A stretch of DNA of 64,000 nucleotides from positions 136,053 to 200,052 of the forward strand of contig JAYRJB010000008.1 of NCBI GenBank assembly GCA_041906505.1. The letters run 5' to 3'. The notes under the pieces are model-generated. The model saw only the letters and a list, made by a program, of their open reading frames with translations, was not told the DNA's origin and ran no database searches. The position numbers and the translations under genes are program-made. Every line of letters starts with the position of its first letter. Positions within the stretch are counted from its first letter, which is position 1. Of this stretch, positions 1 to 64,000 are shown piece by piece. Origin of the DNA: Candidatus Saccharimonadales bacterium (lineage in GTDB: Bacteria; Patescibacteriota; Saccharimonadia; Saccharimonadales; 2-12-FULL-41-12).

Positions 1-2
1 TT

Positions 3-485
3 ATCATCGCGATTGGACTTGCGCATCTGCCATTTCTTCATGGCTACTTTCTGTCGCAGACTTCAATTCTTAAAACAAAGACAAGCCGAATTTTATATGA
101 AACGCTTTTCCGAATACCCCTAACAACGGCGCTATTTGAAGAATTTTTGTTTCGCGGGTTTTTGCTGGCCGTTTTCTTGACCTACCACCAAACCAGCATA
201 GCAGTCGCATTATGCTCGTTGGTTTTCGGTTTGTGGCATATATTTCCAGCTATCAACGGCATGAACGTGAATAGTTATCGACGGAGTAGCAAAAATCTCA
301 AAAACCAGGCGGCCTTTGTTGCCGCAACTGTTATGGCAACGGCCTTCGCGGGTGTCGTGTTCTGTCATTTGCGAATTATCTCAAATACTATTATCGCCCC
401 TTGGCTTCTGCACTGGACAATCAACGCTGGGGGAGTCGTAGCGGTCTTGTTTGCAAAGAAACAATCAAACAAAAGTTTGCAATAG
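3..485 (+). CDS. CPBP family intramembrane glutamic endopeptidase (CAAX protease-like), 5' end truncated by window edge
   Basis: Reading frame is open from the window edge. Motif 1 EEFLFRG lies at ~135-155 and motif 2 FGLWH follows. A later HW..N motif and multiple hydrophobic helices are present. Confidence 0.75.
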   Translation: MIAIGLAHLPFLHGYFLSQTSILKTKTSRILYETLFRIPLTTALFEEFLFRGFLLAVFLTYHQTSIAVALCSLVFGLWHIFPAINGMNVNSYRRSSKNLKNQAAFVAATVMATAFAGVVFCHLRIISNTIIAPWLLHWTINAGGVVAVLFAKKQSNKSLQ

Positions 486-516
486 AACAACTTTATGTTA
501 TATAATAAGCTTAATA

Positions 517-747
517 ATGGACGCCTACGAAACTCTAGTGATCATTCTCTCAATATTTCTGGGAGTATTTTTACTTCTTGGCATCGTTGCGTTGAGCCTG
601 GTTATAGCCATAATAAAAAAGATCAGTAGAGCAGTTGACCATGTTGAACAAGCTGCCCGAAACTTTCAAAGCATAAGCGAGTCAGCCAAAAAAGTTGCAA
701 CCCCACTAACTACGCTTGCCAATATTTTAGGCCGGTTCAAAAAATAG
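517..747 (+). CDS. small membrane-anchored protein, unknown function
   Basis: ATG at 517 gives MDAYETLVIILSIFLGVFLLLGIVALSLVIAII (one TM) followed by a helical tail. The longer ORF from 451 overlaps the upstream gene. Confidence 0.45.
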   Translation: MDAYETLVIILSIFLGVFLLLGIVALSLVIAIIKKISRAVDHVEQAARNFQSISESAKKVATPLTTLANILGRFKK

Positions 748-788
748 CGACTGTGTATTTTTTGCCACCCAGATGTTGAAGGCAATAG

Positions 789-2054
789 CTACGTCGTTCT
801 GAGTCTCTCTGGAGAAATCCACGTACCAGATACTTTTCTTTTTCCGCTAATAAGCTTGTAGTTGGCTGCACAGCGAAGAATTGAAATGAGCTGCACTAAG
901 TTCATAATAAAAAACACAAAGTATAGGATGGGTATGTAGCCAACTAGTCTTGTTTTATCCCGAAGCTTCGTATGCTCATCATGTGCTAGTACTAACATGA
1001 TGTAGAGCGAAACTATCATATACGCACCTACAAACATCGCAAAATTGCCACTAATAATACTCAAATAAATGACGTATGCAAGCAGCAATGGTTCTGCAAG
1101 CAGCATTGCTTCTCCAATAAATGCCATTGGTATGCGATAGTAACTCAAGCCCATACTATGTGTTCTGGGTGTACGTAGAGCCAGCTGGCGATGTTTCACG
1201 ATATTTTGTAAGCCACCCATTTTCCATCTGTAGCGTTGATTAAGAAGCGCTTTAAATGAGTGAACGCCTTCGGTTGAGGCCATAACATCAACCCCATACA
1301 CAAGTCTGTTGGCTTTATTTCCAAGAGCAGCCACCTTAAGACTTAGACCAATATCTTCAGTAAGGGTGTCATGGTCATAGTACCGAACTTTTTTTATTAC
1401 TTCACGTCGATAGGTAGATGCAACCCCACCAATAATATACTCGCTGTTCGAAACCGAATAAAATTTCTTCGAACGATAACCAACCATATGTTCGAACCTT
1501 TGTAGTAATCCAAGGACAGTCATGCTTTCCATCACCCTAACGTTTGCCGCAACACCGACGACTTTTGGATCTGAAAAGTAGTTAACTGCTCGCTTTATAG
1601 CAAACCTATCCAACACAGAGTCTCCGTCGAGCGTCATTACCAGTTCGCCGCGGGCTTTTCTTTTTAACGCATAGTTTAGTGCTTTGGCCTTGCCTTGATT
1701 CTTGCGTCGGAAGGTTAGGGTTATTGATCTATTTGGATATTTCGAAATGTACTTCTTCACAAGCTTCCTGGTCCTGTCAGTGGAAGCGTCATCGATAACT
1801 ATAATCTCAATTTTTCGATAGGTATTTCTTCGAACAGAATCGATACATCGAATAATCGACTTTTCCTCGTTGTGAGCTGGTATTAGTACACTTACAAGCG
1901 GCGCAAGTTTCTTGCGGTTTCTATGGTTCAGTTTTTGCCTGTCTCTATAGGATTTAATATCGTAGATATTGGCACCTACCAAATACATGCCTAAATGAGC
2001 AATATTGACCACGCTCACTGTTACAAATAGGTAAAATAAGAAATCGTAGATCAT
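789..2054 (-). CDS. processive family 2 glycosyltransferase (PgaC/IcaA/NodC-like polysaccharide synthase)
   Basis: N-terminal TM. GT-A core VSVLIPAHNEE...IIVIDDASTDRT, DGDS motif, QRYRWKMG (QxxRW) motif, then several C-terminal TM helices. The start ATG directly abuts the sortase stop codon. Confidence 0.85.
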   Translation of the reverse strand: MIYDFLFYLFVTVSVVNIAHLGMYLVGANIYDIKSYRDRQKLNHRNRKKLAPLVSVLIPAHNEEKSIIRCIDSVRRNTYRKIEIIVIDDASTDRTRKLVKKYISKYPNRSITLTFRRKNQGKAKALNYALKRKARGELVMTLDGDSVLDRFAIKRAVNYFSDPKVVGVAANVRVMESMTVLGLLQRFEHMVGYRSKKFYSVSNSEYIIGGVASTYRREVIKKVRYYDHDTLTEDIGLSLKVAALGNKANRLVYGVDVMASTEGVHSFKALLNQRYRWKMGGLQNIVKHRQLALRTPRTHSMGLSYYRIPMAFIGEAMLLAEPLLLAYVIYLSIISGNFAMFVGAYMIVSLYIMLVLAHDEHTKLRDKTRLVGYIPILYFVFFIMNLVQLISILRCAANYKLISGKRKVSGTWISPERLRTT

Positions 2055-2648
2055 TTATTGCGCCCCGACAAGATCAAATCGATACAGACTTCGATTCTCA
2101 TACCAAAATCCAGTGCAGGTTTGAAGTGTTAGCCGTGGACTTCCTTGATAATTAAAGATCTCAGTTGTTTGAGGCTTAACGGTCTGAACGCTTATATATG
2201 AATAGGTGAATCTGTGGCCATTATCGGTGTAAACTATAGCTTGCTCGCCAGGCTTTATGGCTGGCAATTTGGAAAATACGTATTTGTTATTGTGTCCGTA
2301 AATAAATGTATTGCCAGCTGTATTGTTTGGCTTTTGGGTGTTTGTAGCAAACTGTGCCTTATCTTTACTAAGTGTCCATTCGAAGTTTGGTTGCCGATAG
2401 GTGCCATCGATGACTTGAAGGTCTATTCCTAATGATGGAATCACGATACGAACGGGACGTCCTTCAATGGCTGGCTCCGATGCAGAATTCTGCTTTGCAA
2501 ATTGGGTCTTGGTATTGTTTTCTTGCGTTACAGAAACTTGATCTTTTTCAACTAACCCTTTTGCAAGCTCCACAACAGAACCTTGACCAACCAATAGCCC
2601 GGCCGCTATAAACAGTACACCGATACTCAGATTGAATCTAATATTCAT
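2055..2648 (-). CDS. sortase family transpeptidase
   Basis: N-terminal TM anchor, catalytic His context IYGHN, TLQTCTG (TLxTC) active-site Cys motif and a downstream conserved Arg. I prefer the ATG at 2648, which follows GAGGTGGA at 7 nt, over the ORF-track start at 2690. Confidence 0.8.
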   Translation of the reverse strand: MNIRFNLSIGVLFIAAGLLVGQGSVVELAKGLVEKDQVSVTQENNTKTQFAKQNSASEPAIEGRPVRIVIPSLGIDLQVIDGTYRQPNFEWTLSKDKAQFATNTQKPNNTAGNTFIYGHNNKYVFSKLPAIKPGEQAIVYTDNGHRFTYSYISVQTVKPQTTEIFNYQGSPRLTLQTCTGFWYENRSLYRFDLVGAQ

Positions 2649-2745
2649 AAATATCCACCTCGCCAAAGACGTTAAAAAGAGGACGAACACTTAAATTTTC
2701 ATTAAATGCTCACCCTCTTTAGCTGATGTGTTTAGTTTCTTATCT

Positions 2746-2934
2746 CTAAGCCTTAAATATTTTCTTTGCAAGAAATCTTGCAGCTGTAGAAACAATCACT
2801 AATCCACCTACTGCGATGAGTAGAACAGAAAGGACCGTCAAGGCAATGCTTCCACCCGTGTTGGGAAGAATGAGCACGCCTGCTGAAGTACTTGCCACTG
2901 GCACAAAACCTGCACCACGTCCGCCTTCGTACAT
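2746..2934 (-). CDS. 62-aa mini-protein consisting almost only of an LPXTG cell-wall sorting signal
   Basis: Translation MYEGGRGAGFVPVASTSAGVLI-LPNTG-GSIALTVLSVLLIAVGGLVIVSTAA-RFLAKKIFKA is LPNTG plus a hydrophobic span plus a basic tail. A strong SD (GAGGAG, 5 nt spacer) precedes the ATG. An in-frame stop lies 6 codons upstream, so it cannot be longer. Confidence 0.6.
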   Translation of the reverse strand: MYEGGRGAGFVPVASTSAGVLILPNTGGSIALTVLSVLLIAVGGLVIVSTAARFLAKKIFKA

Positions 2935-3193
2935 ATTAACTCCTCTGTTACCTTAAAGATAAAAAGAGAGGCCCCGGGTTAGACCCGAAGTACCCTCTCT
3001 TAAAATCTATCAGTAGCAAATATACACTAATCATGTACGTTTGTAAAGTATATTTTATACTATTAACGCTTGAGCTTGGATTCTATTAGATGACCAACAT
3101 TAAGCACAAGCAATTTTTATTCACTCTAAAATATGCTAGTCTATTATTCAAATAGATTGTATAGATAATTTATAAGGAGTTCCAAAGAAGCTT

Positions 3194-4921
3194 ATGTCGT
3201 TAATGAGAATGCTAAACACTTGGCAAAAACACACTGTGATTGTTGTGGGTGCTGTTATAGCTATGAGCATACTATGTTACAGCCCTAAGGCTGAGGCGGC
3301 GTCAACAAGCCTTAGTGCGCAAGGGAAGGTGAGTTTTACCTTTGACGACGGTTATAAAAGCGCGCTCACAAAGGCTGCACCCACTCTAAACGAGAGCGGC
3401 ATTAGCGGCACAAGCTATGTGACTACCAACTTTATTGGCAGTTCGGCAGAATACATGACGTGGGCAGATGTAGCGCAACTTTCTACTACATATGGCTGGG
3501 AAATTGGCGGGCATAGCGTAACGCATCCACTATCAACACAGATTACGCCCCAACAAATTGAGCTTGAAGCTGCAAACTGCAAGCAGACTCTTATTCAGCA
3601 TGGCTTTACACCGACCAGCTATGCAACGCCGTTTGGTGACTACAACGGCCAGGTTATTGAGGCAATCGCTCGACATTACACCTCTCATAGGCCTTTTCAT
3701 GACAAGGGTTACAATGTCTGGCCCTATTCAGACTATCTACTACAAGTTCAACAGGTGCAGTCTGGCGTTAGTGTCCAAACTGTAAAGAGTTACGTTGATT
3801 CAGCAAAGCAAAATAACACATGGCTCATCTTGGTATTCCATGACATAAAAGATGTACCAAGTTCTGACCCACAAGATTATGAATACAGCACCAATGATCT
3901 AAGATCCATAGCGCAGTATGTGAAGTCACTCAATATGCCCACCCCGAATGTGACCGCTGGACTTGTAAATAACGACACAAACTTGCTACCAAATTCGACC
4001 TTTAATCAAGGACAAGCCGGGTGGACGACTGACGCGCCAAGCAACGTAAGTGTTAATACGCAGTCAAAGGGAAGCTCACCAGACGCGACGAACAGCTTGG
4101 CTGTTACCTCAACAACACAGAATATTCATATCCACTCTGATCAAGTGTCGGTAAAGCCAACCGAAACCTACGTTCTGAAGGGGTTTTTAAACGCGAGCAC
4201 TATCCAGGGTGGAGAAGTTGCGTTCTATATTGATGAGTACAATCTAAGTGGTTCTTGGATATCCGGCATATATCTGGGCGCAGTAACAAACGACTACACA
4301 AAAAGCCTCAATGTCGCATACAAGCCAAGTAGTGTTGGCGTATATACCTCAAGCCTTCAAGTGATTATTACCGCAAATTCAAATGCGAAACTGTACATTG
4401 ATAACGTAAGGTGGTTTTCGACGTCAGCCAACTCACCGACACCACCGCCAGCACCACCGGCACCAAGTCCAAATCTTTTACCAAACGCATCGTTCGACGC
4501 CGGAATCACGCAAGGTTGGACTACAGACTCAGCTACCAACGTAGTACTTGATCAGCTAAACAACGGTGGCACTACAAAGCAAAACTCCATCAAGCTGACT
4601 TCATCAACAACGAAGAATGTTCACCTACTCTCGCCAAAGGTTACTGTAGACGCCACAAAAACATACAACTTTAAGGCATACACGAACGTAAAAACCCGTA
4701 CCAGTGGGGCCTTAGCGTTTTACGTTGATGAATATGATGCTTTCGGAAACTGGATTTCTGGAAAGTACATCTATGAGAAAAGAAACAAAGGGGTACAGAC
4801 CATCAGTTTTGCCTACAAACCGACCTCCTCAAACGTAAAGAACGCGAGTATTCAAGTAATAGTTACGAAGGGATCTGGCATTACTGCGTATCTAGACGAC
4901 GCGCACTTTGCTGCTGCTTAA
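3194..4921 (+). CDS. secreted/anchored polysaccharide deacetylase (NodB domain) with two C-terminal CBM4_9-like carbohydrate-binding repeats
   Basis: N-terminal signal/TM. NodB motifs FTFDDGY and GGHSVTHP. Two homologous ~140-aa modules (NLLPNSTFNQGQAGWTTD... and NLLPNASFDAGITQGWTTD...) are separated by the Pro-rich linker SPTPPPAPPAPSP. Confidence 0.8.
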   Translation: MSLMRMLNTWQKHTVIVVGAVIAMSILCYSPKAEAASTSLSAQGKVSFTFDDGYKSALTKAAPTLNESGISGTSYVTTNFIGSSAEYMTWADVAQLSTTYGWEIGGHSVTHPLSTQITPQQIELEAANCKQTLIQHGFTPTSYATPFGDYNGQVIEAIARHYTSHRPFHDKGYNVWPYSDYLLQVQQVQSGVSVQTVKSYVDSAKQNNTWLILVFHDIKDVPSSDPQDYEYSTNDLRSIAQYVKSLNMPTPNVTAGLVNNDTNLLPNSTFNQGQAGWTTDAPSNVSVNTQSKGSSPDATNSLAVTSTTQNIHIHSDQVSVKPTETYVLKGFLNASTIQGGEVAFYIDEYNLSGSWISGIYLGAVTNDYTKSLNVAYKPSSVGVYTSSLQVIITANSNAKLYIDNVRWFSTSANSPTPPPAPPAPSPNLLPNASFDAGITQGWTTDSATNVVLDQLNNGGTTKQNSIKLTSSTTKNVHLLSPKVTVDATKTYNFKAYTNVKTRTSGALAFYVDEYDAFGNWISGKYIYEKRNKGVQTISFAYKPTSSNVKNASIQVIVTKGSGITAYLDDAHFAAA

Positions 4922-4954
4922 GCCCGAGAGCACCTTTAACAATCAATTACAACT

Positions 4955-4986
4955 AAAAAGAGCGCCGATCAATGGCGCTCTTTTTG
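4955..4986. terminator. bidirectional intrinsic terminator between convergent genes
   Basis: AAAAAGAGCGCC-gatcaat-GGCGCTCTTTTT is a perfect 8-bp GC-rich stem flanked by an A-run and a T-run. Confidence 0.7.
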
Positions 4987-5000
4987 CTATAGTCGAAAAG

Positions 5001-5417
5001 CTAGGAATTCGCTTGTTCAAAGTAATCATCTGCCTTCTTGTTGAACAGCAGAAACAGCGTAAGAACTGCAAATACAACCGCAAATACACCAGTTACTCTC
5101 TGTTCGCCAGAAAGTGCAAGCGCACCCCATGCCCCAACCGCTAGGTTAAATGCAGCGATAACAGCAAACAACATTCTTACAAGGTTATTGCCTTGGCCAA
5201 GTGCCGCAGCAAGCAGCAACTGAATTGATCCAAGCACGATCGCGACAATCCCTGCAGCAGTAAGCTGAGCCGGCGAATGAAGTGACTCACTGACAAACGC
5301 CGAGTCGTTTCTATCCACGAGCGTGAATATTCCCAGCGCAATATTCAGCAGACCAATGAAGGCTGCGTAGACCATTACTAATGTTACTGAAAACGGACGT
5401 TCTATGTTTTTAGCCAT
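5001..5417 (-). CDS. integral membrane protein, unknown function (about 4 TM)
   Basis: Uninterrupted ORF with four hydrophobic helices. SD-like GGAGGAA lies upstream of the ATG. The terminator above sits downstream. Confidence 0.5.
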   Translation of the reverse strand: MAKNIERPFSVTLVMVYAAFIGLLNIALGIFTLVDRNDSAFVSESLHSPAQLTAAGIVAIVLGSIQLLLAAALGQGNNLVRMLFAVIAAFNLAVGAWGALALSGEQRVTGVFAVVFAVLTLFLLFNKKADDYFEQANS

Positions 5418-5521
5418 AGGGTGTTCCTCCTTATTTTGTTAGTCCCACCCCTTCTTGCTTATTTTTATACGCGCTAAACTAGCAATTGTCAACAAAGCAA
5501 AAGTGGATTGCACTGTTCCAG

Positions 5522-6115
5522 CTAAAACTTCACATCTTGCGTGAGTTTTGAGTACCCTGGTATCTGAAGCTGAAATAGCTGCTCTACAACAGAAAAATTA
5601 CCGCCAAATGTGCCAACAGCTCGTCCGCAAGACGAACTCCACAAGTCCGATGGAAAGCCAGCGACTTCAGTGGCTTGATAGTAGTATCGTTTTCCTAAAG
5701 GACACTGACCGTTAGGACTTAGGGTTTTTGCACCTTCTCGCCGCACTGAGAACCCAGCATCTTGCAGTGCTGCCAAAAACTCCTTGTAGCCTTGCTGCGA
5801 ATTAGGAAAATTCTCTTGGCGAATAATTTTCCCTTGGTAGCCCTCAAATATCAGAAGCGAGCGGCTAAACCGATCGGCGTTGATCCTTACTTCTCGATGT
5901 TGATCTCCGCCGTTAATCTTACCTTCGACAATAAAACTTACCGTCGCGTTTGTTGTAGAGTAGTCTGGCAACTTCTTTGCGGTTTGCTCCTGGGGTTTCT
6001 GGGTGGATGGGGAAGGGCTACTCCGAAAACGACTGAGCGCAAATACAGAAAAAACAATAATAATCAGTCCAACGATTCCAAAGCCGATGATCTGGACCGT
6101 TCGATTAAAGTTCAT
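5522..6115 (-). CDS. membrane-anchored hypothetical protein
   Basis: N-terminal TM (IIGFGIVGLIIIVFSVFAL) followed by a soluble domain. No recognisable motif. Confidence 0.5.
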   Translation of the reverse strand: MNFNRTVQIIGFGIVGLIIIVFSVFALSRFRSSPSPSTQKPQEQTAKKLPDYSTTNATVSFIVEGKINGGDQHREVRINADRFSRSLLIFEGYQGKIIRQENFPNSQQGYKEFLAALQDAGFSVRREGAKTLSPNGQCPLGKRYYYQATEVAGFPSDLWSSSCGRAVGTFGGNFSVVEQLFQLQIPGYSKLTQDVKF

Positions 6116-6183
6116 GCCTCAACTATGCGTAACTGGGGTAGTATTTGCAAGCACAAGCAAAACAACTGCGTATAATGGGTAGT

Positions 6184-7365
6184 ATGTCGTTGCCACTTGC
6201 AGAAAGAATGCGCCCCCAAAGCCTCAAGGAGTTTGTTGGACAGACACACCTCACCGGCAAGGGACAGATTGTGCGGGAAATAATAAAAAGCAAGCAACCC
6301 GTAAGTCTCATCCTATGGGGTCCTCCTGGCAGCGGCAAGACAACCCTTGCTCGAATAATCGCCCAAGAAACAAAAACCGATTTTGTCGAACTTAGTGCAG
6401 TTACGTCCGGCAAAGCAGACGTTTCGAAGGTAATTGAGCACGCCAAACAGAACCTGCGCTTGCAGCAGAGAACCACTCTGTTTGTAGATGAAATCCATAG
6501 GTTTAACAAAGCGCAGCAGGACGCCTTTTTACCACACGTCGAAAATGGAACAATAATTCTTATCGGTGCGACCACAGAAAACCCAAGCTTTGAGGTGATC
6601 AATCCGCTTCTCAGTCGAAGTAAGGTGCTTGTTTTGGAGCCCTTAGGTAAAAAAGAGATAGTTAAAATACTCAATCAAGCAGCCAAACACTTAAGTATTT
6701 CCCCGGCTATTTTCCCCAAAGACAGTATGGAATACCTGGCCGAATTAGCAAGTGGCGATGCGCGGGTGGCCCTAGGGAACCTAGAGCTTGCTTTGACACT
6801 CGACTCTACCTCGTTATCCAAGAAAAAAATAGAGGCCGCAGCCCAAAAGAAACTACCTAGCTACGACAAAAAGGGCGAACACCACTATAACGTGATAAGC
6901 GCCTTTATTAAATCTTTGCGTGGAAGCGACGCAAATGCAGCGCTCTACTATCTTGCCAGAATGCTGCAGGCCGGAGAAGACCCAAAGTTTGTCGCAAGAC
7001 GAATGGTAGTCTTTGCCAGCGAAGATATTGGACTCGAGGCTTCGGCAGCGTTAAATGTTGTTGTGTCGACATTTTTGGCTGTCGAGAGGATAGGAATGCC
7101 CGAATGCGAATATAATCTTTACCACTGCGCGACCGTATTGGCAAAATGCAAAAAGTCACGTGTGGTAACAGACGCCATGAATAAGGCAAAAAAAGCCGCC
7201 TCCGAAAACCCAGATACAGCTGTGCCACTTCATCTAAGAAACTCCCCAACCCAGCTAATGAAAAACCTTGGCTACAGCCAAGGGACAAAGTGGGAAGCCG
7301 GATTTGTGCATGAAAAAGGTTTTTTGCCATCCGAACTTAAGAACTTAGACTTGTTTTCGAAGTAG
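6184..7365 (+). CDS. rarA: replication-associated recombination protein A (AAA+ ATPase RarA/MgsA)
   Basis: PLAERMRPQSLKEFVGQ N-terminus, Walker A GPPGSGKTT, Walker B LFVDEIHRF and a MgsA C-terminal helical domain. The start could also be 6145 or 6175. ATG 6184 lies 7 nt after a TATAAT (6171-6176). Confidence 0.9.
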   Translation: MSLPLAERMRPQSLKEFVGQTHLTGKGQIVREIIKSKQPVSLILWGPPGSGKTTLARIIAQETKTDFVELSAVTSGKADVSKVIEHAKQNLRLQQRTTLFVDEIHRFNKAQQDAFLPHVENGTIILIGATTENPSFEVINPLLSRSKVLVLEPLGKKEIVKILNQAAKHLSISPAIFPKDSMEYLAELASGDARVALGNLELALTLDSTSLSKKKIEAAAQKKLPSYDKKGEHHYNVISAFIKSLRGSDANAALYYLARMLQAGEDPKFVARRMVVFASEDIGLEASAALNVVVSTFLAVERIGMPECEYNLYHCATVLAKCKKSRVVTDAMNKAKKAASENPDTAVPLHLRNSPTQLMKNLGYSQGTKWEAGFVHEKGFLPSELKNLDLFSK

Positions 7366-7372
7366 CGCAAAA

Positions 7373-8209
7373 TTACTTCAGCTGAGAACGTACAAACCAG
7401 AAGTAAAATGACTCGGGAAGTAGTTTTTTGAGCAATATGAGAGATAAGGCCGGCTTTGCCACAGGATAGCGAAGTTTATTTTTGCCATCCGTACTGGCTT
7501 GATATACCTTTTCTGCAACCACAATCGGGCTGGTAGCAGATTTGTATGACTTATGAAAGTTGCTGATAACAGTTTTTTCGTATTGGTCATAGTCCTTTAG
7601 GCCAGGTTTAGAAAATCTCACCTCGGATCTGCCAATAAATTCCGTTTTGATAGTTCCTGGCTCAATTAGTTTTACACGAATGCCAAATGGTCGCAGCTCG
7701 TACGCAAGAGATTCGCTAAAACCCTCTATAGCCCATTTCGTGGCGTGGTACACACTATATAGAGGGAAGGTGATTCGGCCGCCCATTGAAGAGATGTTGA
7801 TTATTACTCCGCTTTCTTGCTTTCGAAAAACGGGTACAATCTCTCTGGTAACGTCCATAAGCCCAAACACGTTTACGTCAAACTGAGCCTTCACTTGACT
7901 AGGAGTTGACGCTTCAAACGCCCCAAGCGTTCCATATCCAGCGTTATTCACAACCACGTCAATTGATGTATATTTCTTAAGTGTTTTCTCGATCACATCA
8001 CGAATTGAATCTTGCTTGATAACATCGAGCTTCTCGCAAGAAATATTAGAGTATGCCCGAAACTCCTCGAGCTTTTTACCACTTCTTGACGTTGCAACAA
8101 CATTCCAGCCGTGATATGCAAAATATAGGGTCGTTGCTTTGCCGATGCCCGAAGAAGCGCCAGTAATAATAACTGTCTTACTCACGGACTTCGTGCTTTT
8201 TGAGCTCAT
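7373..8209 (-). CDS. SDR family NAD(P)-dependent oxidoreductase
   Basis: TGASSGIGKA cofactor motif, NNAG, and catalytic YHATKWA (YxxxK). Confidence 0.9.
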   Translation of the reverse strand: MSSKSTKSVSKTVIITGASSGIGKATTLYFAYHGWNVVATSRSGKKLEEFRAYSNISCEKLDVIKQDSIRDVIEKTLKKYTSIDVVVNNAGYGTLGAFEASTPSQVKAQFDVNVFGLMDVTREIVPVFRKQESGVIINISSMGGRITFPLYSVYHATKWAIEGFSESLAYELRPFGIRVKLIEPGTIKTEFIGRSEVRFSKPGLKDYDQYEKTVISNFHKSYKSATSPIVVAEKVYQASTDGKNKLRYPVAKPALSLILLKKLLPESFYFWFVRSQLK

Positions 8210-8261
8210 TGTTGCTAATTATAGCGCAAAAGTAAGACAGCAGACGATGCCTTAAGAATCC

Positions 8262-8789
8262 TCACATGTGATCTTTTACGACCTGCAAACTCTCTAGCGT
8301 ATCTAGCACATCGAGTATTTGTTGGTCGATATCCGTATCAGAACTACTCCCATCCTCAAAAGCCTTAGGTTCATACATTGAAAGGCTAGACCAATAGTGC
8401 GAAGAGCCGCTTTCTTCGAGTGACCCGGGATTAAACGACTCAATATTAACACTAACCACCTTAAGGCCGTCTCCGTCAAACCCATCTTCACGAATGCCGT
8501 GCGTGTCGTACGACCCATAGTTTATTCGCACAACACCAAGATTCTGTGGCGTAAGATCAAAGCGCCAACCACGCAAACTATCACCGCTTAGGCTGTGGTC
8601 ACAGAGCTCTCTAGCCATCTTATAGGCCTGTCCAAAAGCAGATTTATAAACCTCCAATTTAGACTCAACATCTAAGGAGTTAACTATCTCGCTCTTTCTT
8701 CTCACGTCTTCTGAGTAGTAGCCGCCCGATGTATCCTGCTCAACAAGTTTTTGGTACTCAAAACAGGTTCTGATTGCTTTTTCGTCCAT
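8262..8789 (-). CDS. hypothetical acidic cytoplasmic protein
   Basis: Long ORF with no competing frame. No motif recognised. Confidence 0.45.
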   Translation of the reverse strand: MDEKAIRTCFEYQKLVEQDTSGGYYSEDVRRKSEIVNSLDVESKLEVYKSAFGQAYKMARELCDHSLSGDSLRGWRFDLTPQNLGVVRINYGSYDTHGIREDGFDGDGLKVVSVNIESFNPGSLEESGSSHYWSSLSMYEPKAFEDGSSSDTDIDQQILDVLDTLESLQVVKDHM

Positions 8790-8898
8790 TTCGTCTCCTG
8801 GTTCAAAGGATTATAGAGGTGCAGTAACAGTTTAAGCAAGCATAAGCAAAGCCGATACGAATCACATGGCGAGCCCATCAACTCGCAAAACTTGAGTC

Positions 8899-9306
8899 TT
8901 AATTGGCAAGATTTTTGTCTATGCGCTCAACCAGGCTTTGAACAAGTGTGAGACAGGCAATTATCAGCAACAAGCCAATGAATCCGCTAATATTTACATT
9001 ATTTCCAAAAATCACATCAATCACCGCCAAAAAGACAAACTTCGACACAAACATAATCAACCACACAAAAAAGGCTAGTGTCACTTTGCTGGTCTTATCT
9101 TTGCTTCGAAGGGTAGTTATAGCTCTCTGCTTAAACTCAAATGTAGCAAACGTGAGTAGCTGCATGACAACTGCTACGGCAAATGTAGTCGAGTACGATC
9201 CCGTATCCAAAATATCAGTGTAGTCGTTAAAAAATCCAAGCACAACAGAGTACAGCAGCACTCCCAAAATCATACTTCGAAATAGTTCTTGTTTACTGTG
9301 GCGCAC
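8899..9306 (-). CDS. hypothetical membrane protein (about 4 TM)
   Basis: Hydrophobic helices throughout. No motif recognised. Confidence 0.45.
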   Translation of the reverse strand: MRHSKQELFRSMILGVLLYSVVLGFFNDYTDILDTGSYSTTFAVAVVMQLLTFATFEFKQRAITTLRSKDKTSKVTLAFFVWLIMFVSKFVFLAVIDVIFGNNVNISGFIGLLLIIACLTLVQSLVERIDKNLAN

Positions 9307-9389
9307 TATTCAAGTGTATACGACGGCAGCACTAAAATGTATGGCTTATTTTATTTCGGCCAGGCCAAGTTGTATTTTCACAATAACAA

Positions 9390-9692
9390 TTAACTTTTTA
9401 GTGGGCGTTTCTTTTTTTCGTATTCAACAACCACGTACGCTCCAAGCGCAGCGCCCACCGCAACAGGAACTATGTATAGGTAGTTAGAGATTATTGCGAT
9501 TACTTCAATAGCCAGTGTCGTGTACAAAATAAATGTGACCAAAGCCGACCGCAGCGACTTGTGTTGCACCAAAGAAAAAGTCAACGACGAGTCCAGCATT
9601 TCCACCAAGAAATAAAAAATAAAGAGCCCAAGCGCAACAATAACATTAAAATTATCTACAGCTTCACTGAGTGTAAGTAGCTCCAAGTTCAC
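9390..9692 (-). CDS. hypothetical membrane protein (3 TM)
   Basis: Three hydrophobic helices and a basic C-terminus (KKKRPLKS). Confidence 0.45.
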   Translation of the reverse strand: MNLELLTLSEAVDNFNVIVALGLFIFYFLVEMLDSSLTFSLVQHKSLRSALVTFILYTTLAIEVIAIISNYLYIVPVAVGAALGAYVVVEYEKKKRPLKS

Positions 9693-9814
9693 CCCTACAT
9701 AATAACAAAAAGCAATTTAAATCTTCGCCTTGGAAATCTTAAATAATGAAGCGTGACCTCATGCCATAAAAGGAATGTTCAAAATAACGGTCTTTTTATA
9801 GTTAGGATTATCAG

Positions 9815-10003
9815 TTAAGAGCTCCTGGACCTTTTATCTAGCATGCCTTGCAAATTATCAAGCTCTTCTCGAGTAATCATACCTTTTCCGAACAAAGTTG
9901 CGATTAAGGCTGCCAACACCTCGGCTTCTTTATCTTTATACTTATCTGCAAGTAGACCTTGCCAAACCTTGCTCATATCATTGCTCATTTTTTCAGCCAC
10001 CAT
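9815..10003 (-). CDS. small hypothetical protein
   Basis: I prefer the ATG at 10003, which is preceded by GGGAG. The ORF-track start at 10066 would overlap the upstream gene by 26 nt. No motif recognised. Confidence 0.4.
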   Translation of the reverse strand: MVAEKMSNDMSKVWQGLLADKYKDKEAEVLAALIATLFGKGMITREELDNLQGMLDKRSRSS

Positions 10004-10040
10004 GGTCTCCCTGGCGTATATCTTAGCTAAGTACACGCGC

Positions 10041-10514
10041 CTAGTCCACAGGATGCTGTTTGTCAATAAAATTTTTCCATGTTTTTAGGCACCCGTCGCC
10101 AACTTCAAGGATATCTATTGGCATTCCAAATTCCCAAACCATTACGCCAAAGAAACTTCGCCGCTTTATTGGATCATAGCTCCTAGAAATGGGGGTGGTA
10201 ATTCCAAAATCATTCTCAACAAAGCTATTTTTCGGTGTATATCTATCAATTTTCTGATGCTTTTGTGTATTCGCAAGGTCTCTACATAGTGATAGGAAGG
10301 CGTCGTTTTGTATAATATGGTCAACACCTTCTTTGTTGTATCCTGATCTTATTAGCCAGTCGCGCAGGTGATAGCACTGAATGATAAAACTGGTAAAGAC
10401 ATCAAGCGCCTCTTCATAGTTATCATCTGTTGCTACAGAGTAATCATCAAGTTTTTTACGCAACCTAACAAGTCGGTTCCACTGTTCAATATATGGTTTG
10501 TCGTACTTTTTCAT
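10041..10514 (-). CDS. hypothetical protein (all-helical N-terminal part; weak HEPN-like R..N..KH patch)
   Basis: ORF immediately downstream of tRNA-Gln. The CRDLANTQKH segment is only loosely reminiscent of HEPN Rx4-6H. Confidence 0.5.
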   Translation of the reverse strand: MKKYDKPYIEQWNRLVRLRKKLDDYSVATDDNYEEALDVFTSFIIQCYHLRDWLIRSGYNKEGVDHIIQNDAFLSLCRDLANTQKHQKIDRYTPKNSFVENDFGITTPISRSYDPIKRRSFFGVMVWEFGMPIDILEVGDGCLKTWKNFIDKQHPVD

Positions 10515-10563
10515 AAGCCCGAGCAGAATATAGACACGGGTCTCAAAATTCTGCCGTCACATC

Positions 10564-10638
10564 TGGCTGGGGAGGAGGGATTCGAACCCCCGAATGCCAG
10601 GACCAAAACCTGGTGCCTTACCACTTGGCCACTCCCCA
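10564..10638 (-). tRNA. tRNA-Gln (anticodon UUG), CCA encoded
   Basis: Reverse complement TGGGGAGTGGCCAAGTGGTAAGGCACCAGGTTTTGGTCCTGGCATTCGGGGGTTCGAATCCCTCCTCCCCAGCCA folds as a cloverleaf. Anticodon stem is CCAGG/CCTGG with loop TTTTGGT. Confidence 0.9.
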
Positions 10639-10706
10639 TCGATTTGCGATTAACAGATGTAATTGTAGCAACTATCTAGTTGGTTTGAAAGAGAGAGGTG
10701 ACTGAG

Positions 10707-13076
10707 CTACAAATCCCATTGCCAATCACGTACTTCTGGCATGTCAACTCCGTGGTGAGCAATGTAGTTTTTGTGTTCTATCAGCTTTTTTTCCATCTCT
10801 TCGCGCAAACTATCGCCAGCTTCTCCAAGATGTGGCACTCGATCAATAACATCCATCACCAAATGAAATCTATCAAGCTTATTCATTACAGTCATGTCAA
10901 ACGCAGTCGTAATTGTGCCTTCTTCTACGTATCCGCGAACGTGCATGTTGGGATTTTTTCTCCTGTAGGTAAGCCGATGGATCAACCATGGATAACCATG
11001 AAAGGCAAAAATGATGTTCTTGTCTTGGGTAAATATTTCGTTGTACTCCACGTCGCTCAGACCATGTGGATGTTCAGTGTCGGGCTCTAGCCTCATTAGA
11101 TCCACTACGTTTACCACACGTATTTTGAGGTGGGGCAAGGCTTTACGTAGAATCGAAACTGCAGCAATAAGCTCGAGGGTTGGCACATCTCCTGCGCTCG
11201 CCATAACCACGTCCGGCTCTCCGCCTTGGTCGGTGCTGGCCCAGTCCCAGACCCCGACACCAACCGTGCAATGCATGGTTGCTTCTTCGATATTGAGCCA
11301 CTGCGGCCCATCGTGCTTGCCACAAATTGTCAGATTAATGTAGTTACGACTACGCAAACAATGTTCAGTGACAGAGAGTAAGGTATTGGCATCCGGTGGC
11401 AAATAAATTCGCACCGTGGCAGCTTTTTTATTTACCAAATGATCAATAAAACCGGGGTCTTGGTGGGTAAACCCATTATGATCTTGGCGCCACACATGAG
11501 AGGTTAGTAGATAGTTGAGCGAAGAAATAGGCTCTCTCCAGGGGAGTTCGGAAGACATTTTGATCCACTTCGCGTGCTGGTTTACCATCGAGTCGACAAT
11601 ACGGATAAACGCCTCGTAACTGTTTAATATGCCGTGCCTACCGGTCAGCAAATAGCCCTCGAGCCAGCCTTGAGACTGGTGTTCGCTCAACATTGAGTCC
11701 AACACCGCACCGTCGGGAGCTAAAAACTCATCAGATTCTCGAATTCGAGCGTCCCACTGACGATTTGTGGCCTCAAAAACTGCCTCAAGCCTATTTGACA
11801 CCGTCTCGTCGGGGCCGAACAACCGAAAATTACGATGTTCTTGATTAAGCTTTATTACATCACGCAAATATGGACCCAGCGCATGGACATTACCAACCTT
11901 CCCGCCGCTGGGATAGGGAACTCCGACCGCATAATCTCGGAAGTCGGGGAGGTGCAGCTCCCGAAGTAAGCTGCCACCGTTAGCGTGCTTGTTCGCCCCC
12001 ATCCGATGATGACCCTTTGGCGCCAACTCTGCCAGTTCGGGAATAAGCCGGCCATCTTCGTCAAACAATTCCTCTGGCTTATAGCTTCTCATCCACTCTT
12101 CGAGCAACGTTAAATTTGCCCGATTTTCTTCGTCGATCAGTATTGGTACTTGGTGAGAGCGAAAATTGCTCTCAACTTTGTGGCCGTCAACTACCTGTGG
12201 CCCAGTCCAACCTTTTGGAGTGTTAAGAATTATCATTGGCCACCTTGGGCGAGTGGTGTTGTTGTGCTGCCGCGCGTTCTCCTGGATTCGTTGAATTTCC
12301 AAAACAGCTGACTCTAACTGAAATGCCATAAGCTGGTGCATTTCCATCGGATCATCTCCCTCGACAAAATATGGCGTATAACCGTAGCCTCGGAAAAGTT
12401 GCTCTAGCTCTTCGCGCTCAATTCTGGCAAGTACGGTTGGGTTACTGATCTTATAGCCATTGAGGTGCAAAATAGGTAGAACAGCCCCGTCGTGAATCGG
12501 ATTTAGAAACTTGTTTGAATGCCAGGCGGTCGCGAGCGGCCCAGTTTCGGCTTCGCCGTCGCCAACCACACACACCGAAATAAGGTCTGGGTTATCAAAC
12601 ACCGCACCATATGCGTGACTAAGCGAATAGCCGAGCTCGCCACCTTCGTGAATCGAACCGGGTACTTGAGGCGACACATGGCTTGACAGTCCACCTGGAA
12701 AAGAGAACATCTTAAATAAGTTTCTTAGGCCCTCCTCATTTTGAGGTACCTCGGGGTAATATTCTGAAAAAGTGCCTTCTAAATACACATTTCCCACTAG
12801 TGCAGGCCCGCCGTGTCCCGGACCAGACAAATAAATCATATTTGTTTTGTGCTTGTTAATAATTCGATTTAGGTGCACATAGATAAAGTTTTGGCCTGGT
12901 GTGGTGCCCCAGTGACCGAGCAAGATTTTCTTGACATGCTCGAGCTGCAACGACTCTCGAAGGAGGGGATTGTCTTTTAGATATATTTGCCCAACCGACA
13001 CATAGTTGGTGGCCCGCCAATACGCATGAATTTTGCGCAGCATTTCATCTGATAATGGCTTATCTTCCTCAAACAT
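10707..13076 (-). CDS. xfp: xylulose-5-phosphate/fructose-6-phosphate phosphoketolase
   Basis: 789 aa. Characteristic XFP N-terminus ([16 protein letters not shown]), [15 protein letters not shown] and a ThDP-binding region. Confidence 0.95.
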
Positions 13077-13112
13077 ATCCCACCTTGTCTAGCGCTGATC
13101 GAAACTACTCAC

Positions 13113-14288
13113 CTAAATAAAACGAGCTGTATCGCGTGCTATTATATGCTCCTCTTCTGTGTGTATTACTCTTATGGTTATTGTACCCTCTTTTGAAATA
13201 ATTTCACTATTTTGATGGTTTTTTTCACTATCCACTTCTAGACCGAGGTAGCTTAGTCCTTCGCAAACTCGAGCTCTGATCGGTGCAGACTGCTCGCCAA
13301 TCCCGCCCGAAAATACGATCAGATCAAGTCCATCTAGGCTTGCCGAAAGCGCCCCGATCGCCTTTCGAACATGGTAGCAAAAGCTATCAACAGCCGCCTT
13401 TGACCTAGGATCATCACTCTCTTGTTGCAATAAAGTATACATGTCAGCCGTGGTTTCGGAGATTCCCAATAACCCAGACTGTTTGTTTGTTGTGTGCGAA
13501 AAAGTCTCAATATCCATGCCAACTTGTTTGATAAGAAAGCTCGCAATTGATGGGTCAAGATCACCACTTCGAGAACTCATTGGAATACCAGAGGTCGGGC
13601 TAAAACTCATGGTTGTGTCGATCGGCTTACCATTTTTGATCGCTGCAAGGCTTGCACCACTGCCGAGGTGTGCCATAATAATTTTTTTATCTTGCGCGGC
13701 GCCCAGTTCTTCAAGCCGAGAAAGTAGATACGTATACGAAAGTCCGTGATACCCATATTTAAGGACTCCTCTGTCTCGAATACTCTTTGGAAGCGGTAAT
13801 GTCTGGGCAACACTTGGCAGCTCGGAAAAGAATGCAGTGTCAAAGCATGCCACATGCGCTTGCGCACTAAAACGCGCCATGAGTTGCTTGACGATCTGGA
13901 TAGTAAAGGGCATATGGTCTGGATCAAACTGTGCATAGCTCTCTAGCTGCCCTAAAACATCATCGTTAATTAATTGTGAACTTCTAAGATGGGGACCTCC
14001 GAACACGACTCTGTAGCCAACCGCTGCAATATCGTTTAGCATACCTCTTTCGTTTAACTCGTCGAGTGCAGCACGCAAAGCACCAACATGGTCTAATGGG
14101 TCGTAGTGCTTGGAAAAAGTCGATGAATCATCGTTGCGGACAGTAAGCTCGAGCCTGCTCGACGGTAGCCCAAGGCCATCAACTACTATCTTTACCCTTG
14201 GTACAAGTACTTCAGATGCCTCGAACAGAAGCAACTTTAGGCTTGAAGAGCCGGTATTTACTGTAAGTATTTGTGAATTGTTACTCAT
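13113..14288 (-). CDS. ackA: acetate kinase
   Basis: ILTVNTGSSSLK N-terminus, HRVVFGG-like motif, and typical length (391 aa). Directly downstream of xfp. Confidence 0.92.
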   Translation of the reverse strand: MSNNSQILTVNTGSSSLKLLLFEASEVLVPRVKIVVDGLGLPSSRLELTVRNDDSSTFSKHYDPLDHVGALRAALDELNERGMLNDIAAVGYRVVFGGPHLRSSQLINDDVLGQLESYAQFDPDHMPFTIQIVKQLMARFSAQAHVACFDTAFFSELPSVAQTLPLPKSIRDRGVLKYGYHGLSYTYLLSRLEELGAAQDKKIIMAHLGSGASLAAIKNGKPIDTTMSFSPTSGIPMSSRSGDLDPSIASFLIKQVGMDIETFSHTTNKQSGLLGISETTADMYTLLQQESDDPRSKAAVDSFCYHVRKAIGALSASLDGLDLIVFSGGIGEQSAPIRARVCEGLSYLGLEVDSEKNHQNSEIISKEGTITIRVIHTEEEHIIARDTARFI

Positions 14289-14452
14289 ATTTACTCCAGC
14301 TAGTATATGGTACGGTTAGTTGCAAAGGTCAAGCAGAAACGTGGACGCATGATTCGCGCACGTGACCGTGGCGTAACCGCTTTGTGTTGCATTATTTTCA
14401 ACCAAATATTCACCAACTCAGCAAAATATGTTACTGTGTTTTCTATTAAAAT

Positions 14453-14848
14453 ATGGGTTTTGAACGCAACGGTTATCCGTCATACGAACAAAAACGAGAG
14501 ATACTAGCAGAAAGAGTGGACATAGGCCTAGGTCCTGTTGACGTGTACCTTGGCGACCATCATTTGCAAGTTGTGCAGCCCGAACGTGACCTGGGATGTA
14601 AATTTACGCGCGACTGCCTAATAATTGACCCAGACTCATTTGATAGCTATGAAAATATTGGCTTTAAGGGCTTGGGCGACGGCGAACAAGTCTATCTTGG
14701 CAAGGACTTCGATTATGGGCGATTTGAATTTTCTCAAGCGGTTTCGCAGGTGCACGCACTTATTCGGCGAGAGGGAAGCGTTATCACAATCGAAGATCTT
14801 GGCTCCCAAGGTGGCACATTTATTGACTCGCCACCACACCATATCTAG
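14453..14848 (+). CDS. FHA domain-containing protein
   Basis: C-terminal half matches the FHA pattern: G..F....VSQVHALIRREGSVITIEDLGSQGGTFID. Confidence 0.55.
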   Translation: MGFERNGYPSYEQKREILAERVDIGLGPVDVYLGDHHLQVVQPERDLGCKFTRDCLIIDPDSFDSYENIGFKGLGDGEQVYLGKDFDYGRFEFSQAVSQVHALIRREGSVITIEDLGSQGGTFIDSPPHHI

Positions 14849-14896
14849 CGTATATCCGTTACTATTTTCTGGTGCTATGATAATCATAAGCACATT

Positions 14897-15757
14897 ATGA
14901 GAGTTATTGAGCCCAAATCAAGGCAACAGCACAAAAAATCACGCAGTCACCACGAAGGTGATAGTGTGGTGGCAGCAGTTGGATTGCTTATACTGCTAGG
15001 CGTCATCTGGTTTTTTGCCTATAGAGCCTTTACCGCGAATAGTTCATCACCCTCAACCAATGCACCTATCTCGTCAACTAGCTCCCAAGCACCGCAAAAG
15101 ACAGGTAGTATCAAAGCATATACTGGTGATCAATTTAGAGAACTCTACGAACGATTCGCCTATCCCAACACCCAAAGAATAGATGAACATACACCGATTA
15201 CCGGGTTTCCCGCGTCCGACGAACGAATTAAGTCGCTCGCAGCGACTCGCGGTTATATCATCAGATCTGCACCTGTAACCGACACCTTTAGAAGTGTTGC
15301 TCCAGGTATGCAGTTGCAAGAACGAGCTGCGCAACCATGGCTGTCAATGCAAGCCAGCGCCAAACAATCTGGTCAGTTATTAGAGCTGACTGCCGCGTAT
15401 CGTTCAGCGGAAGATCAAAAACAGCTTTTTCTAAATCGCCTGCAAGCTCAAGGTGTTGTTTCTTCGTTGATCGGCAATGGAGGCTATGATGCACAAATCC
15501 TAAGAGTCCTGGCATCGACCGCACCTCCAGGCTACTCTCGCCACCATAGCGGCTACACAATAGACATTTCTTGCAAAAGCGATCCGTTTGTCTCTTTTGA
15601 TAGATCAAGCTGCTATCAGTGGCTGAGTACAGAAAACTACAAGAACGCAAAAACGTTCGGCTGGATACCAAGCTACCCGGTCGGTGCCACAAAACAAGGT
15701 CCAGAACCCGAATCGTGGGAGTATGTGTGGGTGGGATCGGACACATTGACAGAGTAG
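14897..15757 (+). CDS. membrane-anchored D-alanyl-D-alanine carboxypeptidase family protein (VanY/peptidase M15B-like)
   Basis: N-terminal TM. YSRHHSGYTIDI (SxHxxGxxxD zinc motif) and C-terminal EPESWEYVWVG (EPWH-like). Confidence 0.75.
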   Translation: MRVIEPKSRQQHKKSRSHHEGDSVVAAVGLLILLGVIWFFAYRAFTANSSSPSTNAPISSTSSQAPQKTGSIKAYTGDQFRELYERFAYPNTQRIDEHTPITGFPASDERIKSLAATRGYIIRSAPVTDTFRSVAPGMQLQERAAQPWLSMQASAKQSGQLLELTAAYRSAEDQKQLFLNRLQAQGVVSSLIGNGGYDAQILRVLASTAPPGYSRHHSGYTIDISCKSDPFVSFDRSSCYQWLSTENYKNAKTFGWIPSYPVGATKQGPEPESWEYVWVGSDTLTE

Positions 15758-15780
15758 ATGCTCTATAATGTGGAATAACA

Positions 15781-16575
15781 ATGCATCTATTTGAAACATT
15801 TTGGTATCGTTGGCTCAAGCGACCAATAAAATTAAAAAAACGAATACGGGTAGGGCACGGCAAGAAAACTCTTGTTCTTCTGCACGGCATTGCCGACAAC
15901 GCTGAAACCTGGAATCCACTTGTTAAGCTAATCAATAAAGCCCGCTGGACAGTTGTTGGTATCGACTTACTGGGTTTCGGGAAATCACCCAAGCCAAGCT
16001 GGAGCACGTATGATGTAAATGAGCACGTACGGGCAATACATAGGACACTACGCCTAAGGCCACGGCAAAAAATTACACTTATTGGACACTCTATGGGCTG
16101 TATTATTGCGACACACTTTGCAAAAACCTACCCAACAAAAGTCAATAAACTTATTCTTTATGAGCCAGCATTTTTTAGTCAAGAATCAACAGACACTTCG
16201 ATAAAAAATCGAAAACGGCTGTATTTTACCGTCTACGAGCACATAATGAATAACCCAAAGCTCGCCTTGTTTTATGGAAAGCTTGGCAGCAACATGATTC
16301 GTGGCCTCAGCCATGCAAGCATAAACGACCAGGTCTGGGTGTCGTTTGAGCGCTCACTAAAAAACACTATCCTTAGCCAAGAGTCATTAGAGGAGTTGCG
16401 TCAACTAACAATCCCTATCGACATTATTTACGGGCGGTTCGATTTGGTTGTGTCTCGAGCCAATATCGATGAGCTACTCAAGGATAAGCCGAATATTACA
16501 TTCCACTCCGTGGCAGATATGCACGGTATCTCACGTCGCTCAGCTAAATTCATCCTTTCACTACTGGACGCTTGA
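15781..16575 (+). CDS. alpha/beta hydrolase
   Basis: LLHGI oxyanion region and nucleophile elbow GHSMGC. C-terminal His region. Confidence 0.8.
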   Translation: MHLFETFWYRWLKRPIKLKKRIRVGHGKKTLVLLHGIADNAETWNPLVKLINKARWTVVGIDLLGFGKSPKPSWSTYDVNEHVRAIHRTLRLRPRQKITLIGHSMGCIIATHFAKTYPTKVNKLILYEPAFFSQESTDTSIKNRKRLYFTVYEHIMNNPKLALFYGKLGSNMIRGLSHASINDQVWVSFERSLKNTILSQESLEELRQLTIPIDIIYGRFDLVVSRANIDELLKDKPNITFHSVADMHGISRRSAKFILSLLDA

Positions 16576-16603
16576 ATATGCTCATGCTTTAATACATCCA
16601 TAT

Positions 16604-17155
16604 ATGCCTATCCGCAAAACAAACACATTCGGCCCCTCGTTGGCCAGGGTTTCAAGGATTCATCTTTTGCTCGCCGCAATTTTGGCGATACAAATAATCA
16701 TATTCGATGCGGGAAAGCTCATAACACCCGATGTGGTACTAAAGCGCTGGTTGGGAGTAGGGATACTTGCAGCAGTGGCCGGCATTTGTTGGTTTCAAGC
16801 GCGAACCCGAGAAGACAACCGCCGACTTAAGAGGCTCTTTTGGCTCCTTATTATCACTGATATTGCGTTCGCGTCTTGGTATGTGTATTTAGAGAGAGGT
16901 ATGGCCAGCAAAGCAGTGCTCTTCTACCTGCTACCGATCATTTCGTCGGCCATACTTATAAGAAAAGGGGCTATCTACCTCACGGCGGGTCTCAGTATTA
17001 TTGCGTACATTTTGACCACCAATGCCTATTTCGTGCATTACTTCAACGAAGGCTACAAGCTGGAACTTTACGGCGAGGTGCTGTTTTATTGCGTGTTGCT
17101 ATTCTTGCTTGCCAGCGTCCAGTGGGCTGTAATAAAAGCCAAGCACCGTCACTGA
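16604..17155 (+). CDS. hypothetical membrane protein (about 5 TM)
   Basis: ATG at 16604 avoids overlap with the preceding gene. Hydrophobic helices throughout. Confidence 0.5.
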   Translation: MPIRKTNTFGPSLARVSRIHLLLAAILAIQIIIFDAGKLITPDVVLKRWLGVGILAAVAGICWFQARTREDNRRLKRLFWLLIITDIAFASWYVYLERGMASKAVLFYLLPIISSAILIRKGAIYLTAGLSIIAYILTTNAYFVHYFNEGYKLELYGEVLFYCVLLFLLASVQWAVIKAKHRH

Positions 17156-17721
17156 CGAGGAGCTTCAACGAGAATTCCGTTGTCGTATCTATACAGGGTT
17201 GAGGGTTGCGTTCGAACGTGACCCTCGTAATAAAAATCAAGATTCGGTAGTTGTTCTCTTATCCAACCCAAATCTTGAACTGCGGCAACGCCACTGGGAT
17301 TTGCGCTGGTTGCAATAATTGGTCCAGTTAATTCTACTATACTATTGAGCCATTCAAGAGCAGGTAAACGCACGGCCAGACTCCAGGTATCACGATGGAG
17401 GTAGTGTGGCCCGCTACTAGGAAGAATAACGCTATTCGGACCAGGCCATACATTTTCGAGCGCTTCACGCAGCTCGTACTCAAGCTCGACTGCCAGACTG
17501 TCAAGTTGACTGACGTCAGCTATCAACACAACGCACGGTTTGGTCGAGGGCCGATTTTTTATTCGATACACTTCCTCAACAGCCGATGAATTAAGCGCAC
17601 TTGCCACCAAACCATATACCGTATCTGTAGGCATCACTCCAACTTTACCAGCACGAATAGACTGTACGACCGCAGCTGTATCTGTTGAGTTCATAGTTAT
17701 ATAAGATACCATGAATGGCAA
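17149..17721 (-). CDS. tsaC: L-threonylcarbamoyladenylate synthase (TsaC/YrdC/Sua5 family)
   Basis: YrdC-domain signature GKVGVMPTDTVYGL, IKNRPSTKP and TSANPSG. Confidence 0.85.
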   Translation of the reverse strand: MPFMVSYITMNSTDTAAVVQSIRAGKVGVMPTDTVYGLVASALNSSAVEEVYRIKNRPSTKPCVVLIADVSQLDSLAVELEYELREALENVWPGPNSVILPSSGPHYLHRDTWSLAVRLPALEWLNSIVELTGPIIATSANPSGVAAVQDLGWIREQLPNLDFYYEGHVRTQPSTLYRYDNGILVEAPRQ

Positions 17722-17822
17722 AAAACAAGGATTACGCAGACTGCATCATATGAACCTTGGATAATCGAAAGGGTGATTCAAGCTGAAAAATCACGACTTA
17801 CCCAATACAAATATAAACCTAT

Positions 17823-17852
17823 TTGACGAAAGTACATCCCGGTTTTTACAAT
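17823..17852 (+). promoter_or_regulatory. candidate sigma70-type promoter for the trehalase gene
   Basis: TTGACG (17823-17828), 18-nt spacer, TACAAT (17847-17852). AGGA SD and ATG 17863 follow. Confidence 0.35.
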
Positions 17853-17862
17853 AGGATGAGTC

Positions 17863-19116
17863 ATGGGCAAAACAAACACCTACACAAAACCATCTATTAC
17901 ATTTGAACCCCTAAGAGTTGCCAACGCTTTTGCTCATATTGAACAAAAATGGGCAGACCTTACCGTCGACAAACCAGCTGACGAGGCAACGCTTATTGGG
18001 CTGCCTTATCCGTATGTGGTACCTAGCAACGATCCAGAGTCTGGATTTGCATTTAATGAGATGTACTACTGGGACAGCTACTTTATTATTCAAGGCCTGC
18101 TTGCGACTGACCAATACGAACTCGCCGAGGGCATGCTCGACAACATGATATTTATGGCCAAGCGATTTCATATGATCCCAAATGGCAGCAGATATTATTT
18201 TACCAGTCGTTCACAGCCACCATTTTTAACAAGTTTAATTTTTGACATTTATGAAAAGCTAAACAAGAGCAAGGCCTGGCTGAAAGAGCATATTTGGGTC
18301 GCCGAAAACGAGTATCATGCCGTTTGGCTTGGTGACGCACAACCAAACTGGAGACAAGTATATAAAGGGCTCAGCCGCTACTACGATATAAACGTTCTTG
18401 ATGATCTAGCCGAGGCTGAGAGTGGCTGGGACATGACAACCCGATTTAACAGACAGTGTTTATCCCACATTCCCATCGATCTCAACTGCTTACTTTACAA
18501 ATACGAAACCGATTTTGTAAGGGCGTATGAAATATTTGAGGACTCGGAGGCAGTTGTCATATGGAAGGGAAGAGCCGCCAAGCGTGCTCGCACTGTTCGA
18601 GCTGAGCTTTGGGATCAAGAGAAGGGTTTCTTTTTTGATCTCGACTATACCAACGGGAAAAAGTCGAAAATTTGGTCACTCGCTGGCTACTACGCATTGT
18701 GGGCGAAACTTGCAAACCCGGACGAGGCAAAGCAGATTGCAGCCCACCTCGATAAGTTTACAAATTTGGGCGGACTTACAGCCACCGCAAGACCAAATGA
18801 ACTTCCTCACAGCGACGTTCCGCATCAATGGGCCTATCCAAATGGATGGGCCCCACTCCACTGGATTGTTATTGAGGGGTTGCAAAAATATGGCTTTACT
18901 TCCGAGGCAAATGCAATTGTGCGAAAATGGCTAGAAACAAACTTACGCTACTACGAGCGACACGGCGTTTTTAGGGAGGCCTACAATGTGGTTGATCACG
19001 ACAAAGAACCAAAGGCTGGCGTATATCCTCCGCAACTAGGGTTTGGCTGGACAAACGGTGTGTTTGTCGATTTAGCAAAAAAACATCTGAGCACTGAAGA
19101 ATTATCAATGGTCTAG
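17863..19116 (+). CDS. treA: trehalase (GH37-like alpha,alpha-trehalase)
   Basis: Motifs PNGSRYYFTSRSQPPF, AESGWDMTTRF and QWAYPNGWAPL are typical of trehalases. Confidence 0.85.
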   Translation: MGKTNTYTKPSITFEPLRVANAFAHIEQKWADLTVDKPADEATLIGLPYPYVVPSNDPESGFAFNEMYYWDSYFIIQGLLATDQYELAEGMLDNMIFMAKRFHMIPNGSRYYFTSRSQPPFLTSLIFDIYEKLNKSKAWLKEHIWVAENEYHAVWLGDAQPNWRQVYKGLSRYYDINVLDDLAEAESGWDMTTRFNRQCLSHIPIDLNCLLYKYETDFVRAYEIFEDSEAVVIWKGRAAKRARTVRAELWDQEKGFFFDLDYTNGKKSKIWSLAGYYALWAKLANPDEAKQIAAHLDKFTNLGGLTATARPNELPHSDVPHQWAYPNGWAPLHWIVIEGLQKYGFTSEANAIVRKWLETNLRYYERHGVFREAYNVVDHDKEPKAGVYPPQLGFGWTNGVFVDLAKKHLSTEELSMV

Positions 19117-19152
19117 GACTACCTCGGCTTCGAGGGTAAAATAAAGTCATAC

Positions 19153-22100
19153 ATGAGCTTTGATAAAGAGTTATTGCGCTTGAATAAGGGGCAAAGGTTT
19201 GCAGTCGACACCATCGATGGTCCGCTTTTGGTTGTTGCAGGTCCTGGTACAGGGAAAACACAATTACTAGCAATGCGTGTTGCGAACATCCTTCGCCGTA
19301 CCGACACCGACGCCAGCGGCATCTTGTGTCTGACATTTACCAACAAAGCGAGTACTAATATGCGCAGCCGAATCCTTGAACTCACAAATCAAACAGCAAG
19401 TGACGTGGTTGTGAAAACCTTCCATAGTTTTGCAAGCGAAATCATGAACACCTACCCAGATCATTTCTGGAGCGGCGCCAAGCTATCCCTGGCGCCGGAC
19501 GCACTGCAACTCGAGATTGTGCAGGAGATATTGGCTAGCCTGCCCTTGGACAATCCCTTGGCACTAAAGTTCATGGGAACGTATACGCTTACAGAGGATG
19601 TGCTAAGCGGCTTAAAGCTGACGAAAGAGGCCGGCCTCACCCCACAAAAGCTGGCCGCGATCATTGAGCACAACATTGCATATATTGATGAGATTGAACC
19701 GATCATTGTCGATGCACTGAGTAGTCGCCTCGCTTATAAAAAACTGGCTGATCTGCAACAGAAGATCAGTAGAGTTCCGGACCAGTCAGCAGACACGGCT
19801 CTGGCACCGTTAATCTCACTATCAACCGTGCTAAAAGAAAGCCTCCTTACAGCAGTCGAACAAGACGCAGCTCTAAAAACTACTTATCACTCGGGAAAAT
19901 GGAAAAAAAGATGGATCCAAACGGTGAATGGCACTCTCGGTATGCACCAAGAAAGAAAACGAAACCAATGGTGGCAAGCACTGGCTGAAGTGTACGATCA
20001 GTACCGCACCTCTCTCCACCAACGAGGCTATTATGACTATTCAGACATGGTGGTTGAGGTTATTTCTCAAATCGAAGCCCACCCAGAAATTCGAGCTGAT
20101 TTACAAGAACGATTTATCTACGTAATGATTGATGAGTTCCAAGACACTAATGCCGCCCAACTACGGCTCGCGCATCTCATTGCAGACCATCATTTGAGCA
20201 ACGGGAGTCCTAACCTAATGGCTGTTGGCGACGACGACCAATCAATATTCAAATTTAATGGAGCCGAACTCGGTAATATGTTGACGTTTCGACGCACCTA
20301 TCCAAAAACTAAAACCGTTGTTCTTGTAGAAAACTACCGGTCCACTCAAGAGATTTTGGATACAGCCCAAAAAATAATCAATAAGGCAGAAGACCGACTG
20401 ACAAAAAGAGACCCAAGCTTAAAGAAAATATTACTGGCGAAAGCAAAAGTTCCTAAGGGAAAAGTGCGCCTACTCGAGTTTCCGTCACGAGATCACCAGC
20501 TTTCATCTGTTGCAAAAGAGATAAAGAAAACTTTTGATGGCAAGAGTTCGGTAGCGGTAATTGCCCGGGGTCATGAAAGCCTTAGGGAGCTGGCATCAAG
20601 GCTACATATGCTCGCAGTACCTGTGCACTACGAGCAGCAAAGGAATGTGCTCGACCACCCGGTGGTCAATCAAGTGATCTGGATTTCTCGAGCTATTGAG
20701 GCGGTACGTGCTGGCGACAAAGCAGCTGTAAATATTGCCGTGTCTAATGTACTCCAACACCCAATGTGGAACATCAGCCCGAAAGAATTATGGGAAATTG
20801 CGGTTAAGAATTATCGACATGCAGACTGGCTAAAAAATCTCGAGACATCAGATAACTCCTCACACAAATGGATCGCGGATTGGCTAAAGGACATCAGTCG
20901 ACAAAGCGCAGACTCGCCGCTCAGCCTAGTATTAGAGTACGTACTGGGCCTAAGAGAACTCGAGACTGGAGTGAGTCCACTGAGAGACTACTACACAAAA
21001 AATACGCCAGATGCTCACGACTACCTATCGGGCTTATCGGCCATCTCGTATCTTAGGCACATGGCCAATGAATACAGCGGAACGCAGGCAACAACTCTTC
21101 AAGATTTTATTAATTTTGTAACGATCGAAAAGGAGAATAATAAAATCGTTACCGACCAGTCGGCATTTGTGACAGGCTCCACAGCCGTTTCGCTTTTGAC
21201 GGTACATAAAGCCAAAGGGCTTGAATTTGATAGTGTTTATCTAATTGACGCTATTGAAAAGAACTGGACACCACGCGCGGAGGGGAGGAAACCGCCAGCC
21301 AATCTACCGCTTCAACCTCCCGGCGATGAGATGGATGACTATGCCCGTCTCATGTTTGTCGCAGCCAGTCGCGCCAAGCGATTCCTTACTATTTGCTACT
21401 ACACGCACGACCAAGCTGGAAACGAGACTCTTCCCTCGAGTCTCATCGCATCAGTCTGTACTCCTACTGATATGACCGGGTCTGATACGGACATTATTAA
21501 TATTGTCGAAGACAGCATACGCTGGCCTAGCCTTAGTTCGGCGGACATGAAACTCGCTCTTCGGTCTCGACTTGAAAATTACAGTTTAAGCGTAACGCAT
21601 TTACTAAACTTTCTTGATGTGAGCAAGGGTGGCCCGCACTACTTTAACGAACGCAATTTGCTTCGGCTACCAGAGCCAAAAACCGCAACCCTCGCTCACG
21701 GAACCGCTATGCATGATGCTCTGGAGCTGGCACAAAAACTTGTGAATCAAGACAGTTTTGATCTTACAAAAGTGATTAATCAGTATATCGAATCAATACA
21801 CAGACAACACCTCCCGGCAAAGGAGACTACCAGATACATCAAAGCTGGTGAGCTTCGCTTGCGTGAGCTTTTTGAGTCAAAATTGATCACGCTGAAAAAG
21901 GGTATAATCCCTGAGCAAAAGTTGCGCGATGTCTGGGTCGGTGAGGCAAAACTGAATGGCAAAATTGACCTACTAAGTATTAGTGACGAAAAAATAGTGG
22001 TTTCGGACTATAAAACCGGTCGGCCGCTTTCAAACTTCGAAACCAAGGATGCTACCCAGCAAATTAGAGCCTGGAAACAAAGAACGCAGCTGATTTACTA

Positions 22101-22362
22101 CGCCTTGTTGATAAAGCAAAGTCCACAATACCGTAAATATCGTCACCTGCCAGTTGTTGGTCAGATGATCTACCTTGATGCTGAAACCAAGCACGCAATG
22201 TACAAGCAATACCAACCAACCGATACAGAAATAGATCACCTCGAGGTGTTAATTCAAAAGATTTGGCGTGCAATTATGTCTTACAAGCTTCCCAGTGTGC
22301 AGAAATACAGTAAAGATTACCAGGGAATAGTCGCGTTTCAAGAAGACTTATTGAAAAACTAG
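19153..22362 (+). CDS. UvrD/PcrA/AddA-type SF1 DNA helicase fused to a C-terminal PD-(D/E)XK (RecB-like) nuclease domain
   Basis: Walker A AGPGTGKT, DEFQDTN, VHKAKGLEFD. C-terminal GKIDLL...VVSDYKTG...QLIYY nuclease motifs. Confidence 0.85.
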   Translation: MSFDKELLRLNKGQRFAVDTIDGPLLVVAGPGTGKTQLLAMRVANILRRTDTDASGILCLTFTNKASTNMRSRILELTNQTASDVVVKTFHSFASEIMNTYPDHFWSGAKLSLAPDALQLEIVQEILASLPLDNPLALKFMGTYTLTEDVLSGLKLTKEAGLTPQKLAAIIEHNIAYIDEIEPIIVDALSSRLAYKKLADLQQKISRVPDQSADTALAPLISLSTVLKESLLTAVEQDAALKTTYHSGKWKKRWIQTVNGTLGMHQERKRNQWWQALAEVYDQYRTSLHQRGYYDYSDMVVEVISQIEAHPEIRADLQERFIYVMIDEFQDTNAAQLRLAHLIADHHLSNGSPNLMAVGDDDQSIFKFNGAELGNMLTFRRTYPKTKTVVLVENYRSTQEILDTAQKIINKAEDRLTKRDPSLKKILLAKAKVPKGKVRLLEFPSRDHQLSSVAKEIKKTFDGKSSVAVIARGHESLRELASRLHMLAVPVHYEQQRNVLDHPVVNQVIWISRAIEAVRAGDKAAVNIAVSNVLQHPMWNISPKELWEIAVKNYRHADWLKNLETSDNSSHKWIADWLKDISRQSADSPLSLVLEYVLGLRELETGVSPLRDYYTKNTPDAHDYLSGLSAISYLRHMANEYSGTQATTLQDFINFVTIEKENNKIVTDQSAFVTGSTAVSLLTVHKAKGLEFDSVYLIDAIEKNWTPRAEGRKPPANLPLQPPGDEMDDYARLMFVAASRAKRFLTICYYTHDQAGNETLPSSLIASVCTPTDMTGSDTDIINIVEDSIRWPSLSSADMKLALRSRLENYSLSVTHLLNFLDVSKGGPHYFNERNLLRLPEPKTATLAHGTAMHDALELAQKLVNQDSFDLTKVINQYIESIHRQHLPAKETTRYIKAGELRLRELFESKLITLKKGIIPEQKLRDVWVGEAKLNGKIDLLSISDEKIVVSDYKTGRPLSNFETKDATQQIRAWKQRTQLIYYALLIKQSPQYRKYRHLPVVGQMIYLDAETKHAMYKQYQPTDTEIDHLEVLIQKIWRAIMSYKLPSVQKYSKDYQGIVAFQEDLLKN

Positions 22363-22365
22363 CAA

Positions 22366-22992
22366 CTATTTTTTCTTTGAGATACCAGAGGTGAGATAGT
22401 CATAGGTAAACATACCTACTATCACACCGACAACTGGACCCACAATATACGCAAAAGTAAATGACTTCAATCCAAGAGCGACTGCGGGGTTCAATATGCC
22501 GCTCGAGCCCGCAGATGCAACCAACAGCCCAAGCAACAACGACAGTCCGATAACCGAACCAAGCGCAACTTGGCTTAGTTTTTGTCGAACCGCAGCCATA
22601 ACCCCCAGACCAAACACGAACGCTCCCGCAGCCTCAGCCATTAACGTCCTCCAATCAAAGTCATCGTACGAAGATGCAATCACTCTGTCGCTGAGGTACT
22701 GATAAAGACCAAGCGCCAGAAATGCTCCAAGCAATTGTGCAGCGATATACAGAATCGCATCCGTAACTTCGATCATTTTCTTACTTAAAAACCCGAGCGT
22801 AATTGCTGGATTCACATGTGCGCCGGATATTTTTCCGACGACCACCGTCATTAATCCAACGCTTAGCCCTGCGCCCAATGCGACAAAAAACGGAAACGTT
22901 GTTCTCGCAAGCACGCTAAGCACCACCGCCGTTAATGTCGCTGTACCCAAGAACTCTGCAACTGCCTTTTGCGTTGTTATCTTGTCTAACAT
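22366..22992 (-). CDS. MIP family channel (aquaporin/glycerol facilitator-like)
   Basis: Two NPA boxes (HVNPAITLG and ILNPAVALG) and six hydrophobic helices. Confidence 0.9.
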   Translation of the reverse strand: MLDKITTQKAVAEFLGTATLTAVVLSVLARTTFPFFVALGAGLSVGLMTVVVGKISGAHVNPAITLGFLSKKMIEVTDAILYIAAQLLGAFLALGLYQYLSDRVIASSYDDFDWRTLMAEAAGAFVFGLGVMAAVRQKLSQVALGSVIGLSLLLGLLVASAGSSGILNPAVALGLKSFTFAYIVGPVVGVIVGMFTYDYLTSGISKKK

Positions 22993-23072
22993 AGTAAAAA
23001 CACCTCCTTTTTGTCACTGCCTAGCCATAGGGTAACAATCCTAACTAAAAACCACAACTTGAGCTTTGTTGG

Positions 23073-24140
23073 CTACGCTGGCTTTCGTAGTAGAACTTTT
23101 GGCGTGCCGTCAGTAAGCCCCATTAGGGTAGCGGCGTCAAGTGCAGTTTTTGCGTGCGAGAAGTGCGAGCGCATACGCGGATCATCTGAAACCTCTTCTG
23201 CAAGCAATTTGGTTGCCCATATATCGACACTGAACGCCTGTAGCTTGTCACCAGTCGCATAAACCAGTAAATCCCTATGCAGGGTTGTGCCCGATACATA
23301 ATTTAATAGAGCAACAAGTTCTCGATGCTCGTTTCCAAGAGTCTCAATGGCACCAGGATTATCGCCCTTCACAACTTCAAGTGCTTTGTGTCTGTTTCCC
23401 GTATAGGCACCCTTTGTTTCGTTTAGAACTCGAGCGTTCTGTATCACTTCCTGCATCACATCTTCGGAGTAGTCGTCTTGCAGTATGGCTTTTGTCAGTT
23501 CAATGACACCTTGCACATACGGCTCTTTAAATCGCTCAAGCTGCATATCTAAACTATCGATTGCCCCACAGCCAGTTTTGTTATTTTCAAGCCGAGCATT
23601 TTTGTAGTCAGTGTGTGCTCCAGGTCCAAACCCAGCCGAAATAGACAGCTGATTTGCTCGACGCACATCATGCAATATCGTCGTGCCTTCCTCTTTGAGT
23701 TCTTGAATTCCGCCGAGCGCTAGTCGCAAGGCTGCGGCAACACCAGGAGTTCCACCTGCAAGTTGTGGCCCCAAAGGCCGAAAGAGCATTTCAATTTCAT
23801 CATCCGATCCAACCAACGCCCTCCCGTCAACACAGCGAATGGGTGCCCCTAGCGTCGTATTTACGTAAAGACCCGGCAAAGTATTTAGCTTAAAATCTCG
23901 AAGCTCTGCACTAGAGAACTCACCACTCTGCACTCTTTTGTCGCGGGAAATATTTCCCATCCAAATTGCATGTGGTGCTAGAGCCGAAAGTGGTGCAACT
24001 ATAGAAACCACTCCTTGCTCTCTCGATTTTTCCTGCAGCTCACGAATAGCGACCTCAACATAGCTCTCATCAATCTCTTGGGGGATAAGAGTGTCCTGTT
24101 GAGTGGTATTACTTGGCATAGGGTATTTTTCTCCGTACAT
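23073..24140 (-). CDS. conserved-looking hypothetical protein with C-x-D-x-R ... H ... C-G-A motif set
   Basis: 355-aa soluble ORF. Contains RCVDGR (C103/D105/R107), GAHTD (H176) and GCGAID (C191). No family recognised with confidence. Confidence 0.5.
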   Translation of the reverse strand: MYGEKYPMPSNTTQQDTLIPQEIDESYVEVAIRELQEKSREQGVVSIVAPLSALAPHAIWMGNISRDKRVQSGEFSSAELRDFKLNTLPGLYVNTTLGAPIRCVDGRALVGSDDEIEMLFRPLGPQLAGGTPGVAAALRLALGGIQELKEEGTTILHDVRRANQLSISAGFGPGAHTDYKNARLENNKTGCGAIDSLDMQLERFKEPYVQGVIELTKAILQDDYSEDVMQEVIQNARVLNETKGAYTGNRHKALEVVKGDNPGAIETLGNEHRELVALLNYVSGTTLHRDLLVYATGDKLQAFSVDIWATKLLAEEVSDDPRMRSHFSHAKTALDAATLMGLTDGTPKVLLRKPA

Positions 24141-24338
24141 TGAAACCGGCTGTTTACAACTTTACTGTCGCTCTCAAAGCCATCAAATTAACTTTGTTTT
24201 TTCGCGAAATTGTGTGTCTAAAAATTAATCAACAAAGAAGCACTATACACCTCTCGTCGACGGTTTGCAATACCCTCCGGCATGGAGAGTGATTTTTACT
24301 TTTAGGTGATCTAGGTTGCACTATTCTGCAACAAATTA

Positions 24339-24770
24339 CTAATATCGATTCTTCTTGCTTCGCTTCTTGATGGTGGCAAGCTTGAGGCGGACTGCTTGGC
24401 GATCCATAACAGCTTGGGCTTCAGAAAGGGAAACCGCGTCTTTGGCGTTATCAATAAGCTTTCGAGCTCTGTCATATGCAGCTTGAGCTTCCATTTCGCT
24501 CACATCGCCTGGCTGATCAACGTCGTCTACCAAAACATGAACAGTATTGTCCAGCACTTCAACAGTACCCTCATAGACACCGTACTCTGCACGATTATCA
24601 TCCTTGTCGCCTCTATTTTGTCGGACACTCATAATCCCTGGAGCGACAGACCCGAGCAGGGGAGCATGCCCGTCATTAATTGCTATATCGCCAGCAATTG
24701 TTGGCACAATAACTTCGTACACGTCTTGGTTTACAAGCTGACCAGATAGGGTAATAAAATTGAGGTGCAT
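24339..24770 (-). CDS. atpC: F0F1 ATP synthase subunit epsilon
   Basis: Last gene of the atp operon. N-terminal beta-sandwich pattern (VPTIAGDIAINDGHAPLL) and a C-terminal helical hairpin. Confidence 0.85.
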   Translation of the reverse strand: MHLNFITLSGQLVNQDVYEVIVPTIAGDIAINDGHAPLLGSVAPGIMSVRQNRGDKDDNRAEYGVYEGTVEVLDNTVHVLVDDVDQPGDVSEMEAQAAYDRARKLIDNAKDAVSLSEAQAVMDRQAVRLKLATIKKRSKKNRY

Positions 24771-24776
24771 AAAAGC

Positions 24777-26177
<1,401 letters not shown>

Positions 26178-26197
26178 TTATTTTCCAGATAAATTAT

Positions 26198-26665
26198 TCA
26201 AGCTGCAAGTGCGTGTGCCCTCATGTACACAAGTGGCTCATCAACACGAAATAGCTCCCGCGAACTAAGTCCATACACGTCTTGCATGCTCATGGCTCCA
26301 AGGTCACGAAAAAGATTTTCTTCCGAAGCATCTCGAAAATGGTATGATTCGGCGTCTCTTGGCATGATCACGCTTCGGTAAGCCTCTTTGCGGTCTTGTC
26401 TCAGCCCTAAAACAGTTTGGGCAATTTGCACTGTCTGCCTGGCAACATGCTTGGCCGTCGGCTTTTGCGGTCTGTCGACAAGCAAAATTGCGGGGTTATC
26501 CAATGCTTCGAGCCGTGCACGGTACTCGTTTTCGTTATTGCTAAAATGTACAATGCTTATTCTCGATGGGCCACTTGAGTAGCTGCTTAGTGCAACAAAG
26601 GCCTGTACAGCAAACTCAAAGCTACTTTCGGTGGGAGCAATGGTTAGGTTTTCGTGCTGTATCAT
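26198..26665 (-). CDS. hypothetical 155-aa soluble protein encoded inside the atp operon (between atpG and atpD)
   Basis: Its ATG overlaps the atpG stop codon (ATGA, 26662-26665) and it ends 35 nt before atpD. No TM and no recognisable motif. Confidence 0.6.
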   Translation of the reverse strand: MIQHENLTIAPTESSFEFAVQAFVALSSYSSGPSRISIVHFSNNENEYRARLEALDNPAILLVDRPQKPTAKHVARQTVQIAQTVLGLRQDRKEAYRSVIMPRDAESYHFRDASEENLFRDLGAMSMQDVYGLSSRELFRVDEPLVYMRAHALAA

Positions 26666-27531
26666 GACTTTACCGCCTCCGCACCACCGACAATTTCAGC
26701 AATTTCTTGCGTGATGGCCGCTTGGCGGGCCGTATTGAATTCGAGCGTTAAGTCGTCAATAATATCGCCGGCATTGTCGGTCGCATTCTTCATGGCCAGC
26801 ATTCGCATAGAGTGCTCACTCGCAAGACTTTCCAGTATAGCTTGCCAAATCTGCACCTCGATAAGCCGAGAGACTGTACTCTCAACAATATCCTCAATTG
26901 ATGGCTCGAAGATCGCCACCTCAAGTTTTGACACTTCATTTTCGCCATCCAGTTTGGTTGGAAGAATGTCAGTTTTTTGGACTTGTTGAGTCAAATTTGA
27001 TACAAAACTTGTATAGATGATAGATACCGAGTCAACTTTCTTATCAACGTAGTATTCGAGAATGCTCCTCACAATTGGCCGAACCTCCGAACCATGTGGC
27101 TGCCCAGAAAACATAGAATAGGCTGAAAGTAGCTCCACTCCGTCAATCCGGGCGACAAACTGAGAACCAATACGGCCAATCGTAATTATTTTTGTTTGGA
27201 CTTTATTGTCCTGGTTTTGCTGCACCACACGAAGTAGCTCCTTGATAACGTTGCTGTTATAGGCTCCCGCCAAACCTCTATCGCTTGTGACAACAACAAT
27301 AAGGTGGCTCTTTATTGGTCGAGCATTAAATAATGGATGCACCGACACATCGCTCACCCCGCCCAGTCTTTTAAGAATATTGTGCGCCGCTTCCCGATAG
27401 GCCCGAGAAGAAAGGGCTTGCTCTTGCGCACGACGCATTTTACTTGCAGCAACTAGCTCCATGGCCTTGGTTATTTGCCTGGTATTTTTGACGCTATGTA
27501 TTCGTCGCTTAAGAACTGTTGTATTCGCCAT
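26662..27531 (-). CDS. atpG: F0F1 ATP synthase subunit gamma
   Basis: IKNTRQITKAMELVAASKMRRAQ N-terminus and C-terminal ARQAAITQEIAEIVGGA. Confidence 0.95.
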   Translation of the reverse strand: MANTTVLKRRIHSVKNTRQITKAMELVAASKMRRAQEQALSSRAYREAAHNILKRLGGVSDVSVHPLFNARPIKSHLIVVVTSDRGLAGAYNSNVIKELLRVVQQNQDNKVQTKIITIGRIGSQFVARIDGVELLSAYSMFSGQPHGSEVRPIVRSILEYYVDKKVDSVSIIYTSFVSNLTQQVQKTDILPTKLDGENEVSKLEVAIFEPSIEDIVESTVSRLIEVQIWQAILESLASEHSMRMLAMKNATDNAGDIIDDLTLEFNTARQAAITQEIAEIVGGAEAVKS

Positions 27532-27541
27532 TAGTGTCTAC

Positions 27542-29074
27542 TTACTTCACCTCATACTCTTTTGCTATTTTCTTGCCGACGCCCAAAATTGTTTGCTTTG
27601 TTTCTTCACTCGGCTTATCTCCTTCGTTCAGTACGTCAATCAGCTTCTTATGACTTCTTCGAAGCTCAGTAAACAATGCCTCGCCAGCGTGACGCACCTC
27701 TTGTATTGGCACTGTGTCAAAAACTCCCTCAGTCGCGACCAGCAGCAGGGAAGTTTGCTCCCAAATTGAAAGCGGGGAATATTGCGGCTGTTTTAGCAGC
27801 TCGGTAAGTCGTTGACCTCTTTCTATTCGATGTCTGGTGTCTGCATCAAGATCGGTCGAAAATTGCGCAAAGGCAGCGAGTTCTCGGAACTGAGCCAGAT
27901 TTATTCGAAGCGAACCAGCCACGCTCTTTACAGCCTTTGTTTGCGCCGATCCGCCAACCCGAGAAACACTTGTACCCACCGCAATAGCGGGGCGAATTCC
28001 TTGATAGAACAAATCCGTTTCTAAGAAAATCTGTCCATCGGTGATCGAAATAACGTTTGTAGGAATGTACGCACTAATGTCGCCAGCTTGGGTTTCGATA
28101 ATGGGCAAGGCAGTGAGGCTGCCGGCTCCAAGCCGGTCAGATAATTTTGCAGCCCTCTCAAGCAAGCGGGAGTGAAGATAAAACACATCACCAGGAAAAG
28201 CCTCACGACCTGGCGGGCGCCGCAGCAACAAACTCATCTGTCTATACGCGTTCGCGTGCTTCGATAGATCGTCGTGAATTATTAAGGCGTGTTGTTTATT
28301 GTCTCGAAAGTATTCACCCATCGCAGTCCCGGCGTAAGGTGCAAGATATTGCAAAGAGGCGGGATCGGCTGCCGAGGTGGCAATGACGATAGTCTGCTCC
28401 ATTACACCCTCGCGGCGAAGACGTTCAACCAGACGCGCAACCTTACTCGCTTTCTGGCCGACAGCAACGTAAATATTGATGACCCCAGTTTTTTGGCGGT
28501 GCTGATTAATCATAGTGTCCAGAGCCACGGCGGTCTTACCAGTTTGTCGATCACCAATAATGAGCTCACGCTGTCCACGCCCAATGGGAACCATGGTGTC
28601 AATTGCGGCGATACCGGTCATGAGCGGCTCATGAACGCTTTTTCTATCAAGCACACCGGGAGCAGTCTGTTCAATAGCGCCTGTGTTCTTTGCTTTAATT
28701 GGCCCTTTGTCGTCAAGGGGATTTCCGAGTGGATCAACAACTCTGCCAAGCAACTCAGTCCCAACAGGCACTTCCAAACTTCTGCCAGTGAGTTTTACTT
28801 TCGCTCCAGCCCGAACGGGCACATCATTACCAAGCAAAACTGCGCCAATTTCGTTTTCGCTCAGATTAAGTGCGAACGCAGCAATGGTCTGTCCCTCGGT
28901 CCCTTCGATCTCAAGAACTTCGTTAAAGCCACACTCTCTGAGTCCATAAATCCACGCAACTCCATCGCCAACTCGAGTAACAACCCCCACATTGCTTATC
29001 TCGGGCTGATCTTTTAGCTCTTGGATCGCTTTACGAATGTCCTCGGATAGTACTTTGATGCTAACTTCGCTCAT
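27542..29074 (-). CDS. atpA: F0F1 ATP synthase subunit alpha
   Basis: Walker A GDRQTGKT and typical alpha-subunit blocks ([33 protein letters not shown]). Confidence 0.97.
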
Positions 29075-29100
29075 GAATCTCCTTTTGTATCCTTGCTCTT

Positions 29101-29511
29101 TTAGGTAATTGCTTCTTTTAGCTGATTTAACTTGGTCTTAATTGTCAGATCGAGGTTTGCGTTCGCCAACGACAAGGTCGCACCACCAATCACACTCGCG
29201 TCAATCACTTCGTGAATAATAACTTTGCGTGCATTCGGGTACTGCTTTTTAGCAACCAGTTTGATGTGTGCCTTTTCGTCTGCAGTAAGAGGGAATGCAC
29301 TTTTTGCCGTAAGCTCCACTATACCTTCTTGTGCCCGCAATTCCATAACATCTCTGAGCAGGGAATCAAGGTTTGCGGTCTTTCCTTCGTCAATTAAGTA
29401 GGCCGCCACACCAATTGCGAGATCCTGCTCATCGAATTTCTCAGCCAATTGATTGGCAATATGTCGCGCGGTTGCAGTTTGTGAGTACTTATCATTCACA
29501 ACAGCGATCAC
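29101..29511 (-). CDS. atpH: F0F1 ATP synthase subunit delta (OSCP), unusually short (136 aa)
   Basis: C-terminal OSCP signature [29 protein letters not shown]. Operon position is between atpF and atpA, with a 4-nt overlap with atpF. Confidence 0.8.
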
Positions 29512-30047
29512 ACCTGTCCCTTGAGTGCACTCTCTAGTAGTTTTGCATCCTTTTTCGCGTCAAGCTTCTCGCCGGCAACCACTTCGGTTGCCTCAATTAC
29601 AAGATCAACAACCTCGGCCTCGAGTTTGCGTCTGGCACGAGCGGACTCTTCTGTGATGCGCTTTTTCGCATCTTTCATCATGCCATCAACCTTGGCTTGT
29701 GCCCTATCCTCAGCCTCTTTAATGATCACGCCTGCTCGTTCGTGGGTTAACGCAAGTACTTCGTCGGCCTCTTTTCTGGCATTTTTTCGTGCTTCTGTCA
29801 CTTCTTGCTCCAGCTTATCGCGCTCGGCTTGCATTTGCGTGGTAAGCCTTAGGCCCTCATCGATGGCATCTCGCCGCGCTTCAAGCATCGTTACAATCCT
29901 ACGAAACACGAACTTGTAAAGAATATAAAACACAAACAAAAACGTTATGAGCTGAATTATGAACGCCCCGGGGTCAAACCCAAGAGCAGCAAAACCCTCC
30001 TTGTCAGCAGTCTCGCTCGCAAATTGTCCAATAAATGTATGTATCAT
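29508..30047 (-). CDS. atpF: F0F1 ATP synthase subunit b
   Basis: Single N-terminal TM followed by a long charged coiled coil. Operon position fits. Confidence 0.85.
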   Translation of the reverse strand: MIHTFIGQFASETADKEGFAALGFDPGAFIIQLITFLFVFYILYKFVFRRIVTMLEARRDAIDEGLRLTTQMQAERDKLEQEVTEARKNARKEADEVLALTHERAGVIIKEAEDRAQAKVDGMMKDAKKRITEESARARRKLEAEVVDLVIEATEVVAGEKLDAKKDAKLLESALKGQV

Positions 30048-30103
30048 TGTCTCTTTTTCAAACTAATTCTTCAAAAATGTTCGTCTAATCCTTATTAAAC
30101 AAC

Positions 30104-30334
30104 TTACTTAACAATAAAGAATGCGCCAATCGCAACAATTCCAAAGAACTCAGCCATACCAACAAATATGAACAGGGTGCTCAAAAATTTTGCTGACTCT
30201 GGATTTCGGCTTACGGCACTCATGTATGCCGATCCCATTAAACCAAGGGCGATTGCCGGTCCAAGACCACCAAATCCAATGATGATGCCTTTTGCAATCA
30301 CTGCCGTATTAACTGCTTCTGCTAGTAGTTCCAT
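30104..30334 (-). CDS. atpE: F0F1 ATP synthase subunit c
   Basis: 76-aa two-helix hairpin with a Gly-rich helix 1 (GFGGLGPAIALG), polar loop SRNPE and carboxylate in GMAEFFG. Confidence 0.9.
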   Translation of the reverse strand: MELLAEAVNTAVIAKGIIIGFGGLGPAIALGLMGSAYMSAVSRNPESAKFLSTLFIFVGMAEFFGIVAIGAFFIVK

Positions 30335-30379
30335 AGTACTCCTTTTTAGTTGTTAGAACTTCTTAATTACCATTATAGC

Positions 30380-31162
30380 CTACGCGTGCTCCTCTTTGCC
30401 GTGCCCCGCAAGCGTTGCCGAAAGGTAAGCCGCACACAAAACAACAAAGATATAGGCCTGTAGGGCACCAACAAAGATCTCGAGCAACGTAAAAGGAAGG
30501 GCCGCAATCGGAGCCGCAAAAGTTCCTCCCAAATATGCTGCCACTGAAATCAGAATTTCACCAATCGCCACATTGAGAAAAAGTCGAAGCCCCAGACTCA
30601 ACAAACGCGTAAATTCTGTGAATATCTCGAAAGCGCCGATTAGGTAGGTGAGGGGATTCGTTGGTTTGAGTGGAAAATAATGCTTTAGGTGCGCCCTGGG
30701 ACCTTGCTCTTTTATGGCAATGATCTGCACCAGAACCATACCAAATACTGCCATTGCGACAGTACCATTTAAGTCTGCAGTGAACGGACGAAGCAGAGGG
30801 CTACCGTTGTACTCTATAGCCGGTCCCACTCCTGGCAATAACCCAAGCCAGTTGTTAAGCATAATAAAGAAAAACATCGTGGCAAAGATTGGCGCGAGTC
30901 GAACTGCAAGCCGTCGACTTCCAAGCGTTCCCTGCAAAAGATTCACAATAAACTCACTGCCAACCTCTAGCAAAGCGCCAATTCCTCTCGAACCTGTAAT
31001 CTTAACTCGTTTCATGGCAAGAACGAACATAATAATCAGCACAGTAGCCACTAGCCAACCGTACAGCATCGAATTGGTGATTGCAGCGCCTCCAATCTCA
31101 AACAGCTTTTCGGGCGCTATCGCAATGTGTGGACCCTCCTCAGCAGCAAATAGCGTCATCAT
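30380..31162 (-). CDS. atpB: F0F1 ATP synthase subunit a
   Basis: Polytopic membrane protein with the conserved LSLGLRLFLNVAIGE (essential Arg) region. Confidence 0.9.
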   Translation of the reverse strand: MMTLFAAEEGPHIAIAPEKLFEIGGAAITNSMLYGWLVATVLIIMFVLAMKRVKITGSRGIGALLEVGSEFIVNLLQGTLGSRRLAVRLAPIFATMFFFIMLNNWLGLLPGVGPAIEYNGSPLLRPFTADLNGTVAMAVFGMVLVQIIAIKEQGPRAHLKHYFPLKPTNPLTYLIGAFEIFTEFTRLLSLGLRLFLNVAIGEILISVAAYLGGTFAAPIAALPFTLLEIFVGALQAYIFVVLCAAYLSATLAGHGKEEHA

Positions 31163-31425
31163 TGTTTTTCATTCACTCCTATCTTTTTCACAATATTTCG
31201 TATTACCAATACGCCGAATATCATCCCCAAAAAGAACCCCGCGGTTGAAAATGCCTGGCCGCTGCCTCTGATTTTTGAGTCGATAAGCATGCCCACAAAT
31301 AGCGGCGAGAGCATTGCGCCAGATAGCCTCCAGGTAAGATCAAACAGACCTACAAAAAATGCACGCCTGGCGCGGCGTGTTAATTGTTGATCACTCGTCG
31401 ATATATCGGCGGGTTTTGTCGTCAT
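31159..31425 (-). CDS. AtpZ/AtpI-like small membrane protein at head of atp operon
   Basis: 88 aa, two TM helices, 4-nt overlap with atpB. Position is typical of atpI/atpZ. Confidence 0.55.
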   Translation of the reverse strand: MTTKPADISTSDQQLTRRARRAFFVGLFDLTWRLSGAMLSPLFVGMLIDSKIRGSGQAFSTAGFFLGMIFGVLVIRNIVKKIGVNEKQ

Positions 31426-31619
31426 TCCTTGCTTAAGTGTACAACGAAAACACCGAGGTATTCAAGGGGTAATTAAGCCTGGGTTATTATCATGAATAGC
31501 TGGTTGTTGGTTTGACAGGCCCTAGTTTTATCTATTCGCTAGGCTATCTTTTCCTCCAAAACCGAACATCAATGCCTATCAACTTTCCGTCTGCTAAGTG
31601 CTACACTGTCACAAAGCCT

Positions 31620-32303
31620 ATGAGTGAACACAACGCAGTCCTTTGGGACCTTGACAATACCTTGCTTCCAAGCAAAGAACTGACCAAGGAAGTCCTTGAA
31701 GTAGTTCTGCCAGAATTTGGTGTTCGTTCGCCCTCAAAAAAGGATATCCACAACGCCTTTGGCCTAAAACTGGAGGACTTTGTAGCTCATTTGAGCGACA
31801 ACCACCCCAACCACCCAAAAATACTAGACCGTTTTTTAGAAGAACAAGACCGTCGCTACCGTCAAGAAATCACGCTTTTCGAAGGTATGCTCGAGGTCAT
31901 CGCCGAGCTTGGGGAACTGGGCCTAAAACAGGCGATTGTTACGACCAGAGGCAATATCGACCGTAATGCCGCTTCGGCAACCAACATTGTCATAAAGTCT
32001 GGCATTGGCGACCACATCGATGTCGTGGTCAATCGAGATGATACCGACAATCACAAGCCACACCCCGAACCAGTATTGCTGGCTCTCTCCCAGCTATCGA
32101 TACAGCCAAAGAACGCGCTTATGATTGGCGACCAAACTGTTGATATGCAAGCTGGCAAGGCTGCGGGTACCTATGCACTCGGTATTGACCACGACGTTCA
32201 CGACGAAAATGTCCAGTCGTTATGGAAGGCTGGTGCCGACCACGTCGTCCACGGCGCGGGCGAGATTGTTCCTTACGTTCGAGACTTATTTGGGATAAAA
32301 TAG
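31620..32303 (+). CDS. HAD family hydrolase (phosphoglycolate phosphatase/PpaX-like)
   Basis: Motif I WDLDNTLL (DxDxT), a later T/S motif, K, and GDQTVDMQAG (motif IV). The ATG at 31620 gives a canonical N-terminus. Confidence 0.8.
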   Translation: MSEHNAVLWDLDNTLLPSKELTKEVLEVVLPEFGVRSPSKKDIHNAFGLKLEDFVAHLSDNHPNHPKILDRFLEEQDRRYRQEITLFEGMLEVIAELGELGLKQAIVTTRGNIDRNAASATNIVIKSGIGDHIDVVVNRDDTDNHKPHPEPVLLALSQLSIQPKNALMIGDQTVDMQAGKAAGTYALGIDHDVHDENVQSLWKAGADHVVHGAGEIVPYVRDLFGIK

Positions 32304-32307
32304 ATAT

Positions 32308-32550
32308 ATGGTAACGATTTATAGCACAAGAACCTGTGCGTTTTGTCACGCTGCAAAGCAATACCTTGAAGGCAAGGGGATTTCGTTCAAGGAAGTAAAG
32401 GTAGACGAGGCACCGGACGGCCCACAAACACTGCTGCAAAAATCTGGGCAACTTGGCGTGCCTGTGATTGACGTTGATGGCGAGATAATTGTTGGCTTTA
32501 ACCGCGAACAATTAGACGGCGCCTTGCGCGAAAAAAACATAGCTTCATAG
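32308..32550 (+). CDS. glutaredoxin-like protein (NrdH/YruB type)
   Basis: 80 aa. IYSTRTCAFCHAAKQYL with a CxxC redox motif and GVPVIDVDGEIIVGF. Confidence 0.85.
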   Translation: MVTIYSTRTCAFCHAAKQYLEGKGISFKEVKVDEAPDGPQTLLQKSGQLGVPVIDVDGEIIVGFNREQLDGALREKNIAS

Positions 32551-32632
32551 CATAGCCTCGCATAACTTCATAAAAACCACCCCGGCTAATTCATACCCCG
32601 CGCCCGCTCAACCTCCCAAAAATTCACACAGC

Positions 32633-32674
32633 AGTACTACTTTATTAAGCGATCGCGCATAAAAATAGTACTAC
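32633..32674. repeat. copy A of a ~40-bp palindromic element (AGTACTAC-N-TTAAGCGATCG-N-AGTACT)
   Basis: AGTACTACTTTATTAAGCGATCGCGCATAAAAATAGTACTAC. The left arm and core are identical or near-identical to copies B and C. It ends 2 nt from the stop codon of the PaaX/Cas2-fold gene. Confidence 0.8.
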
Positions 32675-32676
32675 GT

Positions 32677-33159
32677 TCATAGCTTTAGGTCGTGAGCTTC
32701 ATAGATAACAATATTATCGGCGAGCTTGAGCCGCCGTATTTCTTGCCTCAAATAATCTCGGCTGTCATACCTCGTTATCCAGACGCTCCGCTGAACCTGT
32801 CGGAACTTAAGCTGTTTCAGAAGAAGGCGGAATTGCTGCCTTTTATTTTTATCAACTTCTGGTATATCAAAAACTACTAAGAGCTGCGAACCCTTTAGCT
32901 TAGTCGGTGAATATTTCTGAAGCTTTGCTAGTCCTTTTGAGGTTACGAGCGGTGAGCCGTCATCGGTAAGTTCAACATAGCCTCGTTTTATCGCTTTATA
33001 ATATTCGTTCTTAATAGTCTGATTATTCTTATTGGATACTTTTTCGAGCTCTGCAAAAAACGCACCCGGCTTAAAGGCTAATAGCATATTCGGCCTCGTG
33101 TAGGGTATAAGCCCCTTGATGATGAATGACAGTGTTGTCTCATTGCGAAACCTGCTCAT
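32677..33159 (-). CDS. PaaX-family-like protein (N-terminal wHTH-like region + Cas2-like ferredoxin-fold domain)
   Basis: C-terminal half LLVVFDIPEVDKNKRQQFRLLLKQLKFRQVQRSVWI matches the v-v-y/f-D-I-P-x..R..lR..L...gF..lq.SVW pattern shared by PaaX middle domains and Cas2. No cas genes or array are nearby. Confidence 0.6.
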   Translation of the reverse strand: MSRFRNETTLSFIIKGLIPYTRPNMLLAFKPGAFFAELEKVSNKNNQTIKNEYYKAIKRGYVELTDDGSPLVTSKGLAKLQKYSPTKLKGSQLLVVFDIPEVDKNKRQQFRLLLKQLKFRQVQRSVWITRYDSRDYLRQEIRRLKLADNIVIYEAHDLKL

Positions 33160-33167
33160 AACAAAAT

Positions 33168-33207
33168 AGTACTACAAATTTAAGCGATCGATTAATATTG
33201 TAGTACT
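33168..33207. repeat. copy B of the ~40-bp palindromic element, in the divergent promoter region
   Basis: AGTACTACAAATTTAAGCGATCGATTAATATTGTAGTACT is an imperfect palindrome. It starts 8 nt upstream of the PaaX-like start codon and ends 35 nt before the CobO-like ATG. Confidence 0.8.
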
Positions 33208-33242
33208 GTTTTGTGTGAGACTTGTCGGTAGAATGGGGGGAT

Positions 33243-33812
33243 ATGGTGTTTGAGGACTATAAAACAAAAAGCTCCGTAGTTGTTGTCTATACCGGTGATG
33301 GCAAAGGCAAAACTAGTGCTTCCTTGGGACTTATGGCTCGAGCGCTTGGAAATCGCTGGTCGGTTGCCTTTATTCAATTCATAAAATACTGGGGGGTAAG
33401 CGAGCACACATTTATCAGAGATATCCAACCCCTATATGGAAACAAACTGTACTTTTACAAGGGCGGCAAGGGCTTTTATGATGCCGGGGAACTTAGCGCG
33501 CAAAAGATAACCAAAAAACAGCACAAAACTGCCGCTAGGGAAACCTATGATACCGCGCTGGAGGCAGTGAAAAGCGGGGACTACCAACTGGTTATTTGCG
33601 ACGAGATTAACAACGCGGTGCATGATGGACTACTGACCGTGAAGCAGCTTGAACAACTGCTAGCAGCGCGACATCCTACAACCAGCTTGTGCCTCACTGG
33701 GAGGAATTTTCCAAAACAGCTACTTGACCTGGTTGATATTGCCACTGATATGACCAAAATCAAGCACCATTTCGACGACAAATTTTTAGCTAACCCAGGC
33801 ATTGACTACTAA
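33243..33812 (+). CDS. cobO: cob(I)yrinic acid a,c-diamide adenosyltransferase family protein (CobA/CobO/BtuR)
   Basis: VVVYTGDGKGKTSASLG P-loop, FIQFIK, and LVICDEINNAV...LTGRN...DIATDMTKIKHHF, characteristic of the family. The start could be TTG 33222. Confidence 0.85.
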   Translation: MVFEDYKTKSSVVVVYTGDGKGKTSASLGLMARALGNRWSVAFIQFIKYWGVSEHTFIRDIQPLYGNKLYFYKGGKGFYDAGELSAQKITKKQHKTAARETYDTALEAVKSGDYQLVICDEINNAVHDGLLTVKQLEQLLAARHPTTSLCLTGRNFPKQLLDLVDIATDMTKIKHHFDDKFLANPGIDY

Positions 33813-33823
33813 CCCAAAACCGC

Positions 33824-34414
33824 ATGCCAAAAAAACGCGCTCCGCTTTCGCTCCCCCGGACTCCAAAACAATTTATCCCCTGGCTTATCGCAATGATTCT
33901 ATTGCTGGCAGTGGGCGCATCTCAGCTAAGCCCCGATGCCGCACCTAAGCTGATCAACATTCAGCCCGGCTACTACAGAGTTGTGGAGTTTTTTGACGGT
34001 GACACAATTGCGGTGGACATGAACGGGGTAAGCGAGAAAATTAGACTAATTGGGGTTGATACCCCCGAAACGCATGATCCTCGAAAAAGTGTGCAGTGCT
34101 ACGGAAAACAAGCCAGTGAATTCACCAAAAATCTTATCGGCAATAACCCCGTGCGTCTTGAAGCTGACCCGACAAATCAAAACCGTGATCGCTACAACAG
34201 ACTACTCCGATATGCCTACCTCCCGAACGGAACACTAGTCAACAGCGAGCTTATCAAGCAGGGTTACGGCTTTGCATACACCAGCTTTCCTTTTCAAAAG
34301 CTCGAAGAATTCCGCGAACTCCAGCGGCAAGCCCAAGAACAAAACCGTGGCCTATGGAGCACATGCGAGCCACAGACCAACGATTTTGGTGGGTTTACGA
34401 GCAACAGCCTCTAG
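33824..34414 (+). CDS. membrane-anchored thermonuclease (micrococcal/staphylococcal nuclease-like, SNase)
   Basis: N-terminal TM. DGDTI...IRLIGVDTPE active-site block, DRYNRLLRY and a C-terminal EAQ..GLW motif. Confidence 0.85.
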   Translation: MPKKRAPLSLPRTPKQFIPWLIAMILLLAVGASQLSPDAAPKLINIQPGYYRVVEFFDGDTIAVDMNGVSEKIRLIGVDTPETHDPRKSVQCYGKQASEFTKNLIGNNPVRLEADPTNQNRDRYNRLLRYAYLPNGTLVNSELIKQGYGFAYTSFPFQKLEEFRELQRQAQEQNRGLWSTCEPQTNDFGGFTSNSL

Positions 34415-35202
34415 TTGCCCCTTATTTTGTTGGCAACAATTATTAGTGGACTAAAGATAAAAAGCGCGTATGCTCCCAGCCATCCAAACACCCATTTGGG
34501 ATTGCTATGCGCTTTTAGGGTATTTGGCCACATAAGCATTCGGGGGCGTAGGCTGCGAAAATCGGTTAGAACCCTCCTCATAACGACCCCAACGACCAAC
34601 TTAGAGCGATAGGTTATCTGAAACGCATGCCGATGCATATGAATCGCAAGGTCTAAATCCTCATGAATATCATCTCTCTCACACACATCACCGCGCACTG
34701 CAAACCATACTTTCCTAGGCACGGCCATGTTCGAACCCCAGACAATATAGTGGCCAAGCAAAAAACGATTCATTCGAAACGTAATTTGTCCCACAATGAA
34801 TTGATGAAGGCGTCGGAGTGGAACGTTATAAAAATAGCCACTTCCCGTAAGCGCGTCATCTTGATGGTCGGGATCGCTGTAGAACTTTTTGACAAATGCC
34901 ACCCAATTTTTTGGCAAGATTGTATCAGAATCTATTCTGCCAAGTATTTGGCTACGGGCGCTGTTGAAGCCCTTATTCCTCGCATAAAAAACACCTTGTT
35001 TTTTCTCTTTAAGAAGCGTTACGAACCCATACTCAAGCGCAACCTCTGCGCTGTCATCAGTAGAATTGTTGTCGACGACAATAACTTCATCCGGAGCAAC
35101 AGATTGTTTCTGTATCGATTCCAAGCATACTCTTAGGTAGCGTGCGTCATTATAAACTGGTATGATTATGGATAACGTTAATGGTTTAATCTTTTTTACC
35201 AT
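34411..35202 (-). CDS. family 2 glycosyltransferase
   Basis: LSIIIPVYNDARYLRVCLESI...VIVVDNNSTDDS GT-A N-terminus and a DSD motif. Confidence 0.85.
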   Translation of the reverse strand: MVKKIKPLTLSIIIPVYNDARYLRVCLESIQKQSVAPDEVIVVDNNSTDDSAEVALEYGFVTLLKEKKQGVFYARNKGFNSARSQILGRIDSDTILPKNWVAFVKKFYSDPDHQDDALTGSGYFYNVPLRRLHQFIVGQITFRMNRFLLGHYIVWGSNMAVPRKVWFAVRGDVCERDDIHEDLDLAIHMHRHAFQITYRSKLVVGVVMRRVLTDFRSLRPRMLMWPNTLKAHSNPKWVFGWLGAYALFIFSPLIIVANKIRGN

Positions 35203-35220
35203 ACAAGCAGATCATAACAG

Positions 35221-36369
35221 ATGTCAGCAAAAACTAGAAAACCGGTGGGTAGGCGGCTGAGGGCCAGAAAAAAGAAGCATGCGGCATCTTTAAAGGCTCG
35301 GTTTCAGCGTGCATCTATTTGGCATAAGCTCGCATTACTTGTTGTGTGTGTGGTCTTCTTTTTTGTCTCGGTTATGTACGGCATTTCCCAGTGGTATATT
35401 GCCAAACACCGCAACGACCCACTCCAAATCGGCATGACCTTTGTGCCGTCTTATGCCCGCTACTATGGACTCGATCCAAAAGAAACCATGCAAGCAATTA
35501 TTGACGACTTGGGCATCAAAAGGTTGCGGCTCGTCAGCTACTGGGACAAGGGGGAACCCACGCCCGGAACCTACAACTTCAACGACCTGGACTGGCAGAT
35601 GAAATTAGCCGAAGCAAACGATGTGAAGGTAAGTCTTGCCATTGGGTTAAGGCAACCTCGGTGGCCAGAATGTCACCTCCCAAAATGGGCCGCAGGCCAA
35701 TCGGTTGACGAATGGTCCCCCCAGCTCAATAAATACATAGAGGCGGTAGTCAATCGCTACAAAGATAGCTCTGCGCTTCAAAGCTATCAGCTAGAAAACG
35801 AGTATTTTCTAGACGTATTTGGGGAATGTACAGACTTTAGCAGAGACAGACTAATTAGTGAATATAATCTTGTGAAATCGCTTGATCCAAACCGACCGCT
35901 GATTGTGAGCATGAGCAACAATGCCATCGGCACGCCAATCGGAGAACCCACACCTGATATGTGGGCAATCTCGGTGTACAAAAGGGTTTGGGACAAAACC
36001 ATCACCAAGCGCTATTTCGAGTACCCAATCCCAGCGTGGTACTACGGTTTTAGGGCTGGCTGGGTCGAGCTAACTCGTGGTAAAAATTCATTTATTCACG
36101 AGCTTCAGACAGAGGCCTGGCTACCAGATAATGGCAATTTCAAGATGAACAGCATCGCGTCAATCGACGAGCAAAATAAGTCACTTAACCCAGAACGCCT
36201 AAGAGATCGGATCGAATACGGCCGGGCAACGGGGATGCGAACCTTCGACCTTTGGGGAGGGGAGTGGTGGTATTGGCGCAAGGTTAAAGCCGGCGACTCA
36301 AGCTTGTGGAACGCAGCCAAGGACGAAATAACCCGAATTCAACTCGAAGACAGTTTGCGGGGAAAATAG
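35221..36369 (+). CDS. membrane-anchored clan GH-A-like (TIM barrel) glycoside hydrolase, family uncertain
   Basis: Basic N-terminus plus a TM. YQLENEY (Asn-Glu acid/base-like motif) and a later ELQTEAW (candidate nucleophile Glu). Clear paralog of 47304-48209. Confidence 0.6.
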   Translation: MSAKTRKPVGRRLRARKKKHAASLKARFQRASIWHKLALLVVCVVFFFVSVMYGISQWYIAKHRNDPLQIGMTFVPSYARYYGLDPKETMQAIIDDLGIKRLRLVSYWDKGEPTPGTYNFNDLDWQMKLAEANDVKVSLAIGLRQPRWPECHLPKWAAGQSVDEWSPQLNKYIEAVVNRYKDSSALQSYQLENEYFLDVFGECTDFSRDRLISEYNLVKSLDPNRPLIVSMSNNAIGTPIGEPTPDMWAISVYKRVWDKTITKRYFEYPIPAWYYGFRAGWVELTRGKNSFIHELQTEAWLPDNGNFKMNSIASIDEQNKSLNPERLRDRIEYGRATGMRTFDLWGGEWWYWRKVKAGDSSLWNAAKDEITRIQLEDSLRGK

Positions 36370-36377
36370 CAGCTGGC

Positions 36378-37436
36378 CTAAGACCGCTCGCTCATCTGAA
36401 TGCCGGCTTTGGCGATAACTGCCACCGCAATTGGGCTCATACCAATTGGGTAGTCTAACCCTTCAATCTCGACTAGCGTACGCCGCTCGTTGACATGCGA
36501 GTCTGGAGTAATCTTTACCGTCTCAAGGCTTCTGCATACCGTATGACCCACGCTGCGGGCAATCAACTTCTCAACCCGGGACGTACACTCTAGATCATTA
36601 CTAAGCTTTCCTTCGCCAAAGCCTCGAAATAGCGCTTGATTCATTGGTAGTGCGTATTGTTTATTGTGGACTGACAGATTTATTGCCTTGCCGAGCAAAC
36701 CACGTCCTCCAAAATGATGTTGATAGTGCCTGTTCAAGTATCCAAGATTTTCTTCCCTGGCAGCCCTTTGCAGACTCCCAAGCGACTGCCTCATATCCGA
36801 TTCAACATCAGACCCACCCCTTTTAATTGTATTTGGAGGATCAATCAGTGTCAGCGACCTCGGTTGCGCCATGAGCTGATTATTGTCATGCATAAATAAC
36901 GATAGCTGGGCTACTGACGCCGCAATAGCTGCTCCAGCGCCTACACCAACTACATGTAGACGCGATGGAGAAGCTTCTTGGTTTTGAACGACTTTCGCAA
37001 TTGTTTGAGCCACATGCGTAAAACTTCCCGATTTAAGTTCCTCCTCTACCTTACCTGGCGTCAATCCCTTGTCTTTATTTAAATACGAACTATAGTTAAA
37101 ATGATCATGACTTTGAGGAATCTGCACGCCAATAATATCAGTGTCGCCGTTATTTAAGCTGTCCAGAGCGAGCATCGTCAGAGATGTATGTACGGATAGG
37201 TGCGAGCCAATGTCTGGAATATATAGTACCCGACTCTCCGCTTTTGGGTCTGACGCTCGAAGCCCATAGTAAACAGGAGCTCCGTAGTCTGCCCATCTTT
37301 TTGGTAGTTGCCAAATCACATTTTTGCTGTTGAGACCAGAAAGTTTATGCATTGTTTCATGCATCTCAGCTGGACTCGCAAGCTCAATGGGATCTACCAA
37401 CCCCTCGAGTTGAGAGACAATAGTTTCTTGCACCAT
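36378..37436 (-). CDS. hypothetical protein (possible alpha/beta-fold with non-canonical elbow)
   Basis: I prefer the ATG at 37436 (MVQETIV...), since the longer track ORF would overlap smpB. RLHVVGVGAGAAIA resembles a nucleophile elbow with Gly in place of Ser. Confidence 0.45.
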   Translation of the reverse strand: MVQETIVSQLEGLVDPIELASPAEMHETMHKLSGLNSKNVIWQLPKRWADYGAPVYYGLRASDPKAESRVLYIPDIGSHLSVHTSLTMLALDSLNNGDTDIIGVQIPQSHDHFNYSSYLNKDKGLTPGKVEEELKSGSFTHVAQTIAKVVQNQEASPSRLHVVGVGAGAAIAASVAQLSLFMHDNNQLMAQPRSLTLIDPPNTIKRGGSDVESDMRQSLGSLQRAAREENLGYLNRHYQHHFGGRGLLGKAINLSVHNKQYALPMNQALFRGFGEGKLSNDLECTSRVEKLIARSVGHTVCRSLETVKITPDSHVNERRTLVEIEGLDYPIGMSPIAVAVIAKAGIQMSERS

Positions 37437-37499
37437 AGTGATATCTATTATAGCACATATTGTAATTTTTAGCAATATCCTCCATACTTGATAACTGTT

Positions 37500-37955
37500 A
37501 TGCCAAAGAAACCGGCGCGAACCACCACACGAATCCAAAACAAGCGAGCCATGTTTGACTACGAACTTAGTGACGACTATATGGCTGGTTTGGTTTTAAC
37601 TGGGGCAGAAACAAAGGCGCTACGTCTTGGACATGGCCACCTAAAAGGTGCCTATGTAACCGTTAAAGGCGATGAACTTTACCTTCTTAATGCCACAATT
37701 ACTGGATTCAGCGGCGTAAAACTTACCGAATCAGAGCAGACTAGAAGCCGAAAGCTTCTACTAAAAAAGAGAGAGATCAAAACTTTACTTGAAGCCAAAA
37801 AACAAGGTAAATCAATCATACCGACCGAGCTTCTTACCAATGGGCGCTACATAAAGCTTCGCATAGGCGTAGGAGTAGGCCGAAAGCAGCACGATAAACG
37901 CCAAGTTATCAAAAAACGCGACACCAACCGCGACATTGCCCGCACATTGCGGTAG
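37500..37955 (+). CDS. smpB: SsrA-binding protein SmpB
   Basis: IQNKRAMFDYEL...GLVLTGAETKALR...AYV and a basic C-terminal tail. ATG at 37500 (the track start 37488 is TTG). Confidence 0.9.
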   Translation: MPKKPARTTTRIQNKRAMFDYELSDDYMAGLVLTGAETKALRLGHGHLKGAYVTVKGDELYLLNATITGFSGVKLTESEQTRSRKLLLKKREIKTLLEAKKQGKSIIPTELLTNGRYIKLRIGVGVGRKQHDKRQVIKKRDTNRDIARTLR

Positions 37956-37963
37956 ATCACGTA

Positions 37964-38308
37964 TTGTTCTACCGTAAGAGTATGGCAGACAAACGAAAGT
38001 ATAGTGATCGTAGAGAATATTTGATTCGAGCAGTGTCTAAGCGCAGGCGCAATCTCAAAATAAAAGCGGTCAAGCTACTAGGAGGTGTATGTGTACTGTG
38101 CGGATATGATAAGCATTCCGGCGTACTCGATTTTCACCACATAGACCCAAAGCTTAAGTCGTTCGGTCTCGGTAGCGGGGGATTCTCAAGGTCATGGAAG
38201 TCTATAGAAGCAGAATCAAAAAAGTGCGTCCTAGTATGCGCAAATTGTCACCGCGAGATCGAACTTGGACTAACAACTGAGGATTTAACCCAATATTTAC
38301 ATCCCTAG
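37964..38308 (+). CDS. HNH endonuclease domain protein
   Basis: CVLCGY...LDFHHIDP...KCVLVCANCHREIE gives two Cys pairs plus HNH His/Asn-type residues. Confidence 0.7.
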   Translation: MFYRKSMADKRKYSDRREYLIRAVSKRRRNLKIKAVKLLGGVCVLCGYDKHSGVLDFHHIDPKLKSFGLGSGGFSRSWKSIEAESKKCVLVCANCHREIELGLTTEDLTQYLHP

Positions 38309-38339
38309 ATCAAACAGTTAAAATAGCTAGGTGCAATAT

Positions 38340-38642
38340 TCCGGGGTAGCTCAGCGGTAGAGCGGGTGGCTGTCAAAGGCAGCCTGTCTGGGCAACCAGT
38401 CAGTGAAAACAGGGTGAATTGCAGAAACCCTAAGGCAAACACGCTAAGGCAATCTGCAGCCAAGCCAAGCTAGAGGCAACGACGCTTGGAAGGTTCAGAG
38501 ACTAGAAGGTGAGACCTCAGCAATAATCCTTCAAATGAGCGCCCTGCATCCCACGCGGATGATGAAATAGTCCACGCCATTACGAAAGTATGGAGATCGT
38601 GTAACCACTAGGTCGAAGGTTCGAATCCTTTCCCCGGAGCCA
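38340..38642 (+). tRNA. tRNA-Asn (anticodon GUU) interrupted in the anticodon loop by a 228-nt group I-like intron; CCA encoded
   Basis: 5' exon 38340-38373 is TCCGGGG-TA-GCTC-AGCGGTA-GAGC-G-GGTGG-CTGT. 3' exon 38602-38642 is TAA-CCACT-AGGTC-GAAGG-TTCGAAT-CCTTT-CCCCGGA-G-CCA. Spliced product is a 75-nt cloverleaf with loop CUGUUAA. U1-A72 with G73 fits bacterial tRNA-Asn. Confidence 0.8.
38374..38601 (+). ncRNA. group I intron (IC3-like core), no ORF
   Basis: P1: exon GGCUGU (38368-38373) pairs with GCAGCC (38379-38384), with a U.G wobble at the 5' splice site. P2 hairpin is CUGG-GCAA-CCAG (38388-38399). Core GGUUCAGAGACUAGA lies at 38492-38506, with P7 GACUA (38500-38504) pairing to UAGUC (38568-38572). 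The intron ends in G38601. Confidence 0.75.
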
Positions 38643-38753
38643 TAAAGTTAGAATTGAAATAATGGAAGCCAAGTAGCCCCTTTCCACTTTGGGATAATGC
38701 TAATTACACATTAGGGTCAAGGTTTAACTTCGTGGATGCGGTAAAATGGTTAA

Positions 38754-39056
38754 ATGTCATACGAAGTAAGTATCTCCGGTATCTCTGCACTAAGTTGCGA
38801 ATGTAGTCCTTATGAACGTTCAGCTACTGCGCTGGATGAACTAATGGATTTAGTAGAAACAAAAAGAAACGAGGTCGGTTTTAATCAAGAGGATGTTCAT
38901 AGAGTGGTCGCCGTGTATAAATGCGATGGTCCACTTAATGGTGAGTGCATAAAGACGTGTGGACAATTATTGACTGCATCACTCTTTAATGAAGATGGTG
39001 CTCGTCTCTTGAGGGCTAGCTTCATGTCGCAAGTCGTCCTTGAACAGCCGGAGTAA
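38754..39056 (+). CDS. hypothetical protein
   Basis: 100-aa ORF with several Cys. No motif, and coding status is uncertain. Confidence 0.3.
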   Translation: MSYEVSISGISALSCECSPYERSATALDELMDLVETKRNEVGFNQEDVHRVVAVYKCDGPLNGECIKTCGQLLTASLFNEDGARLLRASFMSQVVLEQPE

Positions 39057-39443
39057 CAGTTCTGACTTTCTTCACTACGGAGAGTCATTTTAGAGAATTA
39101 CGGTTTTCAAGGATACAAGCAAAAAACTTCAACAGGGGTAGTTGAAGCTTTTTGCTTTCAAAGCACAGTTCGCAAGTAGCATTCTCAAAATCTTGTTCTT
39201 TCGCTCTGGTTGTGAACTTTCAAAGATTTCTTTAACCCTAAAAGCCAGTTGCAACAGATATGAAGGCGTTGGCTCAAATAATTTATCGTTGTTGGTGTAC
39301 TCAACTCTACCTTACGCTCAAGCTCTTCCATATCAGTCTTACACTTCATTACACATTTGTCATAGTCGGGTACAGTAATCTCATATAGCGACCAAAGAAT
39401 AACCATAAGAATGGACATTCCTGCCATGATATTATGAAGGTAT

Positions 39444-39620
39444 ATGCAGGCGATAAAAGATGGTGATAAGTGCAAGGTGATAAGTGGTACTCACGCTGGA
39501 AAGTCTGGCATTGTCCAAGATATGAAGACTAGCAAGACAGGCGCCGTAACAATAACGGTACTACAAGCGAGTGGAATACGGTTCAAAACTCTTGCGAAAA
39601 ATGTCGTAGTTGCAGACTAA
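39444..39620 (+). CDS. 58-aa KOW-motif-like small protein (below the ORF-track size cut-off)
   Basis: My own translation is MQAIKDGDKCKVISGTHAGKSGIVQDMKTSKTGAVTITVLQASGIRFKTLAKNVVVAD. GDKxKVISGxHxGKxGxV resembles the KOW motif of L24/NusG-type proteins. Confidence 0.4.
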   Translation: MQAIKDGDKCKVISGTHAGKSGIVQDMKTSKTGAVTITVLQASGIRFKTLAKNVVVAD

Positions 39621-39797
39621 GCAATAACTAATAGATCCTCTATCATACCGACATCACGCTTAGGGGGGTCAGCACTAACCGTTCGACTAGTGTTTTTGGG
39701 TTCTTGGGGGAATGACAGCTTCCGCGCCATTGGATGTTTAGTAGACCTTCGTGTCTAATTTGGAAATGGTTTAGAGATGAGAAGAACAAATTAGGCC

Positions 39798-39806
39798 TGG
39801 TATAAT
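39798..39806 (+). promoter_or_regulatory. extended -10 promoter element (TGgTATAAT)
   Basis: TGGTATAAT ends 10 nt before ATG 39817, which implies a leaderless or near-leaderless mRNA. Confidence 0.4.
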
Positions 39807-39816
39807 TTAGCTTGAG

Positions 39817-40176
39817 ATGAACAACAGAAACCCCAAGGTTGATAAGTGGTTTGAAAAATATGATAATCCCCAGAAAGAGCTTGTTCTGGCGGTGAGAGAC
39901 ATCGTTCTATCGGTTGACGACAGAGTAACCGAAGACATCAAGTGGCAGGCACCAACTTTTATCTATCGGGGAAACATCGCTTCTTTTTTCCCAAAAGCAA
40001 AGAAAAATGTAAGCCTCATGTTTCATAAGGGCGCTTCTATCAGCGATCCTAGCAAGCTACTAGAGGGCGACGGGGATACATCTAGAGTTGCTCGTTTCTT
40101 CGATCAAGAAGACCTTGCTAAGAAGAAGTCAGCCCTGGAAGGAGTCATCCTCAGCTGGATAAAAATGCAAAGTTAA
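39817..40176 (+). CDS. DUF1801 (YdhG-like) domain protein
   Basis: DIKWQAPTFIYRGNIASF and overall size are typical of DUF1801. Confidence 0.7.
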   Translation: MNNRNPKVDKWFEKYDNPQKELVLAVRDIVLSVDDRVTEDIKWQAPTFIYRGNIASFFPKAKKNVSLMFHKGASISDPSKLLEGDGDTSRVARFFDQEDLAKKKSALEGVILSWIKMQS

Positions 40177-40234
40177 TTTTCAAATACTTCGGGAGGGCTA
40201 ATATGACTCTCCGAACTTTTGCTATACTCCACTC

Positions 40235-40567
40235 ATGATTAAAGTCATTGCGCTAAGGCTAGTACATGGACTGTTTGCGCTCTACTTTATTTTTTGTATT
40301 TTTTTTATATATTATTCCGCTGTCACACTACAATTTAATCTATTCTTAGGAATCGCCATCGCGAGCCTCGTTATCGAAGGCGCACTCGTGTTTTTACTCA
40401 ATCACGGTGATTGTCCGTTGATTCACGTCCAAAGAAAAATAGGAGACGAAACACCTTTTTTTGAGTTAATCCTACCCAAATCTATGGCCAAAAAAGCAAT
40501 TCCTTTTTTCTTAGTAGTCACGTTTCTGGGCTTGTTCTTGTTGATTTTTAGATTCTCATTACAATAA
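40235..40567 (+). CDS. hypothetical membrane protein (DUF2784-like, CPL motif)
   Basis: Three or four TM helices and NHGDCPLIH between helices. Confidence 0.5.
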   Translation: MIKVIALRLVHGLFALYFIFCIFFIYYSAVTLQFNLFLGIAIASLVIEGALVFLLNHGDCPLIHVQRKIGDETPFFELILPKSMAKKAIPFFLVVTFLGLFLLIFRFSLQ

Positions 40568-40613
40568 TTAAATAAATGGCTAACGAGACATCCCGCGCTC
40601 GCGGTCCCGGCTG

Positions 40614-40835
40614 TTACAGACCCAAATTCTGAGTGATATCTTCAACCACAGTTTGACCTTGCTCGGTGACCGAAGTTACAGTCTCTGATGCACCATCGGT
40701 AATAGTTGTTGCTTGATCTTGCAAGTCCTGTACGACTTGGTTATCGGCAATGCCTCCAACAGCATCTTCGATAGATCCCTGCGCTGACTCTGTAGCTCCG
40801 CCTATGATATTTTGTATTTCGTCAAACAATCCCAT
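40614..40835 (-). CDS. small acidic hypothetical protein
   Basis: 73 aa, rich in D/E/Q/T. SD GGAGG precedes the ATG. Downstream of the wHTH regulator in the same orientation. Confidence 0.4.
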   Translation of the reverse strand: MGLFDEIQNIIGGATESAQGSIEDAVGGIADNQVVQDLQDQATTITDGASETVTSVTEQGQTVVEDITQNLGL

Positions 40836-40844
40836 ATTGCCTCC

Positions 40845-41150
40845 TTATTTACTAATTACTAAGCTTTCTATATCTCTAATTAGGGGCCTAAATTCTTCAG
40901 ACTTTTCCGTGACAAAATAACGATTCTCAATTCCGCACTTTCGACTATCCACTAGTCCCTCCGCTTTGAGTATCGTTAGCTTTTTAGAAAGGGTAACGGC
41001 GTTAATGTCGGTCATTCTTTTTAACTCGTTAAACGATTTTTCTCCAAAATTCATTAGCTCGTAAAGAATGAGAACATTACTCGCATCACCGATGACCTTG
41101 GCGATGCTTTTGGTTTTAATAATTTGTGCTTGACTGTAAGCAGTGCGCAT
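40845..41150 (-). CDS. winged-helix transcriptional regulator (HxlR/ArsR-like)
   Basis: ILYELMNFGEKSFNELKRMTDINAVTLSKKLTILKAEGLVDSR is a typical wHTH recognition-helix and wing pattern. Confidence 0.75.
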   Translation of the reverse strand: MRTAYSQAQIIKTKSIAKVIGDASNVLILYELMNFGEKSFNELKRMTDINAVTLSKKLTILKAEGLVDSRKCGIENRYFVTEKSEEFRPLIRDIESLVISK

Positions 41151-41164
41151 TAGTATACTTTATT

Positions 41165-41189
41165 TACTAGTTAATAATATTAACTAGTA
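41165..41189. promoter_or_regulatory. operator-like palindrome in divergent promoter region
   Basis: TACTAGTTAATA-A-TATTAACTAGTA has perfect 12-bp arms. It lies 15 nt upstream of the wHTH regulator start and 69 nt upstream of the bPH gene. Confidence 0.5.
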
Positions 41190-41257
41190 TAGCAGATAGG
41201 TTTTATTATGCAAATAGATTTGCGAGAAGAACAAATCCTAAAGGGATGGGCTAGAGC

Positions 41258-41749
41258 ATGAATCTCATAATACACAAAAGCCCCATCTTATTAGCCTTTA
41301 AGATAATTGTTCTAGAACTACTCATTGAGCTTGCGTACTTGCTTATTGTAAGTACCGCTCAAGTACTTGGAGAGCAGCTCGGCTACGACCTAAGGCTTAT
41401 CTCGCCATTCACTCAGTTGCTGTTGTTACCTGTGCAAATTGGTGTACTTGTATTCATGCTACTCAAGTGGAGTGGCGAAACGTATGAGATACAAGACGAG
41501 GAGCTGATTATGAGAGCCGGTGTTCTTAAACGAACAGAGAAAGGCTATCCATATAGAAATATGCAGTCCGTTATTGTTCGGCAGTCGATCGTGGAGAGGC
41601 TGGTGGGGGCTGGAACAGTATCTGTATTCGTTCCAACGCTGGGAACAAACTTGGTGTTTTCGGAGGTGCCAAACCCCAAGCAGTTTGCCGAAAGTATCAA
41701 AAAGTCCATACCCGACGAAGGCAATAGTCAGTTCATAATGAGGAAGTAG
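41258..41749 (+). CDS. bacterial PH domain (bPH_2/YdbS-YdbT-like) membrane protein
   Basis: Two N-terminal TM helices followed by ETYEIQDEELIMRAGVLKRTEKGYPYRNMQSVIVRQSIVERLVGAGTVSV. Confidence 0.7.
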   Translation: MNLIIHKSPILLAFKIIVLELLIELAYLLIVSTAQVLGEQLGYDLRLISPFTQLLLLPVQIGVLVFMLLKWSGETYEIQDEELIMRAGVLKRTEKGYPYRNMQSVIVRQSIVERLVGAGTVSVFVPTLGTNLVFSEVPNPKQFAESIKKSIPDEGNSQFIMRK

Positions 41750-41810
41750 CCTTTGTAATTTTAGGGAGCGGGATTACGGGAGTCCATTTCCGTTATAATT
41801 ACAGATAATT

Positions 41811-42356
41811 ATGAAATACATCGCATTGCTTCGAGGTATAAATGTTGGTGGCAATAAAAAGGTGCCAATGCCAGAGCTAAAAGACTGCTTTGAAAAAATA
41901 GGATTCAAAAATGTTCTTACCTACATTAATTCTGGCAATGTTATCTTTGAGTCGACGGAAACGAACAAGACCAAGCTTGTGCAACTATGCGAAGTTGCGA
42001 TAGAAAAGCAATTTGGATTTCGTGTCATTTGTTCGGTCGTCTCGGCAGATGAACTGATAGCAGCCCTCGAGAACGCTCCAAGTTGGTGGGACAATGAACC
42101 CGAGTCAAAACATAATGCAATTTTTGTTATCGCCCCCAACAGCGCAAAGGAAATAATGAATGAAGTTGGGAGCGCAAAAGTCGAGTACGAGAAAGCCGTA
42201 GCATTTGAGCCGATAATATTTTGGTCGGCACCCATAAATACCTTTAGCAGAACACGATATAGCAAAATTGTCGGCACCAAGGCATATCAATCGGTGACTA
42301 TACGAAACGCTAACACCGCAAAGAAACTTGCTGAGCTATGCAAATTAGGCGCATGA
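41811..42356 (+). CDS. DUF1697 domain protein
   Basis: MKYIALLRGINVGGNKKVPMPELK...TYINSGNVIF is the canonical DUF1697 N-terminus. Confidence 0.85.
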   Translation: MKYIALLRGINVGGNKKVPMPELKDCFEKIGFKNVLTYINSGNVIFESTETNKTKLVQLCEVAIEKQFGFRVICSVVSADELIAALENAPSWWDNEPESKHNAIFVIAPNSAKEIMNEVGSAKVEYEKAVAFEPIIFWSAPINTFSRTRYSKIVGTKAYQSVTIRNANTAKKLAELCKLGA

Positions 42357-42381
42357 AGTTGATGATTCAGACGAGTCACTA

Positions 42382-42627
42382 TCAACCAACTATGGGCAAA
42401 GTCTCTACCGGCACTTGAAGCACTTTGGCCAAACGGTCAATTTGTTGGAATTTACAGTATTTTATAGGCTCGCCTCCGCTACCGTAAATAAGATAATAGT
42501 GAGTGAACTTAATCGTTTCGCCCTTAAAATTCTTGGCACTCGTTGGCTTATCAATGCGTCTAATTGTCCAGCCGTCGGGTTGCTGGTCAAGAATTCTTTT
42601 TATTCTGGCATAGTGGTTAAACGGCAT
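42382..42627 (-). CDS. hypothetical protein
   Basis: 81-aa ORF with no motif recognised. Confidence 0.4.
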   Translation of the reverse strand: MPFNHYARIKRILDQQPDGWTIRRIDKPTSAKNFKGETIKFTHYYLIYGSGGEPIKYCKFQQIDRLAKVLQVPVETLPIVG

Positions 42628-42676
42628 AAAACAAGTATACCAACGCCACTTGTGGTAGTGCCGATAAACTAAAACG

Positions 42677-42931
42677 CTATTTGCGGTGAGGACAGCCCGC
42701 CCAACAGCAAGGGCGTCGCTTACCAGCTAACAGTTCTGTCGCTGTTCGCTCGATGTGTTTTTGCCGAGTCCCTGGCTTTTTATTTGTTATCACCCAGCAA
42801 ATCCACTCATTGCGCGCTAGCGGCGTGAGGTCGTTCCACCGCTCTAACACAGATTCATCGGACGTTAGAACGCTATACAGATCAGCAGGCACTGTGTGCG
42901 CCACGCCCGCGGCAATTCCTTTGTTGCTCAT
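42677..42931 (-). CDS. YdeI/OmpD-associated (OmdA) family protein
   Basis: W..LTPLARNEWICWVITNKKPGTRQKHIERTATELLAGKRRPCCWAGCPHR is the typical C-terminal OmdA signature. Confidence 0.7.
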   Translation of the reverse strand: MSNKGIAAGVAHTVPADLYSVLTSDESVLERWNDLTPLARNEWICWVITNKKPGTRQKHIERTATELLAGKRRPCCWAGCPHRK

Positions 42932-43000
42932 AAAACGTATTCTACTCTGGCAGACGATTTCTAATCAAGCGGCGCGGGGTATTGCGACAAATCAAGTATA

Positions 43001-43489
43001 ATGAAACTCATGAACAGAAGGTTGATTTTGATAGTAGTACCAATATTGGCGATTGGGATTGCGACAATAATTTTCTTAAACACTCAAAATAGTTCAAGTG
43101 ATGACCCGGCTAACAACTCGGCAACAACAACCGATAAACAACCCTCTTCGTCGGCAACCAGCAACAAAGACACAGGTACACGCTACATCACGCTTGCGAC
43201 GTACAACACTGATCCAAGTCGATACTTCAATTACAAAAAAGTCTACTTTTTTCACGCCAGCTGGTGCCCAATTTGCCAAAAAATCGACAAAGACCTCACG
43301 AGGAGCGCCGACAGCGTTCCTAGTGACACTCTGATAATTAAGGCTGACTTTGATGACACACCAGACCTTCGAAAGAAATACGGAGTGACTACGCAATACA
43401 CCTTCGTGCAGGTTGATAATGCGGGCAATGAGATTTCCCAGTGGTCAGCAACATCACTTTCTGACGCCGTGAGCGGCATAAAATCATAA
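43001..43489 (+). CDS. membrane-anchored thioredoxin-fold protein (TlpA/ResA-like)
   Basis: N-terminal TM, low-complexity linker, FFHASWCPICQ (CxxC) and a thioredoxin-fold C-terminus. Confidence 0.8.
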   Translation: MKLMNRRLILIVVPILAIGIATIIFLNTQNSSSDDPANNSATTTDKQPSSSATSNKDTGTRYITLATYNTDPSRYFNYKKVYFFHASWCPICQKIDKDLTRSADSVPSDTLIIKADFDDTPDLRKKYGVTTQYTFVQVDNAGNEISQWSATSLSDAVSGIKS

Positions 43490-43499
43490 ACGAGCACCA

Positions 43500-44234
43500 A
43501 TGGCCGCAACCACACTGCTCTCGTACGTAGCGGGGCTATTGACTGTACTCGCACCCTGCGTGCTCCCGCTGCTACCAATTATCTTGGGCGGGAGCCTAGA
43601 TGCCAGGGATAGAGATAGAAGACGGCCGTACATCATCACGGCCAGTCTTGTTGTTTCGCTCGTCCTATTCACATTGCTCCTTAAAATAAGTACCGCATTT
43701 GTAGGCATTGATCCAAAAGTTTGGAATATTGGTGCTGGCATACTAATTATCGCTCTTGGTTTTTTTATGATTTTCCCAGATTTGTGGGCAAAAATTATTA
43801 TAAGAACTGGAACAGAGCATCGTTCTCAAAATCTGCTCACACGAGCTTTTCAAAAAAAGAATCGAACTTTGTCCGCAGTTCTAACTGGTGCGGCTTTGGG
43901 CCCTGTCTTTAGCAGCTGCAGCCCAACATACGCTTGGGTTGTCGCAACGGTAGTGCCTGCGAATACTCAAAAGGGCATTTTCTATCTCGTGGTTTACTGT
44001 CTTGGAGTAGCAACTTCCTTGTTGGCAATCGCGCTTCTTGGCCAAAAACTGCTTTTGAAGGTTAGATGGGCAAGTGACCCAAGGGGATGGTTTCAGCGCA
44101 CAATCGGAATCATGTTTATTCTCGTTGGGATATTCGTGGCAACTGGCTGGGACAAAAATGTCCAAACATATCTCGTCGAAAGAGACATACTCAATCTAAT
44201 TGAGCTAGAACAAAAACTAGTGCCAAAACAATAA
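43500..44234 (+). CDS. ccdA: cytochrome c biogenesis protein CcdA / DsbD-family thiol-disulfide transporter
   Basis: LAPCVLPLLP motif in TM1, a second conserved Cys region FSSCSPTY, and six TM helices. Adjacent to the thioredoxin-like gene. Confidence 0.85.
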   Translation: MAATTLLSYVAGLLTVLAPCVLPLLPIILGGSLDARDRDRRRPYIITASLVVSLVLFTLLLKISTAFVGIDPKVWNIGAGILIIALGFFMIFPDLWAKIIIRTGTEHRSQNLLTRAFQKKNRTLSAVLTGAALGPVFSSCSPTYAWVVATVVPANTQKGIFYLVVYCLGVATSLLAIALLGQKLLLKVRWASDPRGWFQRTIGIMFILVGIFVATGWDKNVQTYLVERDILNLIELEQKLVPKQ

Positions 44235-44279
44235 CGAACACTAATAGGGGACCAGGCACAAGGAAGAGCTGTCGATAGC

Positions 44280-44684
44280 TCAGTCGAGATTGTTTTTTCG
44301 CCAGACAAACTTGAGTCCGGACCACACATCAGTGACCGCGCAGACCTTCACGTCTACAACGCCCAAGGGCAAAAATATATCTCGCAAATCCTGTTCTGAG
44401 ATATCGGACGGCTGCACTTTTCTGGCAGACTTTTTTGGCCAACTTATCCAAAGCATGCCGCCCCTTTTTGTGAGCCAAACAAGTTCTGGGGCGTCTGCTT
44501 CGAGTTCTGCACGCTCCGCATAAAACGCATGGACGAAATCTACAGCCTCTTCTTTGGGGACACTCGCAATACTTTTAAGGCCGACAGTCCGGCAATACTC
44601 TGATGGCGCTCTGATGATTAATTTTGATTGCTCAGATTTGATACCGAGTTTTTTCACCAAAGGAGTTGAAGAATAGCCGCTCAT
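44280..44684 (-). CDS. DUF3052 domain protein
   Basis: N-terminus MSGYSSTPLVKKLGIK and WISWPKK are typical of DUF3052. Confidence 0.7.
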   Translation of the reverse strand: MSGYSSTPLVKKLGIKSEQSKLIIRAPSEYCRTVGLKSIASVPKEEAVDFVHAFYAERAELEADAPELVWLTKRGGMLWISWPKKSARKVQPSDISEQDLRDIFLPLGVVDVKVCAVTDVWSGLKFVWRKNNLD

Positions 44685-44779
44685 AATATAACTACTATAT
44701 CAAGGCTTGAAGATATAAGTGATCACTCAAAAAATTTCCTCAATTTGTAGAATAGTAACTTTTGTTTTATTGTGAGTTT

Positions 44780-45364
44780 ATGAGAAGTGTGTTGTCGCCC
44801 GAGCTTATTCAGATCCATGCACGAGAAGTGCCAGACAACGCTGCAGATGTGTTTTGGCATCGCAGCATACAATACACAAAGAATAAAGAAGGTATGGAGC
44901 CCTCGGACTTTCCGCTGTTATTGAGGGTTGAGAAAAACGAAGTTGAAACCTATATCGCTCATCACGAGAAGCGATATGGCTCGGCCAACATAGAAGATAC
45001 TGAGCTCGAAACGTACTTTGTTGATGTCATTGAGCAAAGCGAAGTTGTCGGTGTGGGGGAGATGTTATATTTTTGCAATTCGAAGCGGAGCTACCACAAA
45101 CAAAAACCTTACGTCGGATGGACCGAAACGTACGATGACTACCGAAAAGAGGGCCGTGCCAAAGAACGGCTAATAACGATGAACGAGGCGGCTATTTCAA
45201 TTCACGGGCTCACTCTGCACTCCAGCACAGCCTTTTGTCACCGAGCCGCAGTGAAAGCGTGGCAACGACTGGTCTCCGAAAACCTTGCAACCAGCTACAC
45301 CGAAGGCGATACAAGTGTTCATGAGGGGATACCTCGTTATTGCTTCTTGTCAGAAGAAAAGTAG
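44780..45364 (+). CDS. hypothetical protein (possible GNAT-like fold)
   Basis: The YRKEGRAKE segment loosely fits the R/Q-x-x-G-x-G/A acetyl-CoA motif. Otherwise unrecognised. Confidence 0.4.
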   Translation: MRSVLSPELIQIHAREVPDNAADVFWHRSIQYTKNKEGMEPSDFPLLLRVEKNEVETYIAHHEKRYGSANIEDTELETYFVDVIEQSEVVGVGEMLYFCNSKRSYHKQKPYVGWTETYDDYRKEGRAKERLITMNEAAISIHGLTLHSSTAFCHRAAVKAWQRLVSENLATSYTEGDTSVHEGIPRYCFLSEEK

Positions 45365-45798
45365 TCAATGAGCGGTTGCCAATAATTGTCTTGCCAACCC
45401 TTTTCAAACTCTTTTCGGGTACCACTCGGTAGGCGCGTTTGCTGGAAGCGTAAAACAGTTGCGTTATCCGTTTCCTCAAAATTAAAAGTAATTGTCGAAA
45501 AGTGTTCCTTTGGCCAATCGCTAGCTCGCCACGTCTGTTCGATGCAGCGATAGGGAACTAATTTTGTTGTTGTACCAATTGCGTAGCCTTCAAACGTCTC
45601 GAATCTGCCACCAATACGTGGGTCTATCTCGGCCTTGGCTCCAATCAAGTCTGCATGCTGCTTACTGTCGAGCAAAAGCCGATAAATATCTCTGGGTGTG
45701 GCGTTTGGAATTACAACCGTTTGATCCAGCATCATACTAACTATACCAGCATAAAACCCCACATGAACATCTGGATCATCTTGTTTGAGCCGCGGCAA
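45337..45798 (-). CDS. SRPBCC superfamily protein (AHSA1/Aha1-like START domain)
   Basis: IPNATPRDIYRLLLDSKQHADLIG...GGRFETFEGYAIG...IEQTWRASDWP matches the AHSA1 pattern. An internal ATG at 45735 is an alternative start. Confidence 0.8.
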   Translation of the reverse strand: MPRLKQDDPDVHVGFYAGIVSMMLDQTVVIPNATPRDIYRLLLDSKQHADLIGAKAEIDPRIGGRFETFEGYAIGTTTKLVPYRCIEQTWRASDWPKEHFSTITFNFEETDNATVLRFQQTRLPSGTRKEFEKGWQDNYWQPLIDYFSSDKKQ

Positions 45799-45832
45799 AG
45801 GCGCATAATGAAATGTGTAAGGAGGATTTTAT

Positions 45833-46033
45833 ATGTCGCACAAAAAGCGAAGCAAAGCAAAAAAACCTCACCCCATTGATCTCGAAAAGAGCAGTCGTGG
45901 ATACCACTCCAAATTAACTCAACCAGTTTCTCCTGAGGCAAAAAAGCATGGTGCAGAATCATCAACTAATGTCCGAAATGCACACGCCAACTTTAGCCCC
46001 CGAACCACTCTAAGCCAACCACGACACAAGTAG
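45833..46033 (+). CDS. small basic hypothetical protein
   Basis: Strong SD AAGGAGG lies 8 nt upstream of the ATG. 66 aa, Lys/Ser/His rich. Confidence 0.45.
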   Translation: MSHKKRSKAKKPHPIDLEKSSRGYHSKLTQPVSPEAKKHGAESSTNVRNAHANFSPRTTLSQPRHK

Positions 46034-46065
46034 TACTCTCGGAATAGGGTATAATCTACTTAAAC

Positions 46066-46551
46066 GTGGACAACTCACTAGAGATAAAACGAAGCACCCA
46101 GCCCGCGCAATATCAAATTGGCATTGTGGTTGCGTTTAGCATACTACTGTTAATTTTTGCCACTCAGTTATTTAACGCTTTTGATAACTTAGTGGGAGCT
46201 GATACCAGCTTCTTAACCCGGCTTGCACGCTGGATTATTATTGGACTTACAATTGCTGCTTTGCTGATAATACATAGCAACAAGAAGAAGCTGTCATATA
46301 GCGCAACCGCTGATTCGATAATTGTGAGAAGGCGTACACTCGGTTCCGTCAAGAAAAAGTATTATGCAATTAGCTCTGTTACATCTGTAGAACTTGATCA
46401 ATCTTTTGTCGGTGTTCAGATGGGTTACGGCAACATCGTTGTCAACATGGACCGTCTGGGCAAAACCGAAACCATAACACTTATGGGAGTTGAGGATCCA
46501 GAAAAAACACTTAGCAAAATTCAAGAACGTGTCGACCAGATTAGGCGATAG
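46066..46551 (+). CDS. bacterial PH domain (bPH_2) membrane protein, paralog-type of 41258-41749
   Basis: Two TM helices followed by SIIVRRRTLGSVKKKYYAISSVTSVELDQSFVGVQMGYGNIVV. GTG start lies 12 nt after a TATAAT (46049-46054). Confidence 0.65.
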   Translation: MDNSLEIKRSTQPAQYQIGIVVAFSILLLIFATQLFNAFDNLVGADTSFLTRLARWIIIGLTIAALLIIHSNKKKLSYSATADSIIVRRRTLGSVKKKYYAISSVTSVELDQSFVGVQMGYGNIVVNMDRLGKTETITLMGVEDPEKTLSKIQERVDQIRR

Positions 46552-46678
46552 GTTTTTTCCACAAAAATATCCACAAGTTATACACATTTCCGCAACCCAA
46601 AGCTTGCACGTTCAAAAAATTGCGGTACTATTAAGTGTAGGTTAGGTGTGAGGTGAAAGCTAACAACGCTTAACTTAG

Positions 46679-46709
46679 AAAACAGGCCTTCGGGTCTGTT
46701 TTTGCTTTT
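46679..46709. terminator. intrinsic terminator hairpin (usable in both directions)
   Basis: AAACAGGCC-TTCG-GGTCTGTTT has an 8-9 bp stem including one G.U pair and a UUCG tetraloop. TTTTGCTTTT follows on the plus strand and a T-rich stretch on the minus strand. Confidence 0.6.
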
Positions 46710-46742
46710 GATGAAATTTCTGCTCGAAATATTTGACGTGAA

Positions 46743-47294
46743 TTAGCTTCCGAGCTGAGCCTCGTCGAATATCCCTTCGCTTTGAGAGGCAAGAGGCTTA
46801 ATAAACTCTGCCAGTCGCATGCTGCTTGGGTGCACGACAAACGCAATGTAATCCCCAGCAGCCAACTTGTTTAATGGCGGTGTCTCGGCCTGCGCCGTAG
46901 AGTGAGCAATGCTCGTTACTTTCGTCAGAATCTGGTGGGTAAGATTGGGGTCTTCTATCTTCTGGGCTGTACCAAGCACTTGAACCGTCTTTAGAGCTGA
47001 TGCATCAGTTACCGACAAGGCAACATTAGGGTTAGAAAGTATGTTTTTTGCCTTGGTGGTGTTTGTCTTGGTAATGAAGTATAGGTTAAGTGAATCATCG
47101 ACCGAGACATAGACGGACGCGATATGGGGCACCCCAGAAGTAGTGGCTGTTGCCACCGCAGCAACGGGGTGAACTTTTAGGAAATTAAAAATCTTATCGT
47201 TTTCTTCTGAAATTGTATATGGCATGCCATTATCATAACCAAAAGTGAGTTTTGACCAAAATTGCGAGTCGAGAGCGGCTCTTAAGCTGTACAC
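46743..47294 (-). CDS. pyridoxamine 5'-phosphate oxidase family (FMN-binding split-barrel) protein
   Basis: FLKVHPVAAVATATTSGVPHIASVYVSVDDSLNLYFITKTNTTKAKNILSNPNVALSV is the typical PNPOx-like pattern. Confidence 0.75.
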   Translation of the reverse strand: MYSLRAALDSQFWSKLTFGYDNGMPYTISEENDKIFNFLKVHPVAAVATATTSGVPHIASVYVSVDDSLNLYFITKTNTTKAKNILSNPNVALSVTDASALKTVQVLGTAQKIEDPNLTHQILTKVTSIAHSTAQAETPPLNKLAAGDYIAFVVHPSSMRLAEFIKPLASQSEGIFDEAQLGS

Positions 47295-47303
47295 TACTTA
47301 GGT

Positions 47304-48209
47304 ATGGCTAACGTTATTTTGGGAACCAGCTTTTCGCTACATCGAGCCCAAGAACTCGAAATTCCAAAACAAGAGACCCTCGAGTCCGCCCTTCAAGAAC
47401 TTGGCTTTCGTCGATTTCGACTGATGAGTTATTGGAACATACACGAAGCGGAGCAAGGACGATATGATTTCTCTGAGCTTGACTGGCAATTTGAGCTAAT
47501 TGGCACCTATGGAGGTTCGATAAGTCTCTGTATTGGAAAACGGCAGCCCAGATGGCCCGAATGCCATTTGCCTAATTGGGCAAAAACATTGCCAAAAAGC
47601 GATTGGAGGAGTGCGCTCTATTCCTATATTGAAGCAACGGTAAACCGCTACAAAAACCACCCCGCCTTAGAAAGCTACCAGCTAGAAAATGAAGCATTAT
47701 TAAAAAGTTTTGGCTACTGCGTTGATCAAGATTTTGACCGCACACGACTCACGGAAGAACTCGGCTTAGTTAGGAAACTTGATCCAGATCACCGAGTCAT
47801 TATGACGCTATCAGATAGTTATGGCCTACCCATTCGAAAACCAAAAGCCGATCAGTACGCCATGTCACTTTATAGAAACACAGCCCGAGGCGGAAAAAAC
47901 GTGCAATCGCGTAGACCACCGCAGTTTTACCAACTTCGAGCGGCATTAATCAAGCTCTTTTCCGGCTCAAAGCCGTTCATACACGAACTGCAAGCCGAAC
48001 CGTGGCTCGACCAGGAAATAGCACACATTCCCGTCAACAAGCAGCTGGAGCTCATGAATCCACAGATACTCAAGAGCAATCTGCGCTACGGCATAAAAAC
48101 TGGTATGAGTCCGATTGATTTATGGGGACTAGAGTGGTGGTTCTGGCTACGAACAAAGAAGGCGCCGCAGATGTGGGATACGGTGCAGGAATTGCTGGCC
48201 GAACGGTAG
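47304..48209 (+). CDS. clan GH-A-like glycoside hydrolase, paralog of 35221-36369 (no TM anchor)
   Basis: Shares blocks with the paralog: R(F/L)RL(M/V)SYW, GxYxFxxLDWQ, RQPRWPECHLPxWA, VNRYK, YQLENE and IHELQ(A/T)E(P/A)WL. Confidence 0.6.
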   Translation: MANVILGTSFSLHRAQELEIPKQETLESALQELGFRRFRLMSYWNIHEAEQGRYDFSELDWQFELIGTYGGSISLCIGKRQPRWPECHLPNWAKTLPKSDWRSALYSYIEATVNRYKNHPALESYQLENEALLKSFGYCVDQDFDRTRLTEELGLVRKLDPDHRVIMTLSDSYGLPIRKPKADQYAMSLYRNTARGGKNVQSRRPPQFYQLRAALIKLFSGSKPFIHELQAEPWLDQEIAHIPVNKQLELMNPQILKSNLRYGIKTGMSPIDLWGLEWWFWLRTKKAPQMWDTVQELLAER

Positions 48210-48229
48210 TTGCTTATACTTAAATGTAG

Positions 48230-49630
48230 ATGAAAAAAACAAAGAGCGCTGGTGGAGTTGTTGTAAATCAATTTGGCAAGGTGCTAGTAACCAATCAGCA
48301 CGGCGATTCATGGTCGCTGCCAAAAGGACACGTCGAGGAAGGAGAGAGTCCCCGGCAGGCCGCGGCTCGTGAAATTGAAGAAGAGACTGGAGTACAGCAG
48401 CTCGAGTTCGTCGAAGAACTAGGCACGTACTCTCGAGCGCGAATCGGGAAGGGTGGGGTCGGCGAAGTTCCAAGCGAGCAAAAGTCGATTACAATGTTCC
48501 TATACACAACTCGCCAAAAGAGCTTGAAGCCAACTGACCCAGAAAACCCCGAGGCGCGTTGGGTTGCCCAAAAGCACGTTCCCGAACTGCTCACGCACCC
48601 CAAAGATAAGGAATTTTTTGAAAACGTACAGCACAAGGTGACGGCCATAACGCCCAAAACCTGGACGCACTCCCGCACCTCGAAAGTAATTGGATTTGTC
48701 CTCATTTTTTTACTGATCGGCATTATTGTGACAACGGTGCGAAGCTCACAGAATACATCTCGGCCGCTGATCAACATTAAGGTCGAGCAGACCGATGACC
48801 CGCTTGTGGTAGCAGCTGGAGATATTGCCTGCGACCCAAAATCTCCATCGTTTAACACAACCCTTGGTGACGCGACGAATTGCCACATGAATCAAACTGC
48901 AAAAATTACCACCAAAATAAATCCCGATTCGGTATTTCTACTGGGAGACAATCAGTATGAGAAGGGGGAGTACGGAAATTATATGGCTTCGTTCGATCCG
49001 ACATGGGGCGTGTTTAAGGGGCTTGTTCGACCAGTACCGGGAAACCACGAGTACTACACTCCAGGCGCCAGCGGTTACTTTCAATACTTTGGGGCAAGTG
49101 CCCACCAAGACACCAGCGGCTACTACAGTTTTGATCTCGGAAAGTGGCATATAATTGCCCTCAATTCAAACTGTGCTATGGTAGGCGGCTGCAACGAAGG
49201 TTCTCCTCAATATAAATGGCTGGTCGAAGACTTAACTGCCCACCCTTCGACGTGCACGCTGGCCTTCTGGCATCACCCAAGATTTTCGTCGGGTGATCAC
49301 GGAGACGATCCAATTACGCAGGACTTTTGGAAGATTTTGTACCAAAACAAGGTTGATGTGATCCTAAACGGCCACGATCACCTCTACGAGCGGTTTGCGC
49401 CGCAAAACCCTCAAGCGCAGTCCGATCCACAAGGTATAACCCAATTCACGGTGGGCACTGGTGGCAAAAATTTGACCAAGGTGAAAGACGTTAGGCCAAA
49501 TAGCCTCGTGAGAAGTGATAATCAATACGGAGTGTTACGGTTAATGTTGCATGACACCAGCTACAACTGGAAATTTTTGCCCGAGAATAACACTCCAATC
49601 GATCAAGGCGCTCAAGTCTGCCATGAGTGA
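48230..49630 (+). CDS. fusion protein: N-terminal Nudix hydrolase, one TM helix, C-terminal calcineurin-like metallophosphoesterase
   Basis: Nudix box GHVEEGESPRQAAAREIEEETGV. TM VIGFVLIFLLIGIIVTTV. Metallophosphoesterase motifs GDIACD, GDNQY, GNHEY and GHDH. Confidence 0.8.
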   Translation: MKKTKSAGGVVVNQFGKVLVTNQHGDSWSLPKGHVEEGESPRQAAAREIEEETGVQQLEFVEELGTYSRARIGKGGVGEVPSEQKSITMFLYTTRQKSLKPTDPENPEARWVAQKHVPELLTHPKDKEFFENVQHKVTAITPKTWTHSRTSKVIGFVLIFLLIGIIVTTVRSSQNTSRPLINIKVEQTDDPLVVAAGDIACDPKSPSFNTTLGDATNCHMNQTAKITTKINPDSVFLLGDNQYEKGEYGNYMASFDPTWGVFKGLVRPVPGNHEYYTPGASGYFQYFGASAHQDTSGYYSFDLGKWHIIALNSNCAMVGGCNEGSPQYKWLVEDLTAHPSTCTLAFWHHPRFSSGDHGDDPITQDFWKILYQNKVDVILNGHDHLYERFAPQNPQAQSDPQGITQFTVGTGGKNLTKVKDVRPNSLVRSDNQYGVLRLMLHDTSYNWKFLPENNTPIDQGAQVCHE

Positions 49631-49646
49631 TATCATACGTAAATAA

Positions 49647-50870
<1,224 letters not shown>

Positions 50871-50873
50871 GGT

Positions 50874-51056
50874 ATGCTAAATAGTATGAAGGGTCTGTTA
50901 ATCGTTTTCGTGAGTATTGGCACTTTTGCTGGAAGCTACGCGCCGACCCTCTGGGGAGACACCAACATGTTGTCGGGTTGGTCCCTACTATTCGGCGCTT
51001 TAGGTGGAGTTGCTGGCCTATATTTTGGCTGGAAGTTTATTCAAAATATGGATTAG
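50874..51056 (+). CDS. small membrane protein (2 TM)
   Basis: 60 aa with two Gly-rich hydrophobic helices. Confidence 0.45.
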   Translation: MLNSMKGLLIVFVSIGTFAGSYAPTLWGDTNMLSGWSLLFGALGGVAGLYFGWKFIQNMD

Positions 51057-51885
51057 TTCGTACTTTTGACACCGTCAAACGAACACCAACATCTGGATCA
51101 GCGCTCTCATCTTTCACCGACAAAAGCAAGCCTGGAAAGTTGAAGTGCGCAACCGGGACCTCGTAGTTTCCATTCGAGTTTGCAGTTCCTCGGTACTGCA
51201 CAAAGCTAGTCTTGGTTGAATTTTGGTCAAGAAACTCTGAATTTGATTCACGCGCCATTGTTTGGGTCATAATATAGGCTGGAAGGCTTGCTACCCCAAG
51301 GACAGTTCTGGCCTGCGTCCGCAAAGCATGCTCGCTTTGGGCCTGCCTCACCAATGCTCGTTGTTCATGAAGTGACTTTCCTCTGTATACCAAGCCTGTA
51401 TTTTTGCCTCCAACGACAAGCGCGGTTGCTTGATACCCAACACGTTTAATTTTATCGGCGGCGACAGTGCCCAGTGGCGCCCTTCGCATTTGACTATTTA
51501 GCTCACCAGCAGAAAGGTGTGCAAGTTTTTGGCTATTTGCTGTGGTTGCATACGATTGATACCCACTTTTTTGTGTATCAAATCTGTCAACCAAACCATC
51601 CTGCCCAAAGAAAGGCAGCTTACGTGAAATTTGCGGAACTACCATCGGCAGCACTTGAGAATTTAAACCATCAAAGTCTTTTTGAAGTGCCACACTAAGC
51701 TCGCATAACTGATAGCGTATTTGCCCCTCGATATCTCTTAGCCTACGAACAAGGCTGAGGCTGGGTAGTAGCCCAAGGCTACCGAGTGACTGCATAGCAA
51801 GCTCGGTACCTCTGTCAACATCGTAAGGTTCGGGGCCGCCAAACGTGTTTGATAAGCCGAGAGTTTCATGGTTTGCGAAAGTCAT
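51037..51885 (-). CDS. hypothetical protein
   Basis: 282-aa soluble ORF with no motif recognised. Confidence 0.45.
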   Translation of the reverse strand: MTFANHETLGLSNTFGGPEPYDVDRGTELAMQSLGSLGLLPSLSLVRRLRDIEGQIRYQLCELSVALQKDFDGLNSQVLPMVVPQISRKLPFFGQDGLVDRFDTQKSGYQSYATTANSQKLAHLSAGELNSQMRRAPLGTVAADKIKRVGYQATALVVGGKNTGLVYRGKSLHEQRALVRQAQSEHALRTQARTVLGVASLPAYIMTQTMARESNSEFLDQNSTKTSFVQYRGTANSNGNYEVPVAHFNFPGLLLSVKDESADPDVGVRLTVSKVRTNPYFE

Positions 51886-52009
51886 AAAAACATATTATAG
51901 CATAGTTATTAAATTTCCGCCAAACCCGTATCCTGCGTAGCTTGATTGACTCAGCAAGCTAAAAGGAAGAGAATTAGCATCAGACGTAAGGCGCGAGGGG
52001 AGAATAGTC

Positions 52010-52723
52010 ATGGGCAAAAAGTATGATTTCAGTAGTCTGTCAGCAGTTTTTATCAATGCGACTCTAAAACCCTCTCCGCAGGTAAGCAACACTGATGGGC
52101 TTATCCGAATAAGCAAGTCAATCATGGAAAAAAGCGGTGTAAAAACCACCGTTATTCGATCAATTGATCACGCTATTGCTCCCGGCGTGTACCCAGATAT
52201 GACAGGACATGGCTTTAAAAAAGATGCGTGGCCAAAAATTCAATCAGAAGTAATGGCAGCGGACATTTTAGTGCTTGCAGGCCCGATTTGGCTTGGAGAT
52301 AACAGTAGCGAAATGAAGAAAGTTATCGAGCGGCTCTACGCAAACTCATCAATACTAAATGCTCATGGGCAATACGCGTACTATGGACGAGTCGGGGGTT
52401 GTCTTATTACTGGAAACGAGGATGGCATTAAGCACTGCGCGATGAACATACTCTACAGCCTGCAGCACCTAGGCTACACTGTCCCGCCGCAGGCCGACGC
52501 GGGGTGGATTGGCGAAGCCGGCCCTGGACCAAGCTACTTAGATCCTAAGGGCGGGGGATTAAGGAACGACTTTACCAATCGAAACACTACCTTCATGACC
52601 TGGAACCTCATGCACCTCGCAAAGCTTCTTAAGGACAATGGTGGTGTGCCTGCATATGGGAATCAGAGAAGTGAGTGGGATGCCGGGGCGCGGTTTGATT
52701 TTGAAAATCCAGAGTATAGATAA
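52010..52723 (+). CDS. flavodoxin-like fold NAD(P)H-dependent FMN reductase family protein
   Basis: FINATLKPSPQVSNT (FMN phosphate-binding loop type), ADILVLAGPIW and GNEDG. Confidence 0.7.
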   Translation: MGKKYDFSSLSAVFINATLKPSPQVSNTDGLIRISKSIMEKSGVKTTVIRSIDHAIAPGVYPDMTGHGFKKDAWPKIQSEVMAADILVLAGPIWLGDNSSEMKKVIERLYANSSILNAHGQYAYYGRVGGCLITGNEDGIKHCAMNILYSLQHLGYTVPPQADAGWIGEAGPGPSYLDPKGGGLRNDFTNRNTTFMTWNLMHLAKLLKDNGGVPAYGNQRSEWDAGARFDFENPEYR

Positions 52724-52790
52724 GAGAGCCTCATAACTATTAGTTGAGAATATGAAGTAATCTCTGCTATCATTTCAACAAGAAAGATAA

Positions 52791-55667
52791 TTGGGGAGCG
52801 GTATTGTGGCGAAAAAACCTAAACGCGGTAATTCAACGAAAACATCCGAAAAGAATACAAAGCTAAAACCACTTCAGCGACTGAGTCTTTTCTTTTTTGA
52901 TCGACCGAGAACAACCGCACTTATTTGGCTCATAATTACCGTCTTCGGCGCCTTAAGCTACACGACGCTTCTGCAGCGCGAAGGCTTTCCGAGCGTCAAC
53001 TCTCCGTTCGCCGTTACGCAAGGCACTTACCTGGTAAATGATCCTGTAAAGGTCGACAGGGAAGTTGCAAAACCTTTGAGTGATTTTTTACTAAAACAAG
53101 ACGGCGTTAAGTCAGTACAAACTCAAAGCTTTGACAACTTCTACAATGCAATTGTGTCGTACAAGGACGACGTGAAGAACGCCGAAAGCAAGAGTCAAGA
53201 GATACAAAAAAATCTTGACGCGGCAAACGTCATTCCAGATCAAGCAACAGCGAAAGTTGAAGCGTTCAAGTTTGGTTTCACTCAACGTGGCGATGATATG
53301 GTCGTATCATTCTATTCACAAGACCCCAACGTTCCGACCGCCACCATTGTTGAAAAAGCAAAAAAGGCAAGTGAATTCCTAAACAGCAAGAATCTTGACT
53401 TAGTCGAAAGCATATCGGTTATTGATCAGTTTGAAACAGCTACAAATCCAGCTACCGGCCAGACTGAGTCCGCCCAAAACAGTTTTGACAGATTCGGACA
53501 AAGACAGGACGAAAACAATCGCTTCTATAACTCGGCGGTCATAGGCATTCAAGCCAAGCAGGGTGCTGACAACATCGCCCTGGACAAGCAAGTACAGACA
53601 GCAGTTGATGCGCTAAACGCGAACCCAGAGTTTAAGGGCTTTCAAGCAACAATAAGCGCCAGTTACGCTCCTGGAATTGTTATGCAGGTAAATGAACTTC
53701 AGAAGGCCTTACTCGAGGGCTTAATTGCAGTATTGGTAGTTGGCTCAATCGTTATTGCTATCCGCGCTTCATTCATCACAGTTATCGCCATGATTACGGT
53801 ACTCGCGGCCGTGAATGGCATTATGTATTTAATCGGTTATTCGCTAAATACCATTACACTTTTCGCACTGATCTTGGGACTCGCACTTATCGTTGATGAC
53901 ACCATCATTATGGTCGAGGCGATAGATGCTGAAAGAAAGAAACAAAAATCGGGCAGAAAAGCCGTGTCGATCGCAACCAGGAAAATAAGTCGCGCAATGG
54001 TTGCCGCAACCTCAACTGCAGCATTAAGTTTTGCGCCCCTCATATTCGTCGGCGGGATTCTGGGTGGATTTATTCGAGCTATACCCATCACAATTATTAT
54101 GGCGCTAACAATAAGTCTCTTTGTGGCGCTAATATTTATTCCTCTATTTGCCCGATTCTTACTGCTCGGGGAAAAACAAATGGGGGAAAACGTTCGCGAA
54201 GTGTCTGCGGGCATAGAGGAAAAATTTGCCCGCATCATTTCAACACCAATGCTCTGGGCAAAGGGCTCGAGAAAGAAACTTGTCGGTGTTGGAATGGGAG
54301 CTGTATTTATTGGCTTAGGTTTTATTATGGCCGGTGGTTTTCTGTTTCAAAAAGTAACTTTTAATATTTTCCCTCCAGATAAAGATTCGACGCAAATCAG
54401 TGTCACCTTAACATTCCCGCCCAATACAACCATTGAGCAAGCACAGAACATCACCGATAAAGCTGACACAATTGTTGGCAAAGAGTTAGACGCAAATTTT
54501 GTAAAAGCATCCTACTTCGGTCAAGCCAATGTACAAAGCGCTCTCCTGCAAGTCGAATTAATTGACTACAATAAAAGAGATATCAAGTCACCCGAAATTG
54601 TGGAGCAACTCGAGAATAGCCTTCGCAATTTCAATGAGGCAAAGGTGAGCGTTGATCAGTTAAGTGCTGGCCCACCCGCTTCACCGTTTGGAGTGCGAAT
54701 TGAAAGTACAAAGGATCGCACTGCCGCATTAAAGCTTGCTGAGGACATTGCAACCTATCTCAATAAGGTAAAACTTGAGCGTGTTGATGGGAGTGAAGCA
54801 AAGATAGAATCGGTATCGGTAGTCAACCCAAGTATCTACACTAGAGACGACGGAAAACAATTTGTTGAAGTTCAAGCAAAATTTGTCGACGACGACACCA
54901 CGACACTTGTGACGCTCGCCCAAAACGCAATCGAGAAAGAATTCAACGAAAATCGAGTGGCAGGTTATGGCCTCAATAAAGACGCGATCAGTTTTAGTAT
55001 CGGCCAAGAGGAAGAGAACCAGGATAGCTTCAAGACACTGGCAATTGCATTCCCGGCGCTGCTCTTTGTGATATACCTACTACTGTCATTCCAGTTCAAA
55101 AGCTTGTTCCAGCCGCTACTTATCTTTTTGGCGATACCATTTAGCCTCTTTGGTATCACTCTTGGACTGTATCTCACAGACAACGCCTTTAGTTTCTTCG
55201 CGATGCTCGGATTCTTTGCCCTAATCGGGTTAAGTATAAAAAATACCATCCTGCTCACTGATTACGCGAACCAATCGAGAGCGGCAGGGATGGGCGCCGT
55301 TGATGCCGCACACGAAGCGCTTGCCGAGCGATTCCGCCCACTGATCGCAACCAGTCTTACCGCAGTCGGATCATTGGTGCCTTTGGCAATAATGAGCCCG
55401 TTCTGGGAGGGACTTGCGGTGGTACTCATTGGTGGCTTACTATCAAGTACCTTCTTGGTAATTACGGTGTTCCCGTACTACTATCTCGGGAGTGAGTTTA
55501 TACGATATCGCTTCTCTCGCACGTTTGTACTGCTAACGATCGTTATTTTTGTAGCCCTCAGCATTGGATTCACTGCCGCCGGCATTGGCCCCGCGAGCGC
55601 ACTATTAGCACTCGTTGTATCGCTGGCAACTACTTTGCTTGCTCGTAAAAAACAGCTAATACGATAG
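52791..55667 (+). CDS. RND superfamily efflux transporter permease (AcrB/HAE-like)
   Basis: About 958 aa with the 12-TM, two-large-loop organisation. Contains ALILGLALIVDDTIIMVE-type TM4 and the repeated half. The start could be GTG 52806 (GGGGAG SD). Confidence 0.8.
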   Translation: MGSGIVAKKPKRGNSTKTSEKNTKLKPLQRLSLFFFDRPRTTALIWLIITVFGALSYTTLLQREGFPSVNSPFAVTQGTYLVNDPVKVDREVAKPLSDFLLKQDGVKSVQTQSFDNFYNAIVSYKDDVKNAESKSQEIQKNLDAANVIPDQATAKVEAFKFGFTQRGDDMVVSFYSQDPNVPTATIVEKAKKASEFLNSKNLDLVESISVIDQFETATNPATGQTESAQNSFDRFGQRQDENNRFYNSAVIGIQAKQGADNIALDKQVQTAVDALNANPEFKGFQATISASYAPGIVMQVNELQKALLEGLIAVLVVGSIVIAIRASFITVIAMITVLAAVNGIMYLIGYSLNTITLFALILGLALIVDDTIIMVEAIDAERKKQKSGRKAVSIATRKISRAMVAATSTAALSFAPLIFVGGILGGFIRAIPITIIMALTISLFVALIFIPLFARFLLLGEKQMGENVREVSAGIEEKFARIISTPMLWAKGSRKKLVGVGMGAVFIGLGFIMAGGFLFQKVTFNIFPPDKDSTQISVTLTFPPNTTIEQAQNITDKADTIVGKELDANFVKASYFGQANVQSALLQVELIDYNKRDIKSPEIVEQLENSLRNFNEAKVSVDQLSAGPPASPFGVRIESTKDRTAALKLAEDIATYLNKVKLERVDGSEAKIESVSVVNPSIYTRDDGKQFVEVQAKFVDDDTTTLVTLAQNAIEKEFNENRVAGYGLNKDAISFSIGQEEENQDSFKTLAIAFPALLFVIYLLLSFQFKSLFQPLLIFLAIPFSLFGITLGLYLTDNAFSFFAMLGFFALIGLSIKNTILLTDYANQSRAAGMGAVDAAHEALAERFRPLIATSLTAVGSLVPLAIMSPFWEGLAVVLIGGLLSSTFLVITVFPYYYLGSEFIRYRFSRTFVLLTIVIFVALSIGFTAAGIGPASALLALVVSLATTLLARKKQLIR

Positions 55668-55704
55668 GTCTTCGTGCGTAGCTGCTAACTAAAACTAGCC
55701 GACG

Positions 55705-56934
55705 CTAATTAGGCCGAAGTGCTTCGATTGGGTCTTTTTTCGAGGCCTTTATTGCCGGCACAACCCCAAATACGATTCCGACCGAAACTGACACAAACAC
55801 CGCAATAACCACTGGTTGCCACGTGATTACTGGTTGTAAATTCGTAGAAACGAGCAACGTTATATTGATCGCTATTGCAACCAATATTCCTATCAATGCA
55901 CCCCAGATCGACAAGACGGCAGATTCAACCAAGAATTGCTGCCTAATCTGTCTATCAGTCGCCCCAATCGCTTTTCGTATTCCAATTTCTCTCGACCGCT
56001 CACTCACAGAAACTAGCATGACATTCATTATGCTTACACCGCCGACAAGAAGTGAGATTATTGCTATCACGGCGGTTGCAGTGGTAATGATTTCTAATAC
56101 ATTGTTTGTCACAGCAACCGTTTCCTCTGGACTCAGCACAGTAAAATCAACCGCACCATCGTGGTTACTCATAAGTCGCTGGTTGACCCTAGAAGTCAAC
56201 TCAGAAACATTGGCGGCAGGACTCGGCTGCACAAGAACTTGGTAGGTTGGGGGTTGATTCTCAGAAATTGTCTTGGCCGCGTCTCTGGTAATAAACAGAG
56301 CATTGTTATAGTTTATGCCCCCGGCGGTGGGATCGCTCGGTAGTCTTTCAAATACGCCCTTGACAATAAATGACTGGTCTCTGATCTTCACCGTACTGCC
56401 TATGGGCACAAACTCCTTAAATAATTTCTCTGCAACACCAGCCCCAACCACAACCGAACGATTGTCGTTTTCATCACTCGTGAAAAACGACCCAAATTCT
56501 ACTTTTTGAGAGGTGACGTGGGGATATTGATTGCTGGTGGCGATAACTACGCCGTCATTAAAGGCTGCGTTATTCGCTTTTGGTATGCCGCTGACAAAAC
56601 TCATTGGTGCCACCGCTTGCACACCGTCAGTATTAGTAATTGATTCGATGTCTTTATCGGTAATGGTGGATGTTGTCTGTGGAGCGAGCAAATTAATGCT
56701 CTGGATTTCGCCGTTTACGCCACGGTTTACTAACTTCCCAGGTTTCACGGTAATCACACTGTTGCCAGCGTGGCTGATCTGGCTAAGAACCCGTTTTTTT
56801 ACTCCTTCACCTAAACTGACAATCGTTACCACACTCACCACCGCAATAATGATGCCAAGCATGGTAAAAAAACTTCTCAGCCTGGCGGCTCGAATTGACG
56901 CAAGCGCCATTTTAACATTTTCAGAAATCATCAT
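55705..56934 (-). CDS. ABC transporter permease (MacB/FtsX family)
   Basis: N-terminal TM, large periplasmic-type domain, and C-terminal FtsX 3-TM bundle with RSREIGIRKAIGA. Confidence 0.85.
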   Translation of the reverse strand: MMISENVKMALASIRAARLRSFFTMLGIIIAVVSVVTIVSLGEGVKKRVLSQISHAGNSVITVKPGKLVNRGVNGEIQSINLLAPQTTSTITDKDIESITNTDGVQAVAPMSFVSGIPKANNAAFNDGVVIATSNQYPHVTSQKVEFGSFFTSDENDNRSVVVGAGVAEKLFKEFVPIGSTVKIRDQSFIVKGVFERLPSDPTAGGINYNNALFITRDAAKTISENQPPTYQVLVQPSPAANVSELTSRVNQRLMSNHDGAVDFTVLSPEETVAVTNNVLEIITTATAVIAIISLLVGGVSIMNVMLVSVSERSREIGIRKAIGATDRQIRQQFLVESAVLSIWGALIGILVAIAINITLLVSTNLQPVITWQPVVIAVFVSVSVGIVFGVVPAIKASKKDPIEALRPN

Positions 56935-57821
56935 CGCCTAACAACACCTTTAGCTTTGCGATTACGCTTTCTTTTTGGTAGACTTCTGGCCTTTTTCATC
57001 GGCTTTTTCCGCTGGGGAGATTGTGGCGGTGCATCCGGTATTTCGCTCATTATGGCTGACACGTTGGCGAGATCATCTTCCTCTAGATCCATCACTTCTT
57101 TCTTTTCTTCTTCCTTCGGCACTTTAGAAACTTCACCAAGACGCGTTTCCTCGTCTCGAATAATGTTTCCATCATTCATATAAAGAACTCTTGTTGCATA
57201 TCGAGTCAATTCGGGGTTATGCGTCACCATCAATATTGTGTTGCCCATTTGATGTATCTCGCGCAAGAGCTCCATGACCAATCTCGAGGAAAGACTATCG
57301 AGGTTTCCAGTTGGTTCATCAGCAATAATTACTTGGGGACCGTTAATGAGCGCTCGAGCAATCACCGCTCTTTGAAACTGCCCCCCACTAAGCTGTCTTG
57401 GGAAAAAATAGGCTCGGTTTGCAAGTCCAACTCTATCCAGCATTTCAAACGCCAAACGGTTTCTTCTCGTCAGCGACTTGCCGCGGTAGGCAAGGGGCAA
57501 GGCAACATTCTCGAGCACGCTTAAGCCAGGCAAGAGGCTGGGAGACTGGAACACAAAGCCAATTTTGTCTCGTCTGGCTTTGGCTCGGGCATTGGAACGA
57601 AGCTTCTCTACCGAGCGACCATCAAGCCTATATATACCGTGAGTGGGTCTATCGAGCAAACCGATCGTATTCATAAGTGTTGATTTTCCAGAGCCGCTAG
57701 GGCCCATGATCGCAACAAACTCACCCTTGTTCACTTCAAGAGTTACGTCTTCAAGCGCGATGGTAGTTGCGTCGCCGAAGCCGTATAGTTTTGATACGTC
57801 TTTAAGTTGAATTGTAGCCAT
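56931..57821 (-). CDS. ABC transporter ATP-binding protein (MacB/LolD-like) with basic C-terminal extension
   Basis: Walker A GPSGSGKST, signature LSGGQFQR and Walker B IIADEPT. Lys/Arg-rich tail of about 70 aa. 4-nt overlap with the permease gene. Confidence 0.9.
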   Translation of the reverse strand: MATIQLKDVSKLYGFGDATTIALEDVTLEVNKGEFVAIMGPSGSGKSTLMNTIGLLDRPTHGIYRLDGRSVEKLRSNARAKARRDKIGFVFQSPSLLPGLSVLENVALPLAYRGKSLTRRNRLAFEMLDRVGLANRAYFFPRQLSGGQFQRAVIARALINGPQVIIADEPTGNLDSLSSRLVMELLREIHQMGNTILMVTHNPELTRYATRVLYMNDGNIIRDEETRLGEVSKVPKEEEKKEVMDLEEDDLANVSAIMSEIPDAPPQSPQRKKPMKKARSLPKRKRNRKAKGVVRR

Positions 57822-58092
57822 AATTTTTGATTTATCTGCTACTTACTAGTCTACGCTGATTCGAACACCTCTCGCAAGAAGATAATGTGGTAATTTTTAT
57901 CCGTTTATGGTTTTGTAATATTTTGAGATCCCACCTGTTCTTATGCGATTCTTGGGTTATAAAAATAAAGAATTGTAAACCAAGACCAGTCTGTTTACAA
58001 TTTTTAGAGGAGAAGCGTCGATAAGCTCAGTATGTTTTGGCTTGCATGAAATATCAGCCAAAACGAACGAGCTTTTTAGATTGCTCCGACGA

Positions 58093-58184
58093 GGAGAGGT
58101 GTCCGAGTGGTTGAAGGAGCACGCTTGGAAAGCGTGTGTGCGTAGCAATACGTACCGAGGGTTCGAATCCCTCTCTCTCCGCCA
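58093..58184 (+). tRNA. tRNA-Ser (anticodon GGA), long variable arm, CCA encoded
   Basis: GGAGAGGTGTCCGAGTGGTTGAAGGAGCACGCTTGGAAAGCGTG...GAGGGTTCGAATCCCTCTCTCTCCGCCA. Anticodon stem is CACGC/GCGTG with loop TTGGAAA. Confidence 0.9.
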
Positions 58185-58248
58185 AAAAATTGAATTGCTG
58201 GATTGCCTCAAAGACAAGCGTTTAGAGTTTGCCTACAAATTTCGAATT

Positions 58249-58977
58249 TTATTTTCGGTAGCGAGCCACAAAGTTTTGCAAGATAACGGGCGGGAAGCTG
58301 ACAACCTCTTTCTTCACCGTCTCAATAAGTTTATCTGCCTCTTCTGGAGGAAAATAGCCGGCATGACGGTAGACATTAATTCTCAAGATAATTCCGTCGG
58401 TATCGAGCTCGGGGTGAAACTGCGTCGCATAAATATTATTTTTAATTCGAATCATCTGTACGGGGCAGTTCTTTGACCCAGCAAGCAATGTTGCATTGTG
58501 GGGAAGGGTCTGGCAAGCTTCTTTGTGTCCACCAAATGCCCGAAATTCTGAAGGTAGATTTTTTAATAGTGGGTCGCCGTTACCGTCTTGGGTTCGTACA
58601 ATCGTTGCAGCACCGACATCTTCACTATACTGCTCCTTTGACACCACAGCCCGCTGGTGTGCTATCAGCGCCCCAAAACCATAACACGCCCCCAAAAACG
58701 GAATGTCGTACTCAACGATTTTATCAAGCAACGAGAATATGCCTTGCTCTACTTGAATAGCCTGTTTAGATTTTTGTGCATCGCTTATGTTGAGGGGGCC
58801 ACCGCCAACAATGACGCCAGCGTAGTTGCCAAGATCAATATCCTCAACAGCCTCTCTATCGGCTTGTGCTCTGTGAATATCATCACCAGATAATTGGCCA
58901 AATTTCAAAAACGCCTCGAGCTCGTTGTCAGCAGCCTCGTCTTCTGGTCGAACTTGAACAATCAGTATCTTTTTCAT
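58249..58977 (-). CDS. class I glutamine amidotransferase (GATase1, GuaA-like stand-alone)
   Basis: Nucleophile elbow FLGACYGFG and the His/Glu pair in ATQFHPELD. Confidence 0.8.
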   Translation of the reverse strand: MKKILIVQVRPEDEAADNELEAFLKFGQLSGDDIHRAQADREAVEDIDLGNYAGVIVGGGPLNISDAQKSKQAIQVEQGIFSLLDKIVEYDIPFLGACYGFGALIAHQRAVVSKEQYSEDVGAATIVRTQDGNGDPLLKNLPSEFRAFGGHKEACQTLPHNATLLAGSKNCPVQMIRIKNNIYATQFHPELDTDGIILRINVYRHAGYFPPEEADKLIETVKKEVVSFPPVILQNFVARYRK

Positions 58978-58998
58978 ACAACAATCTCCAAAAGGTGG

Positions 58999-59706
58999 CT
59001 AGCGTATTGTCGTGCCGACTTCGCCTCCAGACACCGCCCGGGAAATTGCGCCCTCTTGCATTGCGTTAAAGATGATAAGCTTCATTCCTTGTTCCATGGC
59101 GAGACCCATCGCAGCTTTATCCATTACTTTAATGTTCGAATCCTCAACCGCCTGTTGGTAGGTGAGCGCTTCGAAACGCTTGGCCTCTGAGTATTTCTTT
59201 GGGTCCTTATCGTATACTCCGTCGACTTTTGTTGCCTTGAGAACCACCTCGCAGTCTAGTTCGAGTGCAAGAGATACCGCTGCTGTGTCGGTAGTCATGT
59301 ATGGCCTGCCAGTTCCTCCTGCAGCAATCACGACTCGACCTTTTTCCAAATGTTTATTAGCGAGGCGATATACAAACGGCTCAGCAACCTGCTGCGCAAA
59401 AATACTACTAAGACAGCGAGTTTTTACGCCCTCGTTTTCAAATATATCTGTCAGTGCGAGCGCATTGATTAAAGTTGCCAACATGCCCATCTGGTCAGCA
59501 GTGACCCGACGAATGCCATGTCCCGCAGTTTGAGCGCCACGAACAAAATTTCCGCCACCGATCATTATCAAAACCTCAGCGCCGGCTTCGGCAACTTTTT
59601 TTACTTCGTGAGCAAAGTATTTGGCACGCTCTGGGTCAATACCATTGTCATATTTTCCGGCAAGCTGTTCGCCCGACAGCTTTAACAGTACTCGTTTATA
59701 AGGCAT
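58999..59706 (-). CDS. pyrH: UMP kinase
   Basis: YKRVLLKLSGE, MIGGGNFVRG and GTGRPYMTTDTAAVSLALE. I prefer the ATG at 59706, since the track start at 59802 adds a non-homologous 32 aa. Confidence 0.9.
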   Translation of the reverse strand: MPYKRVLLKLSGEQLAGKYDNGIDPERAKYFAHEVKKVAEAGAEVLIMIGGGNFVRGAQTAGHGIRRVTADQMGMLATLINALALTDIFENEGVKTRCLSSIFAQQVAEPFVYRLANKHLEKGRVVIAAGGTGRPYMTTDTAAVSLALELDCEVVLKATKVDGVYDKDPKKYSEAKRFEALTYQQAVEDSNIKVMDKAAMGLAMEQGMKLIIFNAMQEGAISRAVSGGEVGTTIR

Positions 59707-59770
59707 ATCTAACGGGTTAGTGTAGCAAACCCAGTATCGTGCTACAATCGCAGCAAAGAGGTGAGAGCTA

Positions 59771-60565
59771 ATGAAAATATACTCCTGGAACGTTAATGGC
59801 ATTCGGGCAGTTCACAACAAAGGGCTGTTTTTACCATTTATTAGCGATCATCAGCCAGATATTTTGTGCTTGCAAGAAACCAAAGCCCTTGCAGACCAAT
59901 CAGAAGTGGACCTGCCAGACTATATTGAATATTGGAACAGCGCCGAAAAGCGCGGCTATTCTGGAACGGCCATATTTACAAAAATAAAGCCCCTGTCCGT
60001 GATCAACGATTTTCCAGAGTCAATCACAAAAAAATACGGAGACATGGGCGATTCATACGGCGACCCAACCAAGGAAGGGCGAATCATTGCTGCCGAATTT
60101 CCCAACTTTTATGTTGTAAGTGTGTACACTCCTAACTCAAAAGGTGACTTGGGCCGCCTTAAGCTGCGGCATGAGGCTTGGGACAAGGCCTTCCTAGACT
60201 ACATGAAGCAACTCGAACAAAAAAAGCCGGTTATTTTCATGGGAGATCTGAATGTTGCGCACACCGAAGACGACCTTGCAAACCCAAAACCCAACGTAGG
60301 AAAGCATGGCTTTACCAAAGAGGAACGGGAGGGGTTCCAAAACCTTATTGATACTGGGTTTGTCGATACCTTTCGGCAATTTACTAAAGGTAACGGTCAC
60401 TACACCTGGTGGACCCACTGGGCGAATGCCAGGGCTCGGAACGTTGGTTGGCGCATAGATTACGTTATGGTGTCAAAATCAATCAAAGATAACATCAAGT
60501 CTGCTCAAATCCACCCAAATGTGATGGGGTCAGACCACTGCCCAGTCAGCATCGAACTCTCCTAG
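59771..60565 (+). CDS. xth: exodeoxyribonuclease III
   Basis: MKIYSWNVNGIRA, LCLQETK, GDLNVAH, and the C-terminal SDHCPVSIEL. Confidence 0.9.
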   Translation: MKIYSWNVNGIRAVHNKGLFLPFISDHQPDILCLQETKALADQSEVDLPDYIEYWNSAEKRGYSGTAIFTKIKPLSVINDFPESITKKYGDMGDSYGDPTKEGRIIAAEFPNFYVVSVYTPNSKGDLGRLKLRHEAWDKAFLDYMKQLEQKKPVIFMGDLNVAHTEDDLANPKPNVGKHGFTKEEREGFQNLIDTGFVDTFRQFTKGNGHYTWWTHWANARARNVGWRIDYVMVSKSIKDNIKSAQIHPNVMGSDHCPVSIELS

Positions 60566-60623
60566 ATTTGTTTTTAGAGTGAACACAGTTTTAGAGTAGT
60601 AAATATAATCCATCATCAGAATT

Positions 60624-60663
60624 AGTACTACATTATTAAGCGATCGCTTAATAATGTAGTACT
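60624..60663. repeat. copy C of the palindromic element: perfect 40-bp palindrome, followed by a T-run
   Basis: AGTACTACATTATTAAGCGA|TCGCTTAATAATGTAGTACT is a perfect inverted repeat centred on GCGATCGC. It sits between convergent xth and the secreted-protein gene, and TTTTT follows. Confidence 0.85.
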
Positions 60664-60750
60664 TTTTGCCAAAGCATCTAGCTTTACTCGCAAAAAAGAA
60701 AAGACCTCGCCCACCCATGGGAGAGGTCTTTGTTAAAAACTGGTCTTTTG

Positions 60751-61854
60751 CTATCGGCTAGGGGCCTGTGTTCCTCCTTGACGCGTCGATGAGCTGTTGT
60801 TCTTCTTCAGATCAACACCTTGCTTCGTTTCGACTTTTTTTGCTTGAGCCGTTCCTTTGTAACTCTTCTTTACTTCGGCGCGGACTGCTTCTTTGACCTT
60901 CTTGGACGCCTCATACATTTGCTTTATCTGGGCTTTGGTAGCCTTAAGGTTGCCAACTTTAGTTGCAAAGTAAGCTTTTGTAGCAGCCGGGCTTGCAGTT
61001 GATGGAATTTGGTTAATTTCGTCAATGGTTATCGCCTTAAGTACACCATTGGTTGTGTCGAGACTTTTCAGTACTGGCGTGACGTCGGGCAGATTCTTCA
61101 CTTGTGCCATCGCCGCTTTGTTGGCTACTTGATTAGCCTTAGTCAATACCGAAAGCTTGGTCGCAACTTGGTTGCTTACATCGACAAGCGCAAGGTTTAG
61201 GTATGAGTTGTCAATACTCTGCTGGTTGAGCCAACGCTGCCACTGATAGGTCTGCATTCTCGTTTTCCAAACTGCAGCACAGGCTGCTTCGGCGGCCTTT
61301 TGCTGTGAGTCTGCAGCTTTTAAATCAGCCTGGCTTTTTGTAAGTACAGTTTTTGCATTTGCTACTACGGCCTTCATGTCTTTCTTGTCGGTTTCGAGTC
61401 GAGTGACATAGTTTGAAACGTCGACAGTTGCTGGAGCAGCGACACCACCTGTTGGCTGAGGAACTTTGGCTGTTTCTTGTTTGATCAGCTTATCGGCTTC
61501 GGCTTTATGCTTGTTAAGTGCATCAATTTTAACTTTATAAAATTTTTCTATTGATACATCGTTACCAAACTTACTGCCTTCACCCGATTTGCTTTTGAAA
61601 TTAATACTACTAAGACGTCCCTTGATTCGGTTTTCGCCATATGCCTTAATTTTTTCGAGTGACGCGGTTTGCACGCCAGCAACGCAGTCGGCCTCACTTT
61701 TGAATGTTACTGAAATCCCTTGATCGGTCGAACTTGGGGCAGCAGTGCCGCCAGTTGTAGCCGCGCGAACAGTTACTGGAACCGCCAAAACGGACAAAGA
61801 AAATACCGTGCCTATACCAAATAAACTAATTTGCTTTAAGTGATTCTTATTCAT
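60751..61854 (-). CDS. secreted helical/coiled-coil hypothetical protein
   Basis: ATG at 61854 (MNKNHLKQISLFGIGTVFSLSVLAVPVTVRA, a signal peptide) overlaps the upstream stop in ATGAATAA. Ala/Lys/Gln-rich helical body. Confidence 0.5.
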   Translation of the reverse strand: MNKNHLKQISLFGIGTVFSLSVLAVPVTVRAATTGGTAAPSSTDQGISVTFKSEADCVAGVQTASLEKIKAYGENRIKGRLSSINFKSKSGEGSKFGNDVSIEKFYKVKIDALNKHKAEADKLIKQETAKVPQPTGGVAAPATVDVSNYVTRLETDKKDMKAVVANAKTVLTKSQADLKAADSQQKAAEAACAAVWKTRMQTYQWQRWLNQQSIDNSYLNLALVDVSNQVATKLSVLTKANQVANKAAMAQVKNLPDVTPVLKSLDTTNGVLKAITIDEINQIPSTASPAATKAYFATKVGNLKATKAQIKQMYEASKKVKEAVRAEVKKSYKGTAQAKKVETKQGVDLKKNNSSSTRQGGTQAPSR

Positions 61855-62137
61855 TGCTGGCCTCCGAAGCGTTTGTCGACGCGTCACTTTGTGCACTTAC
61901 GTCTTTATCTGAATTTTCGATACTCTTTTCGAGTGCTTTCGAGCTATCGTCGTATGACTTGTCAGAATCTTCGTCTGATGCAGCCTTTTGAGTTGTTGCA
62001 ACGCTATCACTTTTGTTGTTTTGGCTCGTTACGCGATACGCCGCAAAGCCCGCCACCCCAATAACGACAAGGGCAACTAGGATTAATCCAAGATGGGCAA
62101 CACCATGCTCAGAGTTTACTAATTTGCTTTTTGACAT
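61847..62137 (-). CDS. small membrane-anchored acidic protein
   Basis: N-terminal TM (LGLILVALVVIGVAGFAAY) followed by a Ser/Asp/Glu-rich tail. Translationally coupled to the downstream gene. Confidence 0.45.
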   Translation of the reverse strand: MSKSKLVNSEHGVAHLGLILVALVVIGVAGFAAYRVTSQNNKSDSVATTQKAASDEDSDKSYDDSSKALEKSIENSDKDVSAQSDASTNASEASNE

Positions 62138-62230
62138 CTTTAACCTTTTTATTTTTTAGTTTTTTAACTACTAGCTCTGATGGTACCATAAGCCGCTTAT
62201 GCGTCAACCCCTCTTATCCACATCTTATGC

Positions 62231-62260
62231 TTGCCATGTAAGGGGATCTTAGGGTATCAT
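62231..62260 (+). promoter_or_regulatory. candidate promoter for the aromatic leader/DAHP synthase transcript
   Basis: TTGCCA (62231-62236), 18-nt spacer, TATCAT (62255-62260). The leader ATG lies 10 nt downstream. Confidence 0.4.
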
Positions 62261-62270
62261 CACCAAAGTC

Positions 62271-62345
62271 ATGAGTAACGCATACTACAGTTTCTTTTGG
62301 TTTACGAGCCCAAAGCGAGGCGGTAGTAGTTCGTTTGATCAATAA
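62271..62345 (+). CDS. 24-aa candidate attenuation leader peptide rich in aromatic codons
   Basis: My own translation is MSNAYYSFFWFTSPKRGGSSSFDQ*. Residues 5-11 are Y-Y-S-F-F-W-F. Located between the promoter-like element and a terminator upstream of DAHP synthase. Confidence 0.55.
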   Translation: MSNAYYSFFWFTSPKRGGSSSFDQ

Positions 62346-62367
62346 ATAACTAAGAAAACGACCCATA

Positions 62368-62392
62368 CACCGCCTTAAGCAGGCGGTTTTTT
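62368..62392 (+). terminator. intrinsic terminator (attenuator) upstream of DAHP synthase
   Basis: ACCGCCT-TAAGC-AGGCGGT is a 7-bp stem (62369-62375 with 62381-87) followed by TTTTT. AGGAGGA SD and ATG 62414 lie just downstream. Confidence 0.65.
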
Positions 62393-62413
62393 ATTATCTT
62401 TGCAGGAGGAGTG

Positions 62414-63646
62414 ATGTCACCAGAATCAATAGCACAATCAGACCCAATACGTGAGGCCGAACGAATAAAGGAGGCTCTCTTGAGCATTCAGCAGAGCGCT
62501 GCTGAGGTTGCCGAGCAAGCCGAACTACAGCTTCTTGAAAACGTTCGAGAACAGCTTGGCTATAAACCAACCACAAAAATAAGCGAAGACGATATTGTTG
62601 ATACCAGAATCGCGGGGAAAACCCCGGTCCTCACACCAAGAGCACTGGCTCAAGTTTTGCCGGTTACCGAAGAAAGTGCAAACACCACCCACAAAAGTCG
62701 TTCTTCTATTGAAGCCATACTTTCGAGTAAAGACGATCGCTTGGTGGCGATTGTGGGACCATGTTCGATTCACGATGCCAAAAGTGCTCTGGAATACGCT
62801 GACTGGCTTAATGGACAGCGCGAACAACACAAAGATAGCCTTGAAATCGTCATGCGGGCTTACATGGCAAAGCCAAGAACCGAACTTGGCTGGAAGGGCT
62901 TTGAATACGACCCTAGACTAGATGACTCAAACGATATTAACCTCGGAATGGTTTTGTCCAGAATGTTGTCGTGCCAAATTACAAATCAAGGCATGCCGAT
63001 CGCCATGGAGCGATTAAATGCTAATACGCCACAATACTTTAATGGGCTTGTTGCGTACGATGCGATTGGAGCCAGAAATACCACAGATCAGAAGGCACGG
63101 GAATACGCTTCTGGTACGTCCTCTCCTGTTGGCTTCAAAAACACTCCCGAAGGCAGCATCCAGGCAGCCGCCGAAGCGGTAGTAACTGCCAACGCACCAC
63201 ATGACTTTTTGGGCATGAATATCCAAGGTACTCCGATGCATGTGACGACTACAGGAAATGCTCTGGCTCATATTGTTCTTCGGGGCAGCCAAGAAGGACC
63301 AAATTATTTTCCCGCGCACGTCAATGTCGCAAAAAACATTCTTCGTGACAAAAACTTGCTCGAAGCCATACTAATTGACGCTTCGCACGCAAATAGCAGT
63401 AAGGATTTCCGAAAACAAGCTGAAGTGATTAGCAACGTTTCACAGCAAATTGCGCTCGGGGAACTAGCGATCAAGGGTGTAATGATCGAGAGTAATCTCG
63501 TAGAGGGATCTCAATCGCTCAATAGCCAAAAAGGCCTGGTTTACGGCCAAAGCATAACAGATGGGTGTGTTGGCCTTGAGGAGACAGAAAAGATGCTAAA
63601 CCTGCTATCCAACGCAGTAGATCTCCGTAGGCTTTCGGTGTCTTAA
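62414..63646 (+). CDS. aroG: 3-deoxy-7-phosphoheptulonate (DAHP) synthase, class I (AroF/G/H type) with N-terminal extension
   Basis: DDRLVAIVGPCSIHD, RAYMAKPRTELGWKG and IDASHANS match type I-alpha DAHPS. About 55 extra N-terminal residues relative to my recollection of E. coli AroG. Confidence 0.85.
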   Translation: MSPESIAQSDPIREAERIKEALLSIQQSAAEVAEQAELQLLENVREQLGYKPTTKISEDDIVDTRIAGKTPVLTPRALAQVLPVTEESANTTHKSRSSIEAILSSKDDRLVAIVGPCSIHDAKSALEYADWLNGQREQHKDSLEIVMRAYMAKPRTELGWKGFEYDPRLDDSNDINLGMVLSRMLSCQITNQGMPIAMERLNANTPQYFNGLVAYDAIGARNTTDQKAREYASGTSSPVGFKNTPEGSIQAAAEAVVTANAPHDFLGMNIQGTPMHVTTTGNALAHIVLRGSQEGPNYFPAHVNVAKNILRDKNLLEAILIDASHANSSKDFRKQAEVISNVSQQIALGELAIKGVMIESNLVEGSQSLNSQKGLVYGQSITDGCVGLEETEKMLNLLSNAVDLRRLSVS

Positions 63647-63665
63647 GAGGGTATAATTTGTTCGT

Positions 63666-64000
63666 ATGAGTGATCAAAAAAAATTTACTCGTGACGAACA
63701 CACCATCAATGAGCACAGATGGAGGACTGCAGACGGCCACCACAATATATATGTACAGGAGTGGGGAAATAATAAAGGAACCCCAATTATCTTCTTGCAC
63801 GGTGGACCTGGAGCTGGTCTGTCCAACAAGCACAGAGACCATTTTGACCCCAAAAAACACTACGTGATTTTTTTCGACCAACGCGGCGCAGGCAATAGCA
63901 CCCCAAAAGGGTCAACCCAGCACAACACCACCGACCACTTAATAGATGATATTGAGCTTATCCGTTCAAAGCTCGGACTTGAAAAATTTGCCCTTTACGG
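63666..64000 (+). CDS. pip: proline iminopeptidase (alpha/beta hydrolase), 3' end truncated by window edge
   Basis: My own translation is MSDQKKFTRDEHT...NIYVQEWGNNKGTPIIFLHGGPGAG...VIFFDQRGAGNSTP. The HGGPG and DQRGxGxS motifs are diagnostic. It is absent from the ORF track because no stop codon occurs before the window end. Confidence 0.8.
   Translation, partial: MSDQKKFTRDEHTINEHRWRTADGHHNIYVQEWGNNKGTPIIFLHGGPGAGLSNKHRDHFDPKKHYVIFFDQRGAGNSTPKGSTQHNTTDHLIDDIELIRSKLGLEKFALY

Follow-up and report, generated by a model that had tools for sequence, protein, structure and literature searches.

What is a protein that consists of little more than a cell-wall sorting signal doing in front of a sortase gene? 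The question is raised by a 64,000-nucleotide stretch of DNA from a Candidatus Saccharimonadales bacterium (GCA_041906505.1, JAYRJB010000008.1:136053-200052), here called the window. On its minus strand, positions 2746–2934 encode a 62-residue product that reads MYEGGRGAGFVPVASTSAGVLI-LPNTG-GSIALTVLSVLLIAVGGLVIVSTAA-RFLAKKIFKA, that is, a 22-residue N-tail rich in G, A, S, T and V, the LPNTG motif (residues 23–27, nucleotides 2854–2868), a hydrophobic transmembrane (TM) span of about 25 residues and a basic tail. A Shine–Dalgarno (SD) sequence, AGAGGAG, can be read at 2940–2946 (minus strand), 5 nt before the ATG, and an in-frame TAA at 2953–2955 lies upstream of that ATG with six sense codons between them, so the protein cannot be longer. 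Direct reading bears out the ORF as the first-pass annotation had described it (LPNTG, hydrophobic span, basic tail, strong SD, upstream stop), and its statement that this is the sole LPXTG protein in the window also holds: a six-frame motif scan of the 64 kb found no LPXTG-type sorting signal other than that of the mini-ORF. Is this then an ordinary LPXTG protein? Like the canonical ones (TIGR01167/PF00746), it has the LPXTG motif, the hydrophobic span and the basic tail and, as in their systems, an adjacent membrane-anchored sortase with a His–Cys–Arg triad. Unlike them, it has neither a signal peptide nor a passenger domain, it is only about 57–62 residues long, and its scores against the sorting-signal HMMs stay under the curated cut-offs (11.8 vs 15.9 bits for TIGR01167; 14.7 vs 20 bits for PF00746). 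The signal peptide expected of LPXTG substrates is missing on three counts: the upstream stop, the short reading frames of the relatives and their conserved SD and Met-Tyr start. To judge by its sequence, the system works like an LPXTG/sortase pair minus two of the usual features, the signal peptide and an HMM score above cut-off.

Is such a small ORF a gene at all? Eighty sortase loci were fetched from species-representative genomes, almost all of them MAGs of Candidatus Saccharibacteria/Saccharimonadales, as are the sortase homologues themselves. A motif scan followed by a profile HMM found the same kind of mini-ORF in 69 of the 80, directly upstream of the sortase in most loci and divergent in a few. 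A single-sequence word-index search with the 62-residue protein matched only its own 97%-identity cluster, and the relatives surfaced only through the collected sortase loci and the profile search. Stop-to-stop frames in the 69 loci measure 57–140 codons (median 68), which in no case is enough to accommodate a signal peptide together with a passenger domain. When 5.8 billion proteins were searched, the mini-ORF profile gave 108 matches of 50–94 residues, annotated as 'hypothetical' or, rarely, as 'LPXTG cell wall anchor domain-containing'. From 1.84 billion cluster representatives, an exhaustive scan by HMM recovered 279 mini-family matches at E <= 1e-3; the best 150 of these are nearly all 48–96 residues long and most align from residue 1, so the family is intrinsically short and not a domain of larger proteins. 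Among 35 pairs of equal-length mini-ORF orthologues, pN/pS lies between 0.04 and 0.5 and the nucleotide differences fall mostly on third codon positions (779, against 259 first and 153 second), which together indicate clear purifying selection on the protein. Conservation extends to the start, which reads Met-Tyr or M-[NTSA]-Y; nearly all related loci have an SD-like site of at least 4 nt ahead of it. On this comparative evidence, the mini-LPXTG ORF is a real conserved gene under purifying selection.

Could the ORF nevertheless be a functionless relic of some larger LPXTG gene, or a leader peptide (uORF) that regulates the sortase? The N-tail does resemble the Gly/Ala-rich linker found in the 170–200-residue LPXTG proteins of some related loci (type C, below), and structured RNA flanks the mini-ORF on both sides. 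These points are outweighed by strong purifying selection across the whole ORF, by the 279 divergent cluster representatives, by an LPxT that is invariant and an SD and MY start that are conserved, and by the presence of a TM span and an LPXTG motif that a regulatory leader peptide does not need. A pseudogene, a remnant or a chance ORF was ruled out by pN/pS, third-position bias and family size, and we consider the remnant or leader explanation effectively refuted.

What kind of enzyme sits next to this protein? The sortase gene (2055–2648, minus strand) encodes 197 residues with an N-terminal TM helix, a linker of about 25 residues and a catalytic barrel carrying H119, C178 and R186. It scores 73.6 bits against the Pfam Sortase model (PF04203; cut-off 26.6), and His119, Cys178 (in LQTC) and Arg186 are invariant in 32 sortase homologues. 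The AF2 model (pLDDT 86.6) is a confident beta-barrel preceded by a disordered linker of some 25 residues, and Foldseek matches it to solved sortases with a probability of 1.00. Its class is less obvious. The protein is about equally distant, at 16–25% identity, from solved sortases of classes A, C, D and E, with the closest PDB sequences at E ~1e-6, and it reaches no NCBIfam class cut-off: the best score is that of class D (46 vs 140 bits), those of E, F and GN are also far below, and the class A, B and C models gave no match to it at E up to 1. It is, on these scores, best named a member of an unclassified Saccharibacteria sortase clade. The most likely start codon, to go by the alignments, is the ATG at 2648, and the 197-residue form that results is on record at 100% identity (P0002). 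A GTG at 2690 was also considered and was ruled out against this ATG by the N-termini of the homologues, by the 197-residue record and by its position inside a terminator-like hairpin. With the ATG at 2648, the gap between the mini-gene and the sortase gene is 97 nt and not the 55 nt first reported.

The sortase is followed on the same strand by a second enzyme gene (789–2054, minus), whose ATG abuts the sortase stop codon. It encodes a 421-residue family 2 glycosyltransferase (GT2) with multiple TM helices, including C-terminal ones, and the motifs QRYRW and LTEDIG (the TED motif) can be read in the translation. The protein scores 117 bits against PF00535 and 56 bits against PF13632, matches BcsA over residues 51–356, the catalytic and TM core, and aligns over its full length with the poly-beta-1,6-GlcNAc synthase equivalog TIGR03937, at 163 vs a cut-off of 422 bits. 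Its motifs and matches identify it as a processive synthase, PgaC/IcaA-like below the equivalog level. On the other side of the mini-gene, divergently oriented at 3194–4921 (plus strand), lies the gene of a secreted CE4 polysaccharide deacetylase; the C-terminal part of the protein holds two repeat domains, which look carbohydrate-binding and have no family match.

How constant is this neighbourhood? In 72 of the 80 loci the sortase has a GT2 gene no further than 1.3 kb away, and wherever the contig permits evaluation, a locus with a mini-ORF has a GT2 gene beside the sortase (66 of 66), in three gene orders. A small ORF that is not conserved among relatives with the sortase–GT2 pair would have spoken against the first-pass annotation; mini-LPXTG ORFs conserved beside sortases are what the profile HMM found, in 69 of the 80 loci, with the GT2 in all 66 that could be evaluated. 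The loci can be sorted into four types. Type A, which is the arrangement of the window, has the order mini-ORF > sortase > GT2 with a CE4 deacetylase near. Type B has mini-ORF > sortase, a different and convergent GT2 and a CE4-Big_7 protein near. Type C has a secreted LPXTG protein of 170–200 residues > sortase > GT2, so that a longer protein, made of an NTGPGS-motif domain and a Gly/Ala/Pro-rich linker, takes the place of the mini-ORF. Type D has a divergent mini-ORF and GT2 > sortase > VAPTG protein > second sortase. Pfam and NCBIfam hold no family for the 170–270-residue LPXTG/VAPTG proteins of type C and D loci. Most loci of types A and B have a CE4 homologue, in one orientation or the other, no more than a few kb away; types C and D lack the deacetylase.

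How is the mini-gene expressed relative to the two enzymes behind it? A sigma-70-like promoter can be read at 3019–3047 (minus strand; TTTACA, 17 nt, TATATT; 10 of 12 consensus positions), and in 20 loci a AATATACTTTACA-N17-TATAAT block can be aligned ahead of the mini-gene, irrespective of how the upstream gene is oriented. The predicted transcript starts about 10 nt before a 5' leader stem-loop at 2965–3000 (minus strand; AGAGAGG...CCTCTCT, with inner CTTCGGGT/ACCCGGGG and a U-run next). The first-pass annotation had pointed to this hairpin, and folding confirms that it is real: 8+8 bp and -25.7 kcal/mol in an 88-nt context, with z = -2.2. The placement some 10 nt downstream of a conserved promoter fits the idea, put forward at the same time, of a 5' stabiliser or an attenuator. 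In a close relative (L001) the stem is kept through pairing-preserving U-A/G-U changes. Other loci and clades differ in leader sequence and keep the arrangement, in which an AGAGAG arm on the 5' side pairs with a CUCUCU/UUCUC arm right before the SD. RNAalifold on eight loci pairs the 3' arm of the leader with the SD (GGAGG); further in, it predicts a hairpin that has three covarying pairs and whose conserved loop contains CACGTG. From these predicted folds, the leader is best described as a putative 5'-terminal stem-loop stabiliser, possibly an anti-anti-SD switch; Rfam gave nothing near any gathering score for either the leader or the intergenic region.

A second hairpin, absent from the first-pass annotation, occupies the gap between the mini-gene and the sortase. 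It is terminator-like (2665–2720, minus strand), with a 19-bp stem at 2676–2720 and a U-rich tail at 2665–2675; the stem has z = -3.1 and none of 200 shuffles folds as well. In 47 of 66 loci the mini-gene is followed by a T-tailed hairpin of -20 kcal/mol or lower, set against 1 of 65 controls in coding sequence and 0 of 66 shuffles. No promoter-like site was found in the window between this hairpin and the sortase, so read-through is probably the only route to expression of the sortase and the GT2. Taken together, the conserved promoter and the terminator-like hairpin imply that much more peptide than enzyme is made, which would be the classic layout where a structural product is abundant and an enzyme scarce. 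The description of the ORF as heading a sortase operon therefore stands in one respect, since the mini-gene does lie upstream of the sortase and GT2 genes on the same strand, and has to be qualified in another, as a terminator-like hairpin intervenes. This layout also sets the locus apart from canonical LPXTG systems: the mini-gene has its own promoter and terminator-like hairpin, there is the GT2 linkage, and the sortase fits none of the matched class models. Comparable too are sortase-assembled pilins (class C), where a subunit gene, here too in probable excess, stands beside a dedicated sortase, and class C sortases are among the nearest solved structures to that of the window. They differ in that the mini-protein has no Ig-like pilin domain and the window sortase is equally far from classes A, D and E. 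A pilin reading was ruled out: there is no conserved Lys (K occurs in 100 of 246 N-tails, at no fixed position), only 22 residues precede LPNTG, and there is no domain.

Where would the motif of such a protein end up? All 242 mini-family sequences compared (100%) keep the motif's L, P and T, and 88% keep its G; the x of LPxTG is N, A, F, H, D or Y. The motif extends upstream, with G at -4 (76%) and A at -2 (66%), and is followed downstream by G/N/S and then N. Positions in the TM segment are conserved as well (G +21 in 91%, A +14 in 72%, L +10 in 70%). At a median length of 19 residues, the N-tail is made up to about 70% of G, A, T, V or S, and in 194 of 246 sequences it has a Tyr within the first three residues. 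Its mean net charge is about +0.24, and that of the C-tail about +3.0. For the window protein, AF2 predicts a single long helix at residues 30–60 and an unstructured N-tail at low confidence. By the positive-inside rule, the charge distribution fits an N-out/C-in single-span topology, which would put LPNTG at the outer face of the membrane. Is there a precedent for getting there without a signal peptide? The Pf3 coat protein is a YidC-dependent, Sec-independent, N-out single-span protein. Proteins of this type are about 45–60 residues long and lack a signal peptide; a short N-tail of little charge, which is translocated, is followed by a single TM span and a basic C-tail. The mini-family has the same set of features (median N-tail of 19 residues at +0.24, one helix, C-tail at +3). 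The differences are that the two share no sequence relationship, that Pf3 is not processed by a transpeptidase and that for the mini-protein the insertion route is one that we infer.

The other way to present the motif outside would be a hairpin, in which the N-tail acts as a signal-anchor-like, N-in segment and LPNTGGN forms a tight outer loop. Cleavage would then leave a membrane-to-wall staple, with the N-terminal segment staying in the membrane and its C-terminus attached covalently to the wall. The N-tail is moderately hydrophobic (Kyte–Doolittle about 1.8 by a hand estimate), which leaves room for such a hairpin in members with longer tails; it is rich in V, A, L, I and G, many members have K/R near the N-terminus (K in 100 of 246), and AF2 offers a short low-confidence helix at residues 14–21. 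Against this, many N-tails have just 11–16 residues with Q, E or P among them (MYQPQVLGEQF, MYVLGESTNIPPV), too short for the bilayer. In the shortest members, whose tails of 11–13 residues contain Q, E or P and cannot span it, this argues against N-in insertion as the general topology. The mean charge of the N-tail, near zero vs +3 at the C-terminus, speaks the same way, and we think the hairpin very improbable.

How might the pieces with an N-out substrate work together? The model we favour, with moderate confidence, is that the mini-protein is a dedicated, Sec-independent, N-out substrate of the adjacent sortase, coupled to glycan synthesis. The mini-gene's own strong promoter would yield large amounts of a short mRNA that bears a 5' stem-loop and ends at a leaky terminator, and transcription of the sortase and the GT2 would come from read-through only. 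Having no signal peptide, the mini-protein would insert as a single-span N-out/C-in protein, its nearly uncharged short N-tail crossing the membrane, probably aided by YidC or spontaneously, as in the Pf3 coat protein, and its +4 C-tail remaining inside. GxAxLPNTGG would then be placed on the outer side of the membrane, in reach of the catalytic domain of the membrane-anchored sortase, which would cut T26|G27 (a candidate substrate peptide spanning this bond is GVLILPNTGGSI) and pass MYEGGRGAGFVPVASTSAGVLILPNT to an envelope amine. The transferred peptide would have 26 residues, those N-terminal to the T|G bond, rather than the roughly 27 first proposed. Its most likely acceptor would be a peptidoglycan precursor. 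Are the two proteins made for each other? The lack of any other LPXTG protein in the window suggests so, as does one MAG with a second sortase locus that has no mini-ORF and instead a VAPTG protein beside that sortase (L022, L035). Several points count against the substrate model. The sorting-signal HMM scores stay under cut-off, the sortase fits no characterised class, the moderate hydrophobicity of the N-tail leaves some probability to an N-in hairpin (below or above N-out in likelihood by member), and wall anchoring alone does not account for the GT2. To our knowledge, every characterised sortase substrate is Sec-exported and has a signal peptide and a passenger domain, and a few family members found by the HMM scan (L014, L048) carry LPNTH instead of LPNTG. 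The interpretation given in the first-pass annotation is nonetheless supported overall; the topology, the insertion route, the cleavage, the acceptor and the glycan link are what we infer.

Which half of a cleaved mini-protein would matter? The membrane-retained C-peptide (GGSIALTV...KKIFKA) could itself be the functional product, as a subunit or regulator of the GT2 or the sortase or as a signalling peptide, with LPNTG cleavage as a maturation or reporting step. The conserved positions of the TM segment (G +21, A +14, L +10) agree with this, and PNAG synthases do use small membrane partners such as IcaD and PgaD. In Streptococcus gordonii, a histidine kinase is reported to receive a signal from cleaved LPXTG C-peptides (as cited in PMC11502775). 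Several features of the loci point the other way. The promoter and terminator-like hairpin of the mini-gene imply a large excess of peptide, unlike a stoichiometric subunit, and the residues before LPXTG are conserved as much as the TM segment. Type C loci hold an ordinary secreted LPXTG protein of 170–200 residues at the same place, and among ORFs of at least 110 residues in three loci (L018, L060, L051) there was no histidine-kinase family match. We regard a functional C-peptide as quite unlikely, and the substrate model, in which the N-terminal peptide is the product, as the better guide to the locus.

Why, then, is a polysaccharide synthase always at hand? Simple wall anchoring of the peptide does not explain the invariable GT2 linkage. 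This linkage, often with a CE4 deacetylase in addition, suggests that the cell produces a peptide layer and a secreted glycan for joint use, and the combination of mini-peptide family, sortase and polysaccharide synthase points to an undescribed way of decorating the Saccharibacteria envelope. A rival to the substrate model, in which the peptide is no wall decoration by itself and which we put forward as a tentative and rather doubtful idea, is that the mini-peptide is a ribosomally made adapter by which the sortase couples the synthase-made polysaccharide to the envelope, as peptide–glycan–wall or as a peptide-capped glycan. The peptide would be the covalent link between the two, and this could come about in two ways. 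The sortase could join LPNT to a free amine of the deacetylated glycan, or the glycan could be carried on the N-tail (at Tyr2/Gly3 or at Ser/Thr) and the sortase would then fix the glycopeptide to peptidoglycan. Such a coupling would agree with the GT2 beside the sortase in every evaluable mini-ORF locus across gene orders, with the abutting sortase stop and GT2 start codons, with the CE4 deacetylase near in type A and B loci, and with an N-terminus conserved as M-Y-G (Y in the first three residues in 194 of 246) in a tail rich in G, A, T, S and V. Several points weigh against it. Since type C and D loci have no deacetylase, a GlcN amine cannot be the universal acceptor, and we know of no sortase that uses a glycan amine in vivo. 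Some N-tails have no Ser and no Thr, MYQPQVLGEQF for example, and the GT2 has its active site in the cytoplasm, on the opposite side of the membrane from the predicted position of the N-tail.

Do known systems couple glycans and sortases in a comparable manner? In Actinomyces oris, the glycosylated LAXTG protein GspA is anchored by the housekeeping sortase SrtA, with glycosylation tied to wall anchoring in the GspA–LcpA–SrtA pathway (PMC6381275). This is a precedent for the adapter idea in that GspA, a sortase substrate, is mainly a glycan carrier (PMC6381275). The pathway differs in that GspA is secreted with a signal peptide and glycosylated by an LCP phosphotransferase rather than by a processive GT2; for the mini-peptide, glycosylation is hypothetical. 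An analogy can also be drawn with the sorting of PEP-CTERM proteins by exosortase (EpsH), which is linked to exopolysaccharide: there too a motif, a TM span and a basic cluster are joined, the enzyme is tied to polysaccharide loci and the cargo is rich in Ser, Thr and Asn (PMC1569441). The likeness does not go further, as the multi-TM exosortase and the PEP motif are unrelated to the sortase and LPXTG, the bacteria have an outer membrane and the substrates have signal peptides. A literature search for signal-peptide-less mini-LPXTG proteins, or for a sortase–GT2 module in Saccharibacteria, found no description.

Why would such a small system matter? A conserved family, by its expression signals an abundant one, that consists of a sorting signal and some 20 further residues would show that a tail-anchored microprotein can feed a sortase, and that the key product of a sortase can be a short peptide, or its attachment, rather than a folded domain. 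The pairing with GT2 suggests a new link between sortase chemistry and exopolysaccharide. Saccharibacteria belong to the CPR/Patescibacteria; their few cultivated members are epibionts, and the biology of their envelope and attachment is poorly understood. If the adapter reading were true, it would describe a sortase-dependent glycopolymer-anchoring pathway, the first natural class of sortase substrates that need no signal peptide to get to the enzyme, and a main surface layer in bacteria that live attached to other cells. The locus is of interest to sortase and CPR envelope biology alike. Reconstitution should be feasible for a system of this size, which comprises a single peptide, a single enzyme and a single synthase and might also supply a new minimal sortase tag together with its enzyme.

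How the short form arose can be approached through the type C loci. The N-tail of the mini-protein resembles the linker before LPXTG in the type C proteins, and on this likeness the mini form may be a reduced version of them. A crude neighbour-joining tree of the sortase cores places type C and most of type B apart from type A.

The leader of the mini-gene, the 62-aa LPNTG ORF upstream of the sortase, has a layout that is conserved among loci. This 5' UTR (window 2935-3047, minus strand; the leaders named alongside it belong to L011, L012, L030, L046, L053, L058, L061 and L080, sortase loci from related genomes) runs from the promoter through a 5' AGAGAG arm and an inner hairpin to a CUCUCU/UUCUC arm, the last of which is complementary to the Shine-Dalgarno site. 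In one clade, three base pairs of the inner hairpin covary, and its loop, CACACGTGA(A/G)C, is conserved. Rfam has no entry for the element, which may serve as a switch for translation or as a binding site for a protein.

The sorting signal itself varies. LPNTH(G) replaces LPNTG in some mini-ORFs (L014 5737-5922 and L048 5696-5899, and also the database protein P0305), and therefore Gly after the scissile Thr is not universal in the mini-ORF family. Secreted LPXTG proteins of 170-200 aa occupy the mini-ORF position in a sister group of loci (L018 5252-5812, L059 5381-5971, L065 3800-4378, L071 5274-5783 and L077 5281-5814). The motif I(T/S)NTGPGS, a pair of Cys residues and Asn/Ser/Gly-rich repeats mark the unannotated N-terminal domain that they have in common; Pfam and NCBIfam gave no match. 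Type D loci, in which a divergent mini-ORF is followed by GT2 and sortase genes, encode a protein of 264-270 aa with a VAPTG-type sorting signal and a weak match to NCBIfam GVDTG_CTERM. In L051 this protein (6663-7475) precedes a second sortase (7497-8456), the longer one at 319 aa. L035 and L022 come from the same MAG; L035 is its second sortase locus, which has no mini-ORF and in which this VAPTG protein (2164-2958) adjoins the sortase.

Divergent from the mini-gene in the window lies a CE4 deacetylase gene (3194-4921, plus strand), whose product ends in two repeats of about 150 aa each (NLLPN.(S/A)F..G..GWTTD...). These look like carbohydrate-binding modules; no Pfam match was above threshold, the sole match being a weak one to a phage head spike fiber domain.

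Elsewhere in the window, a group I intron (Rfam RF00028, 71.8 bits) splits a tRNA gene (38340-38642, plus strand) within the anticodon loop. Neither ARAGORN nor the Rfam tRNA model calls a tRNA in the unspliced DNA; once the intron is removed in silico, the precise position of the splice site decides whether the sequence reads as tRNA-Thr(UGU) or as tRNA-Asn(GUU). The two ORFs directly upstream, at 37488-37955 and 37964-38308, comprise an HNH-like ORF, possibly a homing endonuclease, and an smpB-like gene.

Follow-up and report, generated by a model that had tools for sequence, protein, structure and literature searches.

A probable orphan gene between atpG and atpD of a Saccharibacteria ATP synthase operon, in an apparently hypervariable, translationally coupled slot

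In the window analyzed here, a stretch of 64,000 nucleotides from a Saccharibacteria genome (Candidatus Saccharimonadales bacterium, contig JAYRJB010000008.1), the ATP synthase operon carries an additional open reading frame of 155 codons, ORF155, between the genes for the gamma and beta subunits of F1. On balance, ORF155 is best viewed as a lineage-specific orphan that occupies a hypervariable, translationally coupled slot of the operon and not as a conserved subunit of ATP synthase. It does not behave as a conserved component of the enzyme: nothing fills the slot in the nearest outgroups, and in about half of the other Saccharibacteria it holds unrelated small ORFs. ORF155 belongs to no known family; orphan genes (ORFans) within native operons have been described before. 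The repeated and junction-specific filling of the Saccharibacteria F1 operon by translationally coupled ORFs was not found described in the searchable literature.

All eight canonical subunits of ATP synthase are encoded in the operon of the window besides ORF155, as assigned with Pfam (Table 1). The initial annotation gave the gene order as an atpZ-like gene followed by the genes for a, c, b, delta, alpha and gamma, ORF155, and the genes for beta and epsilon. The Pfam assignments agree with this order from a to epsilon, and the first ORF, which encodes a small membrane protein, matches no family. The delta subunit had been described as short, which is correct. A link between the short delta and ORF155 was considered and rejected, since a short delta is a general trait of Saccharibacteria (median of 133 aa in 107 operons).

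Table 1. Coordinates of ORF155, its junctions and the neighboring atp genes in the window
Feature	Position	Strand	Description
ORF155	26198-26665	minus	155 codons, ATG start; 155-aa soluble orphan, pI 5.9
ATGA overlap	26662-26665	minus	ORF155 ATG over atpG TGA; predicted termination-reinitiation junction
GGAGG, Shine-Dalgarno-like	26676-26680	minus	within atpG 3' end, 10 nt upstream of ORF155 ATG
Spacer, 35 nt	26163-26197	minus	from ORF155 stop to atpD ATG
Purine-rich AAGGAAGGAAG	26169-26179	minus	within the 35-nt spacer; likely ribosome-binding site of atpD
atpC, epsilon	24339-24770	minus	143 aa; PF02823; beta-epsilon junction empty here (6 nt)
atpD, F1 beta	24777-26162	minus	461 aa; PF00006, PF02874, PF22919; downstream partner
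atpG, F1 gamma	26662-27531	minus	289 aa; PF00231, 307.8 bits; upstream partner
atpA, F1 alpha	27542-29074	minus	510 aa; alpha-gamma junction empty here (10 nt)
Upstream operon half	29101-31425	minus	membrane ORF, atpB, atpE, atpF, atpH
atpH, delta	29101-29511	minus	136 aa, N-terminally short; OSCP profile positions 44-171
atpF, b	29508-30047	minus	ATP-synt_B (Pfam)
atpE, c	30104-30334	minus	ATP-synt_C (Pfam)
atpB, a	30380-31162	minus	ATP-synt_A (Pfam)
Membrane ORF	31159-31425	minus	88 aa; upstream of atpB; no family in Pfam

The plus-strand letters tcat at 26662-26665 read directly as ATGA on the minus strand, and the ATG of ORF155 (26665-26663) therefore overlaps the TGA of atpG (26664-26662). 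The end of atpG around the GGAGG reads GCGGAGGCGGTAAAGTCATGA, in which the codons of the conserved gamma C-terminus GGAEA supply the GGAGG. The ATGA junction is identical in the sister species described below, and the spacer between ORF155 and atpD is conserved in the sister-species loci L001 and L167 save for a single base change and an extra A. On the operon strand, neither promoter-like nor terminator-like sites were found in or beside ORF155, where the scan totals are at the level of shuffled sequence, and the flanks of ORF155 hold no repeats. Given the ATGA overlap, the GGAGG 10 nt upstream and the lack of promoter-like or terminator-like sites on the operon strand, co-transcription and translational coupling of ORF155 are well supported at the level of sequence. 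The overlap with the atpG stop and the 35-nt gap to atpD, which starts at 26162, had already been reported in the initial annotation and are confirmed by direct reading, and its proposal that ORF155 is co-transcribed and co-translated is borne out to the same level. The atp mRNA would include ORF155. Ribosomes that end translation of gamma at the TGA would restart on the overlapping ATG with the help of the GGAGG, and would then terminate shortly before atpD, which likely has its own purine-rich ribosome-binding site. A gamma-ORF155 fusion produced by frameshifting was also considered, and was rejected after the atpG-ORF155 junction, read by eye, was seen to lack a slippery heptamer.

Relatives of ORF155 were sought with a word-indexed search of about 5.8 billion clustered proteins and an exhaustive HMMER search of 1.84 billion representative proteins. 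Together with NCBI contig L167, these searches yielded three relatives only, P0001, P0002 and P0006; the word-indexed search by itself returned P0001 and P0002 and nothing else. Two extra matches from the HMMER search, P0003 and P0004, are long repeat proteins that cover only residues 12-48 of ORF155, and they were rejected as homologs since the similarity falls in a repeated 'EEAIxAFxALxxYxDS' motif and was judged to be a chance or compositional helix-turn match. A Pfam-A scan at E values up to 10 returned only DUF2147 (E 0.24), with no match to the models for IF1, zeta/DUF1476, AtpI or ATPase_gene1, and none of the canonical F-type ATP synthase subunit models in Pfam or NCBIfam matched ORF155. 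Nothing significant was found in NCBIfam (best E 0.11), among PDB sequences (best E 0.25) or in PHROGs (best E 0.024), and the PADLOC search gave zero matches. Searches with blastn, tblastn and tblastx found no paralog or source sequence for ORF155, either elsewhere in the window or among 160 related loci. The predicted product has a GRAVY of -0.34 and no evident transmembrane segment. The initial annotation had called ORF155 soluble, free of transmembrane segments and devoid of recognizable motifs, and had guessed that it might be lineage-specific; each of these descriptions holds, with ORF155 being present in only two species-level lineages. Judged from these searches, ORF155 is restricted to one genus-level lineage of Saccharibacteria.

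Structure prediction adds little to this picture. AlphaFold2 models from a two-sequence alignment of ORF155 (pLDDT 42.6) and from P0002 as a single sequence (pLDDT 56.2) are both unreliable, and an alternating helix/strand pattern is all they have in common. The Foldseek comparison that had been proposed in the initial annotation did not lead to a family, as neither of these poor models gave a match in the PDB at E 0.001 or better and TM-scores reached only about 0.4. Several F1 gamma chains occur among the non-significant Foldseek matches of the P0002 model (E 0.07-0.6), and for this reason hhalign was used to examine whether ORF155, which directly follows atpG, could have arisen by tandem duplication of part of atpG, namely its central alpha/beta domain, followed by divergence. 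Such an origin is hardly credible: the comparison of ORF155 with a 160-sequence gamma alignment gave a probability of 0.2% (E 0.27), the gamma-chain matches have TM-scores of about 0.2 and Foldseek probabilities of 0.10 or less with a model of pLDDT 56, and neither tblastn nor blastn against the window found anything.

Judging from its pattern of conservation, ORF155 is a genuine protein-coding gene. A sister species encodes a protein of 155 aa (P0002) that is 84% identical to the ORF155 product, and at least 24 contigs (L001-L006) carry its gene at precisely this position. Samples with the gene include the sources of SRR34753051, SRR32555627 and GCA_964573095.1. An intact 155-codon ortholog is present at this position in L001-L006 and also in L167, a 476-kb NCBI contig where it takes the form of a strain variant (P0006), and the allele of the window recurs at 100% identity in L168, an independent sample and sequencing run. 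Between the window and L001, ORF155 has accumulated 29.5 non-synonymous and 60.5 synonymous differences, which correspond to a dN of 0.087, a dS of 1.11 and a dN/dS of 0.078, and purifying selection therefore acts on the amino-acid sequence of ORF155. The same comparison gives dN/dS values of 0.006-0.036 for gamma, alpha, beta, epsilon and b, and the dN of ORF155 is about six times that of gamma. The GC content of ORF155 (48.5%) falls within the range of the atp genes (45-50%), and its GC3 also matches that of its neighbors. With no homologs outside close relatives and purifying selection on the protein, ORF155 has the characteristics of an operon-embedded ORFan. In the same region, SNPs that distinguish two strains are clustered in atpD and atpC in a manner suggestive of recombination tracts.

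To place ORF155 in a wider context, gamma was used as bait to collect Saccharibacteria loci, 80 of them in species-representative genomes and 80 in metagenomes, and every operon junction was measured in about 155 other Saccharibacteria atp operons, an insert being defined as more than 100 nt. Inserts are rare at the four upstream junctions, where they occur in 1-3% of operons (a-c, 2/76; c-b, 1/76; b-delta, 2/101; delta-alpha, 3/107), versus 24-53% at the three junctions that flank gamma and beta. They are most frequent between gamma and beta (72/141, or 51%), followed by the alpha-gamma junction (49/149, or 33%) and the beta-epsilon junction (26/110, or 24%). Collapsing operons with gamma at least 95% identical gives 71/135, or 53%, for gamma-beta, 47/144 for alpha-gamma and 25/106 for beta-epsilon. 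The inserts are largely open on the sense strand, with a median stop-free fraction of 0.97-0.99 versus 0.53-0.64 on the antisense strand and about 0.5 in shuffled sequence. They encode ORFs of 46-264 aa (median 97), several of them in some slots, and the products are mostly acidic (median pI 4.75). Of the first ORFs in the gamma-beta slot, 42/69 start in an ATGA overlap like that of ORF155 and 51/69 overlap the gamma stop. Occupancy of the slots is not associated with any change in the lengths of epsilon, gamma, beta or alpha, and the idea of such an association was dropped. The conserved subunits of the enzyme are independent of ORF155, as 43 of 107 operons lack an insert at every one of the three F1 junctions.

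ORF155 was found only in the window and one sister species, and in none of the other Saccharibacteria loci fetched with a gamma gene. In the nearest outgroups (L087, L008, L009, L007, L088 and L010), whose gamma is 61-65% identical to that of the window, atpG and atpD are separated by 18-87 nt that contain no ORF. The initial annotation had suggested comparing synteny across Saccharibacteria, with absence of the ORF from close relatives counting against a role in the enzyme, and the result falls on both sides, for the ORF is missing outside the genus but is kept by the sister species. Scans of metagenomes and genomes found no genome with a gamma between 65% and 97% identical to that of the window, so that either gain or loss of ORF155 may underlie its distribution.

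The slot ORFs match no Pfam family apart from seven PF05635 genes, which lie at alpha-gamma, gamma-beta and beta-epsilon junctions (L033, L071, L075, L084, L085, L106 and L132). PF05635 is a four-helix-bundle family named for 23S rRNA intervening sequences and not for ATP synthase. Although PF05635 genes fill the same three slots in other Saccharibacteria, ORF155 bears little resemblance to them. It has no Pfam match to the family, and phmmer against the PF05635 slot members gave an E value of 2.5. The PF05635 proteins are all-helical bundles of about 110-130 aa, whereas ORF155 is predicted to alternate helices and strands. The PF05635 slot ORFs are also basic (pI 9.2-9.6), and most of them start 26-40 nt after the upstream stop and not in an ATGA overlap as ORF155 does.

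The presence of PF05635 genes at all three junction types, the patchy placement of inserts between very conserved genes and the SNP clusters in atpD and atpC could point to a selfish or mobile gene that targets conserved F1 genes, such as a free-standing homing endonuclease, part of a toxin-antitoxin system or phage-derived cargo. T4-like phages carry free-standing homing endonuclease genes between conserved genes, and phage genomes also carry morons. The slot inserts share with these elements a patchy and precisely intergenic distribution, conserved flanks and differences between close relatives. ORF155, unlike them, resides in a cellular host genome and matches no endonuclease or phage family, and the occupants of the Saccharibacteria slots are extremely diverse and acidic. 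It is very unlikely that ORF155 is a selfish gene. The initial annotation had named homology to a selfish or mobile gene as a finding that would speak against its proposal, and searches of Pfam, NCBIfam, PHROGs and PADLOC found no nuclease, toxin, phage or defense family that matches. ORF155 is mildly acidic and has no basic stretch, its flanks are free of repeats and its composition is that of the operon, it has been stable in two species at a dS of about 1, and no copies in other contexts were found in the 5.8-billion and 1.84-billion protein searches, in the window or in the 160 loci.

The gamma stop itself may help to account for the frequent occupation of the gamma-beta junction. Among 154 Saccharibacteria operons, 44% have ATGA at the end of the gamma gene, versus 0-16% for a, c, delta, alpha, beta and epsilon; the 29% found for b reflects the usual b-delta overlap. 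In 55% of operons the gamma stop is preceded by a GGAGG at a distance of 4-21 nt, compared with 0-8% for the stops of the other atp genes. It is the conserved gamma C-terminus, ..GGAEA(I/M/L)K, that places the GGAGG, and an ATG at the gamma stop therefore has what looks like a ready-made ribosome-binding site. This predicted mechanism explains the preference for the gamma-beta junction but not why the alpha-gamma and beta-epsilon junctions are favored over the four upstream junctions. Junctions scored as empty can still have coding capacity, as 18 of 69 such gamma-beta junctions contain a mini-ORF of 4-26 codons that starts in the ATGA or directly after the gamma stop and ends at or beside the atpD ATG (MNELEGEV in L030, for example). 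Overall, an ORF is coupled to the gamma stop in 95 of 135 operons, and the lengths of these ORFs extend from 4 to 264 codons with no gap: 16 operons have ORFs of 4-10 codons, 10 of 11-20, 5 of 21-40, 11 of 41-60, 26 of 61-100, 14 of 101-150, 8 of 151-200 and 5 of over 200 codons. This continuum is compatible with the gradual growth of translated spacers into proteins, beside capture and replacement.

The mini-ORFs raise the question of whether the slot ORFs serve purely as a relay, in which translation keeps ribosomes on the inserted mRNA and averts polarity or decay before atpD while the product itself is irrelevant. As would be expected of a relay, the mini-ORFs run precisely from the end of gamma to the start of beta in junctions that hold nothing else, almost every insert is open on the sense strand, and the sequences of many slot ORFs change very fast. 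For ORF155 this is nonetheless quite improbable, as a dN/dS of 0.078 with saturated synonymous sites indicates selection on the amino-acid sequence itself, and atpD has a strong ribosome-binding site of its own in the spacer downstream of ORF155. If ORF155 is instead regarded as a lineage-specific orphan, its history most likely began with an ORF that arose or was captured at the gamma stop. ORF155 would then be a mature example, now under purifying selection, on a continuum that leads from a 4-codon relay mini-ORF to ORFs of 264 codons. We infer a de novo origin of ORF155 from a mini-ORF only from the class-wide length continuum.

The occupants of the slots are diverse and change rapidly. All-against-all phmmer comparison sorted 153 slot ORFs into 16 small families and 112 singletons, none of them related to ORF155, and a profile of the slot family shared by L039, L042 and L055 matched only 4 proteins in 5.8 billion. 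Where the gamma-beta slots of both members of a pair are filled, a homologous ORF is shared in 2/7 pairs with gamma 85-95% identical and in 3/55 pairs with gamma 75-85% identical. L030, in which all junctions are empty, and L039, which has inserts of 361 nt and 809 nt, have gamma subunits that are 86.5% identical. In DNA alignments of related genomes, homology stops at the atpG stop and restarts at the atpD ribosome-binding site. Beta is about 80% identical across the class, versus slot ORFs that are mutually unrelated and turn over between close relatives. From these comparisons, the gamma-beta slot is hypervariable across the class. Orthologous slot ORFs, where omega could be estimated, have values of about 0.2-0.47 versus 0.078 for ORF155, and this stronger constraint suggests that ORF155 does something specific.

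It could be argued that this diversity is only apparent and that most slot ORFs, including ORF155, descend from one ancient Saccharibacteria slot protein that has evolved too fast to be recognized and has been lost repeatedly. The position, the ATGA coupling and the acidic composition are indeed similar across the class, and rates of change can be very high, as in L076 and L144, where gamma is 93% identical and the slot ORFs are only 37% and 39% identical. With the dN of ORF155 at six times that of gamma, any sequence similarity would have been lost by the divergence of the closest outgroups. A single origin is unlikely, however, for ORFs that range from 4 to 264 codons and occur several to a slot in some operons. 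The sisters L093 and L096 (gamma 88.5% identical) carry different slot families, each of which is shared with more distant genomes, and insert DNA is unalignable between flanks of roughly 80-85% identity. There is also no ORF in the slot of the nearest outgroups, and remote homology of ORF155 to the L039/L042/L055 family, which has a similar beta-alpha-beta pattern, was rejected when hhalign returned a probability of 0.06%.

The initial annotation proposed that ORF155 is a lineage-specific accessory or regulatory subunit, an assembly factor or an inhibitor. The lineage-specific part of this proposal agrees with the data, but the comparative evidence offers no support for the remainder, with the ORF present in two species only and the slot empty or filled by unrelated ORFs elsewhere. 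That ORF155 is a hydrolysis inhibitor, regulator or assembly chaperone of F1, made at about the stoichiometry of gamma and bound to alpha3beta3gamma, is less likely than not, though it is the strongest of the alternatives. Its position in the operon, the overlap of its start with the gamma stop, the purifying selection on its sequence and its greater constraint relative to its counterparts all speak for a role in the enzyme, as does the class-wide clustering of inserts almost entirely around gamma and beta. Their confinement to the three junctions that flank these genes runs counter to the reading of ORF155 as an orphan hitchhiker, since it would not be predicted for a purely opportunistic hitchhiker and fits either an F1-related role or a special local mechanism; the low omega of ORF155 compared with that of other slot ORFs is a second point of this kind. 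Against an accessory role stand the restriction of ORF155 to two species, the lack of any ORF in the slot of the nearest relatives outside the genus, the contrast between highly conserved F1 subunits and unrelated slot ORFs that turn over, the operons that are empty at all three junctions, the independence of subunit lengths from occupancy and the fact that some occupants are PF05635 genes.

Lineage-specific regulators of F1 are known. IF1 of mitochondria, zeta of alphaproteobacteria, AtpTheta of cyanobacteria and the C-terminal domain of epsilon inhibit or regulate F1; they are small, soluble, confined to particular lineages and mutually unrelated, yet they act on a highly conserved F1. ORF155 resembles these proteins in being small, soluble and lineage-confined, with binding to F1 being hypothetical in its case. 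It differs in that the known regulators are shared by large clades and their genes lie outside the atpG-atpD interval, and it has no sequence match to them, DUF2147 being the one Pfam hit. AtpI/UncI and AtpZ are likewise small, non-catalytic ORFs of the atp operon, but they are widely conserved membrane proteins encoded at the 5' end of the operon, whereas ORF155 is soluble, internal and genus-restricted. Patescibacteria lack a respiratory chain and may run ATP synthase in reverse (PMC11665869, PMC10633639), in which case control of hydrolysis could be under selection.

The closest parallel for ORF155 as an orphan comes from ORFans in native operons. Insertion into native operons is common among the ORFans of E. 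coli and B. subtilis, which are then expressed from the promoter already present without sharing a function with their neighbors, and their position in an operon misleads annotation (Price, Arkin & Alm 2006, PMC1480536). Examples include flhE, btuE and b0725 in sdhCDAB-b0725-sucABCD (PMC1480536). Like these genes, ORF155 is restricted to close relatives, is under purifying selection and lies within an old operon, and its sequence predicts that it too is expressed from the native promoter; for both, membership in the operon is no proof of shared function. Unlike them, ORF155 lies amid the F1 genes with an overlapping stop and start, its slot is filled recurrently by different ORFs across the class, and the lengths of the occupants form a continuous series from mini-ORFs to 264 codons. 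As a lineage-specific orphan, the ORF155 product would be a cytoplasmic protein that uses the operon for its expression and is dispensable for the core enzyme.

A broader interpretation, which we consider possible but tentative, is that the F1 half of the operon acts as a gene nursery. In this interpretation the gamma C-terminus supplies both a Shine-Dalgarno sequence and the ATGA, so that whatever follows gamma would be translated; relay mini-ORFs would lengthen into fast-evolving acidic proteins, some of which, ORF155 among them, would have come under selection. Because they would be produced alongside F1, some of these proteins may be lineage-specific modulators of an ATP synthase that operates in cells lacking a respiratory chain. 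Cultivated Saccharibacteria are naturally transformable, which makes the idea accessible to experiment. In Southlakia epibionticum, the one Saccharibacterium examined by Tn-seq, all ATP synthase genes are dispensable (PMC10633639), and this dispensability may relax the constraint on operon architecture.

Having no respiratory chain, Saccharibacteria possess an ATP synthase whose function is still unsettled in the literature (PMC10633639, PMC11665869). For annotation, ORF155 and its counterparts should not be called ATP synthase subunits from position alone. The slot ORFs provide a natural series for studying the birth and fixation of new proteins inside an operon, and, should any of the slot proteins bind F1, ATPase regulators would be available from a new source.

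Small ORFs occupy more than one junction in the F1 part of Saccharibacteria atp operons. Among 160 loci fetched with the gamma subunit as bait (L007-L166), the alpha-gamma junction is occupied in 33% of operons and the beta-epsilon junction in 24% by small, acidic, closely packed orphan ORFs like those found between gamma and beta, while the four upstream atp junctions are occupied in 1-3% only. The usual overlap between an alpha-gamma ORF and the start of the gamma gene is 8 nt. A motif of approximately (V/I)G(S/R)D(I/F)FP(D/E) recurs in small acidic ORFs of these junctions that are otherwise unrelated (loci L012, L013, L018, L023, L024, L033 and L067), and in L024 it is carried by both the alpha-gamma ORF and the gamma-beta ORF. 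The pattern [ILVF]FP[DEQGPH] is enriched approximately 50-fold in the junction ORFs versus flanking proteins. ORF155, the 155-aa orphan between atpG (gamma) and atpD (beta), lacks a motif of the (V/I)G(S/R)D(I/F)FP(D/E) type.

An exhaustive HMMER search with ORF155 also matched two database proteins, P0003 and P0004, which are long lipoprotein-like repeat proteins with many copies of EEAIxAFxALxxYxDSxxKI. This repeat resembles residues 12-48 of ORF155, with an E value of 2.8e-13 when summed over the repeats. The match, limited to residues 12-48, was judged spurious.

Other features of the window are listed in the table. The delta subunit, described as short in the initial annotation, proved to be so, and the limits of its OSCP match indicate that it is missing the beginning of the N-terminal domain. 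A short delta is general in Saccharibacteria (median of 133 aa in 107 operons) and is unconnected with ORF155. The ORF following atpC matches the cadmium carbonic anhydrase repeat PF18484 with 24.8 bits, below the cut-off of 29.2, and is kept at the same position in the sister species. Upstream of the group I intron are two ORFs, the first of which is a putative SmpB, judging from its sequence. ARAGORN and Rfam detected no tRNA, rRNA or tmRNA gene as host for the intron, which may interrupt an unrecognised tmRNA gene.

Additional features of the window
Feature	Position	Strand	Remarks
ORF directly 3' of atpC	23073-24140	-	355 aa; sub-threshold PF18484 match
Delta subunit	29101-29511	-	136 aa; OSCP profile match, positions 44-171 of 172 only
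SmpB-like ORF	37488-37955		155 aa; just upstream of intron
ORF with HNH-like Cys/His motif	37964-38308		114 aa; just upstream of intron
Complete group I intron	38364-38593	+	Rfam, 71.8 bits

Genes for PF05635, the 23S rRNA intervening sequence protein (a four-helix bundle), occur in all three F1 junction types across different genomes (L033, L071, L075, L084, L085, L106 and L132). Most start 26-40 nt past the upstream stop codon without overlap, and PF05635 genes look like a separate, insertion-prone class of junction occupant. Between two strains of the sister species (L001 5001-11468 versus L167 1-6468), SNPs are clustered in atpD and atpC at 13-16 per 250 nt, compared with 0-5 per 250 nt in the segments that run from the b gene through ORF155 and in those of the CDCA-like gene. 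This clustering suggests imported recombination tracts in atpD and atpC, directly beside the gamma-beta junction.

Follow-up and report, generated by a model that had tools for sequence, protein, structure and literature searches.

The DNA analysed here is a 64-kb stretch, called the window below, and all features described lie on its forward strand. The host is a member of Patescibacteria: relatives of the HNH protein encoded in the window carry the name Candidatus Saccharimonadales, and synteny agrees with this. Proteins of the window are 55-61% identical to those of Saccharibacteria MAG loci, which are also syntenic. At the locus under study, a tRNA-Asn(GUU) gene is split into a 5' exon (38340-38373) and a 3' exon (38602-38642) by a group I intron (38374-38601), and a free-standing HNH endonuclease gene (37982-38308) lies directly upstream.

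The split tRNA-Asn(GUU) gene

The 5' exon is 34 nt long, covers tRNA positions 1-35 and ends in CUGU. The 3' exon is 41 nt long and runs from position 36 to the encoded CCA. When the exons are joined, ARAGORN recognises a 75-nt cloverleaf as tRNA-Asn(gtt), with 7/7 acceptor pairs, U1-A72, G73, an encoded CCA and the anticodon loop CUGUUAA. The ligated exons are identical at 75/75 positions to the uninterrupted tRNA-Asn genes of two Saccharibacteria loci, L083 and L069, and the 34-nt 5' exon accordingly equals the 5' half of both genes. Upstream genes for SNase, GT2, a glycosidase and SmpB are common to L083 and the window; of these, L069 has the glycosidase and SmpB. Judged from sequence and gene order, the tRNA-Asn genes of L083 and L069 would be in effect empty-site alleles of the window locus. 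A first-pass annotation of this DNA had read the gene as a tRNA-Asn(GUU) with a 228-nt group I intron inserted between positions 35 and 36. Every coordinate in it proved right when compared with RF00028, ARAGORN and the 75/75 exon identity, and the 75-nt cloverleaf with U1-A72 and G73, on which it had relied, is borne out by the joined exons and their ARAGORN identification.

Neither ARAGORN with default settings nor the tRNA model of Rfam sees the split gene. No second tRNA-Asn was detected by these two programs in the 64-kb window, where tRNA-Gln and tRNA-Ser were the only tRNA genes detected. The window was also searched for a repeated 3' end of the tRNA, the scar that an integrated island would leave, and none was found. 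A promoter-like sequence, TTTACA-17-TAAAAT (38296-38324), ends 15 nt before the tRNA and agrees with 10/12 consensus positions. Such sites near the tRNA are no commoner than in shuffled sequences, so this is weak evidence for a promoter.

Structure and subgroup of the intron

The insert at 38374-38601 is 228 nt long, contains no ORF and lies between anticodon positions 35 and 36. It is a group I intron. The covariance-model search that the first-pass annotation had proposed as a check was significant: Rfam RF00028 (Intron_gpI) matches 38364-38593 (+) with 71.8 bits (gathering score 50) and an E-value of 2.9e-16, and the match covers the full model, positions 1-253. This is far beyond chance. 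We compared the intron with homologues in a MAFFT alignment of ten sequences (A2), which consists of the window intron, the introns of L001, L062, L085 and L087 (ORF removed) and five introns from Table S3 of PMC13011429.

P1 (38368-38384) is formed by the last six exon nucleotides, GGCUGU (38368-38373), and the internal guide GCAGCC (38379-38384). It places the wobble pair U38373.G38379 at the 5' splice site, and this pair is U.G in 10/10 homologues (alignment columns 9/18). The P1 loop is only 5 nt long (38374-38378), and the window intron therefore has no room for an ORF there. P2 (38385-38402) pairs 38385-38391 with 38396-38402 under a GNRA loop, GCAA (38392-38395), and 7/7 of its pairs change on both sides among the homologues. 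The 5' strand of P3 (38410-38416) and its partner, the 3' strand (38540-38546), are paired in 100% of the alignment cells, with three compensatory pairs. The P4-P5 domain (38420-38458) consists of P4 (38420-38425/38453-38458) and P5 (38428-38430/38448-38450) and has six compensatory pairs. P5 carries CCUAAG, a tetraloop-receptor-like motif read off the sequence, which might serve as a docking receptor. P6 and P6a (38459-38494) follow, P6 as 38459-38461/38492-38494 and P6a as 38465-38471/38483-38489; 7/7 pairs of P6a are compensatory. The core string GAAGGUUCAGAGACUAGA occupies 38489-38506. It includes GACUA (38500-38504), the 5' strand of the guanosine-binding helix P7, which pairs with UAGUC (38568-38572), forms a pseudoknot with P3 and fits the RF00028 consensus. 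Both strands of P7 are invariant in 10/10 homologues. Between P7 and the 3' strand of P3 stands an additional 28-nt hairpin at the P7.1 position (38505-38532), in which 5/5 pairs change on both sides. This hairpin has no counterpart in the RF00028 consensus, and the match to the Rfam model shows a 33-nt insertion there. P8 (38547-38561) has four compensatory pairs, and P9 (38578-38593), with a GAAA loop (38584-38587), has 6/6. The intron ends in the terminal (omega) G at 38601, an invariant column of the alignment (G237 of the window row). A P10 pairing with the 3' exon was looked for and nothing convincing was found. The P1 helix with its splice-site U.G, the P2 hairpin with its GCAA loop, the core string, the UAGUC strand and the terminal G had all been named in the first-pass annotation, and each was seen where it had been placed.

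Covariation supports this fold. RNAalifold, applied to the 10-sequence alignment, recovered the anticodon stem, P1, P2, P3, P4, P5, P6, P6a, P7.1, P8 and P9. When the P7 pseudoknot is included, 95.1% of the cells of this alignment are standard pairs, and 42/64 pairs show compensatory change on both sides. Two controls were made. None of 500 shuffles reached any of the pairing or covariation measures, and pairing fell to 32-43% when the 3' partners were moved by 1-3 columns. P7, the splice-site U.G and the terminal G show no variation among the ten homologues. Since P7 is invariant, it yields covariation evidence neither for nor against the helix. The minimum-energy fold of the window intron alone contains the same helices, although its stability is modest compared with shuffled sequences (z = -1.8).

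The intron resembles the IC3 introns of Azoarcus tRNA-Ile(CAU) and of cyanobacterial and plastid tRNA-Leu(UAA) in several respects. Like them, it is a small ORF-less ribozyme in an anticodon loop, its P1 is built from bases of the anticodon stem and loop, P2 and P9 are capped by GNRA loops, P5 carries the CCUAAG receptor-like motif and the P7 strings are similar. The classical IC3 tRNA introns, however, differ from the window intron in host tRNA and insertion site. The first-pass annotation had compared the core with IC3 introns, and this part of its reading did not hold. The impression of IC3 arises from the core strings GGUUCAGAGACUA and AUAGUCC, which are widely common to group I introns. 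To our knowledge, IC3 introns have no helix between P7 and the 3' strand of P3, which directly follows P7. IC3 membership was rejected for the window intron because the covarying 28-nt hairpin (38505-38532) lies between P7 (38500-38504) and P3' (38540-38546). An extra element between P7 and P3' is the hallmark of subgroup IA in the classification summarised in PMC3984707. The window intron has one covarying hairpin there, at the P7.1 position, and may belong to IA, the class of its published homologues (PMC13011429). In that study, 25/28 introns at position 35/36 were placed in IA, and IC received no tRNA intron of Patescibacteria.

Predicted splicing at 35/36 and the published intron family

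The fold suggests a route by which the tRNA would be produced. A 303-nt precursor would be transcribed from the gene. GGCUGU of the exon and the guide GCAGCC, whose pairing is seen in the sequence and is invariant in the homologues, would then form P1 and present U38373.G38379. The P3-P8 core, with its P3/P7 pseudoknot, is predicted to bind an external guanosine, which would attack after U38373. G38601 would subsequently occupy the same site, and the 3'-OH of U35 would attack before U36. Joining of the exons would give the anticodon loop CUGUUAA and a mature tRNA, the ligated sequence of which exists elsewhere as an uninterrupted gene.

Neither the host tRNA nor the insertion site is new, although the first-pass annotation had regarded tRNA-Asn(GUU) with an insertion at 35/36 as unfamiliar. 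Four interrupted bacterial tRNAs were classically known; the tFind survey of Williams (bioRxiv 2020, 10.1101/2020.01.27.920355) is described as raising the number of cases to 21. Its class 'Asn.4Ug', as quoted in PMC13011429, is mixed up with 'Thr.2Ug'; the name denotes an interruption at site 4 of the anticodon loop of tRNA-Asn, where the base at -1 is U and the one at omega is G, as in the window gene. The survey was purely bioinformatic. Among 95 complete genomes of Patescibacteria, Nakagawa et al. (mSystems 2026, PMC13011429) found 15 genes for tRNA-Asn(GUU) that carry a group I intron at 35/36. For one of these introns, from GCA_016700035.1 (Saccharimonadia), self-splicing in vitro with an exact 35/36 junction was revealed by a gel assay and by sequencing of the ligated product, and a mutant with the terminal G changed to C stalled (PMC13011429). 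The window intron is 74% identical to this tested intron. Precise splicing at 35/36 is an experimental result for this homologue and a prediction for the window intron. In full-length alignment, the window intron has 72-80% identical columns with five published Saccharimonadia introns and 66-75% with published Microgenomatia and Paceibacteria introns. It shares with the published family the host tRNA, the insertion site, the bacterial class and the ORF-less length range of 222-259 nt, together with P1 (CUGU with GCAG), the core strings, the extra hairpin after P7 and a characteristic mis-call by ARAGORN as Thr(UGU) 33/34. The window locus lies on a draft MAG contig and is outside the 15 tRNA-Asn genes of PMC13011429. 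The kind of intron is already described, self-splicing is published for close homologues, and the window intron is one more member of the family.

The mis-call concerns the exact junction. ARAGORN with introns allowed, another check proposed with the first-pass annotation, agreed with it in part: run with -i on 38200-38800, it found the 228-nt intron, but it called the gene tRNA-Thr(tgt), i(33,228), and not tRNA-Asn with an intron at 35/36. The identity elements U1-A72 and G73 agree with what we take to be the features of E. coli tRNA-Asn and not with those of bacterial tRNA-Thr. In the reading as tRNA-Thr(UGU), both boundaries of the intron move by two bases towards the 5' end (33/34), so that exon 1 ends at U38371 and the intron at G38599. 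There too, a U precedes the 5' splice site and the last intron base is G. We regard this reading as very improbable, because U38371 forms a Watson-Crick pair with A38381 while the invariant U.G wobble sits at U38373, because the Asn junction gives the 75/75 match to uninterrupted tRNA-Asn genes, and because ARAGORN and tFind are known to make this two-base error in this intron family, where sequencing of the spliced product decided for Asn 35/36 (PMC13011429). As the split gene is unseen by default and is named tRNA-Thr when introns are allowed, a genome like this one looks, to standard tRNA finders, as if it were without a tRNA-Asn. A mis-called split tRNA-Asn harms completeness scores and genetic-code inferences, a point already made by Nakagawa et al.

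The gene might instead be a decayed pseudogene whose intron has lost the ability to splice, with a second tRNA-Asn gene elsewhere in the genome serving in its place. What leaves space for this is that 64 kb of the genome is in view and that the case for splicing of the window intron is a structural one. On the other hand, all core helices are intact, and the window intron has the family-invariant core strings, U.G pair and terminal G. Compared with working intron-less alleles, the exons are free of substitutions. Moreover, intron-bearing and intron-less copies with the same anticodon rarely coexist in a genome, and the genes tested experimentally were sole copies (PMC13011429). We thus regard decay as very improbable. 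In our view, the locus very probably encodes a functional tRNA-Asn(GUU) of Saccharimonadia (Patescibacteria, CPR) that is split at 35/36 by a 228-nt ORF-less group I intron. With regard to splicing, it offers nothing new beyond one more family member.

The free-standing HNH gene and possible mobility of the intron

Besides the intron, the locus contains the HNH gene (37982-38308), which encodes 108 aa from ATG 37982, is open from TTG 37964 and ends 32 nt before the tRNA. The ORF matches PHROG HNH families with an E-value of 5.7e-28, and its match to Pfam HNH is under the cut-off. Among solved structures, the nearest relative of the protein is a group II intron maturase, through its HNH domain (E 2e-4), and a further protein, P0001, is identical to the window protein over the 108 aa. 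Related HNH genes lie inside tRNA-Asn 35/36 introns of WWE3, UBA1384 and Paceibacteria (PMC13011429), represented here by L087, L119 and L077. These belong to the same family and reside in the same tRNA gene; the intron-encoded relatives are 48-55% identical to the window ORF (E 1e-28 to 1e-34) and have all motif residues. For the intronic ORFs of L087, L119 and L077, the identity is 48-50% over the full length, and the catalytic and zinc-binding residues (CxxC, HH, CxNCH) are invariant between them and the window protein. The position is different. In the intronic relatives, the P1 loop houses the ORF 15-50 nt past the 5' splice site, and the 3' end of the ORF extends into the internal guide sequence, whereas the window HNH gene is outside the tRNA gene, 32 nt before exon 1 of a gene whose intron has a P1 loop of just 5 nt.

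Among the HNH proteins, dN is 0.2-0.5 and synonymous sites are saturated in nearly all pairs; the two ratios that could be computed are 0.05 and 0.11. Judged from these substitution rates, the HNH proteins are under purifying selection. In a neighbour-joining tree of about 100 residues, built without support values, the window protein groups with other free-standing ones, and elsewhere upstream and intronic forms are intermixed. In the clade of the window protein, 7/7 sampled proteins (the window's own, P0002, P0004, P0024, P0040, P0051 and P0105) are encoded directly upstream of a split tRNA-Asn; in L208, a run of N stands between the exons.

We also surveyed the arrangement of HNH gene, intron and tRNA-Asn in 86 HNH-anchored loci, namely 80 from a metagenome scan plus the window, L001, L005, L087, L119 and L077. 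The loci were classified with a loose exon-1 pattern, corrected by Rfam and ARAGORN (by which L134 and L135 were reclassified); a strict rule-based finder left about half of them unclassified. The HNH gene is inside the intron at 63 of the 86 loci. At 13, with L177 counted in, it is upstream of an interrupted tRNA-Asn; among these, the contigs of L179 and L196 end 15-21 nt past CTGT with no TAA following, and L181 has one base after exon 1, so that an intron cannot be seen. At five loci, all from the metagenome scan (L134, L135, L143, L175 and L186), it is directly upstream of an uninterrupted tRNA-Asn. About 5-8 of the 86 are unplaced, and in the rest the HNH gene is in the intron or immediately 5' of tRNA-Asn. 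In a species-level genome scan anchored on the tRNA exon, an HNH gene was found at 0/110 intron-less tRNA-Asn loci (block <=8 kb), most of which are not from Patescibacteria. Among the resolved intron-bearing loci of the same scan, two have the HNH gene inside the intron and three (L062, L071 and L085) have no HNH gene. The syntenic relatives L069 and L083 have neither the HNH gene nor the intron.

In collaborative (trans) homing, a single site is the target both of a free-standing endonuclease and of an intron that has no ORF (PMC3984707; PMC2790892). The window has the layout of such a pair: a free-standing endonuclease gene adjoins a gene with an ORF-less intron and is related to intron-encoded endonucleases. 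A route for the entry of endonuclease genes into introns has also been proposed (PMC3984707; PMC2790892), and the HNH pattern described above fits both the homing model and this route; as in the known systems, some relatives carry the endonuclease within the intron. There are differences. The known collaborative homing systems are those of phages and of protein-coding genes, and cleavage at the insertion site was demonstrated for them, whereas the candidate pair in the window belongs to a cellular tRNA gene, and some of its relatives keep the HNH gene beside an uninterrupted tRNA. We tentatively propose that tRNA-Asn alleles without the intron are targets of the HNH protein in trans, which would let gene and intron spread together. 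The HNH gene, 32 nt upstream of the tRNA, and the intron, itself ORF-less, would then make up a two-part mobile unit, a possibility to which we give somewhat less than an even chance. The proposal draws entirely on homology, position and patterns of presence and absence.

A different explanation survives well, namely that the HNH protein has nothing to do with intron mobility and is either a stand-alone nuclease, of restriction type or other, linked to the tRNA by chance, or a domesticated former homing endonuclease. The five loci in which the gene is next to an uninterrupted tRNA-Asn speak for it. They indicate that the gene is tied to the tRNA-Asn locus and not strictly to the intron, and under trans homing such genomes would need immunity to their own enzyme. 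The intron-bearing loci that have no HNH gene (L062, L071 and L085) likewise speak against trans homing. Relatives are annotated by JGI as 'McrA' or 'HNH restriction endonuclease', and purifying selection fits a host function equally. Against it, the protein is homologous over its full length to ORFs that this intron carries, at this tRNA site, in other loci, all but 5-8 of the 86 loci have the gene in the intron or immediately 5' of tRNA-Asn, and the gene is missing from the syntenic intron-less relatives L069 and L083. We give a role apart from mobility nearly an even chance; a host-domesticated or unrelated function of the HNH protein is about as likely as trans homing.

The free-standing upstream HNH gene may be the only part of the locus that is unreported. 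A literature search on HNH, group I intron and Saccharibacteria returned PMC13011429 alone, and that study scored homing endonuclease genes inside introns only; a free-standing HNH gene upstream goes unmentioned there.

If trans homing is true, the tRNA-Asn locus of Patescibacteria would keep every stage of the proposed birth of mobile group I introns: the HNH gene beside an uninterrupted tRNA, beside a split tRNA as in the window, inside the P1 loop, and the intron without the HNH gene. The locus would thus be a natural series for the entry of endonuclease genes into introns and their exit from them. Counts of intron-internal ORFs alone would then underestimate the mobility of these tRNA introns. 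If the HNH protein mobilises the intron in trans, the published view that most bacterial tRNA introns are without homing endonucleases and rarely move would need to be revisited.

HNH-bearing and ORF-less introns in other tRNA-Asn loci

Locus L207 carries two tRNA exon-1 matches in tandem, about 770 bp apart and ending at 172 and 942; matches to the intron profile come after each of them, at 490-762 and at 936-1187. An HNH ORF (208-501) is present in the first of these introns, and the second appears to be ORF-less. Introns homologous to that of the window, inserted in tRNA-Asn at 35/36, were also found in two MAGs that are not labelled as Patescibacteria: one labelled Bdellovibrionales (L077), with an intronic HNH, and one labelled Elusimicrobia (L062), without HNH. 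These two introns represent either horizontal transfer or mis-binned contigs. In L208, the locus that encodes the closest relative of the window's HNH (P0002, 72% identity), the intron is unreadable because a run of 107 N (2800-2906) lies between tRNA-Asn exons 1 and 2. The tRNA-Asn intron of GCA_016700375.1, as printed in Table S3 of Nakagawa et al. (PMC13011429), contains a long P1-loop insertion, and its final bases read ...aagca, which places A and not G next to the 3' exon. It may be worth re-examining the 3' boundary or the mechanism of this intron.

Sequences flanking tRNA-Asn

Around tRNA-Asn, contigs L002, L004 (4623-6266, minus strand) and L005 (4703-6391, minus strand) were compared with contigs L001, L003 and L006. 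The sequences were identical upstream of the tRNA and diverged immediately downstream, where a large serine recombinase with Resolvase, Recombinase and Zn_ribbon_recom domains is present in part of the contigs and absent from the rest. This variation of the downstream sequence and recombinase behind an identical upstream sequence suggests that a mobile island integrates at the 3' end of tRNA-Asn. A second copy of the tRNA 3' end was sought within the window and none was found.

On the 5' side, a promoter-like TTTACA-17-TAAAAT (window 38296-38324, plus strand) overlaps the final bases of the HNH ORF; the count of promoter-like sites in the region around it is no higher than in shuffles. Because the site stops 15 nt short of the tRNA, the window's tRNA-Asn may be transcribed from its own promoter, without reliance on read-through from the smpB and HNH genes.

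The free-standing HNH gene

The window's free-standing HNH endonuclease gene (37982-38308, plus strand) precedes the split tRNA-Asn at a distance of 32 nt. Its product is a full-length homologue of the HNH ORFs inside tRNA-Asn introns of this family in other Patescibacteria, with 48-50% identity. The 2026 study of Patescibacteria tRNA introns (PMC13011429) makes no mention of a free-standing HNH gene upstream of split tRNA-Asn. In five metagenome loci (L134, L135, L143, L175 and L186), this same free-standing HNH gene (about 2000-2330) is directly followed by an uninterrupted tRNA-Asn(GUU) (about 2315-2416). If the HNH enzyme targets the tRNA-Asn gene, these five genomes would have to spare their own copy in some way.

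Follow-up and report, generated by a model that had tools for sequence, protein, structure and literature searches.

Leader-peptide control of a DAHP synthase gene has a precedent in C. glutamicum, where aroR, which encodes a Phe-Tyr-Phe leader, attenuates aroF, and where ribosome stalling raises read-through (Neshat et al. 2014, as reported in PMC11802643). The availability of Tyr was without effect on this attenuation despite the Tyr codon in the aroR leader (PMC11802643). Within the same genus as C. glutamicum, the ilvB leader of C. diphtheriae provides an example of a leader peptide on a leaderless transcript (PMC5784534). The preliminary description of the locus considered here had set an aromatic leader upstream of DAHP synthase apart from the regulation described for the model aroF/G/H genes; that needs qualifying, in that the arrangement does have a DAHP synthase precedent in the aroR-aroF pair of C. 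glutamicum (PMC11802643).

A comparable arrangement is found on the forward strand of the window, by which we mean the whole 64,000-nt stretch of Saccharibacteria DNA that was analysed. With a probability of roughly 0.8, judged from sequence and modelled folds, this element is a ribosome-mediated (leader-peptide) transcription attenuator of the Saccharibacteria DAHP synthase gene. Most likely, this is a mechanism already known elsewhere that is new for Saccharibacteria. The same reading had been put forward in the preliminary description and is supported here: a leader ORF with aromatic codons, a terminator and an antiterminator are present and are conserved in distant relatives, and an upstream sequestering element is present that varies between lineages.

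The leader ORF (62271-62345, + strand) consists of 24 codons plus a stop and encodes MSNAYYSFFWFTSPKRGGSSSFDQ. Its codons 5-11 (62283-62303) read Tyr5 Tyr6 Ser7 Phe8 Phe9 Trp10 Phe11, six of the seven being aromatic (2 Tyr, 3 Phe and 1 Trp). Both the ORF and the aromatic run had been reported before, and the coordinates, translation and composition hold. In a six-frame translation of the 64-kb window, with its 1267 ORFs of 15 aa or longer, this run has the top score and is the sole one to reach six, while 10 ORFs score five. Enrichment of codons for pathway end products in a short ORF 5' of a DAHP synthase gene is a feature of the attenuator class. Near relatives (88-89% aroG identity) retain MS(N/S)AYYSFFWFTS, followed by a diverging C-terminus, and the changes in their aromatic codons are synonymous (TAC>TAT, TTT>TTC).

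Immediately upstream, a consensus scan (10 of 12 matches) places a sigma-70-type promoter at 62231-62260 on the + strand, with TTGCCA at 62231-62236, an 18-nt spacer and TATCAT at 62255-62260. Both the -35 and -10 hexamers are conserved in L001-L006, and in Saccharibacteria relatives generally a conserved promoter sits immediately 5' of the leader ATG. In distant relatives it takes the form TTGACA-17-TATATT. The ATG lies 7 nt past the -10 box in 16 of 23 leaders, so that the mRNA of these relatives is predicted to be leaderless. In the window the distance is 10 nt, as against 7 nt in most relatives, and the transcript would carry a 5' UTR of only about 0-4 nt if its start is placed by the consensus match alone.

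Between the leader ORF and the structural gene lies an intrinsic terminator (62369-62392, + strand; terminator scan and fold), an arrangement that is typical of attenuators and is present in all of the leaders compared. Its arms, ACCGCCT (62369-62375; ACCGCCU in the RNA) and AGGCGGT (62381-62387), enclose the 5-nt loop UAAGC and are followed by TTTTT (62388-62392). The 7-bp stem contains five G-C pairs and folds alone at -11.2 kcal/mol. The clean hairpin and U-run of the earlier account are thus real, and they are kept in relatives. A simple terminator scan of the surrounding 20 kb found 24 terminators where 21.6 were expected from shuffles, which is no enrichment, so the significance of this one rests on conservation instead. 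The stem hardly varies across 20 aligned leaders, in which 84% of its cells are paired as compared with at most 62% when the partner was slid, and it was the only helix recovered by RNAalifold from the aligned leaders.

The gene that follows (62404-63646, + strand) encodes an aroG-type class-I DAHP synthase of 410 aa, with a Shine-Dalgarno sequence AGGAGG at 62404-62409, an ATG at 62414 and a stop at 63644-63646; the product matches Pfam PF00793 at 3e-68 and TIGR00034 at 7e-117. Only 21 nt lie between the U-run and the ATG, and the consensus scan found no promoter-like + strand site within them, so transcription of aroG must come from read-through of the terminator. This bears on the suggestion that the ORF is a product of chance, the hairpin closing off some other short transcript as a constitutive terminator or insulator and aroG being expressed from elsewhere. 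The unenriched terminator scan would fit such a view, as would the fold energy of the whole leader, which stands out only modestly (z = -2.1; 6 of 200 shuffles did as well). However, the gene upstream of the leader (61847-62137) runs on the opposite strand, the 21-nt gap is promoterless, the aromatic run is the extreme of the 1267 window ORFs, and the ORF, its frame, its aromatic core and both alternative pairings recur in 23 distinct leaders. We therefore regard a chance origin as hardly credible.

Three segments of the window leader can pair in alternative ways in minimum-energy folds. Region 1 (62280-62300, + strand), the 5' strand of the anti-antiterminator, is made up of GC, UACUAC and GUUUCUUUUGG and includes aromatic codons. 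Region 2 (62310-62330, + strand), CCAAAG-C-GAGGC-G-GUAGUAGU, contains GGCGGT at 62319-62324 and can take either region 1 or region 3 as its partner; the leader ORF reaches 24 nt beyond the start of this GGCGGU. Region 3 (62366-62376, + strand), UAC-ACCGCCUU, serves both as the terminator 5' arm and as the antiterminator partner of region 2. With region 1 paired to region 2, 62280-62331 folds at -15.7 kcal/mol. The antiterminator pairing spans 62317-62328 with 62366-62376, and the fold of 62312-62380 has -19.6 kcal/mol; the region 2/region 3 duplex itself is predicted at -16.3 kcal/mol (z = -4.7), an energy that none of 200 shuffles matched. Attenuators of this class characteristically build their antiterminator from the terminator 5' arm and a segment just past the regulatory codons.

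Much of this had been anticipated. The GGCGGT copy identical to the terminator 3' arm is where the preliminary description placed it, and the two pairings offered there as the 1:2 element, UACUAC/GUAGUA (62283-88 with 62323-28) and the hairpin UUUUGG/CCAAAG, both occur in the minimum-energy fold. The antiterminator it proposed, GAGGCGGU (62317-62324) with ACCGCCUU (62369-62376), is the predicted fold once a ribosome footprint covers the aromatic codons, and a flanking pair covaries. In the comparison of terminator and antiterminator folds that it recommended, masking by the footprint flips the predicted fold from terminator to antiterminator. With the A site at codons 2-11 the minimum-energy fold is the antiterminator and from codon 12 on it is the terminator, which puts the boundary at the last aromatic codon. 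When the footprint scan was run with region 4 not yet made, the boundary fell at the Thr codon after Phe in nearly all of 20 leaders. In L011, L013, L089 and L097 the ribosome-free, full-length minimum-energy fold combines the antiterminator with a 1:4 pairing and lacks the terminator. When region 4 is left out, the antiterminator is in many cases the equilibrium fold even if no ribosome stalls. The model therefore relies on kinetics and on region 2 being covered by the ribosome.

In the attenuator model, RNA polymerase would begin at the sigma-70-type promoter, a few nucleotides 5' of the leader ATG, and a ribosome would load at a 5' end with almost no untranslated leader. Under a shortage of charged tRNA-Tyr, tRNA-Phe or tRNA-Trp, the ribosome would be expected to stall in codons 5-11, with a footprint that covers region 1 and ends short of GAGGCGGU. 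The freed GAGGCGGU could then pair with ACCGCCUU once the latter has been made, the terminator would not form, and RNA polymerase would enter aroG. If the aromatic codons were read fast, the ribosome would move over region 2, regions 3 and 4 would pair, and termination would follow at the U-run. With no translation at all, region 1 would pair with region 2, and termination would again result. The analysis shows the sequence elements, how they are conserved, that the pairings exclude one another, their covariation and the geometry of the leader; where transcription starts, that the ORF is translated and that ribosomes stall, how efficiently the terminator acts and which of the three amino acids matter are points that we infer from the sequence.

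The comparison set comprised 23 distinct leaders 5' of Saccharibacteria aroG, at loci fetched by aroG similarity only, with aroG identities to the window of 43-89%. All four of the extra unbiased loci carry the leader, which was not found at three loci (L023, L095 and L096), and contigs of 1.7-2.2 kb from two other samples have leader regions identical to that of the window. An alignment of orthologous upstream regions had been suggested as a check, and it shows the leader ORF, the frame, the aromatic core and both pairings conserved in the 23 leaders. The expected conservation of the aromatic run holds in part: a [Tyr/Phe]-Trp-Phe core is family-wide, and the six-codon run is specific to the lineage of the window. 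The codon at the Trp position is in frame with a promoter-proximal ATG in all 23 leaders, at a distance of 21, 27, 30 or 33 nt. Together with indels that keep the frame and an ATG at the predicted transcript start, this lends indirect support to translation of the leader. A Trp codon occurs in 22 of the 23; the codon at the Trp position reads TTG (Leu, UUG) in L087 and TAC in L016. Most leaders have Tyr or Phe just before this position (L173 has Thr and L016 Ala), and 22 of 23 have Phe just after it (Asn in L016), the Phe codon always being UUU. Most family members have a single codon per aromatic amino acid, which is a weaker sensor than the classical runs.

As a separate observation on these codons, UAU, UAC and UUU may be constrained as RNA (U-W-Y), so codon identity alone is no proof of sensing. 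The Tyr codon could also lie in the loop of a small hairpin, AACCA/UGGUU, which is retained as possible only: 80% of cells are paired as compared with at most 60% when slid, but 87 of 500 shuffles did equally well and the changes are mostly one-sided.

Constraint on the RNA is also evident further downstream. GGCGG(U) is nearly invariant in the 23 leaders and is read in all three frames, as Gly-Gly, Trp-Arg-Ser or (Val/Arg)-Ala-Val, and in L172 it lies past the stop codon; such a pattern indicates that the RNA is constrained and not the peptide. Together with the nucleotide-level conservation of UGGUUUAC, the invariable UUU and the presence of a Trp_repressor-family gene (PF01371) adjoining aroG on its 3' side in many relatives, this would be compatible with a switch set by a protein or small ligand that binds UGGUUUACC or GGCGGU. 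The Trp-repressor-family protein of the operon or a TRAP-like factor would be the candidate, and the ORF would be incidental. An incidental ORF would not be expected to keep its frame from the ATG to the Trp position in 23 of 23 leaders, with indels that are all multiples of 3 and no stop codons. Moreover, the lineage of the window has the element without an adjacent PF01371 gene, and the element is only about 120 nt long, with variable parts that lack a conserved aptamer-like fold. Binding of this kind is thus an improbable basis for the switch.

Searches against Rfam point the same way. No match on the element reached threshold in 61900-62700 at E up to 10, and a gathering-threshold scan of 18 related loci returned no family on it; in particular, Trp_leader (RF00513), T-box, riboswitch and protein-binding leader families gave no match in the window at E up to 10 or in the 18 loci at the gathering threshold. 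The best Rfam match to the window element was the trpB motif (RF04312), at 24.1 bits against a gathering score of 59 (E = 0.67) and with none in the 18 loci. That ncRNA motif resembles the element in having a hairpin and then a terminator, and in an association with a trp gene by name; the match rests on a generic terminator and a short hairpin, and the element is not a member. Phe_leader (RF01859) scored 18.7 bits against a gathering score of 55 (E = 2.3), also with none in the 18 related loci. Both of these matches, and a weak PreQ1 match that was likewise below its gathering score, were taken as chance or generic terminator similarity.

The conserved core could instead be read as a peptide that functions in its own right (…Y-W-F-T…), either as a TnaC-like nascent arrest peptide that senses a free aromatic amino acid from within the exit tunnel or as a trans-acting small protein, tRNA charging not being the signal. 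The Y/F-W-F-T core is conserved at the peptide level among relatives with 43-89% aroG identity, and trans-acting leader peptides exist, for example peTrpL of Sinorhizobium (PMC7298713). However, conservation extends to only 3-4 residues, the N-terminus varies in length and sequence, and the C-terminus is in different frames or truncated, as in L172, where a stop follows 3 codons after Phe. Conservation of the Thr codon (ACC/ACG/ACA/ACT, or AGC) is accounted for by the RNA, since this codon falls on the ACCG strand of the 1:2 helix. In addition, arrest on an abundant amino acid would switch biosynthesis on at times of plenty, the wrong sign for aroG or trp. A functional peptide is therefore very improbable, slightly more so than the binding switch.

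The pairings required by the attenuator model are conserved beyond the terminator. In 22 of 23 leaders the distance from the Phe codon to GGCGGU is 17-19 nt (the exception, L007, was scored at 15 nt, probably a regex mis-hit), and the leaders also share the terminator motif ACCGCC...GGCGGUUUUU. The region 2/region 3 duplex can form in every leader (23/23) at -9 to -25 kcal/mol, with z <= -2 in 19 of 23; in the alignment 80.8% of cells are paired, compared with at most 61.5% when the partner was slid. Kinship among the leader sequences inflates the shuffle statistics for both this pairing and the terminator. Because the cores of the terminator and of the region 2/3 pairing are almost invariant, covariation is confined to flanking pairs. 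The base 5' of GGCGGU covaries with the first base of the terminator loop (alignment A3, columns 102/164: UA 7, CG 3, AU 2, UG 1), which supports the antiterminator. Further extensions of its flanks are lineage-specific: GCGGUUAU/AUAACCGC in L174, GGCGGUUG/CAACCGCC in L090 and GUGGCGGUUU/AAACCGCCAC in L091. The 1:2 helix between regions 1 and 2 has 68.5% of cells paired as compared with 29-53% when slid, and four of its pairs are changed on both sides. L007 keeps an equivalent helix made of different bases with a 3-nt register shift (GCAUACU with GGUAUGC). RNAalifold did not recover the 1:2 helix from the aligned leaders; it varies between lineages and is weak or absent in some.

Genomic context bears on what the attenuator would sense. 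In many relatives aroG heads an operon, aroG-trpR-like-trpCBAEGD. This corrects the preliminary description for these relatives, in which the leader would control an aroG-trp operon and not just aroG. A tblastn search of the 64-kb window with trpC/B/A/E/G and the trpR-like protein from L088/L089 found no trp genes, and Pfam found no other aromatic-pathway genes among 40 of the larger ORFs there, comprising every ORF of 190 aa or more (38) and two shorter ones. The lineage of the window thus combines an expanded aromatic run with no trp genes nearby. In the window, L174 and L016 the count of aromatic codons seemed to go with whether trp genes follow aroG, but L088, which is trp-linked and has many aromatic codons, breaks the pattern.

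It is possible, though we hold it doubtful, that the attenuator effectively senses one amino acid, either Trp, in leaders of aroG-trp operons, or Phe, as in C. glutamicum aroR, with the neighbouring aromatic codons playing a minor part. This possibility is nested within the attenuator reading and concerns its specificity only. The position of aroG as first gene of the trp operon in many relatives, the Trp codon in 22 of 23 leaders and the indifference of aroR attenuation to Tyr (PMC11802643) all speak for it. Yet the Trp codon is flanked by Tyr or Phe in nearly the whole family, with the exceptions named above, and L087 has lost its Trp codon while keeping Tyr and Phe. Likewise, the lineage of the window, with no trp genes beside aroG, has expanded its Tyr and Phe codons (2 Tyr, 3 Phe) and not Trp, and a second copy of the element in L018, in front of another gene, has its sensor recoded to Tyr-Trp-Tyr. 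For the gene 3' of this second attenuator, Pfam, NCBIfam and PDB sequences gave no match, and a large protein search returned no homologues.

A covariance model of the element matched only Saccharibacteria loci, namely aroG upstream regions, the second copy of L018 and a weak partial match in L092. It gave one match in the 64-kb window and none in some 140 aroG loci from other phyla. DAHP synthase genes of Dehalococcoidia, Latescibacterota and many soil and groundwater contigs have aromatic leaders as well, unrelated to this one. A broader proposal, for which we see the chances as evenly balanced, is that a leaderless leader peptide acts throughout Saccharibacteria as a device integrating three aromatic amino acids (with as few as one codon each, Tyr/Phe-Trp-Phe). 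It would govern an ancestral aroG-trp supraoperon and would be recodable as gene content changes, as in the Tyr-Trp-Tyr second copy and the expanded Tyr/Phe run of the window lineage. Such a device would be the first cis-regulatory mechanism defined for CPR/Patescibacteria, as far as our literature searches went, would imply coupled transcription and translation on leaderless mRNAs, and would belong, as one branch, to a mostly undescribed class of aromatic leaders that lie 5' of DAHP synthase genes in several phyla.

Saccharibacteria and other CPR are usually described as reduced symbionts that take amino acids from their hosts, and to our knowledge almost nothing is known about gene regulation in these groups. 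Literature searches, incomplete in coverage and weak as evidence, found nothing that combined Patescibacteria or Saccharibacteria with attenuators or leader peptides, and equally incomplete searches gave nothing useful on shikimate or tryptophan synthesis in Saccharibacteria. A conserved attenuator before aroG, and in many genomes before a complete trp operon, speaks for synthesis of aromatic amino acids in some lineages and for its adjustment to tRNA charging. The element would also give a compact and testable measure of leaderless translation, and of the coupling between transcription and translation, in bacteria that are difficult to grow in culture. If the assignment is correct, leader-peptide control of the first common aromatic step would be widespread and not peculiar to Corynebacterium. 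In annotation, the small ORF and the terminator should be labelled as a leader and attenuator, and the covariance model could seed an RNA family.

In relation to known systems, the element shares with the trpL and pheL leaders of enterobacteria the four-region logic, regulatory codons in a leader ORF, the alternative 1:2, 2:3 and 3:4 hairpins and a terminator just before the first gene, with no membership by sequence or structure. It differs from them in that its leader is predicted to be nearly leaderless, whereas trpL and pheL depend on a Shine-Dalgarno sequence, and in that its ORF usually runs through region 2, whereas theirs stops before. It has one codon each of three amino acids in place of a run of one, and it controls a common-pathway enzyme. 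The mycobacterial polycysteine uORFs, leaderless short-ORF attenuators of Actinobacteria reported in bioRxiv 10.1101/834739, are similar in that the ORF lies at the 5' end of the transcript and its codons match the pathway product, but they sense Cys, unlike the aromatic leader of Saccharibacteria. The C. glutamicum aroR-aroF pair, compared by function, likewise has a short ORF with mixed aromatic codons directly 5' of a DAHP synthase gene. That pair belongs to Actinobacteria, whereas the present element belongs to Saccharibacteria/CPR; aroR lacks a Trp codon, which the [Y/F]-W-F core of Saccharibacteria includes, and many of the Saccharibacteria operons continue into trpCBAEGD.

We put at roughly 0.8 the probability that the window element acts as a ribosome-mediated attenuator keyed to aromatic codons, a prediction from sequence and modelled folding; the attenuator interpretation of the preliminary description is supported by both comparative and folding evidence. 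The claimed leader ORF (62271-62345) translates as MSNAYYSFFWFTSPKRGGSSSFDQ, and its aromatic run, six of seven codons, is the highest in a set of 1267 six-frame ORFs (15 aa or longer) taken from the window. The terminator (ACCGCCT 62369-62375, AGGCGGT 62381-62387, a 5-nt loop, then five T) and the second GGCGGT (62319-62324) are likewise present, and the gene starting at ATG 62414, taken earlier for aroG-type, encodes a class-I DAHP synthase (Pfam PF00793, 3e-68; TIGR00034 aroFGH, 7e-117) behind a plus-strand Shine-Dalgarno sequence, AGGAGG, at 62404-62409. On the plus strand TTGCCA-18-TATCAT, a match to a sigma-70-type promoter, has its last base at 62260 and leaves 10 nt to the leader ATG, and inspection of the sequence ahead of that ATG revealed no Shine-Dalgarno. 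Folding 62262-62400 returned both helices named in the preliminary description together with the terminator, at a minimum energy of -32 kcal/mol that is only modestly unusual (z = -2.1). The divergent gene 5' of the leader encodes a 96-aa protein with no Pfam match; since it lies on the minus strand (61847-62137), the plus-strand terminator cannot be its own.

The nearest aroG relatives by protein similarity are from Candidatus Saccharibacteria or Saccharimonadales genomes, and the window's gene content fits Saccharibacteria (phosphoketolase, acetate kinase, F-type ATPase, sortases and a tRNA-guanine transglycosylase at 49647-50870). The leader region is identical in two contigs of other samples. 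Just upstream of the divergent 96-aa gene, a minus-strand PreQ1-I riboswitch-like match (62150-62179; 17.6 bits vs a gathering score of 39, E = 0.75) is most likely due to chance, because it consists of a matched A-rich tail, a 3-bp stem and almost no loop.

The aroG loci from other genomes and contigs (designated L plus a number) were gathered solely by protein similarity, so the sample was not selected for the presence of a leader. Relatives at 88-89% aroG identity retain the promoter, MS(N/S)AYYSFFWFTS, GGCGGT and the terminator; the peptide motif shows synonymous codon changes (TAC>TAT, TTT>TTC) and the peptide C-terminus is divergent. Leaders also occur in distant Saccharibacteria at 43-68% aroG identity, for example MSRLSANSNQYWFTDSSRGGYFAVFA, MSIARNSQYWFTDITDGGKFCAHA, MSAQRYNAFWFTGFSRGGKLSVSA, MSRLMYTGQFWFTDTFMWRSFTQCS, MLGSNVSYQFWFTELTRAVAA, MLRPMNTSQYWFIDA and MSSNQQNCAYWFTPYYPSGYLAVSA, giving 23 distinct leaders in total. 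Three loci cut off by contig ends (L094, L099, L100) keep the 3' part of the element. The leader is missing at three others: in L023 and L095 aroG adjoins rpsI, and in L096 the promoter is retained and the leader lost. R1, a covariance model built from 17 leaders, detects every leader, including those of four loci fetched later (58-94 bits), finds a single site in the window and has no match in about 140 aroG loci of other phyla.

Most loci carry the promoter TTGACA-17-TATATT. In 16 of the 23 leaders the ATG lies 7 nt past the -10 box, a spacing that puts the predicted transcription start on the A of the ATG or beside it, so that translation of the leader would begin on a leaderless mRNA; in the window the gap is 10 nt. 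The codon at the Trp position is in frame with the promoter-proximal ATG in all 23 leaders (TTG in L087, TAC in L016), at only four distances (21, 27, 30 and 33 nt), so all indels are multiples of three. Before it most leaders have Tyr or Phe (L173 has Thr and L016 Ala); after it 22 of 23 have Phe, L016 has Asn, and a second copy of the element, in L018, has Tyr. From the start of the Phe codon to that of GGCGGU the spacing is 17-19 nt in 22 of 23; for L007 the regex scored 15 nt, probably a mis-hit. GGCGGU is read in three frames, mostly as Gly-Gly, as Trp-Arg-Ser in L088 and as (Val/Arg)-Ala-Val in L090 and L091, and lies past the stop codon in L172, which argues that it is constrained as RNA and not as peptide. 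The terminator, built from ACCGCC, a loop of 4-10 nt and GGCGGUUUUU, hardly varies.

A doubled TTGACA hexamer, its copies 10 nt apart, is frequent in the leader promoters (TTGACAnnnnTTGACA; L008:1312-1347, L009:1297-1332, L010:966-1001, L012:1036-1071, L088:4814-4849) and absent from that of the window. The upstream hexamer is at consensus spacing to the -10 box; the second lies within the spacer and may serve as an operator or else as an alternative -35 element. The L087 leader (4869-4985) is a natural variant without the Trp codon: relative to its close kin L093 (961-1076), TGG has become TTG (MLIADTYLFT… vs MLIAKTYWFT…), and genes of unknown function, not trp genes, lie 3' of its aroG. The Saccharibacteria DAHP synthases also have about 55-60 extra N-terminal residues relative to the aroFGH models, whose matches start at residue 58-63 (window 62414-62590); these residues are conserved among relatives and may be a regulatory extension.

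Three alternative pairings would make up the switch, joining region 1 (62280-62300), region 2 (62310-62330), region 3 (62366-62376) and region 4, the terminator 3' arm. The terminator (3:4) is paired in 84% of cells, against at most 62% when the partner strand is slid as a control; it is the sole helix recovered by unguided RNAalifold and has no covariation, because its stem is invariant. The antiterminator (2:3) is paired in 80.8% of cells (at most 61.5% slid), and there is covariation between the base directly 5' of GGCGGU and the terminator loop's first base (UA 7, CG 3, AU 2, UG 1), a base that plays no part in the terminator itself. Every leader can form the region 2/region 3 duplex (-9 to -25 kcal/mol; z at or below -2 in 19 of 23), with flank extensions specific to lineage: GGCGGU-AGUA with UAC-ACCGCC in the window, GCGGUUAU with AUAACCGC in L174, GGCGGUUG with CAACCGCC in L090, and GUGGCGGUUU with AAACCGCCAC in L091. 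The anti-antiterminator (1:2) is the least conserved of the pairings (68.5% of cells vs 29-53% slid), with four pairs changed on both sides and a covariation score reached by no shuffle. In most relatives it is formed by CGGU of region 2 and the ACCG that directly follows the Phe codon, which together enclose a short inner stem. In the window lineage a longer helix (-15.7 kcal/mol) takes its place, and here region 2 pairs with the Tyr, Phe and Trp codons themselves; the window and L007 both maintain this longer helix, using different bases and a register offset by one codon.

To model the ribosome, the window leader was refolded with a masked footprint that reached 15 nt upstream and 14 nt downstream of the A-site codon's first base. 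The antiterminator put forward in the preliminary description is the minimum-energy fold for A-site codons 2-11 and the terminator from codon 12, placing the boundary at the last aromatic codon, Phe11, with a footprint size that is an assumption good to about one codon. With region 4 absent, the same boundary, at the Thr codon after Phe, appears in nearly all of 20 leaders tested, and the antiterminator does not form when the ribosome is over region 2. In all but one of the 23 leaders the ORF runs on for 13-30 nt once region 2 has begun, so an unstalled ribosome would sit on region 2 and physically block it while regions 3 and 4 emerge. At equilibrium without a ribosome, several leaders favour the antiterminator, some with a 1:4 pairing, so the outcome would have to be decided kinetically, as in classical attenuators.

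In many relatives the leader and aroG directly follow a ribosomal-protein cluster (…rplM-rpsI) and precede a PF01371 Trp-repressor-family gene, sometimes fused to trpC, and then trpC-trpB-trpA-trpE-trpG-trpD(-trpF); such small PF01371 genes lie between aroG and trpC at L088:6256-7368, L089:6271-6537, L090:6282-6545, L171:7303-8415 and L173:7292-7549. This gene order suggests that a Tyr/Phe-Trp-Phe leader heading an aroG-trp operon was the ancestral unit. Elsewhere the order differs: L018 has aroG-pheA, in L174 an M20 peptidase and a class-Ib tRNA synthetase come after aroG, and in the window lineage a hydrolase gene does (for an alpha/beta hydrolase in the window itself). A tblastn search with trp proteins found no trp genes in the 64-kb window, and a scan of 40 of its larger ORFs (all 38 with 190 aa or more, plus two smaller) turned up nothing else from shikimate, Phe, Tyr or Trp biosynthesis; aroG is the only gene of the pathway found there, though predicted to be regulated by aromatic codons. 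Downstream of aroG-pheA, L018 has the second copy of the element (3630-3781; 51 bits with R1), with leader MMSTHNIQTQYWYTDTSRGGLFRVFEYRDAS and its sensor recoded to Tyr-Trp-Tyr; the gene after it (ATG 3803) had no Pfam, NCBIfam, PDB or large-database match. At L092:2601-2739, a weak R1 match (29 bits), a small ORF, MNKQVKILTNYGQQGAWQNSHNTRESI, overlaps the stop of the trpR-like gene and is followed by CGGGAGTC…GACTCCCGCAAGGGAGTTTTTT, whose upstream copy could compete with the terminator 3' arm. The stretch precedes a DUF3182 gene and a succinylglutamate-desuccinylase-like gene, and may be another attenuator of the same design.

Short ORFs with at least five aromatic residues of six, no more than 400 nt upstream, were found at 22 of 134 non-Saccharibacteria aroG loci, against 1 of 134 in the reverse-complement control. 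Several are unmistakable units of leader plus terminator that show no sequence relationship to the Saccharibacteria family. Aromatic-rich leader ORFs with strong terminators lie about 70-190 nt upstream of the aroG match at twelve loci (L117, L125, L129, L130, L133, L140, L141, L144, L146, L162, L165, L168), and further ones are at L160, L085, L059, L069 and L015. Examples are a soil family (M..TAAYSYFYFYAFDPGG, terminator AAGCCCCUG…CAGGGGCUUUUUUU, also written AAGCCCCTG..CAGGGGCTTTTTTT) and Dehalococcoidia (MGTYWYFYFSRH…), deltaproteobacterial (…SFFYYFYFYY…) and Latescibacterota (…GLYYAYYF…) genomes. The logic is thus widespread, which makes the finding less strange but more general. A separate ORF family, MIFQxQxYFWY[LF](N), combines Tyr, Phe and Trp codons in 12-13 codons, 30-110 nt upstream of the DAHP synthase match (L026, L038, L116, L126, L128, L158, L159, L169), in groundwater contigs of low GC and in two genomes that carry the label Nanoarchaeota; these loci have a hairpin, and no clear U-run terminator was found.

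The element lies outside every Rfam family: it scores 18.7 bits against the Phe_leader threshold of 55 and 24.1 against 59 for the trpB motif, and Trp_leader, T-box and riboswitch families gave no match. According to an earlier survey, known leader-peptide systems came chiefly from Proteobacteria and Actinobacteria, to which it added Firmicutes (PMC2965389); the literature searched contained no report of one in Patescibacteria or Saccharibacteria. Leaderless leader peptides have been described in Actinobacteria, namely the ilvB leader of C. diphtheriae (PMC5784534) and mycobacterial polycysteine ORFs (bioRxiv 10.1101/834739). The closest functional precedent is C. glutamicum aroR, a leader with Phe-Tyr-Phe that attenuates the DAHP synthase gene aroF and responds to Phe and not Tyr (PMC11802643). 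What makes the Saccharibacteria element notable is the group that hosts it, its probably leaderless design, its association with an aroG-trp operon and how widely analogous elements occur. Mechanistically it is not new: as the preliminary description had reasoned, its predicted mechanism is that of trpL and pheL.
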